A DNA stretch of 63,199 nucleotides, counting the filler, from Choristocarpus tenellus KU-1152 (taxonomy: Eukaryota > Protista > Phaeophyceae), in assembly GCA_964200185.2 (NCBI GenBank). It is 8 parts of 8 records of this genome, joined end to end, with 100 filler letters (N's around TTAATTAATTAA, not from the genome) between each part and the next. Parts side by side here need not be neighbours in the genome. Positions count along the whole stretch, not along the records: positions 54,858 to 59,531 come from CAXNAD020013512.1; 7 more parts are not named here. One strand, given 5' to 3'. The notes below the pieces were generated by a model, which did not search any database, was not told the origin of the DNA, and saw nothing but the letters and a program-made list of their open reading frames with translations. Made by a program: the position numbers and the translations under genes. Shown one piece after another: positions 1-63,199 of the stretch (position 1 is its first letter; each line of letters starts with the position of its first letter).

Positions 1-41
1 CCCAAATGGACGCGGCTCTACCCTCTAAGATACTTTGGCTC
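1..41 (+). mobile_element. MITE family A, right end
   Basis: CCCAAATGGACGCGGCTCTACCCTCTAAGATACTTTGGCTC. Confidence 0.9.
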
Positions 42-49
42 GAACTCTT

Positions 50-200
50 GACTAGATAGTAAGGACTACACATAAGAGTAGGAGGGGTATTGTGATAGAT
101 GTTGAAGTTCGATAAATTCACTTCTCCAAGGGATTAAGTTACAACAGCTCTTGGCTAGATAGTGAGGACTACACACAGGAGTAGGATGGGTATCGTGATG
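50..200. repeat. Imperfect direct duplication, period about 103 bp
   Basis: CTAGATAGTRAGGACTACACAYARGAGTAGGAKGGGTATYGTGAT at about 52 and 155. Confidence 0.8.
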
Positions 201-423
201 CAAAAGAACTGTGAGATAGAATAGAGTACAGTGCACCTGTGATACACCAAGTATTCCTGAATTGAGTAAGCTGCTCATCTGCTAGAATGGTGCAAAGGGC
301 TCTCTTTTCTGCTGTTGGACTAAGACATTCTTGGAGCACCCTCTCTTTCATTCATTCCTCTCCTATCCCTGCAAGTTCTTGCCTTTCCTCAAGTTGAAAA
401 ATTGACCGCTGCAGGTTTCCAAC

Positions 424-3400
424 CTGTGAACTGAGAGTACTCTCAGCTTGGCTATGTCTGGCCTCAGCTTCCCTGTCGTCACACCCAAAATGAAGGAACA
501 AAGGGGGATTGATCAAAGTTGAAAGTCACTCAGAGAGAACATTCAAATTCCCAGGAAGAAGGCATATCAATGTTGAGGTGCCTCTGGACTAGTGAGAGGC
601 ATTGACCCGGCAATAGTCAACTTCATCATGCCACTGTCGCACATACTTCGGGACTTGATGTCAACTAGGGAGATTGCCGAAGCATAGGTGACAGCACAAT
701 ACTGAACACATCACACAAGTATATCCAGACGTTGAGGATTGACCTTGGAGCAGTCGAAAATGGATACATGCAAGAGTCAAACCTATACAAGGAGAAGTTT
801 TTCCAAACTAAAGCAACTGTCTTTACTAGCCTTGCTACCTAACAACATGGTGTGCTGTCCATCACCCCGCAGCCCCTCTCTATTCAACAGCAATATTACC
901 ACTTGTGACCTATTATGATTAAAGATGGTTACTTCCCACCACAGACTCCACCGACCATTCAGTGCTCCCCCCCCTTCATGGTCCCCTTCGAAATTATATC
1001 CTTGTCTACCTACCCCGAAGGTCTATTTCATCTTGTTCTTGAAATTCGCTGGATAGATACATACATCTCACCACCTGATTCTTAATTGTACCTGAGGTTG
1101 TCCCTGTAACGCCCTTCGGCATGGCTGAGCTCAATGGCATGTTTGGCCACAAGGGCTCCCTGTCGTGCCTGCACCTCTGCTTGGAATTGTTGAGCTTTGG
1201 CTTCCATGGATAGTTGCAGTCTGGCCATGTCTTCCCTTGCGCTTGCTAGGTCAGCACCAAGAACAGTAGCCTATTGGTGCATTGTGAATGGGAGTGAGAA
1301 AGGGGGGAGTAGGAGTGGGAAGTAATATGGAGGGTTTCTCATGGGAATAGTCAATGAAGATGAGGCGATTATACGGATATTGATACGGTTTACTATGAAT
1401 CCTCCACAAAGATGACACCTTTTGGTACCTGTCCAAGAATTGTGGCATGTTCATCCTAGGTAAGCGCCGGCCCCTGCACTGTTGTAGTACTGTCCTAGGG
1501 ACTCCAATAAAATGTACTCGATGTAAATACAGATTTCTTACTCCAGCTGCAGTGGCTACATCATTTAGAAAATAATATGTGCATGACATTGTGCAATAAT
1601 ACACTGATGTTTTGACTGCAACTGAAAATAAAATATGCTTTTTGAACTCCTCTTCACAATTTACCTATCTTCATTTATGCTAGTGAAAGATGAGGGATAC
1701 CCCCTTGCATACAGATCCATCAATACTGTGAGGATTATTGAACCCAGGGTAGTGGCACTCATTCCGCCTTGCTTGCCCCAACCCAACTCCCTGAGCTGTC
1801 CTGACGTGATAATATATTCTGGGGTTTCCCCCAGGTCGGCAAACTAAAATGGTTTCATCCTCTGCTGGACTAGTCCCACAATTATTTTACATGTCCGGAT
1901 CATGTCCACTGAGTTATTGTACCGGTCCATGTGCGCCGCTTGGTCAGTCTGACTTTTTCTCATTTATGTCTGGACCATGTCCACTACGTGTTGTGCTAAT
2001 TCAGCAATGTAAAATGTGCCCATGTGCATGCCCAAGGTAAAGTTATACTCATATCCAAGGTGAATTATACCTCAGTATGTTCAAATAGGTTGAATTCTTT
2101 CAATTTTTCTCTGAACGTTTTATGGACTCAAGATAATGAAGTACATATATATGTGCATTGAGAATGTCAGCACCCATATATGCGTGGAATTTTATTTCAA
2201 GTTACATGCTTACAATTTACTAGATGACCCTAGACGAATAAGTGTCAAAATACAGTACATAGTGCTAGAATACATCTTGAAGTCAGAAATCTCGTCAGCC
2301 GTCCAAACACCAAAAACACACAAATGAATTTGTAGTCAATTTTGTATTTTTTTATAGTATGTAGAATAGTAATTTTCCCAAATACAGAAATATCAATATA
2401 TATTTTTACCACTTACAGTAGTAGGAGTGTAGGATAGAAGATACAAGCAGAGTGAATGGTAAATAGGGGGGCATGGCCATGATGTGGTCGGCTCAAGTGT
2501 CGACAAAATGTTACCAGACTGACCACAGAAAAACTGTTCTAAGATAGCTCAGTCCATGGCTGTCACTACTCAACATGACCAGGGCCACCGGCCGGCCATG
2601 TGCAACTCTGTTCAGACATTACCGAGTCCATGACCATCAGCCGTTTCAACATGGATGGACCACGGGCCGACCTGTGGCCCTATGGCTGGCAGTGTACATG
2701 TTAACTGCCCAGCCCCGTGAAAAGCCTGAAAATGAGTGGAAGTATCTTAGAGGGTAGGAGTCTTGCCCTGTTTGTCCTTTTGGGGCTTGACTTCCCGTGG
2801 GAGTGTTTATGACATTTTTCCACCCCAAAATGTTTCGGAGTAAGTAAAATGTATACCTTATGCAAGGTGTGTCCGGAACAAGGATACTGACACTTCCTAA
2901 CAAACACGGTAGCCAAAATTACATCTAGATCACAACATTGGTTATTGGCCTCCAAATGGACGCGGCCCTACCCTCTAAGATAATTTGGCTCAATGTTGGT
3001 GAAGGTGTATGTCTTTGTGAACCGCAAGTCAAGACAGCTGTGAGTAATGAAGCTTGTGAGCAAGATCAGCTAAACTTGATAAGGGTATGAATGTATTCTT
3101 CATCCATCCGCTATGATTGGAATGCAGGTGGTATTTTGCTGAGAGAGCACTCTAGATACCTGAATCTAGATGTATGTCCTCACAACTGTTGTGTGTCCCA
3201 TCTGACCCCTTCCTCTTTTCTTATCCATTGCATTTTTCATTCCAAAGTTCTCCCAAACAGAACACCTCTTGCCACATCATCCCACTTAGTTGTGTACTAC
3301 ATTGCAATTTTTCGAATATAGGCAATAAGAGCAGCAGATTTGCTCTATCACGGCAAGAAAATTCTATAGTCAACCAATTCCTTATCCTAGTGTGTTCTAT

Positions 3401-6400
3401 GTCAGTCACAACTTATACATGGTTGCCTTCCCTTGAAGTTCTTCCAATTGAGTCATGAGAGGAAACTCTGACCTAGTTCCAGAAACCAACAAGTCACTAT
3501 CACACAATGATCTTAGCCAGACATCTTTTCTACAGAGATAGAGATCTATGTTTAATAGCCGACAAAACCACAAGACGAACTTATCACAAAAAAAGGTCCG
3601 AGATTGATGGCATTGACACCTGATGTGAGCTTTCTTGGTGTCAGTTGCCGATCATATTGTAGCAATAGAGCAGAGGAAAACTAATAAGAAAGCAGTCTTT
3701 TTTTGCTGAAAGGCCACTTCAAGGTTGCAACTATTTGCAATAGAGGGGCAGTCAAGTCTTATCATTGGATGGCAAACTAATCCTTGTGGACTTCTTCTGC
3801 AAGAGTAAAAGTATCTTAGAGGGTACGAGTTTTGCCTTGCCTGTCCATTTGGGGCTTGGCTTCCCTCGTGTTTTTATGACATTTTTCCTACTCCGAAATG
3901 TTGTGGAGTAGGTAGAATGTATATGTTATGAAAAGGTGTGTCCAGAACGTGGATATTGACACTTCCTAACAAACACAATATCCAAAATTACATCAAAATC
4001 GCAATATTGGATTTTGACCCCCAAATGAACGCACCTCCACCCTCTGAGATACTTTGTCTCGCAAAGTGTTGCTGTTTGTGATTCCCTTTTCCCTCTCACT
4101 TTGATTTTTGTCAGTTTTTTAGCACCAATTTTCTTCAAACTCAAACTGCATGTGTTACCAGAGGTTAGAATAGTAGGCCAACCTACTTAGGTTCCTGACC
4201 ATACTTGACCTCTTTGTACTAGTGTTTTTGTAAAAGAAATTTCAGTTTCCCTGGATCATTTCCTCATGTATCCAGCCCTCTGAACTTTGCTTGTTGTCGA
4301 GTTCACTGACCCCATAGGACATTCTTTTACACACTACAAATCGATGATACCTTAGAATATCCCACTCATGAGAGTTGTAGGAGTAACAGTGGATATGTGA
4401 CAGATAATGTCGAAATTAAGTGTACTGGATGGTACATACTCGTAATAGAATATTATTATATGACCACAAACATACATTTGGAGATGTTTTCAGTGGGAAG
4501 AAAGAACGTTCATGTGATCTAGTATTGGTGTATGCCAAGGTCTCTTGGGTAATTTACTCTTACGCAAGAGTAATATAGATTTAGGTCGAGTAAGGCTATT
4601 TGCTAACAAGGACCTACTATGGATGGGCATCTTCCATTCCAGTGCATCTGTAGTTAACGGCATTAATGCTATCTTGGGTGCCACCACCACTCTCTCAAGT
4701 ACCTCACACAATAGTCATGTAACTATTTGCATTGAAGTATTACATTCAATACAGAATTCTCCATGACCCCATACCCAGTTCAGTGCCACCTGGGAGATAC
4801 AAAAGTGTACAGTAACATTGTGTGCCAATTTTTCTGACACACCTCACCTCTCCCTCTTTAGCATGTAGATCCTCTCTTACTTGAGCCAGGAGTTCAGATT
4901 GAGCATCTCTTTCGCCCTATTGTGCAAATTGTCAAGAGTGTGGCAGGTTCTCTTGATTGAGTCACTTGGTGCAAGAATTGGGGAAGAAAGAATGGGAGAC
5001 TGAAGGCGGGAAGCTCGCCATATTTTCAGGTAGTGGTTTAAGGAATGATTTCAAGAGCTGCCTGAGTTCATACTTCTTCGGACACTTGCTGGTTGGAGCT
5101 GCTCGGCCCGGTGTTACTGATCATGTATCCTTATCACAGGCATATCTTGACTTTGCTCCACTTTGCTCAATCCCTCATTCTACACGTATAACACGGCTGT
5201 TTAATACCCATTCCTAATCCTAATCCTAATCCAAGTTTATTCTTGCTATGATCTTTCTACTGCTCACCTCTAGCTTGGCCTTTACTGCACCCATCTTCAA
5301 CTCGTGTTTCTCTCTTAGCTCCTTTGATAGATTGGTTGTCGCCAGTACCTTTTCTGCTTCAGCTGCTCGTCTTACCTTGAGGAGTTCTTGTGAATGCTGC
5401 TTTGTTAAAACCTCAAGTTCACGATCGTGTAGTTCATTGCCTGCTTTGACCTCCTCCTGGGCCTTAGACTAGTGCACAATGCATCATGCCACAATCAAGG
5501 GAGAGGGGTGTGTGGGATGAGTGTATGATAGTAGGCTCTAACCAACGGTTAAATTCTTCACTGTCAACATGGCAATAGTTGAGCCGTTTTTGACGTGTTG
5601 TCTTGAGGACATGCACGGTACAGGGTGAGCTGTACTCTCTTTTGAGGGAAGTCTAGTTCAAGTTAACGTTCTACTCTGCATTCATGTCCAAACACCTTTG
5701 GAAATTGTACAGAGACCTTTCAGGATGGTGTGCCGAACAATTTTATCTACTCGGAGCATTCTCCTTTCTCCCCCTTGATGCCTACCCTGGGGTGATCAGC
5801 TTCAAAAACATTTTTTCTAATTCTGCCCTTCTGAACTGCTCCCCTCAAAGAGCCAACGCCTCTGTTCTTTCTCCTTGTGGGATTGCCAAACAATCACGCT
5901 TGATATTTGCGTGTCAGTATAGCCTCCTCTACTTGCCCTGGGTTGAAATAGTTCTATTCCAAGAAGAAATTTTCTTCTGTTGTCGAAACATAATGACTAA
6001 TGAGGGGAACATGACCCAACCCTCACTTATGTTGCACCACATTAATTTTTTGTTGTTCCAATTTCCTTACCTTGAGATTTTCTATGGCATTAGCATGCCT
6101 CACCTCCTCCTCCTCCATCTGCTTGACGTGAGCATCTACCAATGCACATCTCTGGGTCTCCTAAAGGCGGGGATTGACCGGATTCCTTTCTCCATTAGGA
6201 ATGACTAGAGGTCAACAATAGGATGTAGACTAGGAATTTGATGGTTGAGGTATCGAACCTTCACTTCCTTGACTGTGGAAGGAATGCAAAATATAATACG
6301 CACCATATAGCTGAGTGCTTGGGTCTATCCACAACAATCTCCTGACACTAGCTTCCAGTGCATGAGCTTGATGTCATGTTAGAGTCTACACTGTTGATTG

Positions 6401-9400
6401 ACGTCACAATATGAGGATGCTAAATGCCTTGAATAACACCTACTTGTTATTGCCCCGTTACTGAAGAAGGGGGAGATATATTTATCTACAAACTTGAAAT
6501 ACAATCACCAGTACATGCATATGCTCATCAAGGGGGTGACATAACCCTGTTGAGACAATGTTAGTGGACTACTGGAATGGTTGCCATGAATTTATTTTTC
6601 TAATCTCTACTCTGATTCGGCCTGCATTACATCTAGCATTGACCTAGAGTCTTGTGTGGAAATTTCACTTCCAACTCCACCAATTGAATCCTTTACCTTG
6701 CTGGGATTGCTCCAACCTTTCTTCTTACCATCTGCTCTCCACCTTACAAACTATTTTATCCAATGAGAGGCCCTTCAGTCCCGGGGCTTGTAGCAGCTCC
6801 TGGACTTTGGGGTCCAAAGTATATTTTCTTTCTCACCGCTGCCTCCAGCTTCTTCACCATCAAATCATTCGCCTGCTGCTGAGCTGTTGTGTACATGACT
6901 TCTGCAGCCGTCATCTTTGCCTGTACCTCGGCAGTCCTAGTGTCTGCCTCCTGAAGCTCCTTGGCGTGTTTGGCTTTGAGGGAGGCAGACATTTCTTCAA
7001 TCTCAAACTTCTGGGCCTCACTTGCGGTGATAGAGACATGTTTGACAGCCTCCGAAACATCCCTGACAGCCCTATTGGGAGCCCACAGCAGCAACACCCA
7101 GGAGTATGAGTGCATTGAACTTTGGAGAATAACAAAACACCCCTTTTTTTTTTAAATCTGGCCTATCATCCTATCCAACGTACTCTTGTAGGATAAAAAC
7201 GATATTTCACAAAATGTGGTCGGTTCAGAAACAGGTCTGACGCCTTCTGGAGGACTAGGTTGACTTGATGTGCATTTTAGCCATCCCTTGTTCTAAAATT
7301 AAAGCGCAGTAAAAGAAGGGGGTAATTCCTTACACCTTACCTATGGTTTAGACACTAAATAGTTGTTGGTTATGTGGTTCTATCATGCTAGCATATAAGA
7401 GGAGCAAAGTAGTCCCTGCCTTCCCCACTCTTTTTCCCCATTCTTGTTAACTATGCACTGAGCTCACCTGTCCTCCAATCTCCGAGTCTCTGCTTCAGCA
7501 AATGCCTCTTGCTCTTCAAATCGTTGTTTCCACGCCTTTTGTGACTCTAGCAATGTATCCCTTGCCTCCTGCAGCTCATTGCCCAGCCGACTCACCTCGA
7601 ATTGTAAATCTGTCTCTTTCTCCTTTGTCATGATTCGAATTTTCAGGGTGAGATGGTAACGTGAGCTTCTTCATTGAACAGGTGGTCTATGAAGAGGCAC
7701 CAGAGCAGAGTAATGCTGCGGGAGCCATCCTGCAGGTACCCAGTATAGTGATAGTGCCTTCTCTATATTCTTATCTCTTCAAGTAGTGTTTCTTCTCTCT
7801 CTTTTTTCTATAGAGCATCGCATTTGTTCTGTGCATTCATCATGCACAGAAGACTCTGGCAAGATTATGGGGATCAGGAAAATACATTCAACTATGGCAG
7901 ATTAATTGATTCGTAATGACCTGTACGGAAAGCAAAGGTCAAAGGTCCACATGATTGCGGATAATGAACAGGATGATGGCGACTTGCACGATTAGCAGAG
8001 GAAAATTGAACAAAATGGCACCGATGAAAAGGGACAAGCGACGGATTTGCACTGATAGGGGTTGAAACAATTTATTGTGTGTTCTTTTTTTGTTGTCTCC
8101 TCATCAGGAGTTTCTCAGAAGGGTTGCGTGCCCAAACGTTGGGCGATTAGGTCCATACAGTTGAAAAGCTAAAATATCCAGAATTTACAACCACTGGATT
8201 AATAGGTACTCTACCAGTTTGGTGCTGGTGTTGCTATTTGCACCATAGGCAGAGAGCTGAAATTCACCATACAGTCCCCTGTTTTCAATCTACAGCATGA
8301 AAAACAAACCCTAGCCCTAGTCCTATCTCATGAGTCAAAGTATCTTAGAGGGTAGAGCCGCGTCCCTTTTGGGACCAAAGTCAAATGTTGCGATTTTGAT
8401 GTAATTTTGGCTATCGTGTTTGTTAGGAAGTCTCAATATCCTTGCTCTGGACACACCTTTTTATAACATATACATTTCACCTACTCCAAAACATTTCAGA
8501 GTAGGAAAAATGCCATAAAAACCCGTGGGAAGCCAAGCCCCAAAACGGACAAACACGGCAAAACCCGTACCCTCTAAGATACATTCACTCTCATGGATCA
8601 TGGTGCATCCATCAATACTTCTGAGCACCAGGCACAATGTCCTTCGAAGTAGTCTAATGAATATCAATGACTTTTGATCTAATTGATTAATGTCAGTTTC
8701 CAGAATCTCCAAAGCTATTAATACCCTTGGCACTTGAAGTACTCCAGAGTGTGCGCACATTGGAGCAATAGCTTTTCAACTGAAGAATGCCTTCTTTCAT
8801 GGGAAACCCTTTGTGCTATGATATCCCTTCCACAAAATAGGGAATTCCTACTTACTGTTTTTTGAAGTTCAATTTGTGTCAAAAAAATGAATACCAACTC
8901 CATAGCATTATTCCCTTCTTTTTTTCCTTGAGCAGTTGTATGATGTTAAATTGAGTTACAGTGCTGATGGTGAGACCCAAAGTATCTGAGGGGTGTGGGG
9001 GGGTCTACACCAGGGTGTCCATTTGCCCCAAAATCATAAAATGTGCATTTCATTATCCATCCGACGTATGGAACCAAATCACCCAAAAATCGCGACATGA
9101 GAAAATTGACCCAAAATAGACAGTCGACACCCCCCCGCAGATACTTTGAGCCTGACCTTGAACACCCAGATACTTTCAACTAGATAGTCAGACAAGGATG
9201 GACTGTTGCCCCTGCTAGAACATACTCATTTTCAGGATTTTTCTATTATAGTATTGTTGCACTTGGTGAGTAGATGGAAGGAGGTATTGTACTTAAACAT
9301 GTGATGCCTTATCTTTCTTGGTCGATTTTTTCTTTTCCTCTACATGAGGAGTAAAAACAAAGATAACAAGAAATACAGTGACCTCTGTATGAGCATCTCC

Positions 9401-12400
9401 TCCCTGATTCAATTTCCCCTTCCGATGTTGAACATGTAACATGTAATTATAACATGTAACTGTAGAAACCTTTCTTGTGTAGCTCCTGTCATCAAGGGGC
9501 ACACCATTCCACAGCCCTCACCTGAACAGTGGCAACACCTATGTTCTGTACGTGTCATGCAGTTTTTTTTAGCAAGAACTTTAGAGGTGCTCCTTGGGTA
9601 GAAAAAATGAACAGATAGTCATTAATAATCCCAAAACGCACCCTTGACTTTGCCTCTGCCTCCTGAGCGATTCTCCGGAGATTCTCTACCAACTCAGCAG
9701 AGGCCCTCAGCTTTTTCTCCCAGTTCTCCGCCGATCTTTCTGCATTCTCCAGTCGGGATACCAGATCTTCTGTGCTCTGCTCCCCACGTTTATGAAGGGC
9801 CTGGGCCTCCAACTCGGCTGCCTCACGCTACGAGGAATAGACAAAATGAGAAAGTGGCTTGTGTGATTGAGAACGAGAATGATTCCAGAGATGTTAAAGG
9901 CGAGGATCCTGAGGGTCAGAGTATCTGGGGGGGATGGTGGCTGTCCATTTGGGGCCATTTTTTTCATGTCGTGATTTTTGGGTGATTTGGTTCCATACGT
10001 TGGATGGATAATGAAAGCGCACTTTTCCTGGTTTTGGTCCAAATGGACACTCTGGTGTAGACCCTCCCCCCCCCCAGATACTTTGGGACTGGCAACACTT
10101 GAGGATACTTTTTCTGTATTGTCGACAACCTGCTCGGTTAATTCCTTCCACCTTGAGGTTTCTGAATCCTCTGCAGCACCAATGTGTATAAATAACCTCA
10201 ACTCTATGTAGAACGTGCTTGGATGGGTGTTTGAGTCCTTGCAGCGCAGTAACTCTCAGATTAATAAATGCATTTTTTGTATACAGGACTTTCGACAGAG
10301 GATTTGACACAAAGTTGCAATAGTAAAGGTAGTCATTGTTACGTCAGTTGAGTTGGTGGTTGGTACGGTATGATTGTGTGATATATTTCTCATGGGTTAC
10401 ATTTTATTTTATGTTTCAACAATGTGTTGAAACTGGCCTTACCTCCCTCTTGCGAGCGTCCCGTTCTTCCTCCAGTTCTTGGTCAAGACGTATTCGTTCC
10501 TTTTCCATTTCTTCAGTCAGCTCCTGACTCAAAGCATTCAATTCTCAATCTCAATTATTTTACTAGAACATTGAGTGAAGACCAAAATGGATAACTCTGG
10601 AAATATTCAAAGAACGACATGGGTTTCCAGCTAATGACATTTGAAGCCAGTCAGACTACAAAAAAAAGAGATTCAGGAATGAATGCCGAGATTAGGTATA
10701 TATATTGCTGGGGCCACGGTTTGGAGCTCAAGCAACCAAGTAAATGCCTCCCTAAGTTCAATCTGGCTCAAACAATGATGATAGGTAGTGATCAGCCCTT
10801 GAAACCAAGAAGATCATCTGAGTAATTTTCTATACTGGTCTTATTCCCCCACTGCACTTTCGTAGACACAATGGTGTAGGTAGGATGTGAGTTGGAGCCT
10901 TGAGATATTTCACTCCTCACTTTCCACCTCGATAGGCAAAAAACACAACCGTTCTAATCACACATAGATAGTTTCTTGCAAGACATCCTTCTACTGCTTA
11001 GTCTAAACTACGGCCCCATACTTGCACTATCTATCTTCACCATTGGCTTCACTTACTCACCACAAACTTCCACATGCCCAAGAGTAACTGTTCCAGATCC
11101 CACAACCATACAGACACCTCAGCATACATACAACCATGTGGGCAACATGTCCTGTCCTGCCTCTATACTTCCCCAAGTACAAACCTTCTGCCTCTTCTCC
11201 GCCTTTTCTGTGATTGTCCTGCTCATTGTCTCCATCTCAGCACGAAGCATATCTTTTTCAGCTTGTCGTTGTTGCTCCACTGCAGCTGCCTGTCTGATCT
11301 CCTTCTCAAAGGATTCCTTTATTGCATGCAACTCTTCTTCAAGCACGGATTTTTTCTGCTGCGCAGTCTTCACCTAGGTGAGAGAGGGAAAAGCTGGTAA
11401 AGTTTTCTCTTCATTTTCTACTGCAGAAAAGAAATCTCCCGGTCCCTTGTCAAGGTAAATCACCAAGCTGGGATCTAAATTCCACAAGCAACCTCTGGTA
11501 GCAAAAAAAAATCACCATGATGTGATCCACAAACTGATGGAACCTCACAATCATTGGTGAAGGGGGCAACAGACCCAGAGTATTGGGGAGGGGGGGGGGG
11601 GTTACACCAGAGTTTCTATTTGGACAAAAAAAATAGGAAAAGTGCACTTTCATTATCCATCCAACGTATGGAAACAAATCACCCAAAAATCGCGACATGA
11701 AAAAATTGACCCCAAATGGACAGCCGCCACCCCCCACCCCTCCCCCAGATACTTTGAGCCAACATGCAAGTACTGCATTTATCTTCATCTGGGAAAAGGA
11801 ATACTGCACTCCATCAGAGCATAGAAATTCACCGGTCAAGCATCTGAACTAAATCATCAATGCTCACAGACATATCCAAGTTTGTTTCTTGAGGAAAACC
11901 TGTTCATGAAGATCAGCAGCGGAGCTGTTTGCCTTCTGAAGCTGTGCGGTGAGATCAATCTCCCTGTCTCTTGCTTTAGCACGTAGTTCTTCGATCTCTT
12001 CCCTCTCTTCCATTGCCTTCTGCTTAGCCTCCCTCAGCTCAGCCTTTAGCAACCCTTGTTTCCCCTGGAACATTTAACCAATACGAAATCTTGTAAGAAG
12101 CAATATTGTGTTGAATGGAGTTGAGGAAGGTCGTGATAACATAAAATTCCCTCAATCAAAACAAAAAGATTGACCTCATTCATCCTTTCATAATAAATAT
12201 GATAGCTACCTCTTTTTGAATGTCATGGACTAGCACAAAACCTGTTCATGATATATGCGTATGTTACTGGGCTGTATTAATAACAGTGCCTCATATTTAT
12301 TTCCTTCAGCTTTTGAGCTGATAGCATTGCTGGGTTTTCAGCTACCCTTTGCAAGAGGGGTGGGGGTATGTATCATTGTTTTTAAAATATAACTAGTGCA

Positions 12401-15400
12401 TGCTGCTGAGTGCAATCTCAGGGGAAGGTTGACTTGCTAATGTTAATGTAGGAGTTACGTCAAGATGAAATTGAACAATGAGACACAGAGGAGGTTGCAG
12501 GGTGTAGACTTCCTATTGCTTCAATGTGAAAAATGAGCAAGTCTATTTGTGCAAACAATTTATTTCTATTGTGTCCCCTACCCAACAAACATATCATTTT
12601 TCGTAATTGCGTAACTCTTAGAGCTAGCTCTAGAGCACCTCGCTTTGATTTGGGAACTACTCTGATGTGAAGTATCTCGGAGTAGTAAACAATTTTATCT
12701 CTATCTTTCATGTGATATACAAGTTAAGGCTTTGATCCCCTGTGATAATAAATCACCATGCATGGCAGGTCTAGACAACAGCTACTGCTGGCACAAGCTA
12801 CAGAATGGACTGGGCATGGGCTGGATGCACCTGTTTATCACTAACCGCACCCTTGAGCCTCTCCTGGAGGGAAGAAATCTCTCCTAGCTTTGCAGCCAGA
12901 CTGTTGTCCTGTTGTGCAGTTCAACTGAACTTGTGGTTAACTCGTGTTAACTTGTGTTTGAACAGAGGGGCAATACTGCGAAGGTAGAAATGTAGGGAGG
13001 TGAAGCTGTGTACAAATCGAGGATTCAAAAGGGGGGATGCGATAGTGGCTGAAAGAAGCAGATAGATCTATGTATGCCAGCACCTTCGGTTTAAGACAAG
13101 TGCTTGACTGAGGTGAATACGACACAGTATGATGAGGAACAAGGTTATGTAAGGACCAAAAGTATCTGGGAGGTGGGAGGGGATCTACACTAGGGTGTCC
13201 ATTTGGGTCAAAATCAGGAAAAGTGCATTTACTGTAACAATCTGACACATGCAACCAAAGCACCCAAAAATCGTGACATGAAAAATTGACCCCCAAAGGA
13301 CAGCCAATACCCCCTCCCAGAAACTTTGAGTCAAGTACACTACTGAGTGATATCGTATTAATACCCCTACCCACAGATAGAAGCCTCTACAGGTCAGACT
13401 GTATCTTGCAATCATATCCCAGCTATAGCTACAGAGGTTGCCACTGCAATGGACATCAGTCGTTCATTGCCACTGTGATGACTGCAGTCACCTTAGATAC
13501 CAGCTCTGCTGTAACTTCTCTCTTAAATGCCTCTTTTTCATGACAAATGTCTTCCAGACTTCTTTGCAGGGCAGACAACTGCTCATTCATCCTGTCCTTC
13601 CCCCTTAAGGCTTCTTCTGCCAAGTCCTTTGCAGCACGAAGCTCCCCACTGATTTCATCACAGCGTGTTGTTCTTTCACACAGTTTTTCCCGCAGGGAAC
13701 TCTCACAGTCTCGAGCAGTGTTTGCAGTGGCTGACATCTCTGAACGGAGGCGAAAAAGGTCGTTCGCAAGCCTTTCTTGGGAAGAGGCAATGGCATTGAT
13801 ATCATTGGGGGGTGGATTGAGGTGGAACCAGTTGGGATTTGGGATGGTGTTGCATGATATTAGTCAAGTCAGTACATTTTTACTCTGGGAGGGGTTCACT
13901 GAAAGTATCTCCTTGACAGACTGTTGATGATGGAACCACTGTCGACTCAAAGCTTGAGAGGAACAAATCCTACTCTGAGCAACTATGACACTTGAGTGCC
14001 TCTCTTGTGTGGGGCTGTGAGTGAAAGTATCTTAGAGGGTACGAGTTTTGCCCTATTTGTCCATTTGGGACTTGACTTCCCTTGGGGTTTTTATGACATT
14101 TTTCTACTCCAAAAAATTTCAGAGTAGGTAAAATGTGTATGTTATGAAATGGTGTGTCCGGAACGAGGATATTGACATCTCCTAATAAACACGATAGCCA
14201 AAATTACATCGAAATCGCAACAGTGGATATTGCCCCCCAAATGGACGCGGCTCTACCCTCTAAGATACTTTGACTCTGTGTCATGGCATTCACTCAGTGA
14301 TGTGAACGCATTGCACCCAGGAAGTACCATCTTGGAATAATAGAGTAGCCCTACTCTGTTAGGGTCAAGCATTTCTCTTTGCACCCTAGTGGGAAATGCG
14401 CACTTGTCTCTTTCTGTCTTCATAGCAGTTTTCTCCAGTTCTGTGCCCTTGGCTAAGAGAGCCCTTTCTTTTTCTACACAGGCTATTTCACCAACCGCTT
14501 GGTCTACCTTTGCCAGCAGACCTGAGCGCATGACCTTTGATAAGTAGAGAGCAATGGATGTAGGTGCAAGGCAAGTGACAAAGTCAATTATTTGTTTGAA
14601 TATGCAGTATGCAGGTCATCACAATATCTCTGATATACACCATGATATACCTCAACACTGCCTTGTTAATGATAAACTCCATAATACAGCACACACAGAG
14701 CGACAATTTCCATCAGAAAAAAGTCTTTGCTTGCAAGATTGGCCTGAAAGGATTGCAATTCCTACCTGTTTCTTTGTTTGAAACCCCTACTCCTCACTCA
14801 TCTACACGAGTTAACCCTAGTTCACGTGGTTTGACATATGCAAGAGTTCAAACTTTGTTCCTAGTTTCAGCTGAGGATTTCGGAATATCATAATTCTCAT
14901 AGGTCCAACCATTCACAAACCAAGTCATCGATGCATCACAACTTCATGGGATAGCAACATGTATGAATCATTCGAATCACGTAGCTCAGGAGTCATGAAA
15001 ATGTCCGAATCATGTGCAGGTTGTATTAATCCACATATACCCCTATATGTGTTTTTAAATGATATGTAAGAATAATGGTGCCTGTTTCACTACTATCAGA
15101 CTGGGTTAGTGTAAAATCCACTAGTTGCGAAAATGTATCAATTGTTTGAAGGCATGAACCTCTTGCCAATCTGGACATGAATGTGATTTCTACCTACAAC
15201 CCATTTTTTGGAAAGAGTGAAGTCTACGCTGGTGGCATACTGCCTGTTCTTCTTTCTTTGAATGTCCACATCCAGCTGGGCTGTGCCCTTCTTTCAGGCC
15301 ATGATAATTGTGTTTTTTTGAAGTGATTAATTTGTAGTGTTAATAGATTGGTTGTAGAAGGCTTTTCTCACTTCTATGGCAGGCAAAAGATCATTTTTGC

Positions 15401-18400
15401 CACATAACCAAACGAGTTTACTTACACAATTATATTTTATTGCGATTTTTTCCCTTGGTCTCACACAACAGTGTACGGCCAGATATAGTTAATCCTACAC
15501 AACTCATTTAGCCAACTCCTGCAAAACTATTTGCATTCGAAGGCAGGCAGAACATATACAACTTAAAACAATACCACATGACTCATCACAGAGTGGTATG
15601 ATGATCGACCTATCTGAGATATTTAGTGAGCTCAAAGTTGTTTTCTGGCATGTAACACAATTTGTTTGTGGTATCACCATCCTTTAAATTTTATTTTTTG
15701 TTTTATCATACAACCTTTCTGCTGGTACACTCTTTCATTCAAGGGTTACAGTGTTGGTAGTTGTATTGGGTACATCCCAGAGGAGGTTGGAGAAAGCAGA
15801 CTGCTTGAGTGCTGTGTGTGCTGTTGCTGGCGGTTGGTTGCGCATGGTTGTGACAGGGTAGGGGGTGTTGCTGCAGTCAGGGATGACCTTCCTTGCCCAT
15901 GTATCACCCTTCTATCATCCATGGTTGTGAGGTCTATCTAGATCATGTTTTATAATGAATTGCCAGAAAATATTCAGTTTCATTCTGATTTCCCCAAAAT
16001 TTTCGAAAATCCTGACATATCCTCCCAGATCCAGTGCGGCGATACTGTCCATTAGTTCCAAATATAAAAAATAGTCAAACCAGAAAGGTTTCTCTTGGGC
16101 AGTAAGAACTTGATATACATTGTTGAGTGACACTCCCTTGTTCCCATCCTTTTCCTCTCTGGTTGACTAGGGTGACACACCTTCTCCCCAACCTCTTTCC
16201 CTTACCCACACAATCCACACCTGCATTTCCTCCTCGCTCTCCCTCCTTGCCTTCAGTAGAGAGGCTTCCTTATCTGCTGCAAGTTCTGCACGTAACCGAC
16301 CAACTTCTTGCTCAAATTGGTGTCTTGCTTCCTGCTCCACCATGCACAACATGGATTTGGGGCTTTGTCTGCGCACTTCATCATCCAGATATACTCTGTT
16401 GTGCCACATCCAGTGCATTCTTTATTTTGCAGTGTATTCTTGATCTCACAGTATGAAAATTCAAACTACATCACAAGCCTGAGACACACCAACCTTTACT
16501 TGTTCTTCTCCAATGCCCCTCAGCTTCTGCTGGGCACTCATCTGGTCTGTAATCATCTTGTTGAATTTTTTATTACCCTTCCGCACTGCCTCTTCCAGCT
16601 CAGCCTGGCACGGAGTGCAAGGAACATTGTGTAACATTGTGTAACATTATGTAACATTGTGTAGTGGTAAGGGAGAAAAGGCGCATCAGCTTTGAGAGTA
16701 GAGGCAGGAATGACTATAAATGCCTGGAAGTCTTCAGCAATACAACAAAACTAGAAGACGTACTGCCCTTCTCTATTGTTGATTTAGGCAATTGTCAGAG
16801 AGACAGGTTATTAAATCATAAAGCTTTGTCGAACTCATGTCTAGGGCCACGCGCTGTGTCATTTCGTTCTTTCCATAGTACATGGCCTATAATATTTATA
16901 GTTCTCTCAACATATTAGCCTGTGTGGTCGGCTGGTGGTCGTGGTGTGGTGTGGTGTGGACCTAATGCTTTTTTCTAATGCTTAAGAATATGTCACAGAA
17001 GGATCTGGCATATCCTGCGGGCATTGAAATAATGCCCAAAACCAATCTTGCCATATGCCTTGTACCAGGCACTGTGTAGTATCTTCTGTGCACAGCTGAT
17101 AATATTCAATGAAATCGGAGAGTGCACTCTAGCTTCATTGCTTTGCTCTTGTATGGTCAAACCTTGTGTGTCTCCTTCACCCTAGCAAGGTTCTCACTGG
17201 AAGAGGACTTGACTGCATTTAGTGTTGATCTCATTGCCTGAGCTCGCTCCTGGAAGCGCTTAAGGGATACTTCAAAGCCGTTTTTCTCCTTCAGGACCTC
17301 AGCCTCGAGGTCTGCCATCCTATCTCGGCACTCTCGCTGGGGTTAGGGGGTAGGTATACCGCAATGGAAAATCATTGGTCGCCGAGTAGTGTCACAACAG
17401 TTTCTCGTCAATAAATCTCTTCAGAAGCATCTGATTGGAGAGACGATATGACCTTCGAACCAAATGATCTGGATATCTGAACTTACCTACCTAACACCAG
17501 TAACCATCGAAAATTTGGGGAACTTGACGTCCAAAATGATTACACTTGGACATGTTGAACAAGGTGTGATCAAAATAGATAATGCATTATTTCATTGACA
17601 GATGATGCTATATAGTATATATATATCCAGTATTTCGTAGCACACCATTCCTGGGATTCAATCAATGGTGCAATAGAAGGATGATGCCATTCAATGCTTT
17701 GGAACCTTGGACATGATATGGGTACCAAGTGACAAGTTGGGGTTCAACATCAACAAAGCCATTGAAGGTAGACACTCGGTGTTGCTATCAAGAAAAAATT
17801 GGACTTTCAATGTTCAGGGTCTGCAAAGGATTGCATCACTCTACTTTGGGGCACTCAAAACACAAGTGGGTTCAAGTTCATCTCGGCGTGCTTGTGCTTG
17901 AACTGTATACTTGATAGTGGTTGATAGAATCTTGTGCTTGAACTGTATACTTGATAGTGGTTGATAGAATCCAATATACTTTTCATATGGAGAATTGCTG
18001 GGCCCGGACTTTGTGATTCAGTGGCACATATTTCTCCTCAGAATCATATGGCTGAGGATGTAGACAACTAGATTTAAAAAATACCTGAGTTAGTTCCTCC
18101 CGATCTTTGACAGTCCTCTTGAATGCTCGAAACTCAGCCATAGCTTCTTTCTTCTCTTTCTCATGTTTTTTGCGTAGTTTGTCCACCTTCATGAGTGACG
18201 TTTTGATTGGTTCGGTTGAGGCAGGGAGATGTTGGCACAATGAAATAGACAGGCATGCGTTTGGAATAGGAAAAGAGATATCGGTGCAACATTGTATACA
18301 CGACCGAGAACAAGGAAAATATATTGAACCTGGAGTGAAATGCATGTTATGTACTGCAGTATTTGTATTGCCCTGGCATAGAAGCGGTTTACTTCCAAGA

Positions 18401-19342
18401 AGCTGGATACATTGCTGAGGAAAGACGAGGTATCGCTTCATGAGTCTTGGATTACAATGGTTCATTTTGATGCATATGTCATCATAGGTAAAACTACTGC
18501 TGTTCCTCCTCACCGTGGTATTCTGTTGTTCTATTTTGTCGTATGTATTGCACTACATCCTCCCGCTGAGTTGGCCTTTTACTTGTTTTTATATTTATTC
18601 TCTTCACCACTTTTGCGGGAAAATGATCCCTGTCGTAACATAAAAGGTTCCTACTCCACCACTGCCTCGTGGTAACATGTCCAACCCTCCCTTTTGTGTC
18701 AGTTTCCATGGTGCATGCAGTGGTTGAATGGGTATGAGATGTTTGTTGTCAACTGTGTTTGGGGTGTTTACGGTTCAACAACTTGATACCTGTGCTTCGG
18801 CGTTTATCAAGCCCCTCTTGGATGTCAGCTGATCCTTGAACCGCTGTATCTTCGTCGCAGCATCCTTCAGTATATCTTGCATCTCTTTGTGATGATTTCC
18901 TTTCACCTCCTCGAGCTCGAACTGGGAAGGAGTTTGGTAATACAGCAGAAAAAATTCAGGGCAGGACTATATGATTTGCTGAGAGCATGTCGGAAAAATA
19001 TGGGTATGAAAGAAGTGACCCCAGAAAACAGATGGATCAAAATAGTGAATTAAAATACGTGATAGCATATGCATATAGATACTATGCAATTGACCTAGTG
19101 ATATGTGCAGGCAACTTTGTGGCTCTAATCCTTGCCTGTCGATCCTCGTTTTTCGTGTTGAGGTGGTAAATGACCTTCGTGAGCTGAGCGATCTTTTTGC
19201 TCATCTTGTGGTGAAGATCGGGGAACACATCGCCAGGCATCAAATCTTCATTGTCGTTGAGGGAAGCAGTCCCACCATAGCGCCGTGTTGGGCCTGTTGG
19301 CCCTCCAAGGTGACCACCTATGGGTGCGAAGACTTCCTGCAT
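424..19342 (-). CDS. FAM184-family long coiled-coil protein, multi-exon, 3' end not resolved in window
   Basis: Exon 1 encodes LHHKMSKKIAQLTKVIYHLNTKNE, the FAM184A/B N-terminal signature. Phase-compatible exons: 19342-19136, 18921-18790, 18186-18085, 17336-17163, 16604-16494, 16331-16221, 14534-14404, 13771-13492, 12908-12831, 12064-11900, 11373-11185, 10523-10443, 9827-9642, 7622-7468, 7071-6837, 6160-6104, 5468-5268, 4916-4848, 1270-1092, 472-424. All are E/K/R/A-rich heptad sequence. Some small exons may be missing or mis-bounded. Confidence 0.85.
2734..2991 (+). mobile_element. MITE family A (about 255 bp)
   Basis: TIR GAGTGGAAGTATCTTAGAGGGTA...TACCCTCTAAGATAATTTGGCTC. 3-bp TSD AAT. Confidence 0.92.
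3803..4060 (+). mobile_element. MITE family A
   Basis: Full copy. 4-bp TSD GCAA. Confidence 0.92.
4300..4750 (-). mobile_element. Possible highly decayed Copia RT remnant
   Basis: Minus-strand IVG..L....LTRP-like segment followed by P...H. Heavily mutated. Confidence 0.35.
8332..8590 (-). mobile_element. MITE family A
   Basis: Full copy, reversed. 4-bp TSD TCAT. Confidence 0.92.
8974..9152 (+). mobile_element. MITE family B (about 180 bp, G/C-tract TIRs)
   Basis: GACCCAAAGTATCTG(G)n ... (C)nAGATACTTTGAGCC. 3-bp TSD TGA. Confidence 0.92.
9913..10089 (-). mobile_element. MITE family B
   Basis: Full copy, reversed. Confidence 0.9.
11572..11760 (+). mobile_element. MITE family B
   Basis: Full copy. 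4-bp TSD AACA. Confidence 0.92.
13154..13332 (+). mobile_element. MITE family B
   Basis: Full copy. 3-bp TSD AAG. Confidence 0.92.
14019..14276 (+). mobile_element. MITE family A
   Basis: Full copy. 3-bp TSD TGT. Confidence 0.92.
14680..15250 (-). mobile_element. Possible highly decayed Copia RT remnant
   Basis: Minus-strand FMSRLARGSCLQTIDTFSQLV resembles KARLVARG..Q...DTFSPV. Degraded. Confidence 0.35.
16623..16663. repeat. 10-bp tandem repeat, 4 copies
   Basis: AACATTGTGT units just upstream of a FAM184 acceptor (minus strand). Confidence 0.9.
17891..17970. repeat. Perfect 40-bp tandem duplication
   Basis: CTTGTGCTTGAACTGTATACTTGATAGTGGTTGATAGAAT x2. Confidence 0.95.
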
Positions 19343-19508
19343 CTTGATCAATGTATCACTGGGTTGAGATTATGTGGCTCAGTAAATCGGTTACAAAAAA
19401 AAAAGTTGATTTCGGAACTGTATATGGGCTAGGAGCCCATCTCATCGCTCTTGCCGGGAGGAATTCAGAACAGCGACAGAAGAGGGATCCGAATGAGTTA
19501 CTGTCTCC
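19343..19508. promoter_or_regulatory. Putative compact bidirectional promoter (FAM184-like / TerD-like)
   Basis: 166 bp between divergent predicted start codons. Confidence 0.5.
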
Positions 19509-20628
19509 ATGGTCACTGCACAGGCTTCATTGTTGGACGATGAAAGTCGGCCAATCCAAAAGGTAAAAGCTGTTGTCAACTATCATCCCACGTCGTGTGC
19601 TGTTGTGTATTGTCATCACAAACAAATTTCGCCTCTTCATTCACTCCTCGCTTAATCCCATTTCTGACAGGACTATGGCGAGCTGGGTGCTAACGAATCT
19701 TGCGACATTGTGGAAGATTCGCCCTGTATTCTTCTGGTATGATGAAGCCAGAACCCATTGTCTGCACGTCGTCCTCTCACTCTCCACAAGGAGAATGAAC
19801 ATGTGACATTGCTTGAGGGCACTGTGCACCTGCAAAGCATGGCAAAATACCACTGGTGCCTGGAATCTTGAGCCTCTTGCATCTGTCCTTACTCCTCATC
19901 TCTAGTTCGCGGGACTTATCCTCCCTCTTACAAACCCTCTGGGTACGCTGTATGTGCACAGACAATTCCGCATATCCACCCTGTTTCATCTTTGTCTGGC
20001 CATTTGTTCCAGGGATTCCGCTGGTGCTCTGCTGTCAAGGGTGCTGTCTGCGATCTTGATGCGTTTCTCACCTTTTTGGATGATAACGTAAGGGCTTTCA
20101 AAACTTGTGTCGGGATGGTTATCTGTATCTGTTATACTAGTTGTTTGTGCACTCTCGGTCAATTTAGAGTGTGCTACACGTTCAGTCCTTGTAAGGGCCT
20201 ATATTTTTGTTAGGAGATATTTGCACTAGCCACATAGGACAGGCTAGCATCTCCCTTAACGCAATATATATATTTATTCTTCTTCTCACTCGGAAGTGAT
20301 TCATAAACTGTCTACTTGGTGAGGTTGTTCAACTATATATGGAGTCTTCTCATACTGTATTAACATTATTCTCTAGTCGATAATGAGCGCACTCAAACGC
20401 CTTTCCTACCCCCTGGGTCCTGTTGTGAGGCAGGCCATGCCTTTGACTCTTGTGGATTGTGTGCAGTCCTCATATTCCAATGTTGCAGCTCTCCTTGATG
20501 AGACGGTTTGTTCTGATGACACCAGCCAGCAAGTTGATCTGGAGAAGATTGTGGTTGATCTGGGCAGTGTCAGCAACAAGATCACCACTATTGTTGTGGG
20601 TGTGCGGTCAATGTCACAGGCCTTTAAG
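19509..20628 (+). CDS. TerD-domain (tellurium resistance/cAMP-binding-like) protein, 5' part
   Basis: Exons 19509-19562, 19671-19736, 20013-20087 and 20434-20628 all join in phase 0 with GT-AG. Translation includes ...CILLGFRWCSAVKGAVCDLDAFLTFLDDN...DLEKIVVDLGSVSNKITTIVVGV, matching the TerD GLGW...DLDA and E.I.VDL..V motifs. Truncated by the contig end. Confidence 0.7.
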
Positions 20629-20840
20629 GTGATGATAGGGGACCCAATCACTGTATTACTGGTCTTTAGTAGGGGAGAAATATGTCAAGATATGAACTAG
20701 GTAGATCATGGAAACCTGTGCTGTGCCAAGCTGAAGTATTGGAATGGTCAAGTTGCAGTACTATTGGGACAAGTGGTCCTAGATTAGGAGACAAATAAAC
20801 CTGTTGGGAGTTTACAATCTATCATGAGTTATCATTTAGA

Positions 20841-20900
20841 GGGTCAAAGTATCTGGGAAGGGGGGGTGGTTTATGAGGGGGCGTCCGTTTCGCTCAAACA
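20841..20900. mobile_element. MITE family B terminal fragment at contig end
   Basis: GGGTCAAAGTATCTGGGAAGGGGGGG. Confidence 0.75.
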
Positions 20901-20930
20901 ATTCTTTTTTTTGCTGACATTTCAAATCCG

Positions 20931-21030
20931 NNNNNNNNNNNNNNNNNNNNNNNNNNNNNNNNNNNNNNNNNNNNTTAATTAATTAANNNNNNNNNNNNNN
21001 NNNNNNNNNNNNNNNNNNNNNNNNNNNNNN
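20931..21030. other. Artificial contig spacer; identical spacers at 30784-30883, 35872-35971, 39964-40063, 49483-49582, 54758-54857 and 59532-59631
   Basis: 44 N + TTAATTAATTAA (stops in all six frames) + 44 N, exactly 100 nt each time. Genes stop abruptly at them. Confidence 0.97.
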
Positions 21031-22550
21031 CAAGCAAGCCAACGCAGGGCATACATGCACACGACGATCAAACGAAATCATTGCCACCCCCCACACACTG
21101 TCCTACTACCACCTTCGGCATGGATTCCCATTCGTAGCGGGGCCTTCCAAAAGTGCCGCAACATTAAAAAACAAAACATATGTGCACTTTCTGCACACCA
21201 ATCCGCGTCTTGCTCATCCTCAATAAAAAGCTCCATCCTCAAGTTTGATGATCGTCCGTTACAGGCTGGATGCTACCAGCTGAAAGGTGTTAAAAGATGG
21301 ACCTTCATCAAGTAGGCATGAACCTCCAACAAGTAAGTGATGATTCAGTGGTAGGTAACGAGTACCTGCTTGGTGTCATAGCCAGAACCTCTGTAGCCCC
21401 CTTCCCTTATGCCTTCTAATATGATGTTTTGGAAAGTACCAGGGAATCACCCACTGTTTTATAATTCTGAGTGAAATCACGGCAGGTGAACAAAACTAAC
21501 GTGGAAAAATATGTCGAAACAGATATTTTAGTCAAGCGATTGTGGCCAAGATAAAATTAAGCCATCATATGGTGCTTTCAGGTAATGAAATGATACGCAC
21601 AAGTTATGATCACTCATTTTAAACTATACTATAGGATCCTATACCACCAACATAATATAGTAATAGTCATCTTGATAACCCATTGAAGATGTTGTGAAAT
21701 TAATTAACACAATAAAATGTATCTATGAAAAATTGTAAGAGAGGAGAAAGTTAAGAAGATCCATTATGTACATAAAGATGGGTTAAACTTGTACCGGGAC
21801 GATATTAATGCAGCAGTGTTGAAACAAGAACTATTTTCTGTGAAATTCCTTTGTTCAGATTAAGATATGCTTTGTATGCTCGCAACAGGCAGTCCCTCTT
21901 GAAAGAGTACATCAATACAAGATAGAAGGCACCAAGTACTCACGCAGGCAGAGAATATTGATCGTGGAAGGGGTAAAATACATTCAAGAATCAATAAAAT
22001 CAGGAGTGGACTTTTTTGAACAATGCCCAAGGTAAAGAGGAGTATGGCACCCCATCAGGATTTTACGACATTCACTGCTTTGTCATAGCTTAACATGGAG
22101 GCAGCGTGATCTTATGGGGGAGAGTAATTGCATAGCAATTCTTTAAGATTATGAATGCATGATCCCAAATTCAAGTAGAGGATCCTTGTGGCATCAGTTA
22201 AGTACTAGTTTTGTCCTTTCTAGTGCATTATGAAGCATTTCCCTCAAGGCCTTTGTGTCCATACATAGACATACGCGGTCGATGTTTTATATGTACATTC
22301 TGATTTTTTTTCAAACTTCCTTACATATTTTCTGCAATTATTTTTTGGGTGGTTTCACCTGCCTATTCAAGTTTTTGAAGGCATTGTGCATGCTTCACGC
22401 CGAGGGGAATGGAAATGGCAACTGCTCTGCATTCTTTAGTCATGAATGGTGCAGGAGTCTTGAGTCCATTCATTGTCAAAACACGGAAGGTCGACCCCCA
22501 ATTGAACTGTATAACTCATGGACTAGACACCCAAGAGTAACAAATGTACA

Positions 22551-22735
22551 GACCCAAAGTATCTGGGGGGCGGGGAGTGGGTCTACACTACGGAATCCAT
22601 TTGAACCCTGACCAGGAAAAGTGCACTTACATTATCCATCGACGGTATGCAACCAAATCACCCAAAAATCGCAACATGAAAAAATTAATCCCAAATGGAC
22701 AGTTGCCACACCCCACCCCCCAGATACTTTGAGCC
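22551..22735 (+). mobile_element. MITE family B
   Basis: Full copy. 3-bp TSD ACA. Confidence 0.92.
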
Positions 22736-22779
22736 ACACTTGAAAGGTCAGGTGTCGCATGAGAAGGTTGGAACTGGGA

Positions 22780-23565
22780 ACTCTTTTAGTGTAGGCCAAG
22801 TCAGAGATATGTGCTTTGTAACTTTTGAACCAGAACACCAGAAGGAGCATGTGTGCACTCTGATTAGGTCAGATGCGAACTGACTTTGGTTGTATCCTGT
22901 GACGTTTGGAGGTATTCTCTCAGAGGAGACAAGGATATAGATCAATCACAGTTGTGATTGGGAAGATAGGAACTGGGGATCCATTAGAGTCAAAATATCT
23001 TCGAGGGTAGAGCCACGTCCATTTGGGGATCAAATTTTGGCCATTGCTTTTGTTAGGAAGTGTCAATATCCTCGTTCTGAACACAACTTCTCATAACGTA
23101 CACATTTTACCTACTCCGAAATATTTCTGAGTAGGAAAATGTCATAAAAGACCCCATGGGAAGCCAAGCCTCAAATGGACAAGCAGGGCAAAACTCGTAC
23201 CCTCTAAGATACTTCTACTCGTTAATTGTAGACTAAGTCAGAGATGTATGTTGTAGCGGTCGAGTCAGATACCCAGAAGGGACAAGTGCAGTCTCATTAG
23301 GCCAGATGTGAACTGACTGTGACTTTCGGGACAGACACTCCCAAAGGAAACAAGGAAACATATTAATTATAGTTGTAACTGAAAAGATTGAAACTCAGTA
23401 CTCTTTTATTGTAGGCTAAGTCAGAAATGTACATTTTGTAACTTTTGATCCAAACCCACCAAAAGGGATAATCGTATATGCTCTGACTACCCCAAATGCG
23501 AATTGACTCTGATTGTATCCTGTGACTTTTGGAGAGACATCCCCAAAGGAAACATGGGGATACCT
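22780..23565. repeat. Degenerate tandem triplication of about 190 bp, split by a family A MITE
   Basis: TGTAGRCYAAGTCAGARAT...CAGATGYGAACTGACT...AGGARACAAGG recurs at about 22790, 23227 and 23410. Confidence 0.8.
22987..23220 (-). mobile_element. MITE family A (small internal deletion)
   Basis: Reversed. Flanks ATTA/GTTA. Confidence 0.9.
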
Positions 23566-24529
23566 CTATCCCTGTTAGAAGCAACTGTGTAAATTGAAAC
23601 TAGAGTCTCTGTGCAACCAATTTTGTAGTCGAACTATTTTGAAACTCTTGACTTTACCATTCAAGGGTAACAAAAACAATATGCTCCAGAATGAGGTAAT
23701 GCACAATGTCTTTTATTGTAACCTATGGCAATCGCCTATGGTAAGCGTGAAACATGCATACCTAGGCACAGGCGATTTAGTGTATATACTGCTTATCGCA
23801 CTCTAACCAGTGAGGCTAGTAAGTATTCGTATGGGCAACCGAAAAGAGAATGCTCCATTCACTATAGTTACAGTAAAAAAATTGTAAATTAAGGATAGAA
23901 CAATAGTTTTCAGTTGTACAACAATGGCTGCTGAAAACCCAACCCATTCTGAACTGATATCCTGACACACAAGGACAAACCTTGTCAGTTCTGAAACATT
24001 TTCATACTCTTTCCCTGAAAATAACCATACCTTTATCTGACATCAGATAAACCACCATCTCGGTTGGTCATCAGGCTATCGTTAGGTACTCTGCTCATTC
24101 TACGTGAAGCAGAGGAGTTACGGAATGTGTGTGGAAGCATGGGCCAGTGTTTTCCCTTTAAAAGCAAAAAATTAGGTGAGTCTACTACAGACAACTACTT
24201 CCCTGGTAGTTTGGTTCTCTCTGACTCAACAGGAACAATGCAAGTTGTATTTTGAAGCTTTATCTCCACCTGACACAGGTTTGTTGCTCCTGGAGAAAAG
24301 AATTGTTCAATGCCATAAATTTTTTTCAAGAGCATGATAGATATTCTATGTTGTATAAGTCATATTATATCAGTCTGGGCATTTATTTGCGTAAGAACTC
24401 CTTCTGTATAAGCTTGTCCCCCATCGCCTCCATGACCACAAAGTCTCTGATCATCTTGGTTCCAAACAACACTTTTGATCACATTTGTGACTGATTTTGG
24501 TGGCCAATACCTCATAAGGGTGCAAAAAG

Positions 24530-25520
24530 ACTTGGTATAGAGTCTTTCTTGTCAAACTTTTGTCAACAACATAAACACAGTCGCATTGTCCAGTTGTACT
24601 ACCTGTAGGTCATACACCGGTGCACATGTCTTTTCAATGTCTTGTAATTGACCTTGTAAAGTGTAAGTCCAGTCCCAAGATTTTCAGTTGATTGGTTATA
24701 TAGATGCTGATTATGCAAACTGCAAGGACAGTGACTACCTATTTCTGGTGGTGTTGTGATGTTTGGGGGAAGATGTGTTGACTGGTGGTCTAGGAAGCAG
24801 AAAATGGTTACACTGTCTACTGGCTGAGTCTGAGTATGTTTCACTGTGTGAGTTGGGGAAAGAGGTTATGTTCCTCAAGCAAGTCCACATGTTCATGGAA
24901 CCACGTTGTAAGGGTTACTCTGTATCAGTGTTCGAGGATAATGATGGTGCAATTAAGATTTCACGCAAGGCAGAACCTGGTGGTAGAACTAAGCACATGG
25001 ACATCAGGTAACACTATGTACGGCAGCTAGGGAAAGGAAAGTGAAGATTGGATATGTACCTACGAAATTCCAACATGCAGATCTTTTTATCAAGGGTCTG
25101 TCTAAGGAATTATTAGATAGGCACACAGATACCATATTGGGTACTGCATGATGTGATGTGATATGTTGTGTTTGAGGTGATACATTTCACTTGAAGTTCA
25201 AAGCAGGGGAGTGTGTCAAGAATCTGTTTTTTATTCACGTGTAAAAAGAACATATTTGTGTTCTGAAGGATAGGAGATGTGTTTAGTCTGAAGAACTAGA
25301 ATGTGGAAGGGTTCAGGAAAAGGAAGCATTGTTAGAAGTAATATGTGATTAGTGATTACTGCTCCATAAAATACGAATTATTTGATGACAAGGACAACAC
25401 CACCCCCCCTGATTGGATGGTGTTTCTCACTCCAACTTTCTACCTACTATAACATAACTGAGAAGGAATTAATCTACATATTTCTATATCAAGGCTTGGG
25501 ATTCTAAACATTCTTTAACA
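24530..25520 (+). mobile_element. Ty1/Copia LTR retrotransposon remnant (RT end, RNase H, PPT, 3' LTR)
   Basis: Peptides GYIDADYA, WWSRKQKMVTLS/AESEY, VFEDNDGAI, RTKHMDIR and QHADLFIKGL with frameshifts. Polypurine tract AAGCAGGGGGAG near 25201, then a TG...CA LTR at about 25214-25520. Confidence 0.85.
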
Positions 25521-25563
25521 GACAATGAACGCAAAATTTGCTTACTTGTTCACACGCTAATCA

Positions 25564-28500
25564 TTACCCCTCCCCATGGCAGATGTGATGGAGTATGAGG
25601 TTCATGGACATGCGTAAATGCATAGGCCCTGGGTGTAGGCCATCCCGGATGTGCAGTCCCCAGGCAGTTGTCATGGCCAACCAGTCTATCTCCACCCACC
25701 CTCTTGGCTCCAACACACGTCGCAGGGCTGCACTATACATTATTCCCCTCTCTAGCACACAATGGGGTTCTCGCTCACTGGCTATTGCTGGTGCAGACAG
25801 CCAGAAGCGGTATCTATATTACCACCAGTTTATTTTTATCAAGCCCATGTCGAGCAAGGCAGGACGAATTTCAGGGGACAAGGGGAGGGGGGGGGGGAAT
25901 ATGGATAAGAGGATGGAGTGAAGAGATAGAACTCGTTCTGGCATGTGGTTAGGGCTAGGGTTGACTAGACAAAATGGATTAATGAGATGAGTCTCTCCTA
26001 CCGCCCTCTTTCACTCTCTTCTCATATTTAGGTAATGTGGCTGATAATGCAACTATTGAGATATTTGGTATTCTTATTCAGGAAGCATCGCTTCACTTCT
26101 TCATGCTACCTAACATTAATCAAGAGTGAAACTAGTAGCATTTTAGTCGTATCTTGGGGGGATTGCCAACGTCTTGGAAGGAAGTTAGGGCACTACTGAA
26201 GTTACGCCAGCCTGGATGGATTTGGGTACCAACCCATCTTGGGAAATGAGGCTGGAAAACAAGCTGGACCATAGAAAGAGAGCTAACGGTGAATGGGATG
26301 TGTGTATGACTTGGGCATGCACTGCATATGTTTGAGAAAAAGGGCCCTTCAGCCAATAAGGTTATTCTTACAGGGGACATAGGAATCGTTTTGCTGTGGG
26401 TGAGAACTTGGAAAGGCACATCACCTTCCCAGACCCAAGACAACTGAGACTTGGGCCACAAGAAAGGGAGCGTGCTTTCACAAACATGACTGACCCAAAG
26501 GACATGGCCAGCAAGGAGGGTGGCCATCAATACAGTTTGGTGGTGGTTGACGATTTCACCAGGATAGGACTAATATATTTCATGAGGACCAAGGACTCAC
26601 ATCAAGTGTCACTGTTCTCAGAGAAGTTAATTGCTGATGTAGCCAAACCAATGGGCATCGGTATTAAGTCCTTGTAGAGTGACAACGGGGGGGGGGGCAT
26701 ATACACAGGGGACGCCTTCACAAGAGTATCGTGGAAACATGGGACTCAGCATAAATATACTGCTCTTGGTGCATTTCAGTTCAATGGGGTGACTGAGTAA
26801 CGGATTGCTCTGATCTGGGAAAGTTCCTTGACATTGCAGCATGGTGCACGGGTGGATGATGATCATAGCCTGTGGACTGAGGGGACATCCCATGCAAATG
26901 ACTTGGTCAACACGACACCAGCATCTGCAAACGAGGGATGGGCTTCCCCTTAGGAGTTCTGGCATGGATTCCCACCCGATATTTCGATTCTACATTGAGG
27001 CAATGCATGCAGAGATTGATGGGCCAATTGCAAATGTGACACCTGGGTGCCAGTCACCACGCCAACAACTTGAAAAGTCTTGACGATGAAGTTAGTATTG
27101 ACGAAGGAGAACGCACAAGGCGCGGTCAAATGCTCAAAAGCGAGGTTCATGGCGCAAGGGCTTTGCCAACACAGAAAAATGGTTAATGTGCATGAGATGT
27201 TCACACCAACGGCACAGGCATCCACTATGTGACTCGCCTCTTGCATTGGCAATGTGGCTTGGCTCTCGCGTAATAACCATGGTTGAAACTTTGAGGGTAT
27301 TCACTAATGCTCAACAGGATGAGCACCTTGAAGTGGACCCCGAAGGGGTAAGGTGTATGAATCTGACAGTGAACTTGATGGGGGCAGTGGGGGAACTGGA
27401 GAAGTCATTGTATGGTACTGGACAGGTTTCAAGAAACAGAAGCTCTCTTCCAGCAGAAACACTGACGGGGAAAGGGCTGGAAGCGCGGTAGGCGGATTCT
27501 TGCTTCTTATGGTGGATCAAGGAGGGCACTTTGGTAATGGTTTATGCAGATCCGTGTTGACGACATGCTGGTGGTCAGTGATTGTCTCAAGCATGCCACC
27601 ACCTTTGTGGTGGGACTCGACGAGAAGAGACTTATTCAGGTGTTGCCAGATAAGGTGGGACCAGGAGCAAAAGACCGTATATATATTGATCAGGAGGCGT
27701 ATGTAAAGTATGTAAAGAGCTTGGTGGAGGGTTAAGGACATTTTTGAGCCGCTAGCTGTGACACCTCCAAAGCCAGTGGAGGAAAGACCAACTGGCAAGG
27801 AGTATCGGACAATGATTGGGGGGACAATGCGGGCATCCACCATGGCACGCCCTGACATTGCATCCGTAGCGTGTACACCAGCTACGGGTTGTGTGAAACC
27901 CACGCTATGGACTGGAAGGTAGCAGAGTGGGTGAATATGTATCTATTGGGGACTACTAGTTGGGGATTGACGTATGGGGATCACAGTCACTGGAGGATGA
28001 TATCCAGAAAGCAAATGATTCAACTTGCAGATGTAGACTATGCCACCGTGTAACTACAAGGTTTTCTGTGTGAGGGGGTTTGGAGTTGTTTGGGGGGTTG
28101 GGGGGTTTATGTGCAAGATGGTCTAGGATGCAGAGAAGGGTGACTCTGTCTACTGCTGAAGCTGAGTGTGTCTTATTTTGTGATTTGCCCAGGAGGTAAT
28201 GTTCTTGTAGCAAGCGCCAGTCATGGTAGAGCCATAGACAGGGGAGTATCGTGTACAGTTGTTTGAGAATTCTAACAATGGAGAAATCAAGGCAAAGAAA
28301 AAGAAGACTTCTGGGGAGGAAACCAAACACAGAGACGTGAGATACCATTATGCAAGGAAATTGGGACTAGATGGGAAGGTGAACGCTAGGTATATATGCC
28401 TTCTGTTAAAAAAACCCAGCAGGCTGACTTACTCACCATCACCATAGGAAAAGAGCGATTTGAATTTCACGCAAGGAATATCATCCATCACCAGTATGCT

Positions 28501-30479
28501 TGATGTGGTATTTTATTTTGTGGTTTTTGGAGACTGACAAGGAGAACATGACAGAGCGCTAGTTTGTAAGGAAGAGGAATCACTTCACATTCAGAGCAGG
28601 GGAATGTGTCAAAAGTGACACCAAAATACTTAAGAAATCACCAGACAGTGATTTCGTGGTTGCAACATTGGATGTGATGCATGGAACCAAACGTGCATCA
28701 ATAACCTGGCATCATGTTCAGGGTTAGGGTTGACTAGATATAATGGATGGATGAATAAGATGCAACTCTTTTTTTTGCTGACATTTCAAATCCGACACAC
28801 ACGTGCCACCAAAATGGACCTCTCCTACCCAACTCTTTCACTCTCAAGGACGTCTAGATAAGGTGGCCGTTAACACAATTACTGTGATATTGGGGTTTAT
28901 TCAGGATGTATCACTTAACCGTAACAAGAACTTAGACCAACAAGGAGACACCCTACAGTCAAACCTTTTCACTCCATACATATACTGGGGAGGAGAGATG
29001 TCACCTTGGCAGAGGCACTCCACTTGCCACCATGTCATCAAGGTGACCAGCCAGCTTATCGACGAAGGCATTCATCTCATCCATTGTTTGCATCCACATG
29101 CGGTGGATCAAAGCCCAGTTGGCAAGCACTACGTCAGGGGCAAACTGACATTACAAGTGATCCACAACACAAACATACAAGGGCAGTAAGGTAAGTATGG
29201 CATTAGCAGGGGTGCGAGGGGTGGGGGCGGGGTGTGAGAGGAGGCAAGAGGAGGCAAGAAAAGCAGCTTGATAAGACCTAAAAGCTCTTGACCTACAAGT
29301 AGGCCTATGATAGTATCAATGCCATGCTTTCATGGTGGATTTGACAGCATCTGTTCACAACCCAACAAGCGAATATAAACATGTTAACAATACTATAATA
29401 ATATTGGTGGAAGATTCACTTCTTTCCCCTGAAAAAACTTGAATTCAAATCATTTGTGACATAACAGTAGAAAACCGCATGTAACCTCTAAGGGCCATAT
29501 CCCTGGGGCTAGGGGAAATGAAAGGGTGATCAATGCGCTTCAAAATATTATACCTTTGCAACAAACATAAATGCACTATGTGCCAATCTTTCCATAGATG
29601 TCAAGGGTTGGGTAGGTTGTGCATTGGGCATAACAACTATCTAGAGATGCAGGGCTTATGCTCAGCATGTGGAACTGCATGCATCTCGTCCTCAGAGAAG
29701 AGGCAGGTTATTTTCCCATCTGTGATAAGTATGCAAAGAACCAGGACCCATCCACATTCACGACATGTATGACATTCAGCATTTCTTTGTATATGCTGAG
29801 CTCTCCACCTGGTCACACACAAGTTGAATTGATGCACTCTGTGGCTGTCACTGAGGGGAGAGATCAGTCAGCTATTCTTGTCCATGGCACCATATCGGTC
29901 AACCAACGATCACAAACTATATCTCCTGCTCGAGTTATCCAAACACCAAACTCGGCTGCAAGCGCAAACCTACCCATAGCGGCAACCCCTTAAACACCCT
30001 TCCCAACAGGAGCGCTTGGGTTGCTCTCCACGACTCCTTTCGGGAGCAATTTGTTCCTCGAAAATCCCTTTCAGATGACTTTCTTTTCCACACATGCAGC
30101 GTGCCAAAAGATTCTATCAAGACGCTAATTAACTTTAAACTCGACCAACTATTAATATCTTCTTACTTTTGACGATAATATATATATATATATATATACG
30201 CAAGTCTGTCTCACAGTTACTTACGTTCTTCACTGAATAGTCCTGTAGGTTGCGGAGCCCATGTCGTGTAACAGACACCTCACCTTCGTAGGAACTAGAT
30301 AACTGAGGGGCACATCAGAGAGGGCATGCAACAACCGAATCATTCGCACACACCCACCTCACGGATGTAATTCGCAAAAATATGGCCATCCCATTGGTGC
30401 CATGCATCTGCCCCACAGTAAGACGTGCGAAACGCCTCATCATGCCCATAGTAAACAGGAATACCGTTCGGATGGCACC
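25564..30479 (-). CDS. SGNH/PC-esterase-like protein, 3' part
   Basis: Exons about 30479-30358 (CHPNGIPVYYGHDEAFRTSYCGADAWHQWDGHIFANYIRE), a possible 19-nt exon 30302-30284, 29128-29005 (LANWALIHRMWMQ...GVPLPR) and 25813-25564 (YRFWLSAPA...IDWLAMT...RDGLHPG...NLILHHIC..stop). The last two join in phase 2. The C-terminal DGxH plus LxxIC is typical of SGNH-fold esterases and acetyltransferases. Confidence 0.6.
26400..28930 (+). mobile_element. Ty1/Copia LTR retrotransposon, decayed (integrase, RT, RNase H, PPT, probable 3' LTR)
   Basis: Integrase YSLVVVDDFTR..IKSL*SDNGG. RT KARFMAQG, LEKSLYG, IRVDDML, MARPDIA. RNase H ADVDYA, RVTLSTAEAE, TKHRDVRYHY. PPT AGAGCAGGGGAA near 28593, followed by TGT. 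Confidence 0.88.
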
Positions 30480-30622
30480 CTTTCCCCACGAAGAATAGTA
30501 CAAATGTAATAGTACAAATGTATAATTGGAAGCAGAAAGGACAAGGACGAGATGAGGACAAGATTATTGGGTCGGGTCTGAGACAAGTCGAGGAGAGGGA
30601 AGTAATGTGCCACAAGATATTA

Positions 30623-30783
30623 GGCTCGAAGTTTCTGGGGGGGGGGTGGCGGCGGCGGCTGCCCATTTGGGGACAATTTTCTCATGTCGCGATTTTCGGG
30701 TGATTTGGTTGCATATGTTGGATGGATAATGAAAATGCACTTTTCCTGGTTTTGCCACAAACAGACACCCTGGTGCAGACCCC
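30623..30783 (-). mobile_element. MITE family B, truncated by gap
   Basis: Reversed body runs into the spacer at its C-tract. Confidence 0.9.
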
Positions 30784-30883
30784 NNNNNNNNNNNNNNNNN
30801 NNNNNNNNNNNNNNNNNNNNNNNNNNNTTAATTAATTAANNNNNNNNNNNNNNNNNNNNNNNNNNNNNNNNNNNNNNNNNNNN

Positions 30884-30971
30884 TGTATGCAACCAAATCA
30901 ACTAAAAATCGCTACATGAAAAAATTGACCCCAAAAGGAGAGCCGCCACCCCCTCCCAGATACTTTGAGCC
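30884..30971 (+). mobile_element. MITE family B, right half
   Basis: ...AAATTGACCCCAAAAGGAGAGCCGCCACCCCCTCCCAGATACTTTGAGCC. Confidence 0.9.
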
Positions 30972-31088
30972 TAGCCTCCAGCAGACTCCACTCCCTCCCG
31001 GTCCCTGCCCCACTTCGAGGTTTGGAAAAGTTCCCCTACAATTGAATGTTTTAATTGCTTCTTATCAATTGTTGAACTTGCATAACAG

Positions 31089-31929
31089 ACCTGACTACAC
31101 CTGGGCTTACGCCGGCGAAGCCAGCCTGCTAGTATATGCTTATCAAAAGCCAGATAGGGTATGCACCCAGGTGAGAGGGTCTACTACTGAACAACACAAC
31201 AGTGCACTCCAATTACTCTGAACAATTTTTTTTTTCTCCTTCCATGTCGACTTGTGTGTTTACTACCATTCCTTGCAGTGATTTCAGATGATGATCATAA
31301 TATTGGAAAATTTTCTAGAAGGAGTGTGTAGTTGGGAGGAAATGGTGCTTCGAAGTAAGCAATGCCTGCATCTGAATACGAAGCCCTTCTGGCCCTGAAG
31401 GGAGCGTGCTTGCAGCGCTCTCAGAAAGATCATAATATATTGTAGAATTTTCAAGAAGGGGTGTGTAGTTGGGAGGAATATAACGCTTCTCTGCATATTT
31501 AGTTTGATTGACCTTCCAAGCAAGCTGTAGCCGTATCTGAATATGAAACTGTCAAATTTATTTTACCCATAATTGTTTTCTTCGAGAAGCCACAGAATCA
31601 CTGCACACTTCCTTCCGTGTTCCATTCTGAGAAAATAATGAAGCACGTTCATGTTTCCCAAGTCCAGGGCCTGTCACAGCTTATCAAGTGCAAAACTTAG
31701 GCCCGCTACATCTTCACCCAATCACAGTCTCGCCACATGCCTACCCTATGCACCGTCACAGAACTCATGACCCAAAGTATCCGGGAGGGGGAGGGGGGGC
31801 TCTACACCAGGGTGTCCATTTGGGCCATAACCAGGAAAAGTTCACTTACATCACCCATCGGACGAATGCAATCAAATCACCCAAAAATCGCAACATGAAA
31901 AAATTGACCCCATATGGACAGCCGCCACT

Positions 31930-31963
<34 letters not shown>

Positions 31964-34900
31964 TTCCTCCCCCCCTCTCTCCCACCCCCCCCCCCCTCCN
32001 NNNNNNNNNCCCCCCCGAACAAAAAAAAAAAAACACCCCAAAAACCCCACAAAAAAAAAATTGCCCCCCTTGGGCACCCCCCCCCCCCCCCCCCCCCCCC
32101 CCCTCCCCTCCCCCAGACACTTTGAGTCGCATCTTCGCCCAATCACAGTCTCACTGCATGCCTACCTACCCTATGCACCGACACAGGCCTCTTTGTACCA
32201 CCGATTTACTTGCAACCCCGAAGGTGTGCTTCTGGGACCTAAGAGCAGGAGAGCGTCGAATAAAGCAGTACCATAGCCTGAAACTCTTGAATGCATCTGG
32301 AAGTCATGTCTCTCTCATCACCGGGCCGGACGATCGGGGGAGGTGAGACACTCGTAGCGAGAAAAGCAGGTAGAGGTGAGGTGAGGTGAGACACTCGTAG
32401 CGAGAAAAGCAGGTAGAGGTGAGGTGAGGTGAGACACTCGTAGCAAGAAAAGCAGGTAGAGGTGAGGTGAGGTGAGACACTCGTAGCGAGAAAAGCAGGT
32501 AGAGGTGACGGTGAGGGCACAGATGAAATTTGTCAATTGCTGACTTGCATTCACAGCTTCCCCAGTGGTGCGGAAGATGCATAGCCCTCCCGACGGGTAG
32601 GCAGTCAGTCTAGTGCAGAAAAGGGGTCCTCCTCCCCTTCCCCTTCCCCTTCCCCTTCCCAGCAAAGGACAAGACCCTAACCCCCTGTCGACCTCGACGA
32701 GAGGGGAAGATAATAACAGTTGTTTTTTGGATGCGTCTGTGGGGTGAGGTGAGTCATAGCCTCTCTCTCTCCCCTTTAAAAATAATAAATAAATAAACAA
32801 AAATAAATGAATAAATAATAGAGCTGTTATTCAATCGAGGATCGTGTCACGCTGTGTCGACGCGAACCGCCTCCCCTGTGCAATAAATAGAGACCAAAAT
32901 TTCCCTGAAAAAAAAAAATTAACTATATTATTTATTTATTTATTTTAATATTAGCTCTATTATTATTTTTTTCCCCACCGTGATGACTGACTAACCTAAC
33001 CCCGTCGCCCCTGTTTTGTTTGCAGGCACTTTGTGAACCTGGCCAACGCAATTGGGACAACCCTCGATTCGAGGCCCCTCTGTCTTAATCCCCGGTTTGC
33101 AGCAATGAGTAACACGCATGTGGCAGTGGCAGGGCCTGGGGCAGCCTATATCTGGCAGTATCGGACACAGGTAAAAAACACACCCTACTTTTTTTCTCCA
33201 CCAAGAAGAGCTCCACATACCCCGTTGTCTACATCCCTTGGGCACTTTGTTTCCATCCCTTCCGCTCCATCTCTCGTGTATTCTCATCTCCACGAATTGT
33301 TCCAAAAAAAAAAAAATGGATTGTCTCAGTGACCCCAAAAAATTCCAAGCGTAAGAAACGGCCGGGTGATTTGCAAATCCCGTGCCATGTTTCCACGGAC
33401 CATGAATAAGCGTTGAACTGGGCAGGAAGGCCCGGTTTTTTGTGCTCGAGGAGGACTCCGTACGTAGCGCATACATTTCATCTATTACATGGGGGGTTGT
33501 TTAGACACAGGAGTAAGTGCTTGAATTTTGGTGTGCACTACCAACAAGATGAAAGAGGCAGGCTAGGGCATGGACTTCGAGTCAGCAATATATATATACA
33601 TATAAAAAAATATATATATTGATTTTGGTATCAGACTTATCTAGACAAATAATTGTAAATTTCGCTTTGGTATGGCGAAGTAGCCTAGAAATTCTAATCC
33701 AGTGCAAGAGGTCTCTCTCTCAACCAAGTGCAGAATGAGGAACCCGCCAAATGCTTGTTTGATGATCCTTGTTTCCTGTGTGCACATGCTAGGCTCGGGG
33801 ATCTCTATCACTATATATTGGTGTTCCCTCAACTTGTGGCACTGGCACTCTTTCTGGACATGTTTTTATTGATAGTGCTAACTTCTGAAACTAGTGCCCA
33901 TTTCTCTTTAAAGGCGTGAATGTACATGACATGATCACCCTCAATGCTGATATTTTCGCTCACTGTCACCCCCTACAATGTGTGTGATTTGATCCACACT
34001 TGCACCAATGCAGTCACCTAAAGCAATGCTCCCCGATGCAGCATCAGCCATCACCAGTGCCATGAAAAGAATATCAGGTAGAGAGAGGGTGATCGACCCA
34101 AACAACCTGCAGACCTCTTCCTTCTCCATTGAGGCATATAAGCCTCCCGAGGGAGGGCATGATGTGACTAACCCAATTACAGGTATGCCTGATCTATCTG
34201 TGCTGTGTGTGTGTTTGCATGCTTGTTCATGGGGTGTGATGTGAGTTGTCTGAGTAGCCGCACTGTGTACATATTGGGTTCATGATTTACCGGTTGAAAA
34301 GGCAAGAAGAAATGGAAGAGAACCTACTCCTGGGCATTCTTCTCTTCATGTTCTCTGCTATGAAAAAAGCTCCAGAACTTTTTTTCTGCTGTCCTGCAAC
34401 AATAATGAAGCGGGTATGCAGCAGCGAGGGTGAAAGTGACAGAACCCCAAGAGGGGGGTCCAATATCAGGTAGATACGTCCTGAATATGTGATATGTTTC
34501 TCGCCTTCCAAGGAGGTTCATTTCCACGTCTTCCCGCACCCCCTGAGAAAAATAAGAAATAAGAATTTTGAAGGGGATTTTCACCCCGATTTTCACCCCG
34601 AGTGCAACTTGTACCGTCCTGCCTTTGACCTTCACCTCATTTTCTGAATGGGTTTGCTGCCCTTCAAGAATCCAACGCGTTATGAGTTCTCAATTTTTTT
34701 AAGAACTCTTTATGTTCTTTTACTGAATCCTCGAGGATTCAATACAATCTGTTCGCCGACAAGGTCCCCGTCAATCACCCCAGACCTCAATCTCGTGCCT
34801 CAGCCATAGCTGTGTCAGATAGTGCACTGGTCCTGGGGAGGGAGGATGGCACGCTTCAGCGATACACTCTCCCACATATCAGCCTAGAAAACAGGTGAAA

Positions 34901-35248
34901 CAAACAAACGTTTCGTTGAACTTGTTCTTGTGGGTGCTTGAAAGCTCAGCTTTGTCTCGCCAAATTTGTACAACAGGTACGCACACGTGCAGACTTGCTT
35001 GTGTACTTAAGCACACACCCATAAAGTCCGTTCACCGTAAGCATGCATACCCCCATTCCCCCGAACATCTCCATCCACACCCCTCCTTGATGCCTACGCT
35101 TATCAATCATGGATCATTTTTTACTGTGTCAAAACCAAGGTATACCACCAAGGGCAAGCCGCACCACCTGGCCTTCAATTGCAATAGCTCCCTTCTCGCA
35201 GTCATCGACTCCAACGGCATCCTGACTGTACTCGATCTAGAGGCAAAG
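31089..35248 (+). CDS. WDR35: WD repeat protein 35 / IFT121 (IFT-A), internal exons
   Basis: Exons 31089-31170, 32224-32342, 33026-33170, 34014-34182, 34804-34894 and 35140-35248 are all phase-compatible GT-AG. Peptides PDYTWAY..LVYAYQKPDR, VCFWD, NAIGTTLDSR, YIWQYR, QRYTLP and LAFNCNSSLLAVID match WDR35. Confidence 0.9.
31294..31545. repeat. Imperfect direct duplication, period about 135 bp
   Basis: GATCATAATAT...GAAGGRGTGTGTAGTTGGGAGGAA occurs twice. Confidence 0.75.
31769..32128 (+). mobile_element. MITE family B with low-quality poly-C expansion and a 10-N gap
   Basis: Both TIRs are present. The right half appears duplicated or garbled around the gap. Confidence 0.85.
32343..32510 (+). 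repeat. 43-bp minisatellite, about 4 copies, starting at a WDR35 splice donor
   Basis: Unit GTGAGACACTCGTAGCGAGAAAAGCAGGTAGAGGTGAGGTGAG at 32343, 32386, 32429 and 32472. Confidence 0.95.
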
Positions 35249-35776
35249 GTGATACTCCCTGTCCTCCCCCTAACTATGCAATTATGTGACTGCTGCGCCA
35301 CATCTGACAGTACAGGCCTGTGTCAAATCGTGCCACATTTAAAGAAAAACGTGTTTTCATCCTTTGAGGTCCAGCAGCCAGTCTGGTCTCGGATCATGGC
35401 CCATATATTGGTTCGAACTCCAACTACAGGGAATCTTAATCTCAATCCCAATGTAATTGTTGTGGAGACATGGCTGCACAACTCAAAACCTTGACCCTCT
35501 TTCTGATTAGAAATTGCGCTCCCAGCCCTTCCAAAACATTTGTATCAAGAGGGCGAAATCCCTCGGTCAGTGCTAGATATTGCTGGTGCACAATTTCTTG
35601 ATTTCTGTCCATGAACTCATATGCACCAATTAGAGACAAGCCCATAACCTAACCAATTCGAGTACCTCCCTTGATCTTTGACCCAATACAAATTTTGATC
35701 TTTCTGATACCCATACCCATTCCAATCATTTCTGCAAACTCATCTGCATGCATGGATCAACCCTCACCATGTCTTT

Positions 35777-35800
35777 GGCTCAAAGTATCTGGGGGTGGGT
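35777..35800. mobile_element. MITE family B terminal fragment near contig end
   Basis: GGCTCAAAGTATCTGGGGGTGGG. Confidence 0.75.
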
Positions 35801-36639
35801 GGAGTCAAGGGGTGTTGATGGGGGGTTATAGTACGGCGATTTATGGGTGTTGGTTAATTGGAGGTAAAGCCNNNNNNNNNNNNNNNNNNNNNNNNNNNNN
35901 NNNNNNNNNNNNNNNTTAATTAATTAANNNNNNNNNNNNNNNNNNNNNNNNNNNNNNNNNNNNNNNNNNNNTATTGTTTATGGCGTTTTTAAGGGTCGCA
36001 TCGTGGAGTATTTTTTTTTACTTTTTCCCTCCCCCCCCCCCCCCCCACCTCAAGAGGTTTTATATACACGCCCTTCGAATGTCGTTCACGTATGAAGGGT
36101 GAATTTTGCGTATGAAGGGGAGGACCCTTGTTTGCTTGTGCCAAAGAAGGGTACAACTCCTGTCAAAATCGTTTTGTCGTGGGCTCAATATTTCGTTGTC
36201 AAGATAGCCCTAACCCTAACCTCGTCGTATGTGCAACAGCAACAAAAATAACAAAAAAAATAACATTCGAGGAGATTGTCTTGACTTCAAAGTGCAACCA
36301 CAACCGCAGATTTTTTTTTTCTTTTTTTCCTCTCAGGGCCCTCCCCAGCCACAGCCACCGCCCCTCCCTCCCACCCTCCTTCCGGTGACCCCTTTCTCCT
36401 CCGTAGATGAGACTCTCGACCCCTCTACTCGACCCCCTCAAATCTATTCCGTTTTGCACTGGAACAATAATAGTAATGATAATAATAACAACAATAAGAA
36501 CAATACAAAAGAGAGACTTTTCCCCCCCCTTTACTACGTGTAATGTATATTTTTTGAAAGAGTGCACTCGTAAATCGCATATAGAGCCGGTGCATGAGCC
36601 AAGCAAATATGACTACGAGACGTTTGTCCCAGGTGTTGA

Positions 36640-36672
<33 letters not shown>

Positions 36673-36822
36673 CATTTTATTATTATTATTATTATTGGTC
36701 AACTCCCCAACTCCTCTTTTTTCTTTTTCTTTTTGCCATGGCGATGTATTTGTCGCAATCAGTTACTACTCTTTTATTTTATTTTATTTTATTTTTTTCT
36801 TCTTCTTGTCTCGGGAAAACAG

Positions 36823-38929
36823 ATCACTGTCTTCCCGGGGGAGGACACGCCTAAGCCGTCGCGTGTGATAGCGAAGGCACGGTGGGGTGCTAACCCTAAC
36901 ACTTTGCTGACGGGATCTGCGGATGGGTTTCTGCGGGTGTGGGATGTTCGAAGTGGGCAGAAGGTCAACCAGGTGTGTGAATGGTCTGTCGTTCTTGTTT
37001 TGTTTGCTTGTCTGCCTTGTGTCTGCCTTGTGTCTGCCTTGTGTCTGTGTGCTGGATTGCTTGATATGCATGTTTGCGGATTATGTGGGTAAGGAGGTGG
37101 TTGTAACCACATCTGAATATTGTAGGTCCAGGAGAGAGTGTAGTGGGACTCTGCCCATGTCGAGCGCCCGCTTCATAGTTGTGGGGAACCTGATACATGC
37201 CTGAGATGGATTGGTTGGTATGAGTGGAGTATTTATTGATGGTATGTGGATTCGACGGGTAGGTGTGTAGTGGATGCTGTGGTTACTCTTTAGGGGGAAA
37301 GGCTCATTGCCTACCTCACCTGGCAAAGAAATTATCAATGGTTGTGAGGCAGGTAGGGTCGAGTTAGTTTGCTTGGATTGTTGCATCTTGGTTGTTGATT
37401 GTTGATTGTGCTTCCTTACTGTTTTGTATTCCCTGTATGTGATGAATATGTGATGAGATCCAGTACCTGCTCTGTAGCCTAGGGGGAGGGGGCTGGAAGA
37501 AGGGAAGGTGTGTTTGTGGGTTAAGTTGTGAAGTGATATCATTGACTTTGTGGGTTAAGGCCAGGTACGTTGTATTTTTTGTTTGCAGGCTTTACACAGT
37601 CCTGGTGAGTTGGGGGGAATACAAGTGAGTTAGCCTTAGTTAGCCTTTTGAAGATCTGGTGAGCAAAGCACACGTTACGTACATTTGGATGGGAACAGAA
37701 TGTGCATGTGATTGTTTGACAGTATTTCGACAGTATTTGGAAGGTTCACTGTTTGTTGTTTGGGGTTATTTTACCTAGTGCTGACACGCTTGTTCCCATC
37801 CCCTCGTCTCATTGCCTCAGGTGGAGGTTGGGGGGGAGGTGAGGGATATGGAGATGTCGTGGGATATAGGCAAGGTAACGGTTGCAGCTGGAGACACTGT
37901 GCACTTCTATGATGCCAGTGAGTTCTTGCTTTTTGGGAGGGTATGTTTCTGAGAATAACATAGCATGTGCATTTGTGAATGTGGATTGTATATTCTCAGG
38001 TACATTTGTGTTTTGTCTTATTTTTGGGGGGGAGATTTTTTATGTAGCGTGTGCATGCATGTGTTTATGTACCTACTTTGTATCTGCACATATATTAGTG
38101 TGTATGCAGTTGTAGGACAAGTGTATCGCTTTGCTTTGGTTTAGTATCTGACTATGATAGGTACCCCCCCATGTTGTGAATCCCAATATGAGGTGAGTAG
38201 CTAGCATTTTTTGCACCAATGTATTAGTGTTGTAAGAACCGACACACTTGGCATTGCTACAGTGCTTTGGTAGTGTGCTTATGTAACGCCTGCACAGGTG
38301 AGGCGCAGATGCATTTGTTAAGGGATGTTACAGTGACTACATATAGGACCTTTGCAAGGAGGGTGCTAAGCATTACTCCCTTCAAGCTATACCCTCCACC
38401 CCCGCCCGCAATTAGTTGTCTCTGGTTGTAAATGCCAGCCAAACATCTTACGTTTATCTGCATTCTAGTTTCTGTAGAAACGCCTCTGTGAATTGAAAGC
38501 CTCACTCCACACAGCCAGCAGACCCGCCCAGGGCTGCAGTATCATCACTTGCCCCCCAGCAGGTTCTCTCTTCCTCTCCTCAATTGTTTCTACTCTTGGA
38601 ACTCCAATTGTGTCTTTATACCGGTCCACTTCTATGCAGTCCAATTCTGTTAAATTTTTGGTGTTTTCCTGCCTGGAATTCCTAACCTTATTTGGGGCTC
38701 CGGGGGTGTATTAACTATGAATACACATCAACCATTTTTTTGTTTTTTGTGTGCATTGTCTAATGCAGATACTTTTGAGGAGCTCAAGCGCCACCCCATG
38801 CCCATCAACTTCAAGAATGAGGGGGGTGCATCACTGCATCCCAAGGGGGACAGGTTCATAGCGGGAGGATCTGATCTGTGGGTTAGGGTGTTTGACTATG
38901 AGACAGGAGAAGAGATGGAATGCCTCAAG
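36823..38929 (+). CDS. STRAP: Serine-threonine kinase receptor-associated protein (STRAP/UNRIP) WD40, internal exons
   Basis: Exons 36823-36972 (LLTGSADGFLRVWDVRSG), 37821-37917 (VRDMEMS..VTVAAGDTVHFYDA) and 38769-38929 (ASLHPKGDRFIAGGSDLWVRVFDYETGEEMECLK), phase-compatible. Confidence 0.85.
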
Positions 38930-40063
38930 GTATTCATAGATCATCATACGGGAAAAGGGGAGGGGGGGTGAGAGGAAAGCTGAGAGGTTCTGTTGGATTG
39001 TTGCTGTGACTGTATCTGATCTGTATGGTGGGAGATTTGTTGCTTGATGTATAGTGTAGGCCTATGTCCCCGTTGAATTTTAATGTTTTTTTCAGTGTTG
39101 GTGGACATTTTGTGCCCAGGCATACCGTTGATGTTAGTCTTTTTGTGTAGATCTGGAGAAATTGGAAGTGTGATAAGAAATGGTATGAATGATGTTTCAC
39201 CTAACACTTCACATAATTGTGTTGAACCCCCTCCCCCCCCCTCCAAATTGTTATTCTTCGCCGATTTGTTGGGACCTTTGTATTGCAAGTTGACTCAGCT
39301 CTTGGTGGGGGTGTCACTATTCCGATTTGAATTCTCCCCTCCCTATCTCTCCAGACCCAACTGAAATAGGAACAAAGTAGGGGGGGGGGGAGGGGTCATC
39401 AAATAGTTGTGTGTTTGATATATAGATACGAGATCTGTCTGAGGTGAAGGAGGGGGATGAGGGTGCCCAAGGTCTCTGCTTTTGTGATGGCAAGAGTTCG
39501 TGCTTGTCTTGAACATGTTTGCTGTGTGAGAATGCACCACATACTTGTGATTTGATGTCATATACACTACTTACCTCATCCAAAGGTTCATTGGATACAT
39601 TCGTTATCACCCCCCTCATCCCTAGGACCACCAAGACCCCTTCGCCCTCTACAAACATTTCTATAGCCTTTTTTTTGTTTATTGGTGTAACCCCTCCTAA
39701 CGTACTACCGTATGTCGAACTGCACTGCTATTGTAGAGTTTTTTCCTCGATGCAAAGACCTTTTTGTTTGTTTGTCTACCTAATCATTTGTCTTTTCCAT
39801 CTCACTATGACTAAGTGATGCCACTAGGGTACAGGATACATTGCAGGGAGGAAGATGTCTGATGAGATCAAAGTCCCTTTTTTTTCTGTAGCTGTGTCCA
39901 GATTTTGTCTCTCTGTGTGTGTGTGTGTCATGTCCCCTACCTGACTGTGAAACGATTTCCCCCNNNNNNNNNNNNNNNNNNNNNNNNNNNNNNNNNNNNN
40001 NNNNNNNTTAATTAATTAANNNNNNNNNNNNNNNNNNNNNNNNNNNNNNNNNNNNNNNNNNNN

Positions 40064-40086
40064 CCCCCCCCCAGATACTTCGAGCC
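40064..40086. mobile_element. MITE family B terminal fragment at contig start
   Basis: (C)nAGATACTTCGAGCC. Confidence 0.75.
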
Positions 40087-40560
40087 ATGTATTATCCTTT
40101 GTCTATTGGACCCTGCAAGAAACGAGTCTCATGACTTGAAAATGGAGTTTCATTCTCAAGTGCTGATATGGTTGGTAGTAGAAGGATATTAAAATACTCA
40201 GTATTATCAACTGGTTACCAGCTAATAAAAGTACCCTTCAATTTGTTTTTTTCATCAAAACCCATCACACAACTGTACTAGAACATGGATATCAGAGCAT
40301 AAGAAGAAATAGAAAGGGTGGAGAGTGGTTTTCAAACAAGAGGTGCCTCCCATGCGTGCCCAACTTTCAGGTAATCTCGATAGTTACCCAGTGAAGGAGA
40401 TCAGCCAAAATTCCAGCCACTTGATGTCCCATCCTGGTAGAAATTTGCAGGTGTGGATGATACCATGCAGAACCCCTGCACTAAGGTTCTCAGAAACACT
40501 TAGGAACAAAGATCATTGCCTCATTCTCCTCCTGTACCCCTCATCTCACATTTCTTGCAG

Positions 40561-43500
40561 CCCCAGCCTGAGAATATCACCAACATTGGGGCTAATACCT
40601 TGGTGACCCCAGCTGGTCCTGTCAATGTTTCCCATGAAGGGGAAACAAAGAGTGGCATGGAGACGTCGATGGTGCTAATGGAGCAAAAAATCTGGACCCT
40701 CTTGAAAGACCCAGTGTACCTGAGCAAGAGTGGGCAACTCGAATTGACAAGTAGTTCATGCCCTAGTCCTACACCTCCTCCTGCTCCTCCCCCAGTCAAC
40801 TGCATTCTTCCCGGTACGCTCAGAAGTGAACTGGTCACCCTGGAATCTCCTCCCACTAGTCACCCTGGTTCAGATATTCAACGGAACCTGGGTAGTAAGG
40901 AAGCGGCACGAAGTCGACTCAAGACCCAAACGATCCAACAAGACAGCAATCCAGAAAGAAGTGTTGTTACACCCAGAAGCCAAGGTCATGAAAGGGGTGA
41001 CGAAGAAAGGAGTGACAGTGGGCGTCAGGGTAGGAGCCACACTGGAGATGTGAGAAAGGATGTAGAATCTGGTGAAGGAAGTCAGGGGTTCACAAGGGGA
41101 AGGAAGGGGTTGGTGGCTAGAGCATCGGTTGAGGGGATGTGGGGTGAAGGGGGACGGAGAGGAAGGGTTGGAAAAGTGAATGAGATTTCTTGTACAGCTA
41201 GGACCAATACTGAATCACGGGCTGGGAAAGGGTTGACAGTCACAAACGACAGAGGCAAGTACCATAGTGCCTTCCCCTCTTTTGCAGCTATCTTGTCATC
41301 ATATCATGTAGGACGATCCTTGACAAGACCTTGCGATGGGCGGTCATTGCCTCTCAGGACTGGGGTTAGGGATAGGGGAGGGTTGACAGCTGCAGAGGAG
41401 AGGTTGTGCCTTCACTCCCAGTGGAAACTCTACACTGTCTACAAGCGGGTCATCAAGGTGAGTGATTTCACTCGCTCCTCCACCCACTGCAAAAGAGGCT
41501 GGCCAACCCAGAAGGAAACAAAGGTGGCATTCAGGAGTGCCACATTCCTTGGATCATTAAGATGTGTAATGCGCCTTAAAAGTACCCCACCCTCATCTCA
41601 TACAGCAGTCAAGGATCCAACCAATGTCATATGTCCTTCCTCAGTGGTCCAATTTCATCTTGTGATGTGCCTTCTCTTTCTAGTGGAGCTTATGTAGCAT
41701 TGACAGCGATCTCTCTGCTGTGTATAATAGCAAGACATAAAATAACCTACATGCGGATGTCACCCCAGGACTATGCAGCTGTGTTTTCCTTCGGTGATGA
41801 CTGGGACGATGTTGGGGAGGCAGAGGAGAACCCAAGTTCTCTTGTCTACAGGTGTGACCAACAAATTCAGCCTCACATTCTAACCTCAGTAACCATCCAC
41901 TCTACCATTATTCATGAGAACTTTGCCCACTTTCTTGGAAAATACCGTTACTACTTCTTCCAGCTAGCACTCTCCAGCTCTGAGAAAAATAATGGCATAT
42001 CCCTCCCCATACCCTTACACTCCCTCTGTCGAACATGTCTGGGCCCTCAAGGTTTATGTTGATATAATTTTAAATGGGAGATTCAGAAATAATTAATAGT
42101 TTCGTTGAAAAGTCAACAACTTCGGATTGCGCACAAATGTCTTCAAAAAGTGTTTTCATTTCGATATGGTTGAGAAAGACGTCCCTCAACACAAACGTTT
42201 TTTTCGGATATGGCAGATTTAGGAAAACAGCAAAAACGACCAAAAATAGCTGGAAATGATGGTTTATCGGACATAACGTCTTGATAACACCACTGATGAA
42301 GACACGATTACTTGTGTTATATTCCTTGGTGTTTTTTGTATTGAAAAAATTACTCATCACTCCCATTCTCTCCCTCAATCCACCAAGTTGTGGCTGCATT
42401 GTAGGCGTCTCTGCCAATGAGGATCAAGTGATCCAGAACGCCCTCAGAAGAAAATGAGAGTGAAGAGGGTACTTAATTTAATGCAATAAAAACCAACGAA
42501 TCCAACGTAAGCAACTGCGTCTTCATCAGAGGTCTTGTTAAGAAGTTACGGTCGATTAATCATCATTTCCATCCATTTCATTTTTGGTCGGTTTGCTGTT
42601 TTTGCTAAATCTGCCATTTCCGAAAAAAAAAAAAACATGTTTGTGTTCAGGGACCAGTTTCTCAAACATTTCGAAAATATTTTTTTTTTGAAGATATCGA
42701 TGCACAATGTGAAGTTGTTGGCTTTTCAACGATAGTATTCGTAGTTTCTGAATCTCACATTTGAAAAAAGTTATTCACAAAAAACCTTGACAGACCAGAC
42801 TTCTGGGACAGAGGGAGTACTTGGAAGTAGCACAATCTATGTGTTTTGAGTGTTTTCATGGTTCAAGCACACTCCATTTCTTTTTCCCCTTTCACCAATC
42901 TTCTCAATCCTCCTGTCAGGGTTTCTCACATCCCAATCACTCTTCTTGATGACTCTCCCTCTCTATTTCTTACAATAATTCTCATCCATGCCTGAGAAGC
43001 GGTGACACTGCAGCCCTCCACTTTCGGGTAAATGCCAAAGCCCGACCGGAGGTATATAACATTGTTTCAGATGTTCTCAACAATCGGTGAGTTTGTATCC
43101 AATAGCGACCAAATATATTCCTCCTGCATTAGATTAGTCCATCCATCACATGCAGCATTCATTTTTATAATAGACTACGTATGCGCTTGTGTTTTGCATT
43201 TGCTGGTTTTTATTATTGGTTCGGAAAAATATCTGGCAAACAATATACAGAATGGATTGGCTAACTTCATTTTTGGGTCACGTTTTTTGGAGTTAACTTT
43301 ACTTTCTTTCCTCAACATTTTTTTGGGTTTGGCTGGAATGCCCAGAAGGGTGCCTGATTAACAGACGCCTTTGCAGGTTTGAATCATGTATCTTCTGTAG
43401 GTTCTCTTATCTTCATGGGAGCAGCATTATTTTTTTCATTTCTTGTATTTTATACTTTATAATTTGACAAAAAATATCCTCAAAATCAGTTTTTTTATTT

Positions 43501-46500
43501 ATTATATAGGAGAGCGTTTGGGTGTGAAACTCTAATTTGTTGTCACTTTTTGTTGTGCTTATCCTTTTGGGCTTCAAAATTCCAACCCCTTAAGTGGTGG
43601 ACAAACCAAGCATAACACAGTCTTATCTTCACGCTACCACTTGGGCTGCAGGTTCTGTGAGTCATGAGTGTCTACCCAATGCAATAATGCAGGGCAAAAG
43701 ACTTCTGTCATAATTACAACCCAGAAGAATAGCATTCCCCAAGAACACAACATAGCACAATTAATCAGCCTGCTACCAGTGATACAACCATTAACTTCTC
43801 TTTTCCCATCTATGATTCCTGCGCCCAACGTCTCCGATCCATGGTTGATTCCTACATGTACATTACCCCATCTAGTTGTAAGGAGTGGGAAGAACTGCCG
43901 ACAGGTTTAGGGCTAAAAACAACATGGAACTTGCTGTGGACCTGGTCGAAGCCTCATATCCAGTACAGCAGTCTACTTGTTTGGCAAAAGGTTTGTACCT
44001 TTATTTTTTTGTCACCGCAGCTTACAGAGGCTGCTCGTCGCAATCACTCCACATACCGCCGATACATGCGCATGTTTGATCCCTGCTCTCACTTAGCATG
44101 AGCAGTGCATTATTCATCGTTGACAACACTTGAGTCAGCAGGCGTAACATTTCATCTTCTGGGCTTATTGCAACTAACAACTAACTTACCACCCAACTCT
44201 GTTTCTTGACAGGTCAATCACTTTCCCAATTCCCGAGAGCTTACAAGGAAGGACCGCCTCAGCAAACACATTTCTAGGTCAGAAGACGGATAAACCCTCG
44301 TTGGACAGGCTGCCAAGCCATTGCTAGAGGGTTGTCAATTTATCCGTATGACCAAGACTAGTCACTGTTTATTGTAGCGCTGTCTTTTCTAGTGTTGTGG
44401 TTCAAGTGAACTCGAAATTGCTCGCACAAGGACTGCAAAATGAAATGTTGTACTTCATTAATCCACAACTCTCAGGTCTGTTACGAAGATCCATGTATTT
44501 GTGTGTGTGTGTCAATCTGCCTGTCTGCCTGCCTGCCTGCCTGCCTGAGGAAAGGGGGGCTTTGCTACCATCACCAGTTTGTGTCTGCACCATTTTGTAC
44601 TTAGCAACTGTGAACTGTGACATTACAGTCCCACCTGGAGCTTATCATTCCAAGGCTCAAAGTATCTGGCGGGGGAGGGGAGGTTCTGCACCAGGGTGTC
44701 CATTCAAACGCTGACCAGGAGAAGTGCACTTAAGTTATCCATCCGACACATGCAACCAAAATTCTCCAAAAACTGCGACATGGAAAAATGAACCCTGAAT
44801 GAACAGTCTCCACCCCACCCAGATACTTGAGTCCAAGCTGTTCTTTATGTGTGATTTTGTGCTTCCACCTCAGGTTCATGGCCCATGGAAGTCAATTAGC
44901 AAAGGAATTCCATGTGATGCCAGAAACGTTTACACTCCCCCACGAGTTTACACAGTTTGTGGCGGCCTTCACTTCCTCTACTGCTGGTGGGTAGCGGTAT
45001 TTGTAGCTCAAAAATTTATTTCTTAGATGACCACGAGTGCACATGTTCCCTCACAATGACTATACCATAACGTGAAAGTACCTTAGAGGGTACGAGTTTT
45101 CCCCTGTTTGTCCGTTTGGGACTTGACTTCCCATATTTCTTTTAATGACATTTTCCTGCACCAAAATGTTTCGGAGTAGTTTAAAATGTATATGTCATGA
45201 AGAGGTGTGTCCAGAACAAGGAAATTGATACTTCAAAAAAAAACACGATTGCCAAAATTACATCAGAATCGCAACATTGGATTTTGACCCCACAAATGGG
45301 CGCGACTCTGCCCTCTAAGGTACCTTGGCTCACACTTCATTTGAAGTGTAGTTCTTACTCAAACCACGTTTTGTGCTATACTGTAGAGAGGTGTATGCCC
45401 CTCAAAAAATGAGAGCGAATAACATCAGCACTAAAAAAACATTTGGTATTGTGTAATCTCTTACAATTTTTCAATTCTATCTTTGCACTCTGCCCCTCAG
45501 TTGTAGCACTTTCATACGTCAGCAATTACTCAATATGGCCAGTATTGTGGTAGACCGCCTCCAAAGTCACCCCAATATCCAACACTGTACCATATGACAT
45601 GACCACCTCGGAGACAGACATACATGGCTCTGTTGAATGTAAACAATCCAGCTTGACAGCCTTGCTTGAAGCCAATTTCCGATCAGGTGGGTGGAGCCAA
45701 TGAGGTTAAGCAAGAACCCTTTATTTGCATACCCATTCCCTAGGACAACCCTGAAAACGCTGCTAATAAGACCATAGCACCCCTCTGAAATTTGCAACCA
45801 CAATCATCTTACCTCAATCAACCTAAGGGCCGTCAGTCCTGGGTATGGGTATGGAGGAGCATAGCGCCCAGGATAGCAGTGAAGGATCGATGGGCAGGAA
45901 GCATGTGGTGCAAGAGGACAATGTAAATGAGGATAATGGTGATAGCAGTGAAAAAGAAGAGACTCAAGGGGGTTTTGCCGAGGGAACCGGTAGTTGCAGA
46001 TGGAATGACAAGGGCCTAGGAAGAGGTTCAAGAAAAGACGAGCAGGGTCTATGGATTATGAAACCTGTGGGGATGTCTAGAGGAAGAGGAATACGCCTGA
46101 TTGACGACATCAGCTCTATCAGTTACTCTGACAAGGTACGAAAATATGAAAGATCTCATCCGTGTGTAATGAATGTGTTGTCACTTTGATAAGTTCTCTA
46201 TGGCCACCCTTTAGACCACTGCCCAACCTCCCTATACTATAACAACAAATTGGTTGTGAAAGTAGTGTCTTACCCTTCAGGTAGATAAGGAACTGTGGTT
46301 ATTAACTATGATAGTTTGACCTCTGCATCGCCAAACGAAGAGATAGCATGGTTATGTGCAACAGTGGCATGCGCTCACAATGTATTGCTGCTGCCAATAT
46401 GTTGCTTTGTGTGAGCACATGTAACAGTACATGACAAAAGCTATCCTGACTCCCAAGTCCTTTTGATCTCCTCTTTGAATATGTCTTTGCAATCAACACA

Positions 46501-47067
46501 TATATGCATCCACTTGACTCCCTTTCATCAAATGCCCACCTGCTCTCCGCCAAGGACCCTCTCATCCCCGCTATTCCTCTTATTCTTTCGTGTCTCTCAC
46601 TCTTCCCATTCCAGAAGCAACACATACTTCTGGCCTTTTCCAACTCCTGCTGTCAGTTTGTGTCCTCTCACTTCACAAATATATCATATCTTTAACCCTT
46701 CTACTAATCAGGTGGTAGTCCAAAGATACCTCCACAATCCGCTTCTCCTGGACGGATATAAGTTCGACCTGCGTCTGTACGTCCTGGTTAGCTCCTTCAA
46801 TAGGTGGGTTCAGGGTTTGGTTTAGGAAAATCGATGTCGTTTTGTGGACTAAGGGAGTGGTACGCGGAAATAGTGAGAAAATTGAAGACACGACTGAAAA
46901 GGACACCTCTTTTCCCTCTTCTGCATGTCTGTACCCCTTCAAACGTGTCCAATGGTCGAGACAAGACTCGAGGCATTCATCTACAGGGAAGGCTTTGCCC
47001 GGCTAAGCACACACCGCTACAAGAAGGGGGACATTGACAATCGCTTCATTCATCTGACAAACAGCAG
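40561..47067 (+). CDS. Tubulin-tyrosine ligase-like (TTLL) tubulin polyglutamylase, partial
   Basis: Exons 40561-41457, 41769-41851, 43000-43086, 43876-43990, 44213-44277, 44874-44986, 45828-46135, 46712-46803 and 46966-47067, phase-compatible. Motifs WNLLW, KVNHFPNSRELTRKDRL, PETFTLP, WIMKP..MSRGRGI, VQRYLHNPLLLDGYKFDLRLYVLV and HLTNS. Confidence 0.93.
42020..42817. mobile_element. Stowaway-like (Tc1/mariner) foldback MITE, about 800 bp
   Basis: Termini CTCCCTCTGTC ... GACAGAGGGAG, followed by TA on the right (CA on the left). The two halves are imperfect inverted copies over most of their length. Confidence 0.85.
43195..43490 (+). pseudogene. cox1: Decayed cytochrome c oxidase subunit I (cox1/coxA) C-terminal fragment in a TTLL intron
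   Basis: Reads [69 protein letters not shown]...LVFYTL with stops and frameshifts. Markedly T-rich compared with its flanks. Confidence 0.92.
44654..44833 (+). mobile_element. MITE family B
   Basis: Full copy. 3-bp TSD CAA. Confidence 0.9.
45070..45331 (+). mobile_element. MITE family A (diverged)
   Basis: Full-length body with degenerate TIRs. Confidence 0.88.
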
Positions 47068-47299
47068 GCAAGGGCAATGGTGCATCCAGGAGAGGGGCTG
47101 ACCAATGGAAAGATATTTGCCATGACCACGGACAGAGTAGTCCTACTCCATCAGAGTGTATTTGAATCTTTGGCACAAAGGTACTCAGAGGAGACAGGAG
47201 TACGATTCTTGCCCACCCTCCTCAAACTCCCATGTTTTTTGCTCTTATCTTGTGGAGAGGGGGAATAGTGCGGTGAAGCTCAGGACGAAACAACTAGCT

Positions 47300-47557
47300 G
47301 AGTGAAAGTATCTTAGAGGGTACGAATTTTGCCCTGTTTGTCCATTTGGGACTTGGCTTCCCACAGGTGTTTTATGACATTTTCCTACTCCGATACGTTT
47401 CGGAGTAGGTAAAATTTGCACGTTATGAAAAGGTGTGTCCGGAACAAGGATATTGACACTTCCTCAAAAACATGATAGTCAAAATTACATCAAAATCGCA
47501 ACATTGGAATTTGACCCCGAAATGGACGCGGCTCTACCCTCTAAGATACTTTGGCTC
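47300..47557 (+). mobile_element. MITE family A
   Basis: Full copy. No clear TSD. Confidence 0.92.
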
Positions 47558-48072
47558 AACATTTTTCGGATTCTAGAACAGATCAGGCGGTGTGTCGGTT
47601 GTCAAATGTCTTGAAAGAGTGAACATTGATTTAGCCAACTCATCTGCTTTTCTTGGGTGATTTGTTGACATTCCAGAGTCACAATGGTCAGCAAGAGATA
47701 GGAATATTTGAGCAGGGCACCGGTTATACAACCCATGCATTGCACTCCAAATACTACCTACTCAACCCTGTGTGGAAATATGCAATGCATTCAACAGGCT
47801 GAGCAATATCACACCTCAGTTATCGCCAATGATTTGCCATTTTTCCTACCACCAAATTTCTGCAGGTATTGAATTCAGTTACAACTCATGCAATTGGGTG
47901 GGTGTGTACCTCACTCCCACAGAGCCTAGCCCACTTCCATAACAATTCATGCAGTGCAAGCCTGACGCAATAAATGCACCTGAGAAATGACCCATGGTAT
48001 CCTAGAGGGGGAGGCAGGCATCCATTGGGTACCTATGCGACCCTGTAGTGACTTCCATGTCATCTGAGTAAA

Positions 48073-48574
48073 GAGTGAGAGTATCCTAGAGGGTACGAGT
48101 TTTGCCCTGTTTGTCCGTTTAGGGCTCGGCTTCCCATGAGTCTTTTCTATGACATTTTCCTACTCGAAATCGTTTCGGAGTAGGTAAAATGTATACCTTA
48201 AGAAACGTGTGTCCGGAAAAAGGATATTGACACTTCCTAACAAACAAGATTGGACTCAAAGTATCGAGGGGGGGTGGCGGCTGTCCATTTGGGACCAATT
48301 TTATCATGTCAGATTTTTTGGGTGATTTGGTTCCATACGTTGGATGCATAATGAAAGTGCACTTTTCCTGGTTTTGGACCAAATGGACACTCTGGTGTAG
48401 ATCTCGCCGCTCCCCCCACCACTAAAAATAAANNNNNNNNNNAATGGAACCTTTGTTTTAGATCCCCCCCCCCCCCCAGATACTTTGGGTCATTGCCAAA
48501 GTTTCATCAAAATCGCAATCTTGGATTTTGGCCCCCAAATGGTCGCGGCTCAACCCTCTAAGATACTTTGGGTC
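48073..48574 (+). mobile_element. MITE family A interrupted by a family B insertion
   Basis: Outer TSD TAAA. The family A body resumes at 48492 after the nested element. Confidence 0.9.
48253..48491 (-). mobile_element. MITE family B nested in family A
   Basis: 4-bp TSD ATTG duplicated from the family A body. Contains a 10-N gap. Confidence 0.9.
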
Positions 48575-48972
48575 TAAACGTCTCATATACAAGGGCAATT
48601 TTCTTCATCTGAACACACCTTCCTTTGTCATCTCCTTGCCTGAACCAAGTTCTATGGAAAATCACCCCCGCAAAACAGGTATCAAACTGGGGTATCTTAG
48701 AACACCCAATCAAGCCCAGGATGGACAACATGGGCTAAACATACTCTCCCCTAGTATACTTTGTCCCGATTGATGGGAGAGAGTCTTCTTTTCTTCATTT
48801 TGCTCTATGATACTTGGTAGAATTGAAGGAATGTGCAGAAATAGTAACTTCTGTGTCTCCCTTGAATGATTAGATGGTTGCAGAAACCCATGGATTTCTG
48901 GCACCCTGAAGGGTGCCTCCTCTGATTACAAACATCTGATGCCTTTGCATTTCCCTCTAGAAGTGTTTAACT

Positions 48973-49233
48973 GAGTGAAATGATCTTAGAGGGTATGAGT
49001 TTTGCCCGTTTGTCCATCTGGGGCTTGACTTCCCATGGGTTCTTTTGTGACATTTGCCTACTCCAAAATGTGTAGGAGTAGGTAAAGTGTGTATGTTATG
49101 AAAAAGTATGTCAGGAAGGAACAATGATATTGGCACTTCCTAACAAACGTGATAGCCAAAATTACATCAAAATCGCAACATTGAACTTTGGCCCCAAATG
49201 GACGAGGCTCTACCCTCTAAGATACTTTGGCTC
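48973..49233 (+). mobile_element. MITE family A
   Basis: Full copy. 4-bp TSD AACT. Confidence 0.92.
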
Positions 49234-49258
49234 AACTTCTGAGTCACAGAATGATCTT

Positions 49259-49306
49259 GAGCCAAATTATCTTAGAGGGTAGAGCCGCGTCCATTTGGGA
49301 GCCACA
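49259..49306 (-). mobile_element. MITE family A end, interrupted by family B
   Basis: GAGCCAAATTATCTTAGAGGGTAGAGCCGCGTCCATTTGGG, then a family B TIR. Confidence 0.85.
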
Positions 49307-49470
49307 GGCTCAAAGTATCTGGGGGGGGGAGGCGACTGTCCGTTTGGGTTCAATTTTTCATGTCGCATTTTTTGGGTGATTTGGTTGCATACGTTGGATG
49401 GATAATGTAATTTCACATTTCCTGGTTTAGACCCAAATGGACACCTTGGTGTAGTTCCCCCCCCCCCCCA
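49307..49470 (-). mobile_element. MITE family B, truncated near gap
   Basis: Reversed body inserted into a family A end. Confidence 0.88.
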
Positions 49471-50566
49471 CAATGGTTGTGTNNNNNNNNNNNNNNNNNN
49501 NNNNNNNNNNNNNNNNNNNNNNNNNNTTAATTAATTAANNNNNNNNNNNNNNNNNNNNNNNNNNNNNNNNNNNNNNNNNNNNGGCGGGGTCGACTGCATC
49601 CCATTCAACATACTCGGAGTTCCATCTCGGCTCTCGGGGCCGCTACAGCACGGAGAAAAAAGAAGAAGAAGAAGAAGAATTGAATAAAAAAAACAGATCA
49701 AAATGATACACGCCAAAATTAGATCACAACTAGGGCGTCGTCTGATTCCGTATCCCCTACTCCGGAGTACGAAGTTAATGTTCCAGCGCCCACGGCGGAC
49801 TCTTCAGCCCGTTGTTTTATTGTTTTGTTTTGTTTTGTTTCACAAACAACAAAGGGAGTTGCAATTTTGGGGCGGGCGGGTCCGGCACGTATAGCTTGAT
49901 ACACCCTCATTCTAGTCTTTAGGTATGAGAACGAAGTCTCCGCAGAAGGTAAGGTATGAGAAGAAAGACCTACCGCGGTATGATGCCGTAACTTGCTTGT
50001 CTGAGGCATAGGGTGTGGCAGTACACAATGACAAGCGCACTTAAGAGCAGGGTAAACAAGGAAGACTTGTGTCGCATTAGAAAAGCGTCACCCCGATTGT
50101 GCATCTCAACAGCAACGCAAGAACGTACTCAAGGGATTTTACCCCTGTCAGATATGCCTGAGTAGAAGAAGCATGGGCAAAGTACAGGTGCCATATCGCT
50201 GACCCCATTGACAGGCAAGCCAGTGCCTCATAAAATTGCAATTCAACCTCATAAATGAACTAAGAACACTAAGAACAATCTAATGGAAACAGGATGCGAC
50301 TTTCAAATTTTATTATGGGATTGCCTACCATTGAACGGCACTGTACCCCCACAACCCCCCGGCCTGCTGTGGCTCAAGACCCCTCCCCATCCTCACTCCT
50401 GACGATCAACACGCTTTTTGCTCGTCACGCACAAGGACCCACATGGACGAATTTCCCCTGACACATGTAACAGAAAGCCATAAGACTTACACAACACAAC
50501 ACCATCAACAACTGACCTAAGAGCATTCAGATAATCAAACCAACAGAGAACAGAGCACCCGCCCAC

Positions 50567-51826
50567 CTGTCATCTTTCCCCCTCTCTCGGAAACCAGGAG
50601 CAGCAGATCCAACACCCCGACTCTTTGCCAATGCTGAGTCCTCCCTAGTTTTTCGTCCCTGAACTGCCGGCACAAGAAGCGTACTGTATCGCTGGCACCA
50701 GGTCTTGAAAAACACCTCCAAAGATGACATACCGGCTAACTGTAGCTCCCTTGCTACCTCTCCCCCTTGGGAAAGCACACACACGTTAGAATGTCCCTCC
50801 TTCAAGTTCTTTTTCATACTATTCACCCTCGACGCTTCCCTAATCACTTGGGTGGGCATCCGTGGCATCTGCAATTGTGCTGGCACATCGAGTTCCCGGC
50901 TTGTGCTACGCTGGGCGAGGAGTTCGATTCTTCGTGAAAGGAGTCGGGAAAAGGAGAGGGGTTTACAGCCTTGTCCAGATTGCATGGCCACTTTAGCGGC
51001 ACGCGTGTTGTCGATTCGATCATCGCCCACCGTGTCTTCCCCGAGGGACATCGAAAGCATCAGCAGGTCCTCAACGAGACGTAAGCGCCGGGCATTCAGG
51101 AATGCCTACATGGCACAGAGAGCAAAGCAATGATGAACGGATTAGGCAGACTTGGCGATTGTTATCGGCATCAGGTTGGGTATGGTCGCGCACTGTCAAC
51201 ACCCTTTAAGGAGGCCATATTCCATAAAAGACCTCAGTAGTAGAGGCAGCAATAAGATGTGTGACATGGACCGTGTGTCGGAGATTGGATTGAGATAATT
51301 TCCGCTTACCAGAAGAACTGAACAAAAAATGTTCAACTTTCTCCCAACTCCATCACCTGCATTGTCTCGAGTTCAAGACCACGACCATCGACAGTATTAT
51401 CTTCGAAGGCAGTTCGGAGAGATTCTAGCAAAGGAATACCAATTCCTCCTTGTAGCCAGTCGTCTCCCCCGTCATGGAGTCTATAGTTGTTGCTGGAATA
51501 ATCGTTCAGACATCAGTTATCAGACGCGAGAGGGCGAGAGCGTAGATTAAGGGGGCTATGCCGAGTATTGTAGATCGACATAGGGGACCAGAGTGCCAGA
51601 AGATTATTCCTCGAGTTATATAGAAGACTATCTGTCCATAGATGGACGCTGTAGAGTAAGCAATCCTTAAGCACGAGTTGGTACTTATAAGGGAAAGGTT
51701 TTTCTTGTTGTCGCTTGCGAATAAAATCGAAGCAGCATGGAGTTTCTGGCCGTCAAAAGAGACCACTGATCCTGGGCCAGACCTTTCACATTCCAGAGAA
51801 TCTTCCGTCAATGGAGTCCACTGCAT
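50567..51826 (-). CDS. Hypothetical protein, 5' exons
   Basis: ATG at 51826. Exons 51826-51685 (phase 1), 51356-51310 and 51105-50567 (539-nt open exon) join in frame with GT-AG. No family recognised. Further exons are likely towards 50100. Confidence 0.55.
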
Positions 51827-52025
51827 CTCAGCCTCCACGCAAAACATACTAGATTGTATGTAACTCTGGATTATCTGTTGATGTAGATGAGGGTTGTGTT
51901 GGTTGTGTTTAAATTTCGCTACGGGGCAAATTCATAGCGCTACAGGGGATGTAGGTATAGTATACAACACAACTCATCTTGTCCGTAGGCGCCATCTTTG
52001 CCTCTCCACCTCTCCGCTTGTCTAT
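51827..52025. promoter_or_regulatory. Putative compact bidirectional promoter (orphan / lipoate ligase)
   Basis: 199 bp between divergent predicted start codons. Confidence 0.45.
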
Positions 52026-53973
52026 ATGGAGGCTCGAGTCTTGCGCGCTATTCGGTTCAAACGCTTGCCTATTTTCCAGCAGTTGTGCATCGAGGAAGCG
52101 CTCTTCTACAGGACTGATGACAACTGGTGAAGTTCTATACGTTTACTCATACATGTGAAGACGACTCTACTCTCCAATACTTCTCCTAGTGATGGGATGG
52201 GAGAACGAACCATTCTAGTCCGCTTTGCAGTATCAAATAGCACAGTTTGACAAACGTTTCCTGCGGTGTTGAGACGTTGATGCCTCGAAGGGCTTCAGCT
52301 ATACTTCAAATCTCATATCCTTGGTTTTCCATCTCCAGATCGAGAGATTGCAGAAGGCATTAATTCGCTCGAAGTCTACGCTTCCACTGCCAGTGCTAAA
52401 GATCATTCTTCCTGATTGACAAGGCTTGTAACATGCAAGTAGTACCCAGTCCTCCACTTACTCCACCCTGCCCTGAACTCTCAACCTGCTATGACAATAA
52501 TACATGTGACCAAGGCTGTTATTTAATGAAGGAAGCCTGAGGGGGCCTCCGACAGTGGTTTTGGGTATCTCAGGGAAGCCAGAAAAGATGTGTAACCTGG
52601 ATCTGGTACAGCGGGATAAGGTAATTGTCAATCCTGAGAGGTAGAGGCACAGGCAGGGATGGGTGATAGGATAAGCTTGTGATTGAAGTGGTATCAAATG
52701 AGCGTCCATTGCAAGTCTTGGTTGCCGTATAAGCTCGATGTAGATCTTTTCTTCACACTCCACTGTGTTTTGTTGGAAGTAGGGGCTCAACAAAATTGTT
52801 CTGCGAATCCGTACGGTAAGCCCTGCCTTGCGGCACGGTTGCACATAGCACGAGAGGATGCACGACACTGTAGGTGCATTCCGTTGCTTACAAGATCTAT
52901 GCCGAGCATTCTGTTGTGTACCTGGACTCTCGGATTGGTAGGGTTGCAAAACTAGCGCCTGTATTACTAGATGAGATCGACTACACGGCAAGCACTATCG
53001 GAGCTTCAACATTTGCGATTTAGTCTAATACATAGGGGGTGTGTATAAATGAACCTGTTGAGTTGGATGTTAACTGCAGGCCAACCTCCAACGGAAGGGA
53101 AGTGGTTACTGTTTGATGACAGAGGAGACTCCCTAACCTGTTACCCTCCCCCCAGTGAATGGAGTGACTGTAATATTTGCACACGTGTGATTGTTTTCTT
53201 GTTTTCTTGTGGGTGAGAAAAGAAGATGCACAGCCTGTTTTTAAAAGGTATTATCTAAGAAAGGTGCTGCTACATCAGCCCTACAACCAGCCAGTGCTGG
53301 TCTTAGATGAGGAGCAATAAAACCAAGGTCTGCTGTAGTTTCTTTTTCAAGGCCGGTAGCATGTTTCAATATCCTCTCGCAAGTAAATAGTCTGGTACAA
53401 AGGTTGAACCAGAAGTACAGTCCCCAACAGTTATCTATGTGTTTTACATGGCATACTTCACCGGTTTCAAGGGGGTTGATGACTCAGCAAGAGGAATCAC
53501 ATACAATACAATGCATGTTTGGCCCGAAATCTACTCAAGTAAATCAACTCACACCTGGCCATGCTGTAACGTCAACATGAACCACTCCAACTTCAAAGTT
53601 TTGCTGTTAGTGGAAGAAAGTGTTGTGTGAAACATGTAACGCAAGCACCCTCCCAGGGAAGTAGGATACCCCTCACCGGGAGCAGAGATATTGTTAGTCC
53701 CAATCCGAACTACCTNNNNNNNNNNCCCCCCCCCCCCAAGATAAGTATGGACTCCGTTCAGTCACGCACTGAAATCGCGCTGCATATACTCTGATTTTCA
53801 TAAAGTGTCCCCCTTCTTTTCTACTGACACTTCTTCTTCTTCTTCTTCTGTTTGGACTAACCCTAACCCTAAACTGTGCCGTTGAGAAGGTTCCACTGAT
53901 CAAGCGCTTCTCCGGGGGTGGCACAGTGATCGTTGACCAGAACACAGTGTTCTCAACATTGATCATGAATCAG
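52026..53973 (+). CDS. Biotin/lipoate A/B protein ligase family (lipoate-protein ligase A-like), 5' part
   Basis: Exons 52026-52126, 52515-52620 and 53890-53973 give IFQQLCIEEALFYRTDDNWLLFNEG...TVVLGISGKPEK...VPLIKRFSGGGTVIVD, containing the LplA R-x-SGGGxV motif. Confidence 0.88.
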
Positions 53974-55779
53974 GCAAGCGTTAGAACTCTCTCGTATCAA
54001 TATGTATACTCCTCTATTTGTGCAGATTCCCAGTACACATGGTTGTGGGCATGAAAACACACCCATGCGATCATCCGTGTCAAGCCTCGGGGGCACTCCC
54101 TCTTGGTTTGCCCTTGCTTTTTTGCCTCTGCCATTGCAAACACTGCCCCCATCTCCCCTACCCCCTGGGTGTCATGCACCACGTCATATTTTGGACTGAA
54201 TCTAAAGATTCATTTTTTTTTATACCGTCGACCTGGTCGGAGTGCTCTTGTGCTACGGCAGAGTACAAGCTGCTCCAGGGTACTCTGTAGCACTCTGTAC
54301 AATATATATATATACTTTTCACAAGAGTATGCATTTGTAGCCACTTCGGCAGCACGTGTTTATGGCATTGAGGAGGACATGCGCGGACTGGAGGTCCAGG
54401 TGATGGGAAAAACCGCACCTTGCACCTTGTAGAAGCACTCAGCTGTGCTGCAACAGCAGCAACCCTAACCCTAATCCCCTGTGTGCGGTTGTTGCCCTAC
54501 GCATGCCGTCTCTACAGACCAACCTCAGGATGTACCCTTTTTTGTCAAGTTCGGCAGCAGTCGGTTCACGTATGGATAGGGTTAGGACTTAGCCTCGGGT
54601 GTGGCAAAACCTAATCCTAACCCTAACCCTACATGTCAGGCGGCTACTACTCCCAACTCTTCACGGCAAATCAGAAAAGTGGAATGATGAAAAATAAAAT
54701 CCAAAAACGTGTTCAGCCTCCCCCGCCACGCAAGAAAGAATAAGCGTGTGTGTGTGGNNNNNNNNNNNNNNNNNNNNNNNNNNNNNNNNNNNNNNNNNNN
54801 NTTAATTAATTAANNNNNNNNNNNNNNNNNNNNNNNNNNNNNNNNNNNNNNNNNNNNCTGATGTTCAAGATAGGTCACCTTCAGGGTATACCTTCTGTGG
54901 AATGTGGCTCTCACATATTAAAATATTTTATTGATAGCGAACTCATTATTTCTCGAAGTGGCATCGAAGTAACTGCATCCCACTGTGTGTTTATGCATAG
55001 TAGTTGTAGTGGTGATGGTGACTGACAAGGGATTTGGTGACGTAGGATGTTGTAGTGGAGCATTCAAGGGGCAGCATGAAGTAGTATGTAGTGTTAATAG
55101 TAGTTACAGTAAGTCGGTTTCATTCTTAGTTCCAAGTTTTAAGTAATACAACAGTGACAAGATGCAATTGGACAAGATTAGTGTTTGTATGATGTATGTA
55201 TGAACACATTACTTCAAAGTATGATAACATTACGTATTACTGGTGTGGATGTTCTGCTAAGTTTCTTTGATCACAAAACATGCTACTACTCCAAGCACTT
55301 GATAATGCAAGGTATTGTTAATATTAGTAGTAGTTAATAGGTAACTTAGTTCAACTTGGTTGTTAATAGGCTGGTTAGTATTAGAGAGCACAAGCTTGCA
55401 TCGTGGATGGTGAAGGCATATATACTACGTAATAGCACACACAATAAATTGCGCATTACCTTGTGAACAACAGTAAGCATTTTTGAGCCAAAAAATTAAG
55501 AAGTAAGAAGGGTTGCATTTTAAGGATCCCGAAAATGGACGAAAAGTACCTCTTTTGTACAGGGGCAGAAAGAGCCCTTGCTTAATTGTGGGAATCACCT
55601 TACATGTAGAAGGGAGAACTTCAATATTGCGTACACTATTGTGCATGTAAAGCAATGAAATAGTGTATTGCACAGGATAAGCTAGACGACATAGAATGCA
55701 AAAGGACCCAAGCCTGTCTACCTCTCCATTGGTTTGACTGATTATTGCTCCTATACTGTATATGCAGCACAAAATAGAT

Positions 55780-56000
55780 ATTTGAAATATTTTCATTCCA
55801 ACATTGTCAATAGGAATGTCTAGGGCCAATATATGGGGCAACGTATGTGCTTGTCTCTTCAACACCTCCTCCCTGATACCTATGCAACAGTTGTTGGATT
55901 AAGTTCAAGGGTGCATTGATGATTTGAACAACACCACAGTCCGATGAGTAATGAGCCTCTATACTTGGAATGTATCTGTTGAACCGGATGATTGGGCGTA
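55780..56000 (+). mobile_element. Possible decayed non-LTR reverse transcriptase fragment
   Basis: GNVCACLFN...GCIDDL...LGMYL loosely echoes QG..LS..LFN / YADD / YLG. Weak. Confidence 0.25.
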
Positions 56001-56460
56001 TCCCAGCAAAGAACCAAACTGAGGGGTAAGTGGGTTGCATTGTAAAGATTCCCAGAAAGGGTAATATTATGGCATTTGTACAATTCCAGAAAGAGTCTTT
56101 GCCAAATTGTGGTGTCACTTAAAGAGGGAGTATCAGTTTTGGATACTAAAATACTATTCACCAAAGAAATGAGCAATGAAATAGAGTACTACACAGAGAG
56201 GGTAAGAAAGGTGGGTTAACTCGTATTGAAAATATTAACATTTTTTATCGCTGTATTATAATACTGTCGAGTAGTATTGCCGTATAAATAGTAATGTGTG
56301 TGTGCAGGCGTGCTCTGTCATCATAGTAGTATCACGATGATACGGAAAATAAGTGTAACCGTGTTTGAGCTTCGAGAATGTATACTGTTTGTGGTGCAAA
56401 GCTAGAAAGAAGTTTACCGAGACTAGTGATAAACCTCTTCTTGGGGCCTATCTGGATCAT

Positions 56461-59257
56461 ATGTACGGGAAAGTAGTCGCTGGCAGAGTGAGCGCTGCCT
56501 TCCTTTTACTTTGTTCTGCTTCCTTGCATGGCTCCGTCGCTGTCTCGGATGAGCTGTACCTGAACGTGGTTCCTGCCAACACCTCAGACTGCCTCGACAA
56601 GGTAGTCTGCAACAACGGTGATCCGGCCGCCAAGGACCCATATTTACCCTATGTCTGGGAAAATTGTATTCCGCACTTTATGCGGTCATGGCCGAATAGT
56701 GTGTCGAATTTCAGAAGCTCAAGCTACCTCCACAATCCCATTCACTTAAAAATAAAGCAAATTGCAAAAAGAAAACACCGAGCGCTGCCTGTACCCGCCC
56801 TTCTGACCTCAGATTGCATCAGTAGTATTGCAGGAATACGAGTTCCGCTATGATAGTGTCAAGGGTCGTAGGCAGCTTGGTGCAGTGGGTTCAGACGTGG
56901 AAAAGATCATCCCAGAGAGCGTGGAAATACACGAGAAGAGGGTCTTCCCCAGCCCTGTCAAGGCGAGCAAAGAAATAGCGAGATAGTCATGACTATAGTC
57001 CTACGACAAGTGCCCCTCTTGATACACCTGTCATAGATGACCAGAGGCTATATTTCGTAGCTTCCATTTTAGTTTCTATTTCTACTTCAAATAGGCGTTT
57101 CGTCAGCAGTGACCTGATCCTTGCTCCCATCTCCCTTTACTTGTACTGTTACTTGCTGTGATCGTCTCTACTATCCTACTGCGTGAATAGGGTCAACCAC
57201 CAATCACTCTAGAGAATGTATTTGTGGTGGACAAGAATGTACTGTTTATGCACAACGTTGGTGCTACGCAGGAGCTGATGAATCTTCACGAAGACCTCAA
57301 AGAACAGGCAAGGGATGAAATGATATAGGGTGGATCTATCTCCTCGACATATCCCTCAACGGATTAGCTGCGGCCCACACAGTCACCTCTTGTCTCAGTT
57401 AAGCGCAATAAGATTGCCCCGTACCTGATGCAGTGGTGTAAGGCCATAGCAACAAGCCAACACTAGATTGATCTGACGAATGGACAGATCAATGATATCC
57501 TAGAACAGGATGAGCGCATGGACTTCATTGTTGCTGAAATTGAGGCCAAGATGGTTAAAGAGGCGGAAGCACAGCTGGTGGAGCGCGCAAGGTCTGATAC
57601 GATATTTCTACCTTGAGTAAAGCTGGTAGTCCAGTCACAACATCTCCAAGCTAGGCAAATATTACATTATTAGAATTATGCATCCAAAACGACAACATAC
57701 TAGGCTAATGAGTCAGGAAATCAAATATTGTGTCAACCGTCGAGTTGATATCCCTCATTTCGCTTTACTCTCTGGGATAGGATTGTCGAAGCAGAAGCAG
57801 AGACAGCACGTCTCAGCATTGAGCTGGAGCGAGTCAGGGCAGAGGAGAAGAGAAAGACTGAAGAAGTGGAGGTGCTGTCAGATTAGACTCTTGCTCCAAA
57901 TTTGAGGCTTGTGCTGAAAGACTGTTGGACCCCTTCCTTGCAGCTACTGTCCATCATTTTTGTATGCTTTGAAGTTGGCTCTTGAACTCATTGAGGAGAC
58001 CACAGATAGGAAAACAGGCATAAAGTGTATGCCAGGTTCTCAATCTGATACACTTGCTGTTCAATTTATTTGACTGTCTTTAGGCCGATCAGCAACGGAA
58101 AGTCGTGGAGCACCAGGCCGACCTTGCAAGAGCAAAGATGGCAGCAGAAGCTGAAGCACAGAGGGCCCAAAATGAGATGCTGCTTCAATTGCAGGTGACT
58201 CTTCTTACTGAAACCTACTATTGCTATTGTGTGTGAAAAATGAGTTCTCATGCCGTGTCAAACCACCTCACTCATAGTTACTGTTGGACTCACCTGGTAC
58301 ACTTGCAGATAGGAGGTTGAGTAACTGAGACACAAGGATTGAATGTTGCAGCAGAGGAAGGGTGTTGAGGTGCAATGACCTCAATCACAAATTGCACGAA
58401 GAACAGACTTTTCTGCACTCTCTGCATGAAAACATCAACACAACGCCCTTCTTCATTTGCCCTCGGGCGACCTAGGAAGAATCAGGCAAGCGGAAAGAGA
58501 CCCTCCGAATTGAGACAGAACTGGAGTTGCGGCGGCGTCGAATGGAACAGGAGAGGGCTATGGATGCAACCAAGACACAGGTGGAATACACTCACAATTC
58601 ACTCTCCAGGGAAGCGAACAGGCCCTCAAGGCACACTTGAATCCCCTTAGACGTAAACAGAAAATTAGGCTTACTGTGCGTAAGCATTTCAAGTAGGTCT
58701 ACGGCAACCTTTTCAATTCCCCCCCTGATCAGTGCTCTGCTTTACTGTAAAAATCATGAACGAATTGCTTAGATGGAGCTAGAACGGGTCAAGATGGAGG
58801 TCCAGGCCAAATTGCAGGCAGAGAAGGAGAATGAGGATGTTACCCTCCGAAAGATACGGGCACAGGTGGGCTGTACACTTTCAATCATCAGGCACAGCAC
58901 ATTGGAATAAATTTTGCATCAACACAACTCACTTGAAAGTGTGCTTCGAAGCGTTTGATACAACATCCTACTGACAGTCTTTCCTCTGCAAAATATTCAG
59001 TCTATTCAGATTCCCCCCCAATTTCTCGTGACGGAACTCAACAGCTTGCCTAGGTCCCCACTCACTGGAACAACCTGTCAATCGACTCCTGTGTGAATAG
59101 TTCACTGACTTACCCCAAGAAAGTAGAGTGCTGCCCTCAAACTTCTCCTGAAAACTGCCGTACAGGGGGAGGAAGAGCGAAAGCGCATTCAAGAGGCAAT
59201 CAATACCATCATGATACATCTTACGTCTGCTGGGCTGGGACTCATGGCAGATCCAAG
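56461..59257 (+). CDS. ATAD3-like protein with N-terminal signal peptide and ICA/peptidase S74-like domain, 5' part (AAA domain expected beyond contig end)
   Basis: Exons 56461-56601, 56813-56962, 57191-57307, 57488-57591, 57781-57871, 58084-58194, 58476-58580, 58773-58865 and 59166-59257, all phase-compatible. Exons 1-4 resemble the MYRF ICA domain (ENVFVVDKNVLFMHNVGATQEL). Exons 5-9 resemble the ATAD3 N-terminal coiled coil (QAEKENEDVTLRKIRAQGEEERKRIQEAINT...LMADP). Confidence 0.85.
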
Positions 59258-59506
59258 GTATGGACACTATTCACCTGTCACCGCACAGATATAGTTGCTA
59301 GAGTCGTATCAACTAGCTATCTGCAAAGTCAAGAGGTGGCTTCAATTTCCATTGAACTATTGTAGACATTACGTGTGCTCGGAAATCAGTCTCTTCCTGC
59401 TGTGGATTTGTTTGTACTGATCCAATGATTGTAGAACTCCCTGAGTATTCTGTAGTGAGCTTTTTTCAATCACAGATGACTGCCAGCAACCAGGCCAAAA
59501 ACAGAA

Positions 59507-59531
59507 GACCCAAAGTATCTGGGAGGGGGGG
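59507..59531 (+). mobile_element. MITE family B left end at contig end
   Basis: GACCCAAAGTATCTGGGAGGGGGGG. Confidence 0.8.
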
Positions 59532-59631
59532 NNNNNNNNNNNNNNNNNNNNNNNNNNNNNNNNNNNNNNNNNNNNTTAATTAATTAANNNNNNNNNNNNN
59601 NNNNNNNNNNNNNNNNNNNNNNNNNNNNNNN

Positions 59632-59706
59632 ATGCACTTTTCCTGATTTTGGTTCAAATGGACACCCTGGTGTAGATCCCCCCCACCCTCCCAGATACTT
59701 TGGGTC
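59632..59706 (-). mobile_element. MITE family B fragment at contig start
   Basis: ...AAATGGACACCCTGGTGTAGATCCCCC...CCCAGATACTTTGGGTC. Confidence 0.88.
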
Positions 59707-60612
59707 TCACAGATGACAGTACTTCTTTTGTTGAAGAGTTGCACGTTTTTTGTTAGAGCGTTTCATAGAGTGCCGTTTCTCTACCATGGTAGCGTACAAC
59801 TATATTCAGTGGGCAGAATTGAAACTACACACTTCTTGTGGCATGCCATACAGACATATTCGCGTGAAGTCATGCTATCATGCTTCAACACCAGTTACCG
59901 CTCCACCAAAGCGCTAGAGGACTTCATGAAGTTGTCACTTTCTACTGCCGTGCGCAACAAACACAACTGGACGTTCGTTTTCTGGTGGACCACTTCCCTT
60001 TAGTCACAGGGTGTGGTTGACGGTAAGGGGTTCGTGCTTTTCTTAAATCACTTGGCAACTCTGTCTTGCTGTGCAATGTCCACTAGCTGAACACTTGCGT
60101 CCTGTGAAGTATGGATTTGTTTGGAGGCGTCAACAAGAAAATGACGTGCAAGTGTGTTGATCCTAGGAAGAGTTACGGAAGGATGCCGGCCCCTGTTGGG
60201 GTCTTCAGTTATTCCTCTGTAAACAACAATGGACTGATAAACGCCTGAGAGAACATGGTTCAGGATGATGAGGAGAGGTTGGACCATTTATTGCAACTAA
60301 TTCGGTGTAATGATACGAGATGTGAACATAGAACTACAATTTAGATGTTTAGAGCTATGTTCACCTCGACGTATTTAAATGGATAACAATCACTTATGTT
60401 CTGCCTACACATCATGCCACACCAATATTGCCTAGTGTTTTGTTCCCTTCCAATGTTTGCTTAGTCGCCGATTGGACAACCCAACATGCGATGCTGGATT
60501 TTTTGTTGGAGCTTAGGACCACTTTAATTTGTAGCGCCAACTATTATAGTGCAGGTTGGCGAGGACACTTACCTCAATCAGGTTCTGCACAAAATGAGTG
60601 ACATTCTGATAT

Positions 60613-60874
60613 GAGTGTGAAAGTATCTTAGAGGGTACGAGTTTTGCCCTGTTTGTCCATTTGGGGCTTCGCTTCCCATGGGTTTTATTATTACGTTTTA
60701 CCTACTCCAAAAAGTTCTGGAGTAGGGAAAATGTGTATGTTATGAGAAGGTGTGCCTGGAACAAAGATATTGACACTTCCTAACAAACACGATAGCTAAA
60801 ATTACATCAAAACTTTTACCTTGGATTTTGGTTCCCAAATGGACGCGACCCTACCCTCTAAGATAATTTGGTTC
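60613..60874 (+). mobile_element. MITE family A
   Basis: Full copy. Confidence 0.9.
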
Positions 60875-60899
60875 TAATCTTAAGGGATAAGGAGTGAAC

Positions 60900-63118
60900 A
60901 TATTCGTAGTGGAGACCTTCAAGAAGATAGTTATGACAGCAGCGGCCCACTAGATGGCCTTAACCCTGACGTCCAAACTATGATAGAGGTGATGGCGGAG
61001 GTTGTGGAAGACAAGAACCTGGTTTTGTCTTGCACCTTACCAGCGTCCTTGAAACTATTCATGGACCTCAGGTTCAAAACCTGTCGTCCGATTTTTTGCC
61101 TGTAGAGGAATCCAACCTACAGGAGAAGATGAAGACTACGAGTTGAGAAGATGTCAAGGATGTCTGTTGATAAGCACGCTTTCGTGACAAGAGAGCCCTC
61201 GAGGGGCGGAGACAATGGTTGAGCCACCACCTGCAAATAGACAAAGGGGTATAGAAATGTTTCAGCATCACAAAGCTGTACATATTGTTGCTTTTTTTGC
61301 TGGAGCTTCAAGTGCTGCTTCATCCTGCAACTCCAATACTCATCCAGGTCATGGCAGCCTTGAGGGAACTCGATCATTTCGTAGAAGGATGAAGAACAGT
61401 ATTCGGAGACCTTTAGTCTGATTTTTTGGAAAAGAGGCATGTTATACCATTCCTGACACTCCTTGCACGACTCTTCCATGGCATTGATACAACCAGTTAT
61501 CAATCAGAGCGCAATTTCGCAGATTTGTCTAATCCTGCCTCACCCCAAGGTTGAGCATGTTATGTTTTTAAAGCTCAATGAGGGTTTCATTCCTGAAATG
61601 ACGAGGGTTTTGATGAACGCCAAGCTTGATCGGGTACCTTGTGCCATAACCGAGCTTGTGGTGGCTGTACAAGTTGGAGGGGAGGTTGGTTTGATTTCCA
61701 AGCATATAAATAATGGTTCTTGTTGGGGTGGTCGTTCTGATGTGCCACAGTACTGAATTAGGTGCATCCATAAACATTGTTTGCATACTTTGCGGTGTGA
61801 ACGTTTTATAGTTCTTCTGCTAGTATATTTTCCAATTCCAGTCACTGTTAAAGCTGAAGTGTTTAGTACAATACGGACTGTATGATCTATTCATGGATTT
61901 GACAAATTTTATCTTGTCGATACTCACCCCTCCTCCACCCCAAAACTAATAACTACGTCTGCTCCATTGCATCATCCACAGTGCATGCCCATTTTTGTTG
62001 AAGTATGCGTAACATCGACTATGTGCATGTAGAAGTATATATACTAAGATAATTTTATTTTTCTCCTTTTTGTTGTACAGGAAGATTGATAACTTGCTCT
62101 ACATGAGCATAATTTACCTGTCGTATACACAAGATGCCAGAGAAGGATTTCTTGCGCTCCGCCCTCCAAGTTATAGTTAGTTACGATTGAAACGTTCAAT
62201 GCTCTTATCCCTTGTATATTTCATATAATCACACCACAAAGAACTCAACGCTGCAATCTACGTTCATGAATATTCTGGATAGAAAAAGTTCGGAGTGCTG
62301 AACCACAAAAAGATGTGAGGGTCCCATAAAGAGTACATGTTACAAAACACTCTGCAAGGTTAACATGATAGGATATGTTGCCCTAATCCATGAGAATGCA
62401 TGTGGTCCATGAAGCTTGTACAAGGCTCCGTGATACACAAGTCGTCGAGTATGCTGGATCTCTCACTTCGATTATTCCCTTCATAAGTATCAATCATCAT
62501 ATAAAATGGAACTGTTCGACAATGTCCTATCTCAGTGGGCGACCAAAAGGACCAAGAATATATAGTCAAGAAGTACAAATATATCAAATCTGGGACTTCA
62601 AGGTCATAATGGCGTTTATGAAACCGCCATCAAGACATATCGCCTGTAAGGTACATGTATAGCAGTGGGGGTTTTGAGGTTTACGAAACATTCTAAGTTG
62701 ATATGATACTGCTGTCACAAGAACAGTTCAGAATCCCCGCCATTGCCGTACATACCCGTTGAAGGGTCATCCCGTCGTTATCATTGATTGTGGGGAGAAT
62801 AGATGCAACCGAAACCGTGCTGTCAAAATTATAGCTCCAACCGTAGACTGGAACATGCTGGAAGATCAAATCTATTCTACCACGGTAACCCTATTGTAGA
62901 CATTTTCTTGTACACACTACGTAGCAAGATGTTTTTTCAAAACTGAACCGACCATTGAAATTCCCTCCTCGTAACCGTTTCTTACCGTTTCAAGGCAACC
63001 ACGGTTTTTGTCGCCGTATCAACATACCTCACTTTTGCATAAACCTTACATATGATTGGACCAACCTTCACGGCCAGAAACCGACTGAACGGTGAAAGTA
63101 TAATCGTGTAGGTCCCTG
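60900..63118 (+). mobile_element. hAT DNA transposon remnant (transposase C-terminus and probable right end)
   Basis: LFMDLRFK near 61055. FW.../FLTLLARLFHGIDTTSYQSERNF and PKVEHVMFLKLN (61424-61579) match the hAT dimerisation domain. AACCG/CGGT-rich subterminal region at 62800-63095 ends in GGTCCCTG at 63118 (CAGGG-type TIR). The right-end assignment is tentative. Confidence 0.7.
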
Positions 63119-63155
63119 CCATATGTCCAAAAGGTAGCAAGCGAAAAGCGCTTTT

Positions 63156-63199
63156 GGGTCAAAGTATCTGGGGGGGGGGTGTCGGCGTCCGTTTTTCAC
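63156..63199. mobile_element. MITE family B terminal fragment at window end
   Basis: GGGTCAAAGTATCTGGGGGGGGGG. Confidence 0.75.

What the first reader, a model, noticed from the sequence alone, without database searches (positions are those of the whole stretch)
56461..59257. MYRF/phage-type intramolecular chaperone (ICA, peptidase S74) domain fused to an ATAD3 coiled coil
Seen: nine phase-compatible exons, invisible in the ORF track, give MYGKVVAGRVSAAFLLLCSASLHGSVAVSDELYLNVVPANTSDCLDK|IASVVLQEYEFRYDSVKGRRQLGAVGSDVEKIIPESVEIHEKRVFPSPVK|GQPPITLENVFVVDKNVLFMHNVGATQELMNLHEDLKEQ|INDILEQ..., continuing into ...AEKENEDVTLRKIRAQGEEERKRIQEAINTIMIHLTSAGLGLMADP. Known: the first part follows the MYRF ICA pattern (SD...V..V.T...L..I....L..Y.Y...G.....V..I.PE.V...IENF.VVNK..IFMENVGA..EL..L...L), a trimerising chaperone domain shared with phage tail spikes. 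The second part matches the ATAD3 N-terminal (DUF3523) region just before its membrane segment. Canonical ATAD3 is a mitochondrial inner-membrane AAA+ ATPase with no ICA domain. Inference: a lineage-specific ATAD3 paralogue uses a trimer-forming ICA module to nucleate or fold its coiled coil, perhaps as a membrane tether. I know of no functional description of this architecture, but I cannot exclude that it is already auto-annotated in other stramenopiles.
Basis: partly seen in the sequence, partly recalled or inferred. Interest (0 to 1): 0.88.

Follow-up and report, generated by a model that had tools for sequence, protein, structure and literature searches.

The report
Secretory ATAD3 paralogue with dead chaperone
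Brown algae, golden algae and water moulds carry an undescribed second copy of the mitochondrial ATPase ATAD3 that seems rerouted to the endoplasmic reticulum and capped by a disabled phage-type trimer-forming domain, and this window holds its first nine exons.

Summary
Nine phase-compatible exons (two with GC donors) encode a signal-peptide-like start, a MYRF-type ICA domain and the ATAD3 coiled coil. The membrane and AAA exons lie beyond the edge of the piece. Searched exon by exon, they tile collinearly onto brown-algal proteins, and the splice positions are shared with two other algae. The fusion is not peculiar to one lineage: it is an old stramenopile family (brown algae, Chrysoparadoxa, chrysophytes, oomycetes; 119 of 121 top relatives carry the ICA), present beside a separate canonical ATAD3. 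Databases label it ATAD3/AAA, mostly miss the ICA, and no paper was found. The family has a signal peptide, a covarying N-glycosylation site and a more hydrophobic membrane helix, which point to a type I secretory-pathway protein with a luminal ICA knob on a ~220-residue helix and an intact cytosolic AAA motor. All ~40 named holders belong to flagellated groups, a lead (not shown) towards ER assembly of flagellar hairs. No RNA support was available.

The parts
56461..56601 (+). Exon 1 (47 codons): signal-peptide-like N-terminus and start of the pseudo-ICA
   Evidence: matches Ectocarpus 10-38 and L017
56461..56541 (+). Predicted signal peptide (about codons 1-24/27; small-residue cleavage sites after 24 or 27). 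Heuristic only, no SignalP available
   Evidence: family: 89 of 104 with a hydrophobic N-terminal run versus 0 of 117 canonical ATAD3
56542..56559 (+). Degenerate cleavage motif: Val28 at the catalytic Ser position, Tyr33 at the catalytic Lys position
   Evidence: hhalign register against a canonical S74; family column Y64/L24/I9/F9, never K
56578..56586 (+). N-x-S/T sequon (Asn40-Thr41-Ser42), conserved in the family
   Evidence: 87 of 107; Ser/Thr kept in 87 of 88 with Asn but 4 of 19 with Asp
56813..56962 (+). Exon 2 (50 codons): ICA core with the invariant Gly (codon at 56879-56881, equivalent to MYRF G626); GC donor
57191..57307 (+). Exon 3 (39 codons): MYRF-type ICA signature and start of the long helix; GC donor
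   Evidence: Pfam MYRF_ICA E 3.6e-6; PDB 7DC3 E 7.5e-4
57488..57591 (+). Exon 4: heptad continuation of the ICA helix, replacing the canonical ATAD3 N-terminal FDP segment
57781..57871 (+). Exon 5: ATAD3_N coiled coil
58084..58194 (+). Exon 6: ATAD3_N coiled coil
   Evidence: Pfam ATAD3_N 98-133, E 0.045
58476..58580 (+). Exon 7: ATAD3_N coiled coil
58773..58865 (+). Exon 8: ATAD3_N coiled coil
   Evidence: Pfam ATAD3_N 164-192, E 0.002
59166..59257 (+). Exon 9: end of the coiled coil and amphipathic helix just before the membrane segment
   Evidence: 70% identical to Cladosiphon 264-293
59258..59531 (+). Intron 9, cut by the edge of the piece; membrane-helix and AAA exons not held
   Evidence: no match to the homologues' next exon inside the piece, while L017 carries it and the AAA exons on the same contig

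Best explanation
The gene is the local member of an old stramenopile ATAD3 paralogue, made by duplication before oomycetes and ochrophytes split. A signal peptide plus a MYRF-type ICA replaced the canonical N-terminal segment. Shown: architecture, ICA fold, loss of the Ser-Lys dyad, intact ATPase motifs, a separate canonical ATAD3. Inferred: (1) the signal peptide sends it into the ER as a type I membrane protein, with the glycosylated ICA and a ~220-residue helix (up to ~32 nm) in the lumen and the AAA domain in the cytosol (about 0.75). (2) The dead ICA is a permanent trimer cap that sets the register of the luminal helices, not a self-cleaving chaperone (about 0.7); two such trimers could feed one AAA hexamer. 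(3) The protein works like canonical ATAD3, an ATPase that reaches across a membrane through a fixed-length rod, but moved to the ER or nuclear-envelope lumen, where the knob holds the opposite membrane or a luminal client. Its most likely setting is the flagellated stage, for example the cisternae that build tubular flagellar hairs (about 0.3-0.35 on its own). The confidence given covers steps 1-3 without that last assignment.
For: Architecture in full-length relatives; 119/121 with ICA. Profile hit to MYRF 7DC3 E 3e-17, starting after the cleavage motif. AlphaFold model of the Ectocarpus domain pLDDT 91, Foldseek 7DC3 E 6e-8, then 3GW6, 3GUD, 4UW8. Catalytic Lys column never Lys, although S578/K583 are required for cleavage (PMC3742443). 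Invariant Gly and a strong ~3.5-residue heptad at 103-150 are kept; this helix drives ICA trimerisation (PMC8326128). Signal-like N-terminus 89/104 versus 0/117. Membrane helix hydropathy 1.70 versus 1.25. Sequon covariation. One helix 103-322, membrane helix 325-360, then AAA. Rod length identical in 94/105. Walker A 106, Walker B 105, Arg finger 105 of 108. Both paralogues in Aphanomyces invadans, A. stellatus and Globisporangium splendens; canonical rows form their own clade, support 98. About 40 named holders, all from flagellated groups (life cycles from my own knowledge). S74-domain genes number 0 in five non-flagellate downy mildew assemblies versus 3-13 in four zoosporic species (PMC6264045 supplement).
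Against: No localisation, oligomer or expression data. The signal peptide is judged by hydropathy only, and in oomycetes it is followed by a basic stretch (mean +2.4). The segment after the membrane helix, a mitochondrial import signal in animal ATAD3 (own knowledge), is well conserved. Outside the one site, sequons are not enriched (0.36 versus 0.29 per 100 aa). Fixed rod length is shared with canonical ATAD3 (104/105). Beyond residue 150 the heptad signal is weak. The Phytophthora infestans gene is not in the published flagellar gene list. Absence from non-flagellates was not controlled, and the nearest Atlas cluster is mostly diatoms, though it may mix paralogues.
Confidence: 0.55

Rival explanations
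1. Same ER topology, but a general housekeeping luminal spacer or contact-site ATPase (ER sheets, nuclear envelope, ER-organelle contacts), like SUN-domain or Climp63 rods, with no special link to flagella.
For: Fixed ~32 nm rod with a trimer-type head. Broad retention. Not in the flagellar gene list. Atlas cluster dominated by diatoms.
Against: No non-flagellate species among ~40 named holders, while diatoms appear readily in the canonical ATAD3 search. S74-type domains are lost with zoospores in downy mildews.
Confidence: 0.35
2. Still a mitochondrial protein: the N-terminal hydrophobic stretch anchors in the outer membrane, the ICA and rod span the intermembrane space, and the AAA domain is in the matrix, giving an inner-outer membrane tether.
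For: The membrane helix and following amphipathic segment keep ATAD3 motifs. Oomycete members have basic residues after the hydrophobic run.
Against: Algal members have acidic residues there (mean -1.8) and a short run of ~15 uncharged residues. Asn and Ser/Thr covary as in a glycosylation site. The membrane helix is more hydrophobic than in any canonical ATAD3 sampled. A canonical copy is retained.
Confidence: 0.17
3. The ICA is an active intramolecular chaperone-protease, as in MYRF and phage tailspikes, that folds the protein and cleaves itself.
For: ICA fold is intact.
Against: Neither catalytic residue is present in the window or the family. Only a signal peptide lies upstream, with no beta-helix stalk.
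Confidence: 0.03
4. Gene-model artefact: two neighbouring genes, or a pseudogene, read as one.
For: No RNA run; two non-canonical GC donors; the 3' part is not held.
Against: Intronless single-ORF orthologues (P. infestans), collinear exons, shared intron positions and a third-position bias.
Confidence: 0.02

Closest known systems
ATAD3 (PF12037 ATAD3_N + PF00004 AAA), mitochondrial inner-membrane AAA+ ATPase
   Same: Coiled coil from profile position ~54 on, fixed rod length, membrane helix with the G-K-P-S-L-V-R-E-T-S motif, AAA motifs.
   Different: Lacks the N-terminal FDP segment (108 of 117 canonical have it). Has a signal peptide, an ICA, a sequon and a more hydrophobic membrane helix. 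Branches apart from canonical ATAD3, with longer branches, and coexists with it.
MYRF / MrfA ICA domain (PF13884 + PF13887; PDB 7DC3)
   Same: Fold, MYRF-specific signature, invariant Gly, C-terminal heptad helix leading towards a membrane segment.
   Different: No Ser-Lys dyad, no upstream beta-helical stalk or DNA-binding domain. N-terminal and probably luminal rather than cytosolic; separated from the membrane by ~220 residues.
Phage tailspike/tail-fibre chaperones (endosialidase 3GW6/3GUD, T5 LTF 4UW8/8HQZ)
   Same: Same fold family.
   Different: Those are C-terminal, self-cleaving and discarded; this one is N-terminal, dead and retained. No viral relative of this subtype found.
SUN-domain LINC proteins and Climp63 (analogy from own knowledge, not tested for homology)
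   Same: Membrane-anchored luminal rod of some tens of nm; SUN proteins end in a trimeric head.
   Different: No homology detected; opposite polarity (type I); here the other side carries an ATPase.

Membership tests
ATAD3 family (broad) | ATAD3_N (PF12037) coiled coil | tested here: met
   weak in window exons 6 and 8; E 1e-14 to 1e-40 in full-length orthologues
ATAD3 family (broad) | Membrane helix followed by an ATAD3-type AAA domain with Walker A/B and Arg finger | tested here: inconclusive
   met in orthologues; these exons lie outside the window piece
Canonical mitochondrial ATAD3 | N-terminal FDP..ER segment and no signal peptide | tested here: not met
   replaced by signal-like sequence and ICA
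Canonical mitochondrial ATAD3 | Branches with canonical ATAD3 orthologues | tested here: not met
   canonical 31 rows form one clade (98) apart from all 37 ICA rows; quick tree on orthologues only
Canonical mitochondrial ATAD3 | Mitochondrial inner-membrane location | not testable with these tools
   sequence signs point to the ER
ICA / peptidase S74 domain | ICA sequence profile and fold | tested here: met
ICA / peptidase S74 domain | Ser-Lys catalytic dyad (S-D-x-R-x-K) | tested here: not met
   Val28/Tyr33 in the window; Lys never present in the family column
ICA / peptidase S74 domain | Upstream triple beta-helix client | tested here: not met
   only a signal-like helix precedes it
ICA / peptidase S74 domain | Homotrimerisation | not testable with these tools
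   only monomers can be modelled; trimer residues conserved
MYRF transcription factors | Ndt80-type DNA-binding domain upstream of the ICA | tested here: not met
   absent in all full-length relatives scanned
Type I secretory-pathway membrane protein | Cleavable signal peptide, luminal glycan, stop-transfer helix | tested here: inconclusive
   hydropathy, sequon covariation and helix hydropathy agree, but no dedicated predictor or experiment

The most novel reading that the evidence does not exclude
A mitochondrial membrane-spanning ATPase was duplicated early in stramenopile history, moved to the ER, and capped with a dead phage-type trimer domain. It became a dedicated motor or spacer for building the tubular flagellar hairs (or ICA-folded fibres) that define the group, and it is lost wherever flagella are lost.
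Probability: 0.3. Interest if true: 0.9.

Novelty: new variant of a known kind. Interest (0 to 1): 0.7.

Why it matters
ATAD3 is known as a mitochondrial protein, and eukaryotic ICA domains are known as self-cleaving switches. This family appears to break both rules: ATAD3 moved to the secretory pathway, and an ICA is kept as a dead structural cap. It is hidden in databases under the ordinary ATAD3 label (only 6 of the 120 listed relatives show an ICA Pfam tag), so annotation and phylogenies mix two different proteins. It offers a natural test of how ATAD3 couples its ATPase to a fixed-length rod and of 3-fold versus 6-fold symmetry. It is also a concrete candidate, in genetically tractable Ectocarpus and Phytophthora, for the unknown machinery that assembles stramenopile flagellar hairs in the ER.

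Tried and rejected
The joined spliced protein was not used in any search, comparison or fold; all window searches were exon by exon, and both structure models are of the Ectocarpus orthologue P0063. No RNA run holds the stretch, so read laying gave DNA contigs only. An ICA-only word search with one query was insensitive (2 hits). Literature searches for ATAD3 with intramolecular chaperone, peptidase S74, stramenopiles or oomycete names, and for PITG_19005, found no description; an ATAD3 review I recalled is not held. Supplement look-ups for expression or proteome data gave nothing; some files may be truncated. No viral relative; the bacterial-genome scan could not run. Rejected: exon-10 candidates inside the piece; the Tox-ART-HYE1, flotillin, G3P and LPP Pfam hits as sub-threshold coiled-coil noise; the long top hits P0001/P0011/P0025 as chance matches to vertebrate fibronectin-III repeat proteins, not pursued; fixed rod length as a special ruler, since canonical ATAD3 shows it too; the fibre family as a universal partner, since its ICA nests inside one branch of the family.

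Full report
Observation. The piece (54858-59531) holds nine exons on the + strand from 56461 to 59257. They have AG acceptors, compatible phases, no stops and 334 codons in all; introns are 180-300 nt and two have GC donors. Exon 3 passes Pfam's cut-off for MYRF_ICA, exon 2 hits Peptidase_S74 weakly, and exons 6 and 8 hit ATAD3_N in order. Each exon maps to consecutive residues of brown-algal proteins, mostly at 40-70% identity. A second alga (L017) has all boundaries at the same codon and phase, GT donors where the window has GC, DNA similarity only in exons, a third-position excess of changes, and the membrane and AAA exons further along the same contig. Ectocarpus shares eight of nine intron positions. 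The window's exon 10 lies beyond the piece. The locus is a single-copy, difference-free contig in the source run. No RNA run exists here. The host is probably a brown alga or close relative (inference).

Family. Exon 2 alone retrieved full-length proteins with ICA, ATAD3_N and AAA from Cladosiphon and Chrysoparadoxa. A profile search listed 120 relatives from brown algae, chrysophytes, synurophytes and all main oomycete groups. Of 121 checked, 119 carry the ICA; the other two are N-terminal fragments. They are named ATAD3, AAA+ ATPase or hypothetical, and only six show an ICA Pfam tag. A canonical ATAD3 found in a metagenome locus led to 120 canonical proteins: none has an ICA, none of 117 has a hydrophobic N-terminus, and 108 have the FDP motif. 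Aphanomyces invadans, A. stellatus and Globisporangium splendens hold both types. In a quick tree of the AAA region canonical proteins form one clade (98) and ICA proteins lie on the other side (76), with longer branches. So this is an ancient paralogue, at least as old as the oomycete-ochrophyte split. No paper describing it was found.

The ICA is real but dead. The family profile matches the MYRF ICA structure at E 3e-17 and the T5 tail-fibre chaperone at 2e-7, with the match starting after the cleavage motif. A confident model of the Ectocarpus domain (pLDDT 91) finds 7DC3, then 3GW6, 3GUD and 4UW8. Against a canonical S74 domain the catalytic Lys aligns with a Tyr and the catalytic Ser with a variable position; in the window these are Tyr33 and Val28, and the family column never holds Lys. 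Both residues are needed for cleavage in MYRF (PMC3742443). The Gly equivalent to MYRF G626 is invariant, and the C-terminal helix keeps a strong heptad; that helix is the main driver of ICA trimerisation (PMC8326128). With nothing upstream to fold, the domain most plausibly serves as a permanent trimer cap and binding knob (inference).

Topology. 89 of 104 complete members begin with a hydrophobic run, median 15 uncharged residues. An N-x-S/T site at the start of the ICA occurs in 87 of 107. Ser/Thr is kept in 87 of 88 sequences with Asn but in only 4 of 19 with Asp, which fits glycosylation better than helix capping, although the rows are not independent. The membrane helix is more hydrophobic than in canonical ATAD3 (1.70 versus 1.25) and is followed by basic residues. 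The full-length model shows ICA, one helix from 103 to 322, the membrane helix, then the AAA domain. Rod length is identical in 94 of 105 members, as it is in canonical ATAD3. Walker A, Walker B and the Arg finger are intact. Together these suggest a type I ER membrane protein with a luminal knob-and-rod of up to ~32 nm and a cytosolic ATPase. Against this: only heuristics were available, oomycete members have a basic stretch after the hydrophobic run, and sequons elsewhere are not enriched.

Function. By analogy with ATAD3 it should couple ATP turnover on one side of a membrane to a rod on the other, here holding the facing membrane or a luminal client. All of about 40 named holders belong to flagellated groups. 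No Peronospora, Hyaloperonospora, Bremia or diatom name appears, although Plasmopara and Albugo do, and diatoms appear in the canonical search. Independently, genes with canonical S74 domains number zero in five non-flagellate downy mildew assemblies and 3-13 in four zoosporic species (PMC6264045 supplement), a pattern its main text does not discuss. Tubular flagellar hairs are assembled in ER cisternae (own knowledge). This makes hair or fibre assembly the leading specific guess (about 0.3-0.35). It is not shown: presence of non-flagellate proteomes in the database was not controlled, unnamed hits could include them, the gene is absent from a published flagellar list, and the nearest Atlas cluster is mostly diatoms, perhaps through mixed paralogues. 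A general luminal spacer is about as likely; a mitochondrial tether is less likely; an active protease or an artefact is unlikely.

Verdict. Real, conserved, mis-labelled and apparently undescribed: a new variant of ATAD3 with a probable change of organelle and a pseudo-enzyme ICA cap. It works like ATAD3 plus an ICA trimer cap, but fails membership of canonical mitochondrial ATAD3 and of self-cleaving S74 peptidases. Interest 0.7.

Noticed in passing
L001:357-2909, L021:265-1494, L030:647-1861 (P0017, P0032, P0378): A second unnamed family from GC-rich, intron-poor eukaryotic contigs: signal-like start, the same dead ICA, a Gly-rich beta-stalk-like region of variable length, then a canonical C-terminal S74 with intact Ser-Lys motif. 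Its dead ICA nests with one branch of the ATAD3-type family (support 97), suggesting domain shuffling into a secreted trimeric fibre. Host unknown.
   Followed up: partly
PMC6264045 supplementary file 10: Peptidase_S74 gene counts are 0 in all five non-flagellate downy mildew assemblies and 6, 7, 3, 13 in zoosporic species; an unexplained link between ICA-domain proteins and oomycete zoospores.
   Followed up: partly
window 56963-57190 and 57308-57487: Two of eight complete introns have GC donors; the orthologous introns in L017 and Ectocarpus are GT. GC-AG introns may be common in this genome.
   Followed up: partly
window 55510-55675 and 56032-56196: Two diverged copies (72-88%, 521 nt apart) of a high-copy interspersed repeat upstream of the gene, with depths in the thousands in both runs; further repeat-like stretches at 54858-54915 and near 59500.
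   Followed up: no
L008:187-2715, L011:109-2637 (P0341, P0356): A strongly diverged 842-aa member, widespread in ocean metagenomes (GC 37%, intronless), with a degenerate ICA (E 5e-10) and a very long branch; host unknown.
   Followed up: partly
L014:1835-3379, L015:1625-3331, L016:1697-3193: Bacterial-looking AAA proteins related to the ATAD3 AAA domain; L014 and L016 begin with signal-peptide-like stretches. Used only as outgroup (L015 dropped out).
   Followed up: no
L003-L005 and P0103: A 2OG-Fe(II) oxygenase gene neighbours the family gene in Phytophthora infestans and is joined to it in the Thraustotheca gene model, suggesting long-kept synteny useful for testing loss in downy mildews.
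   Followed up: no
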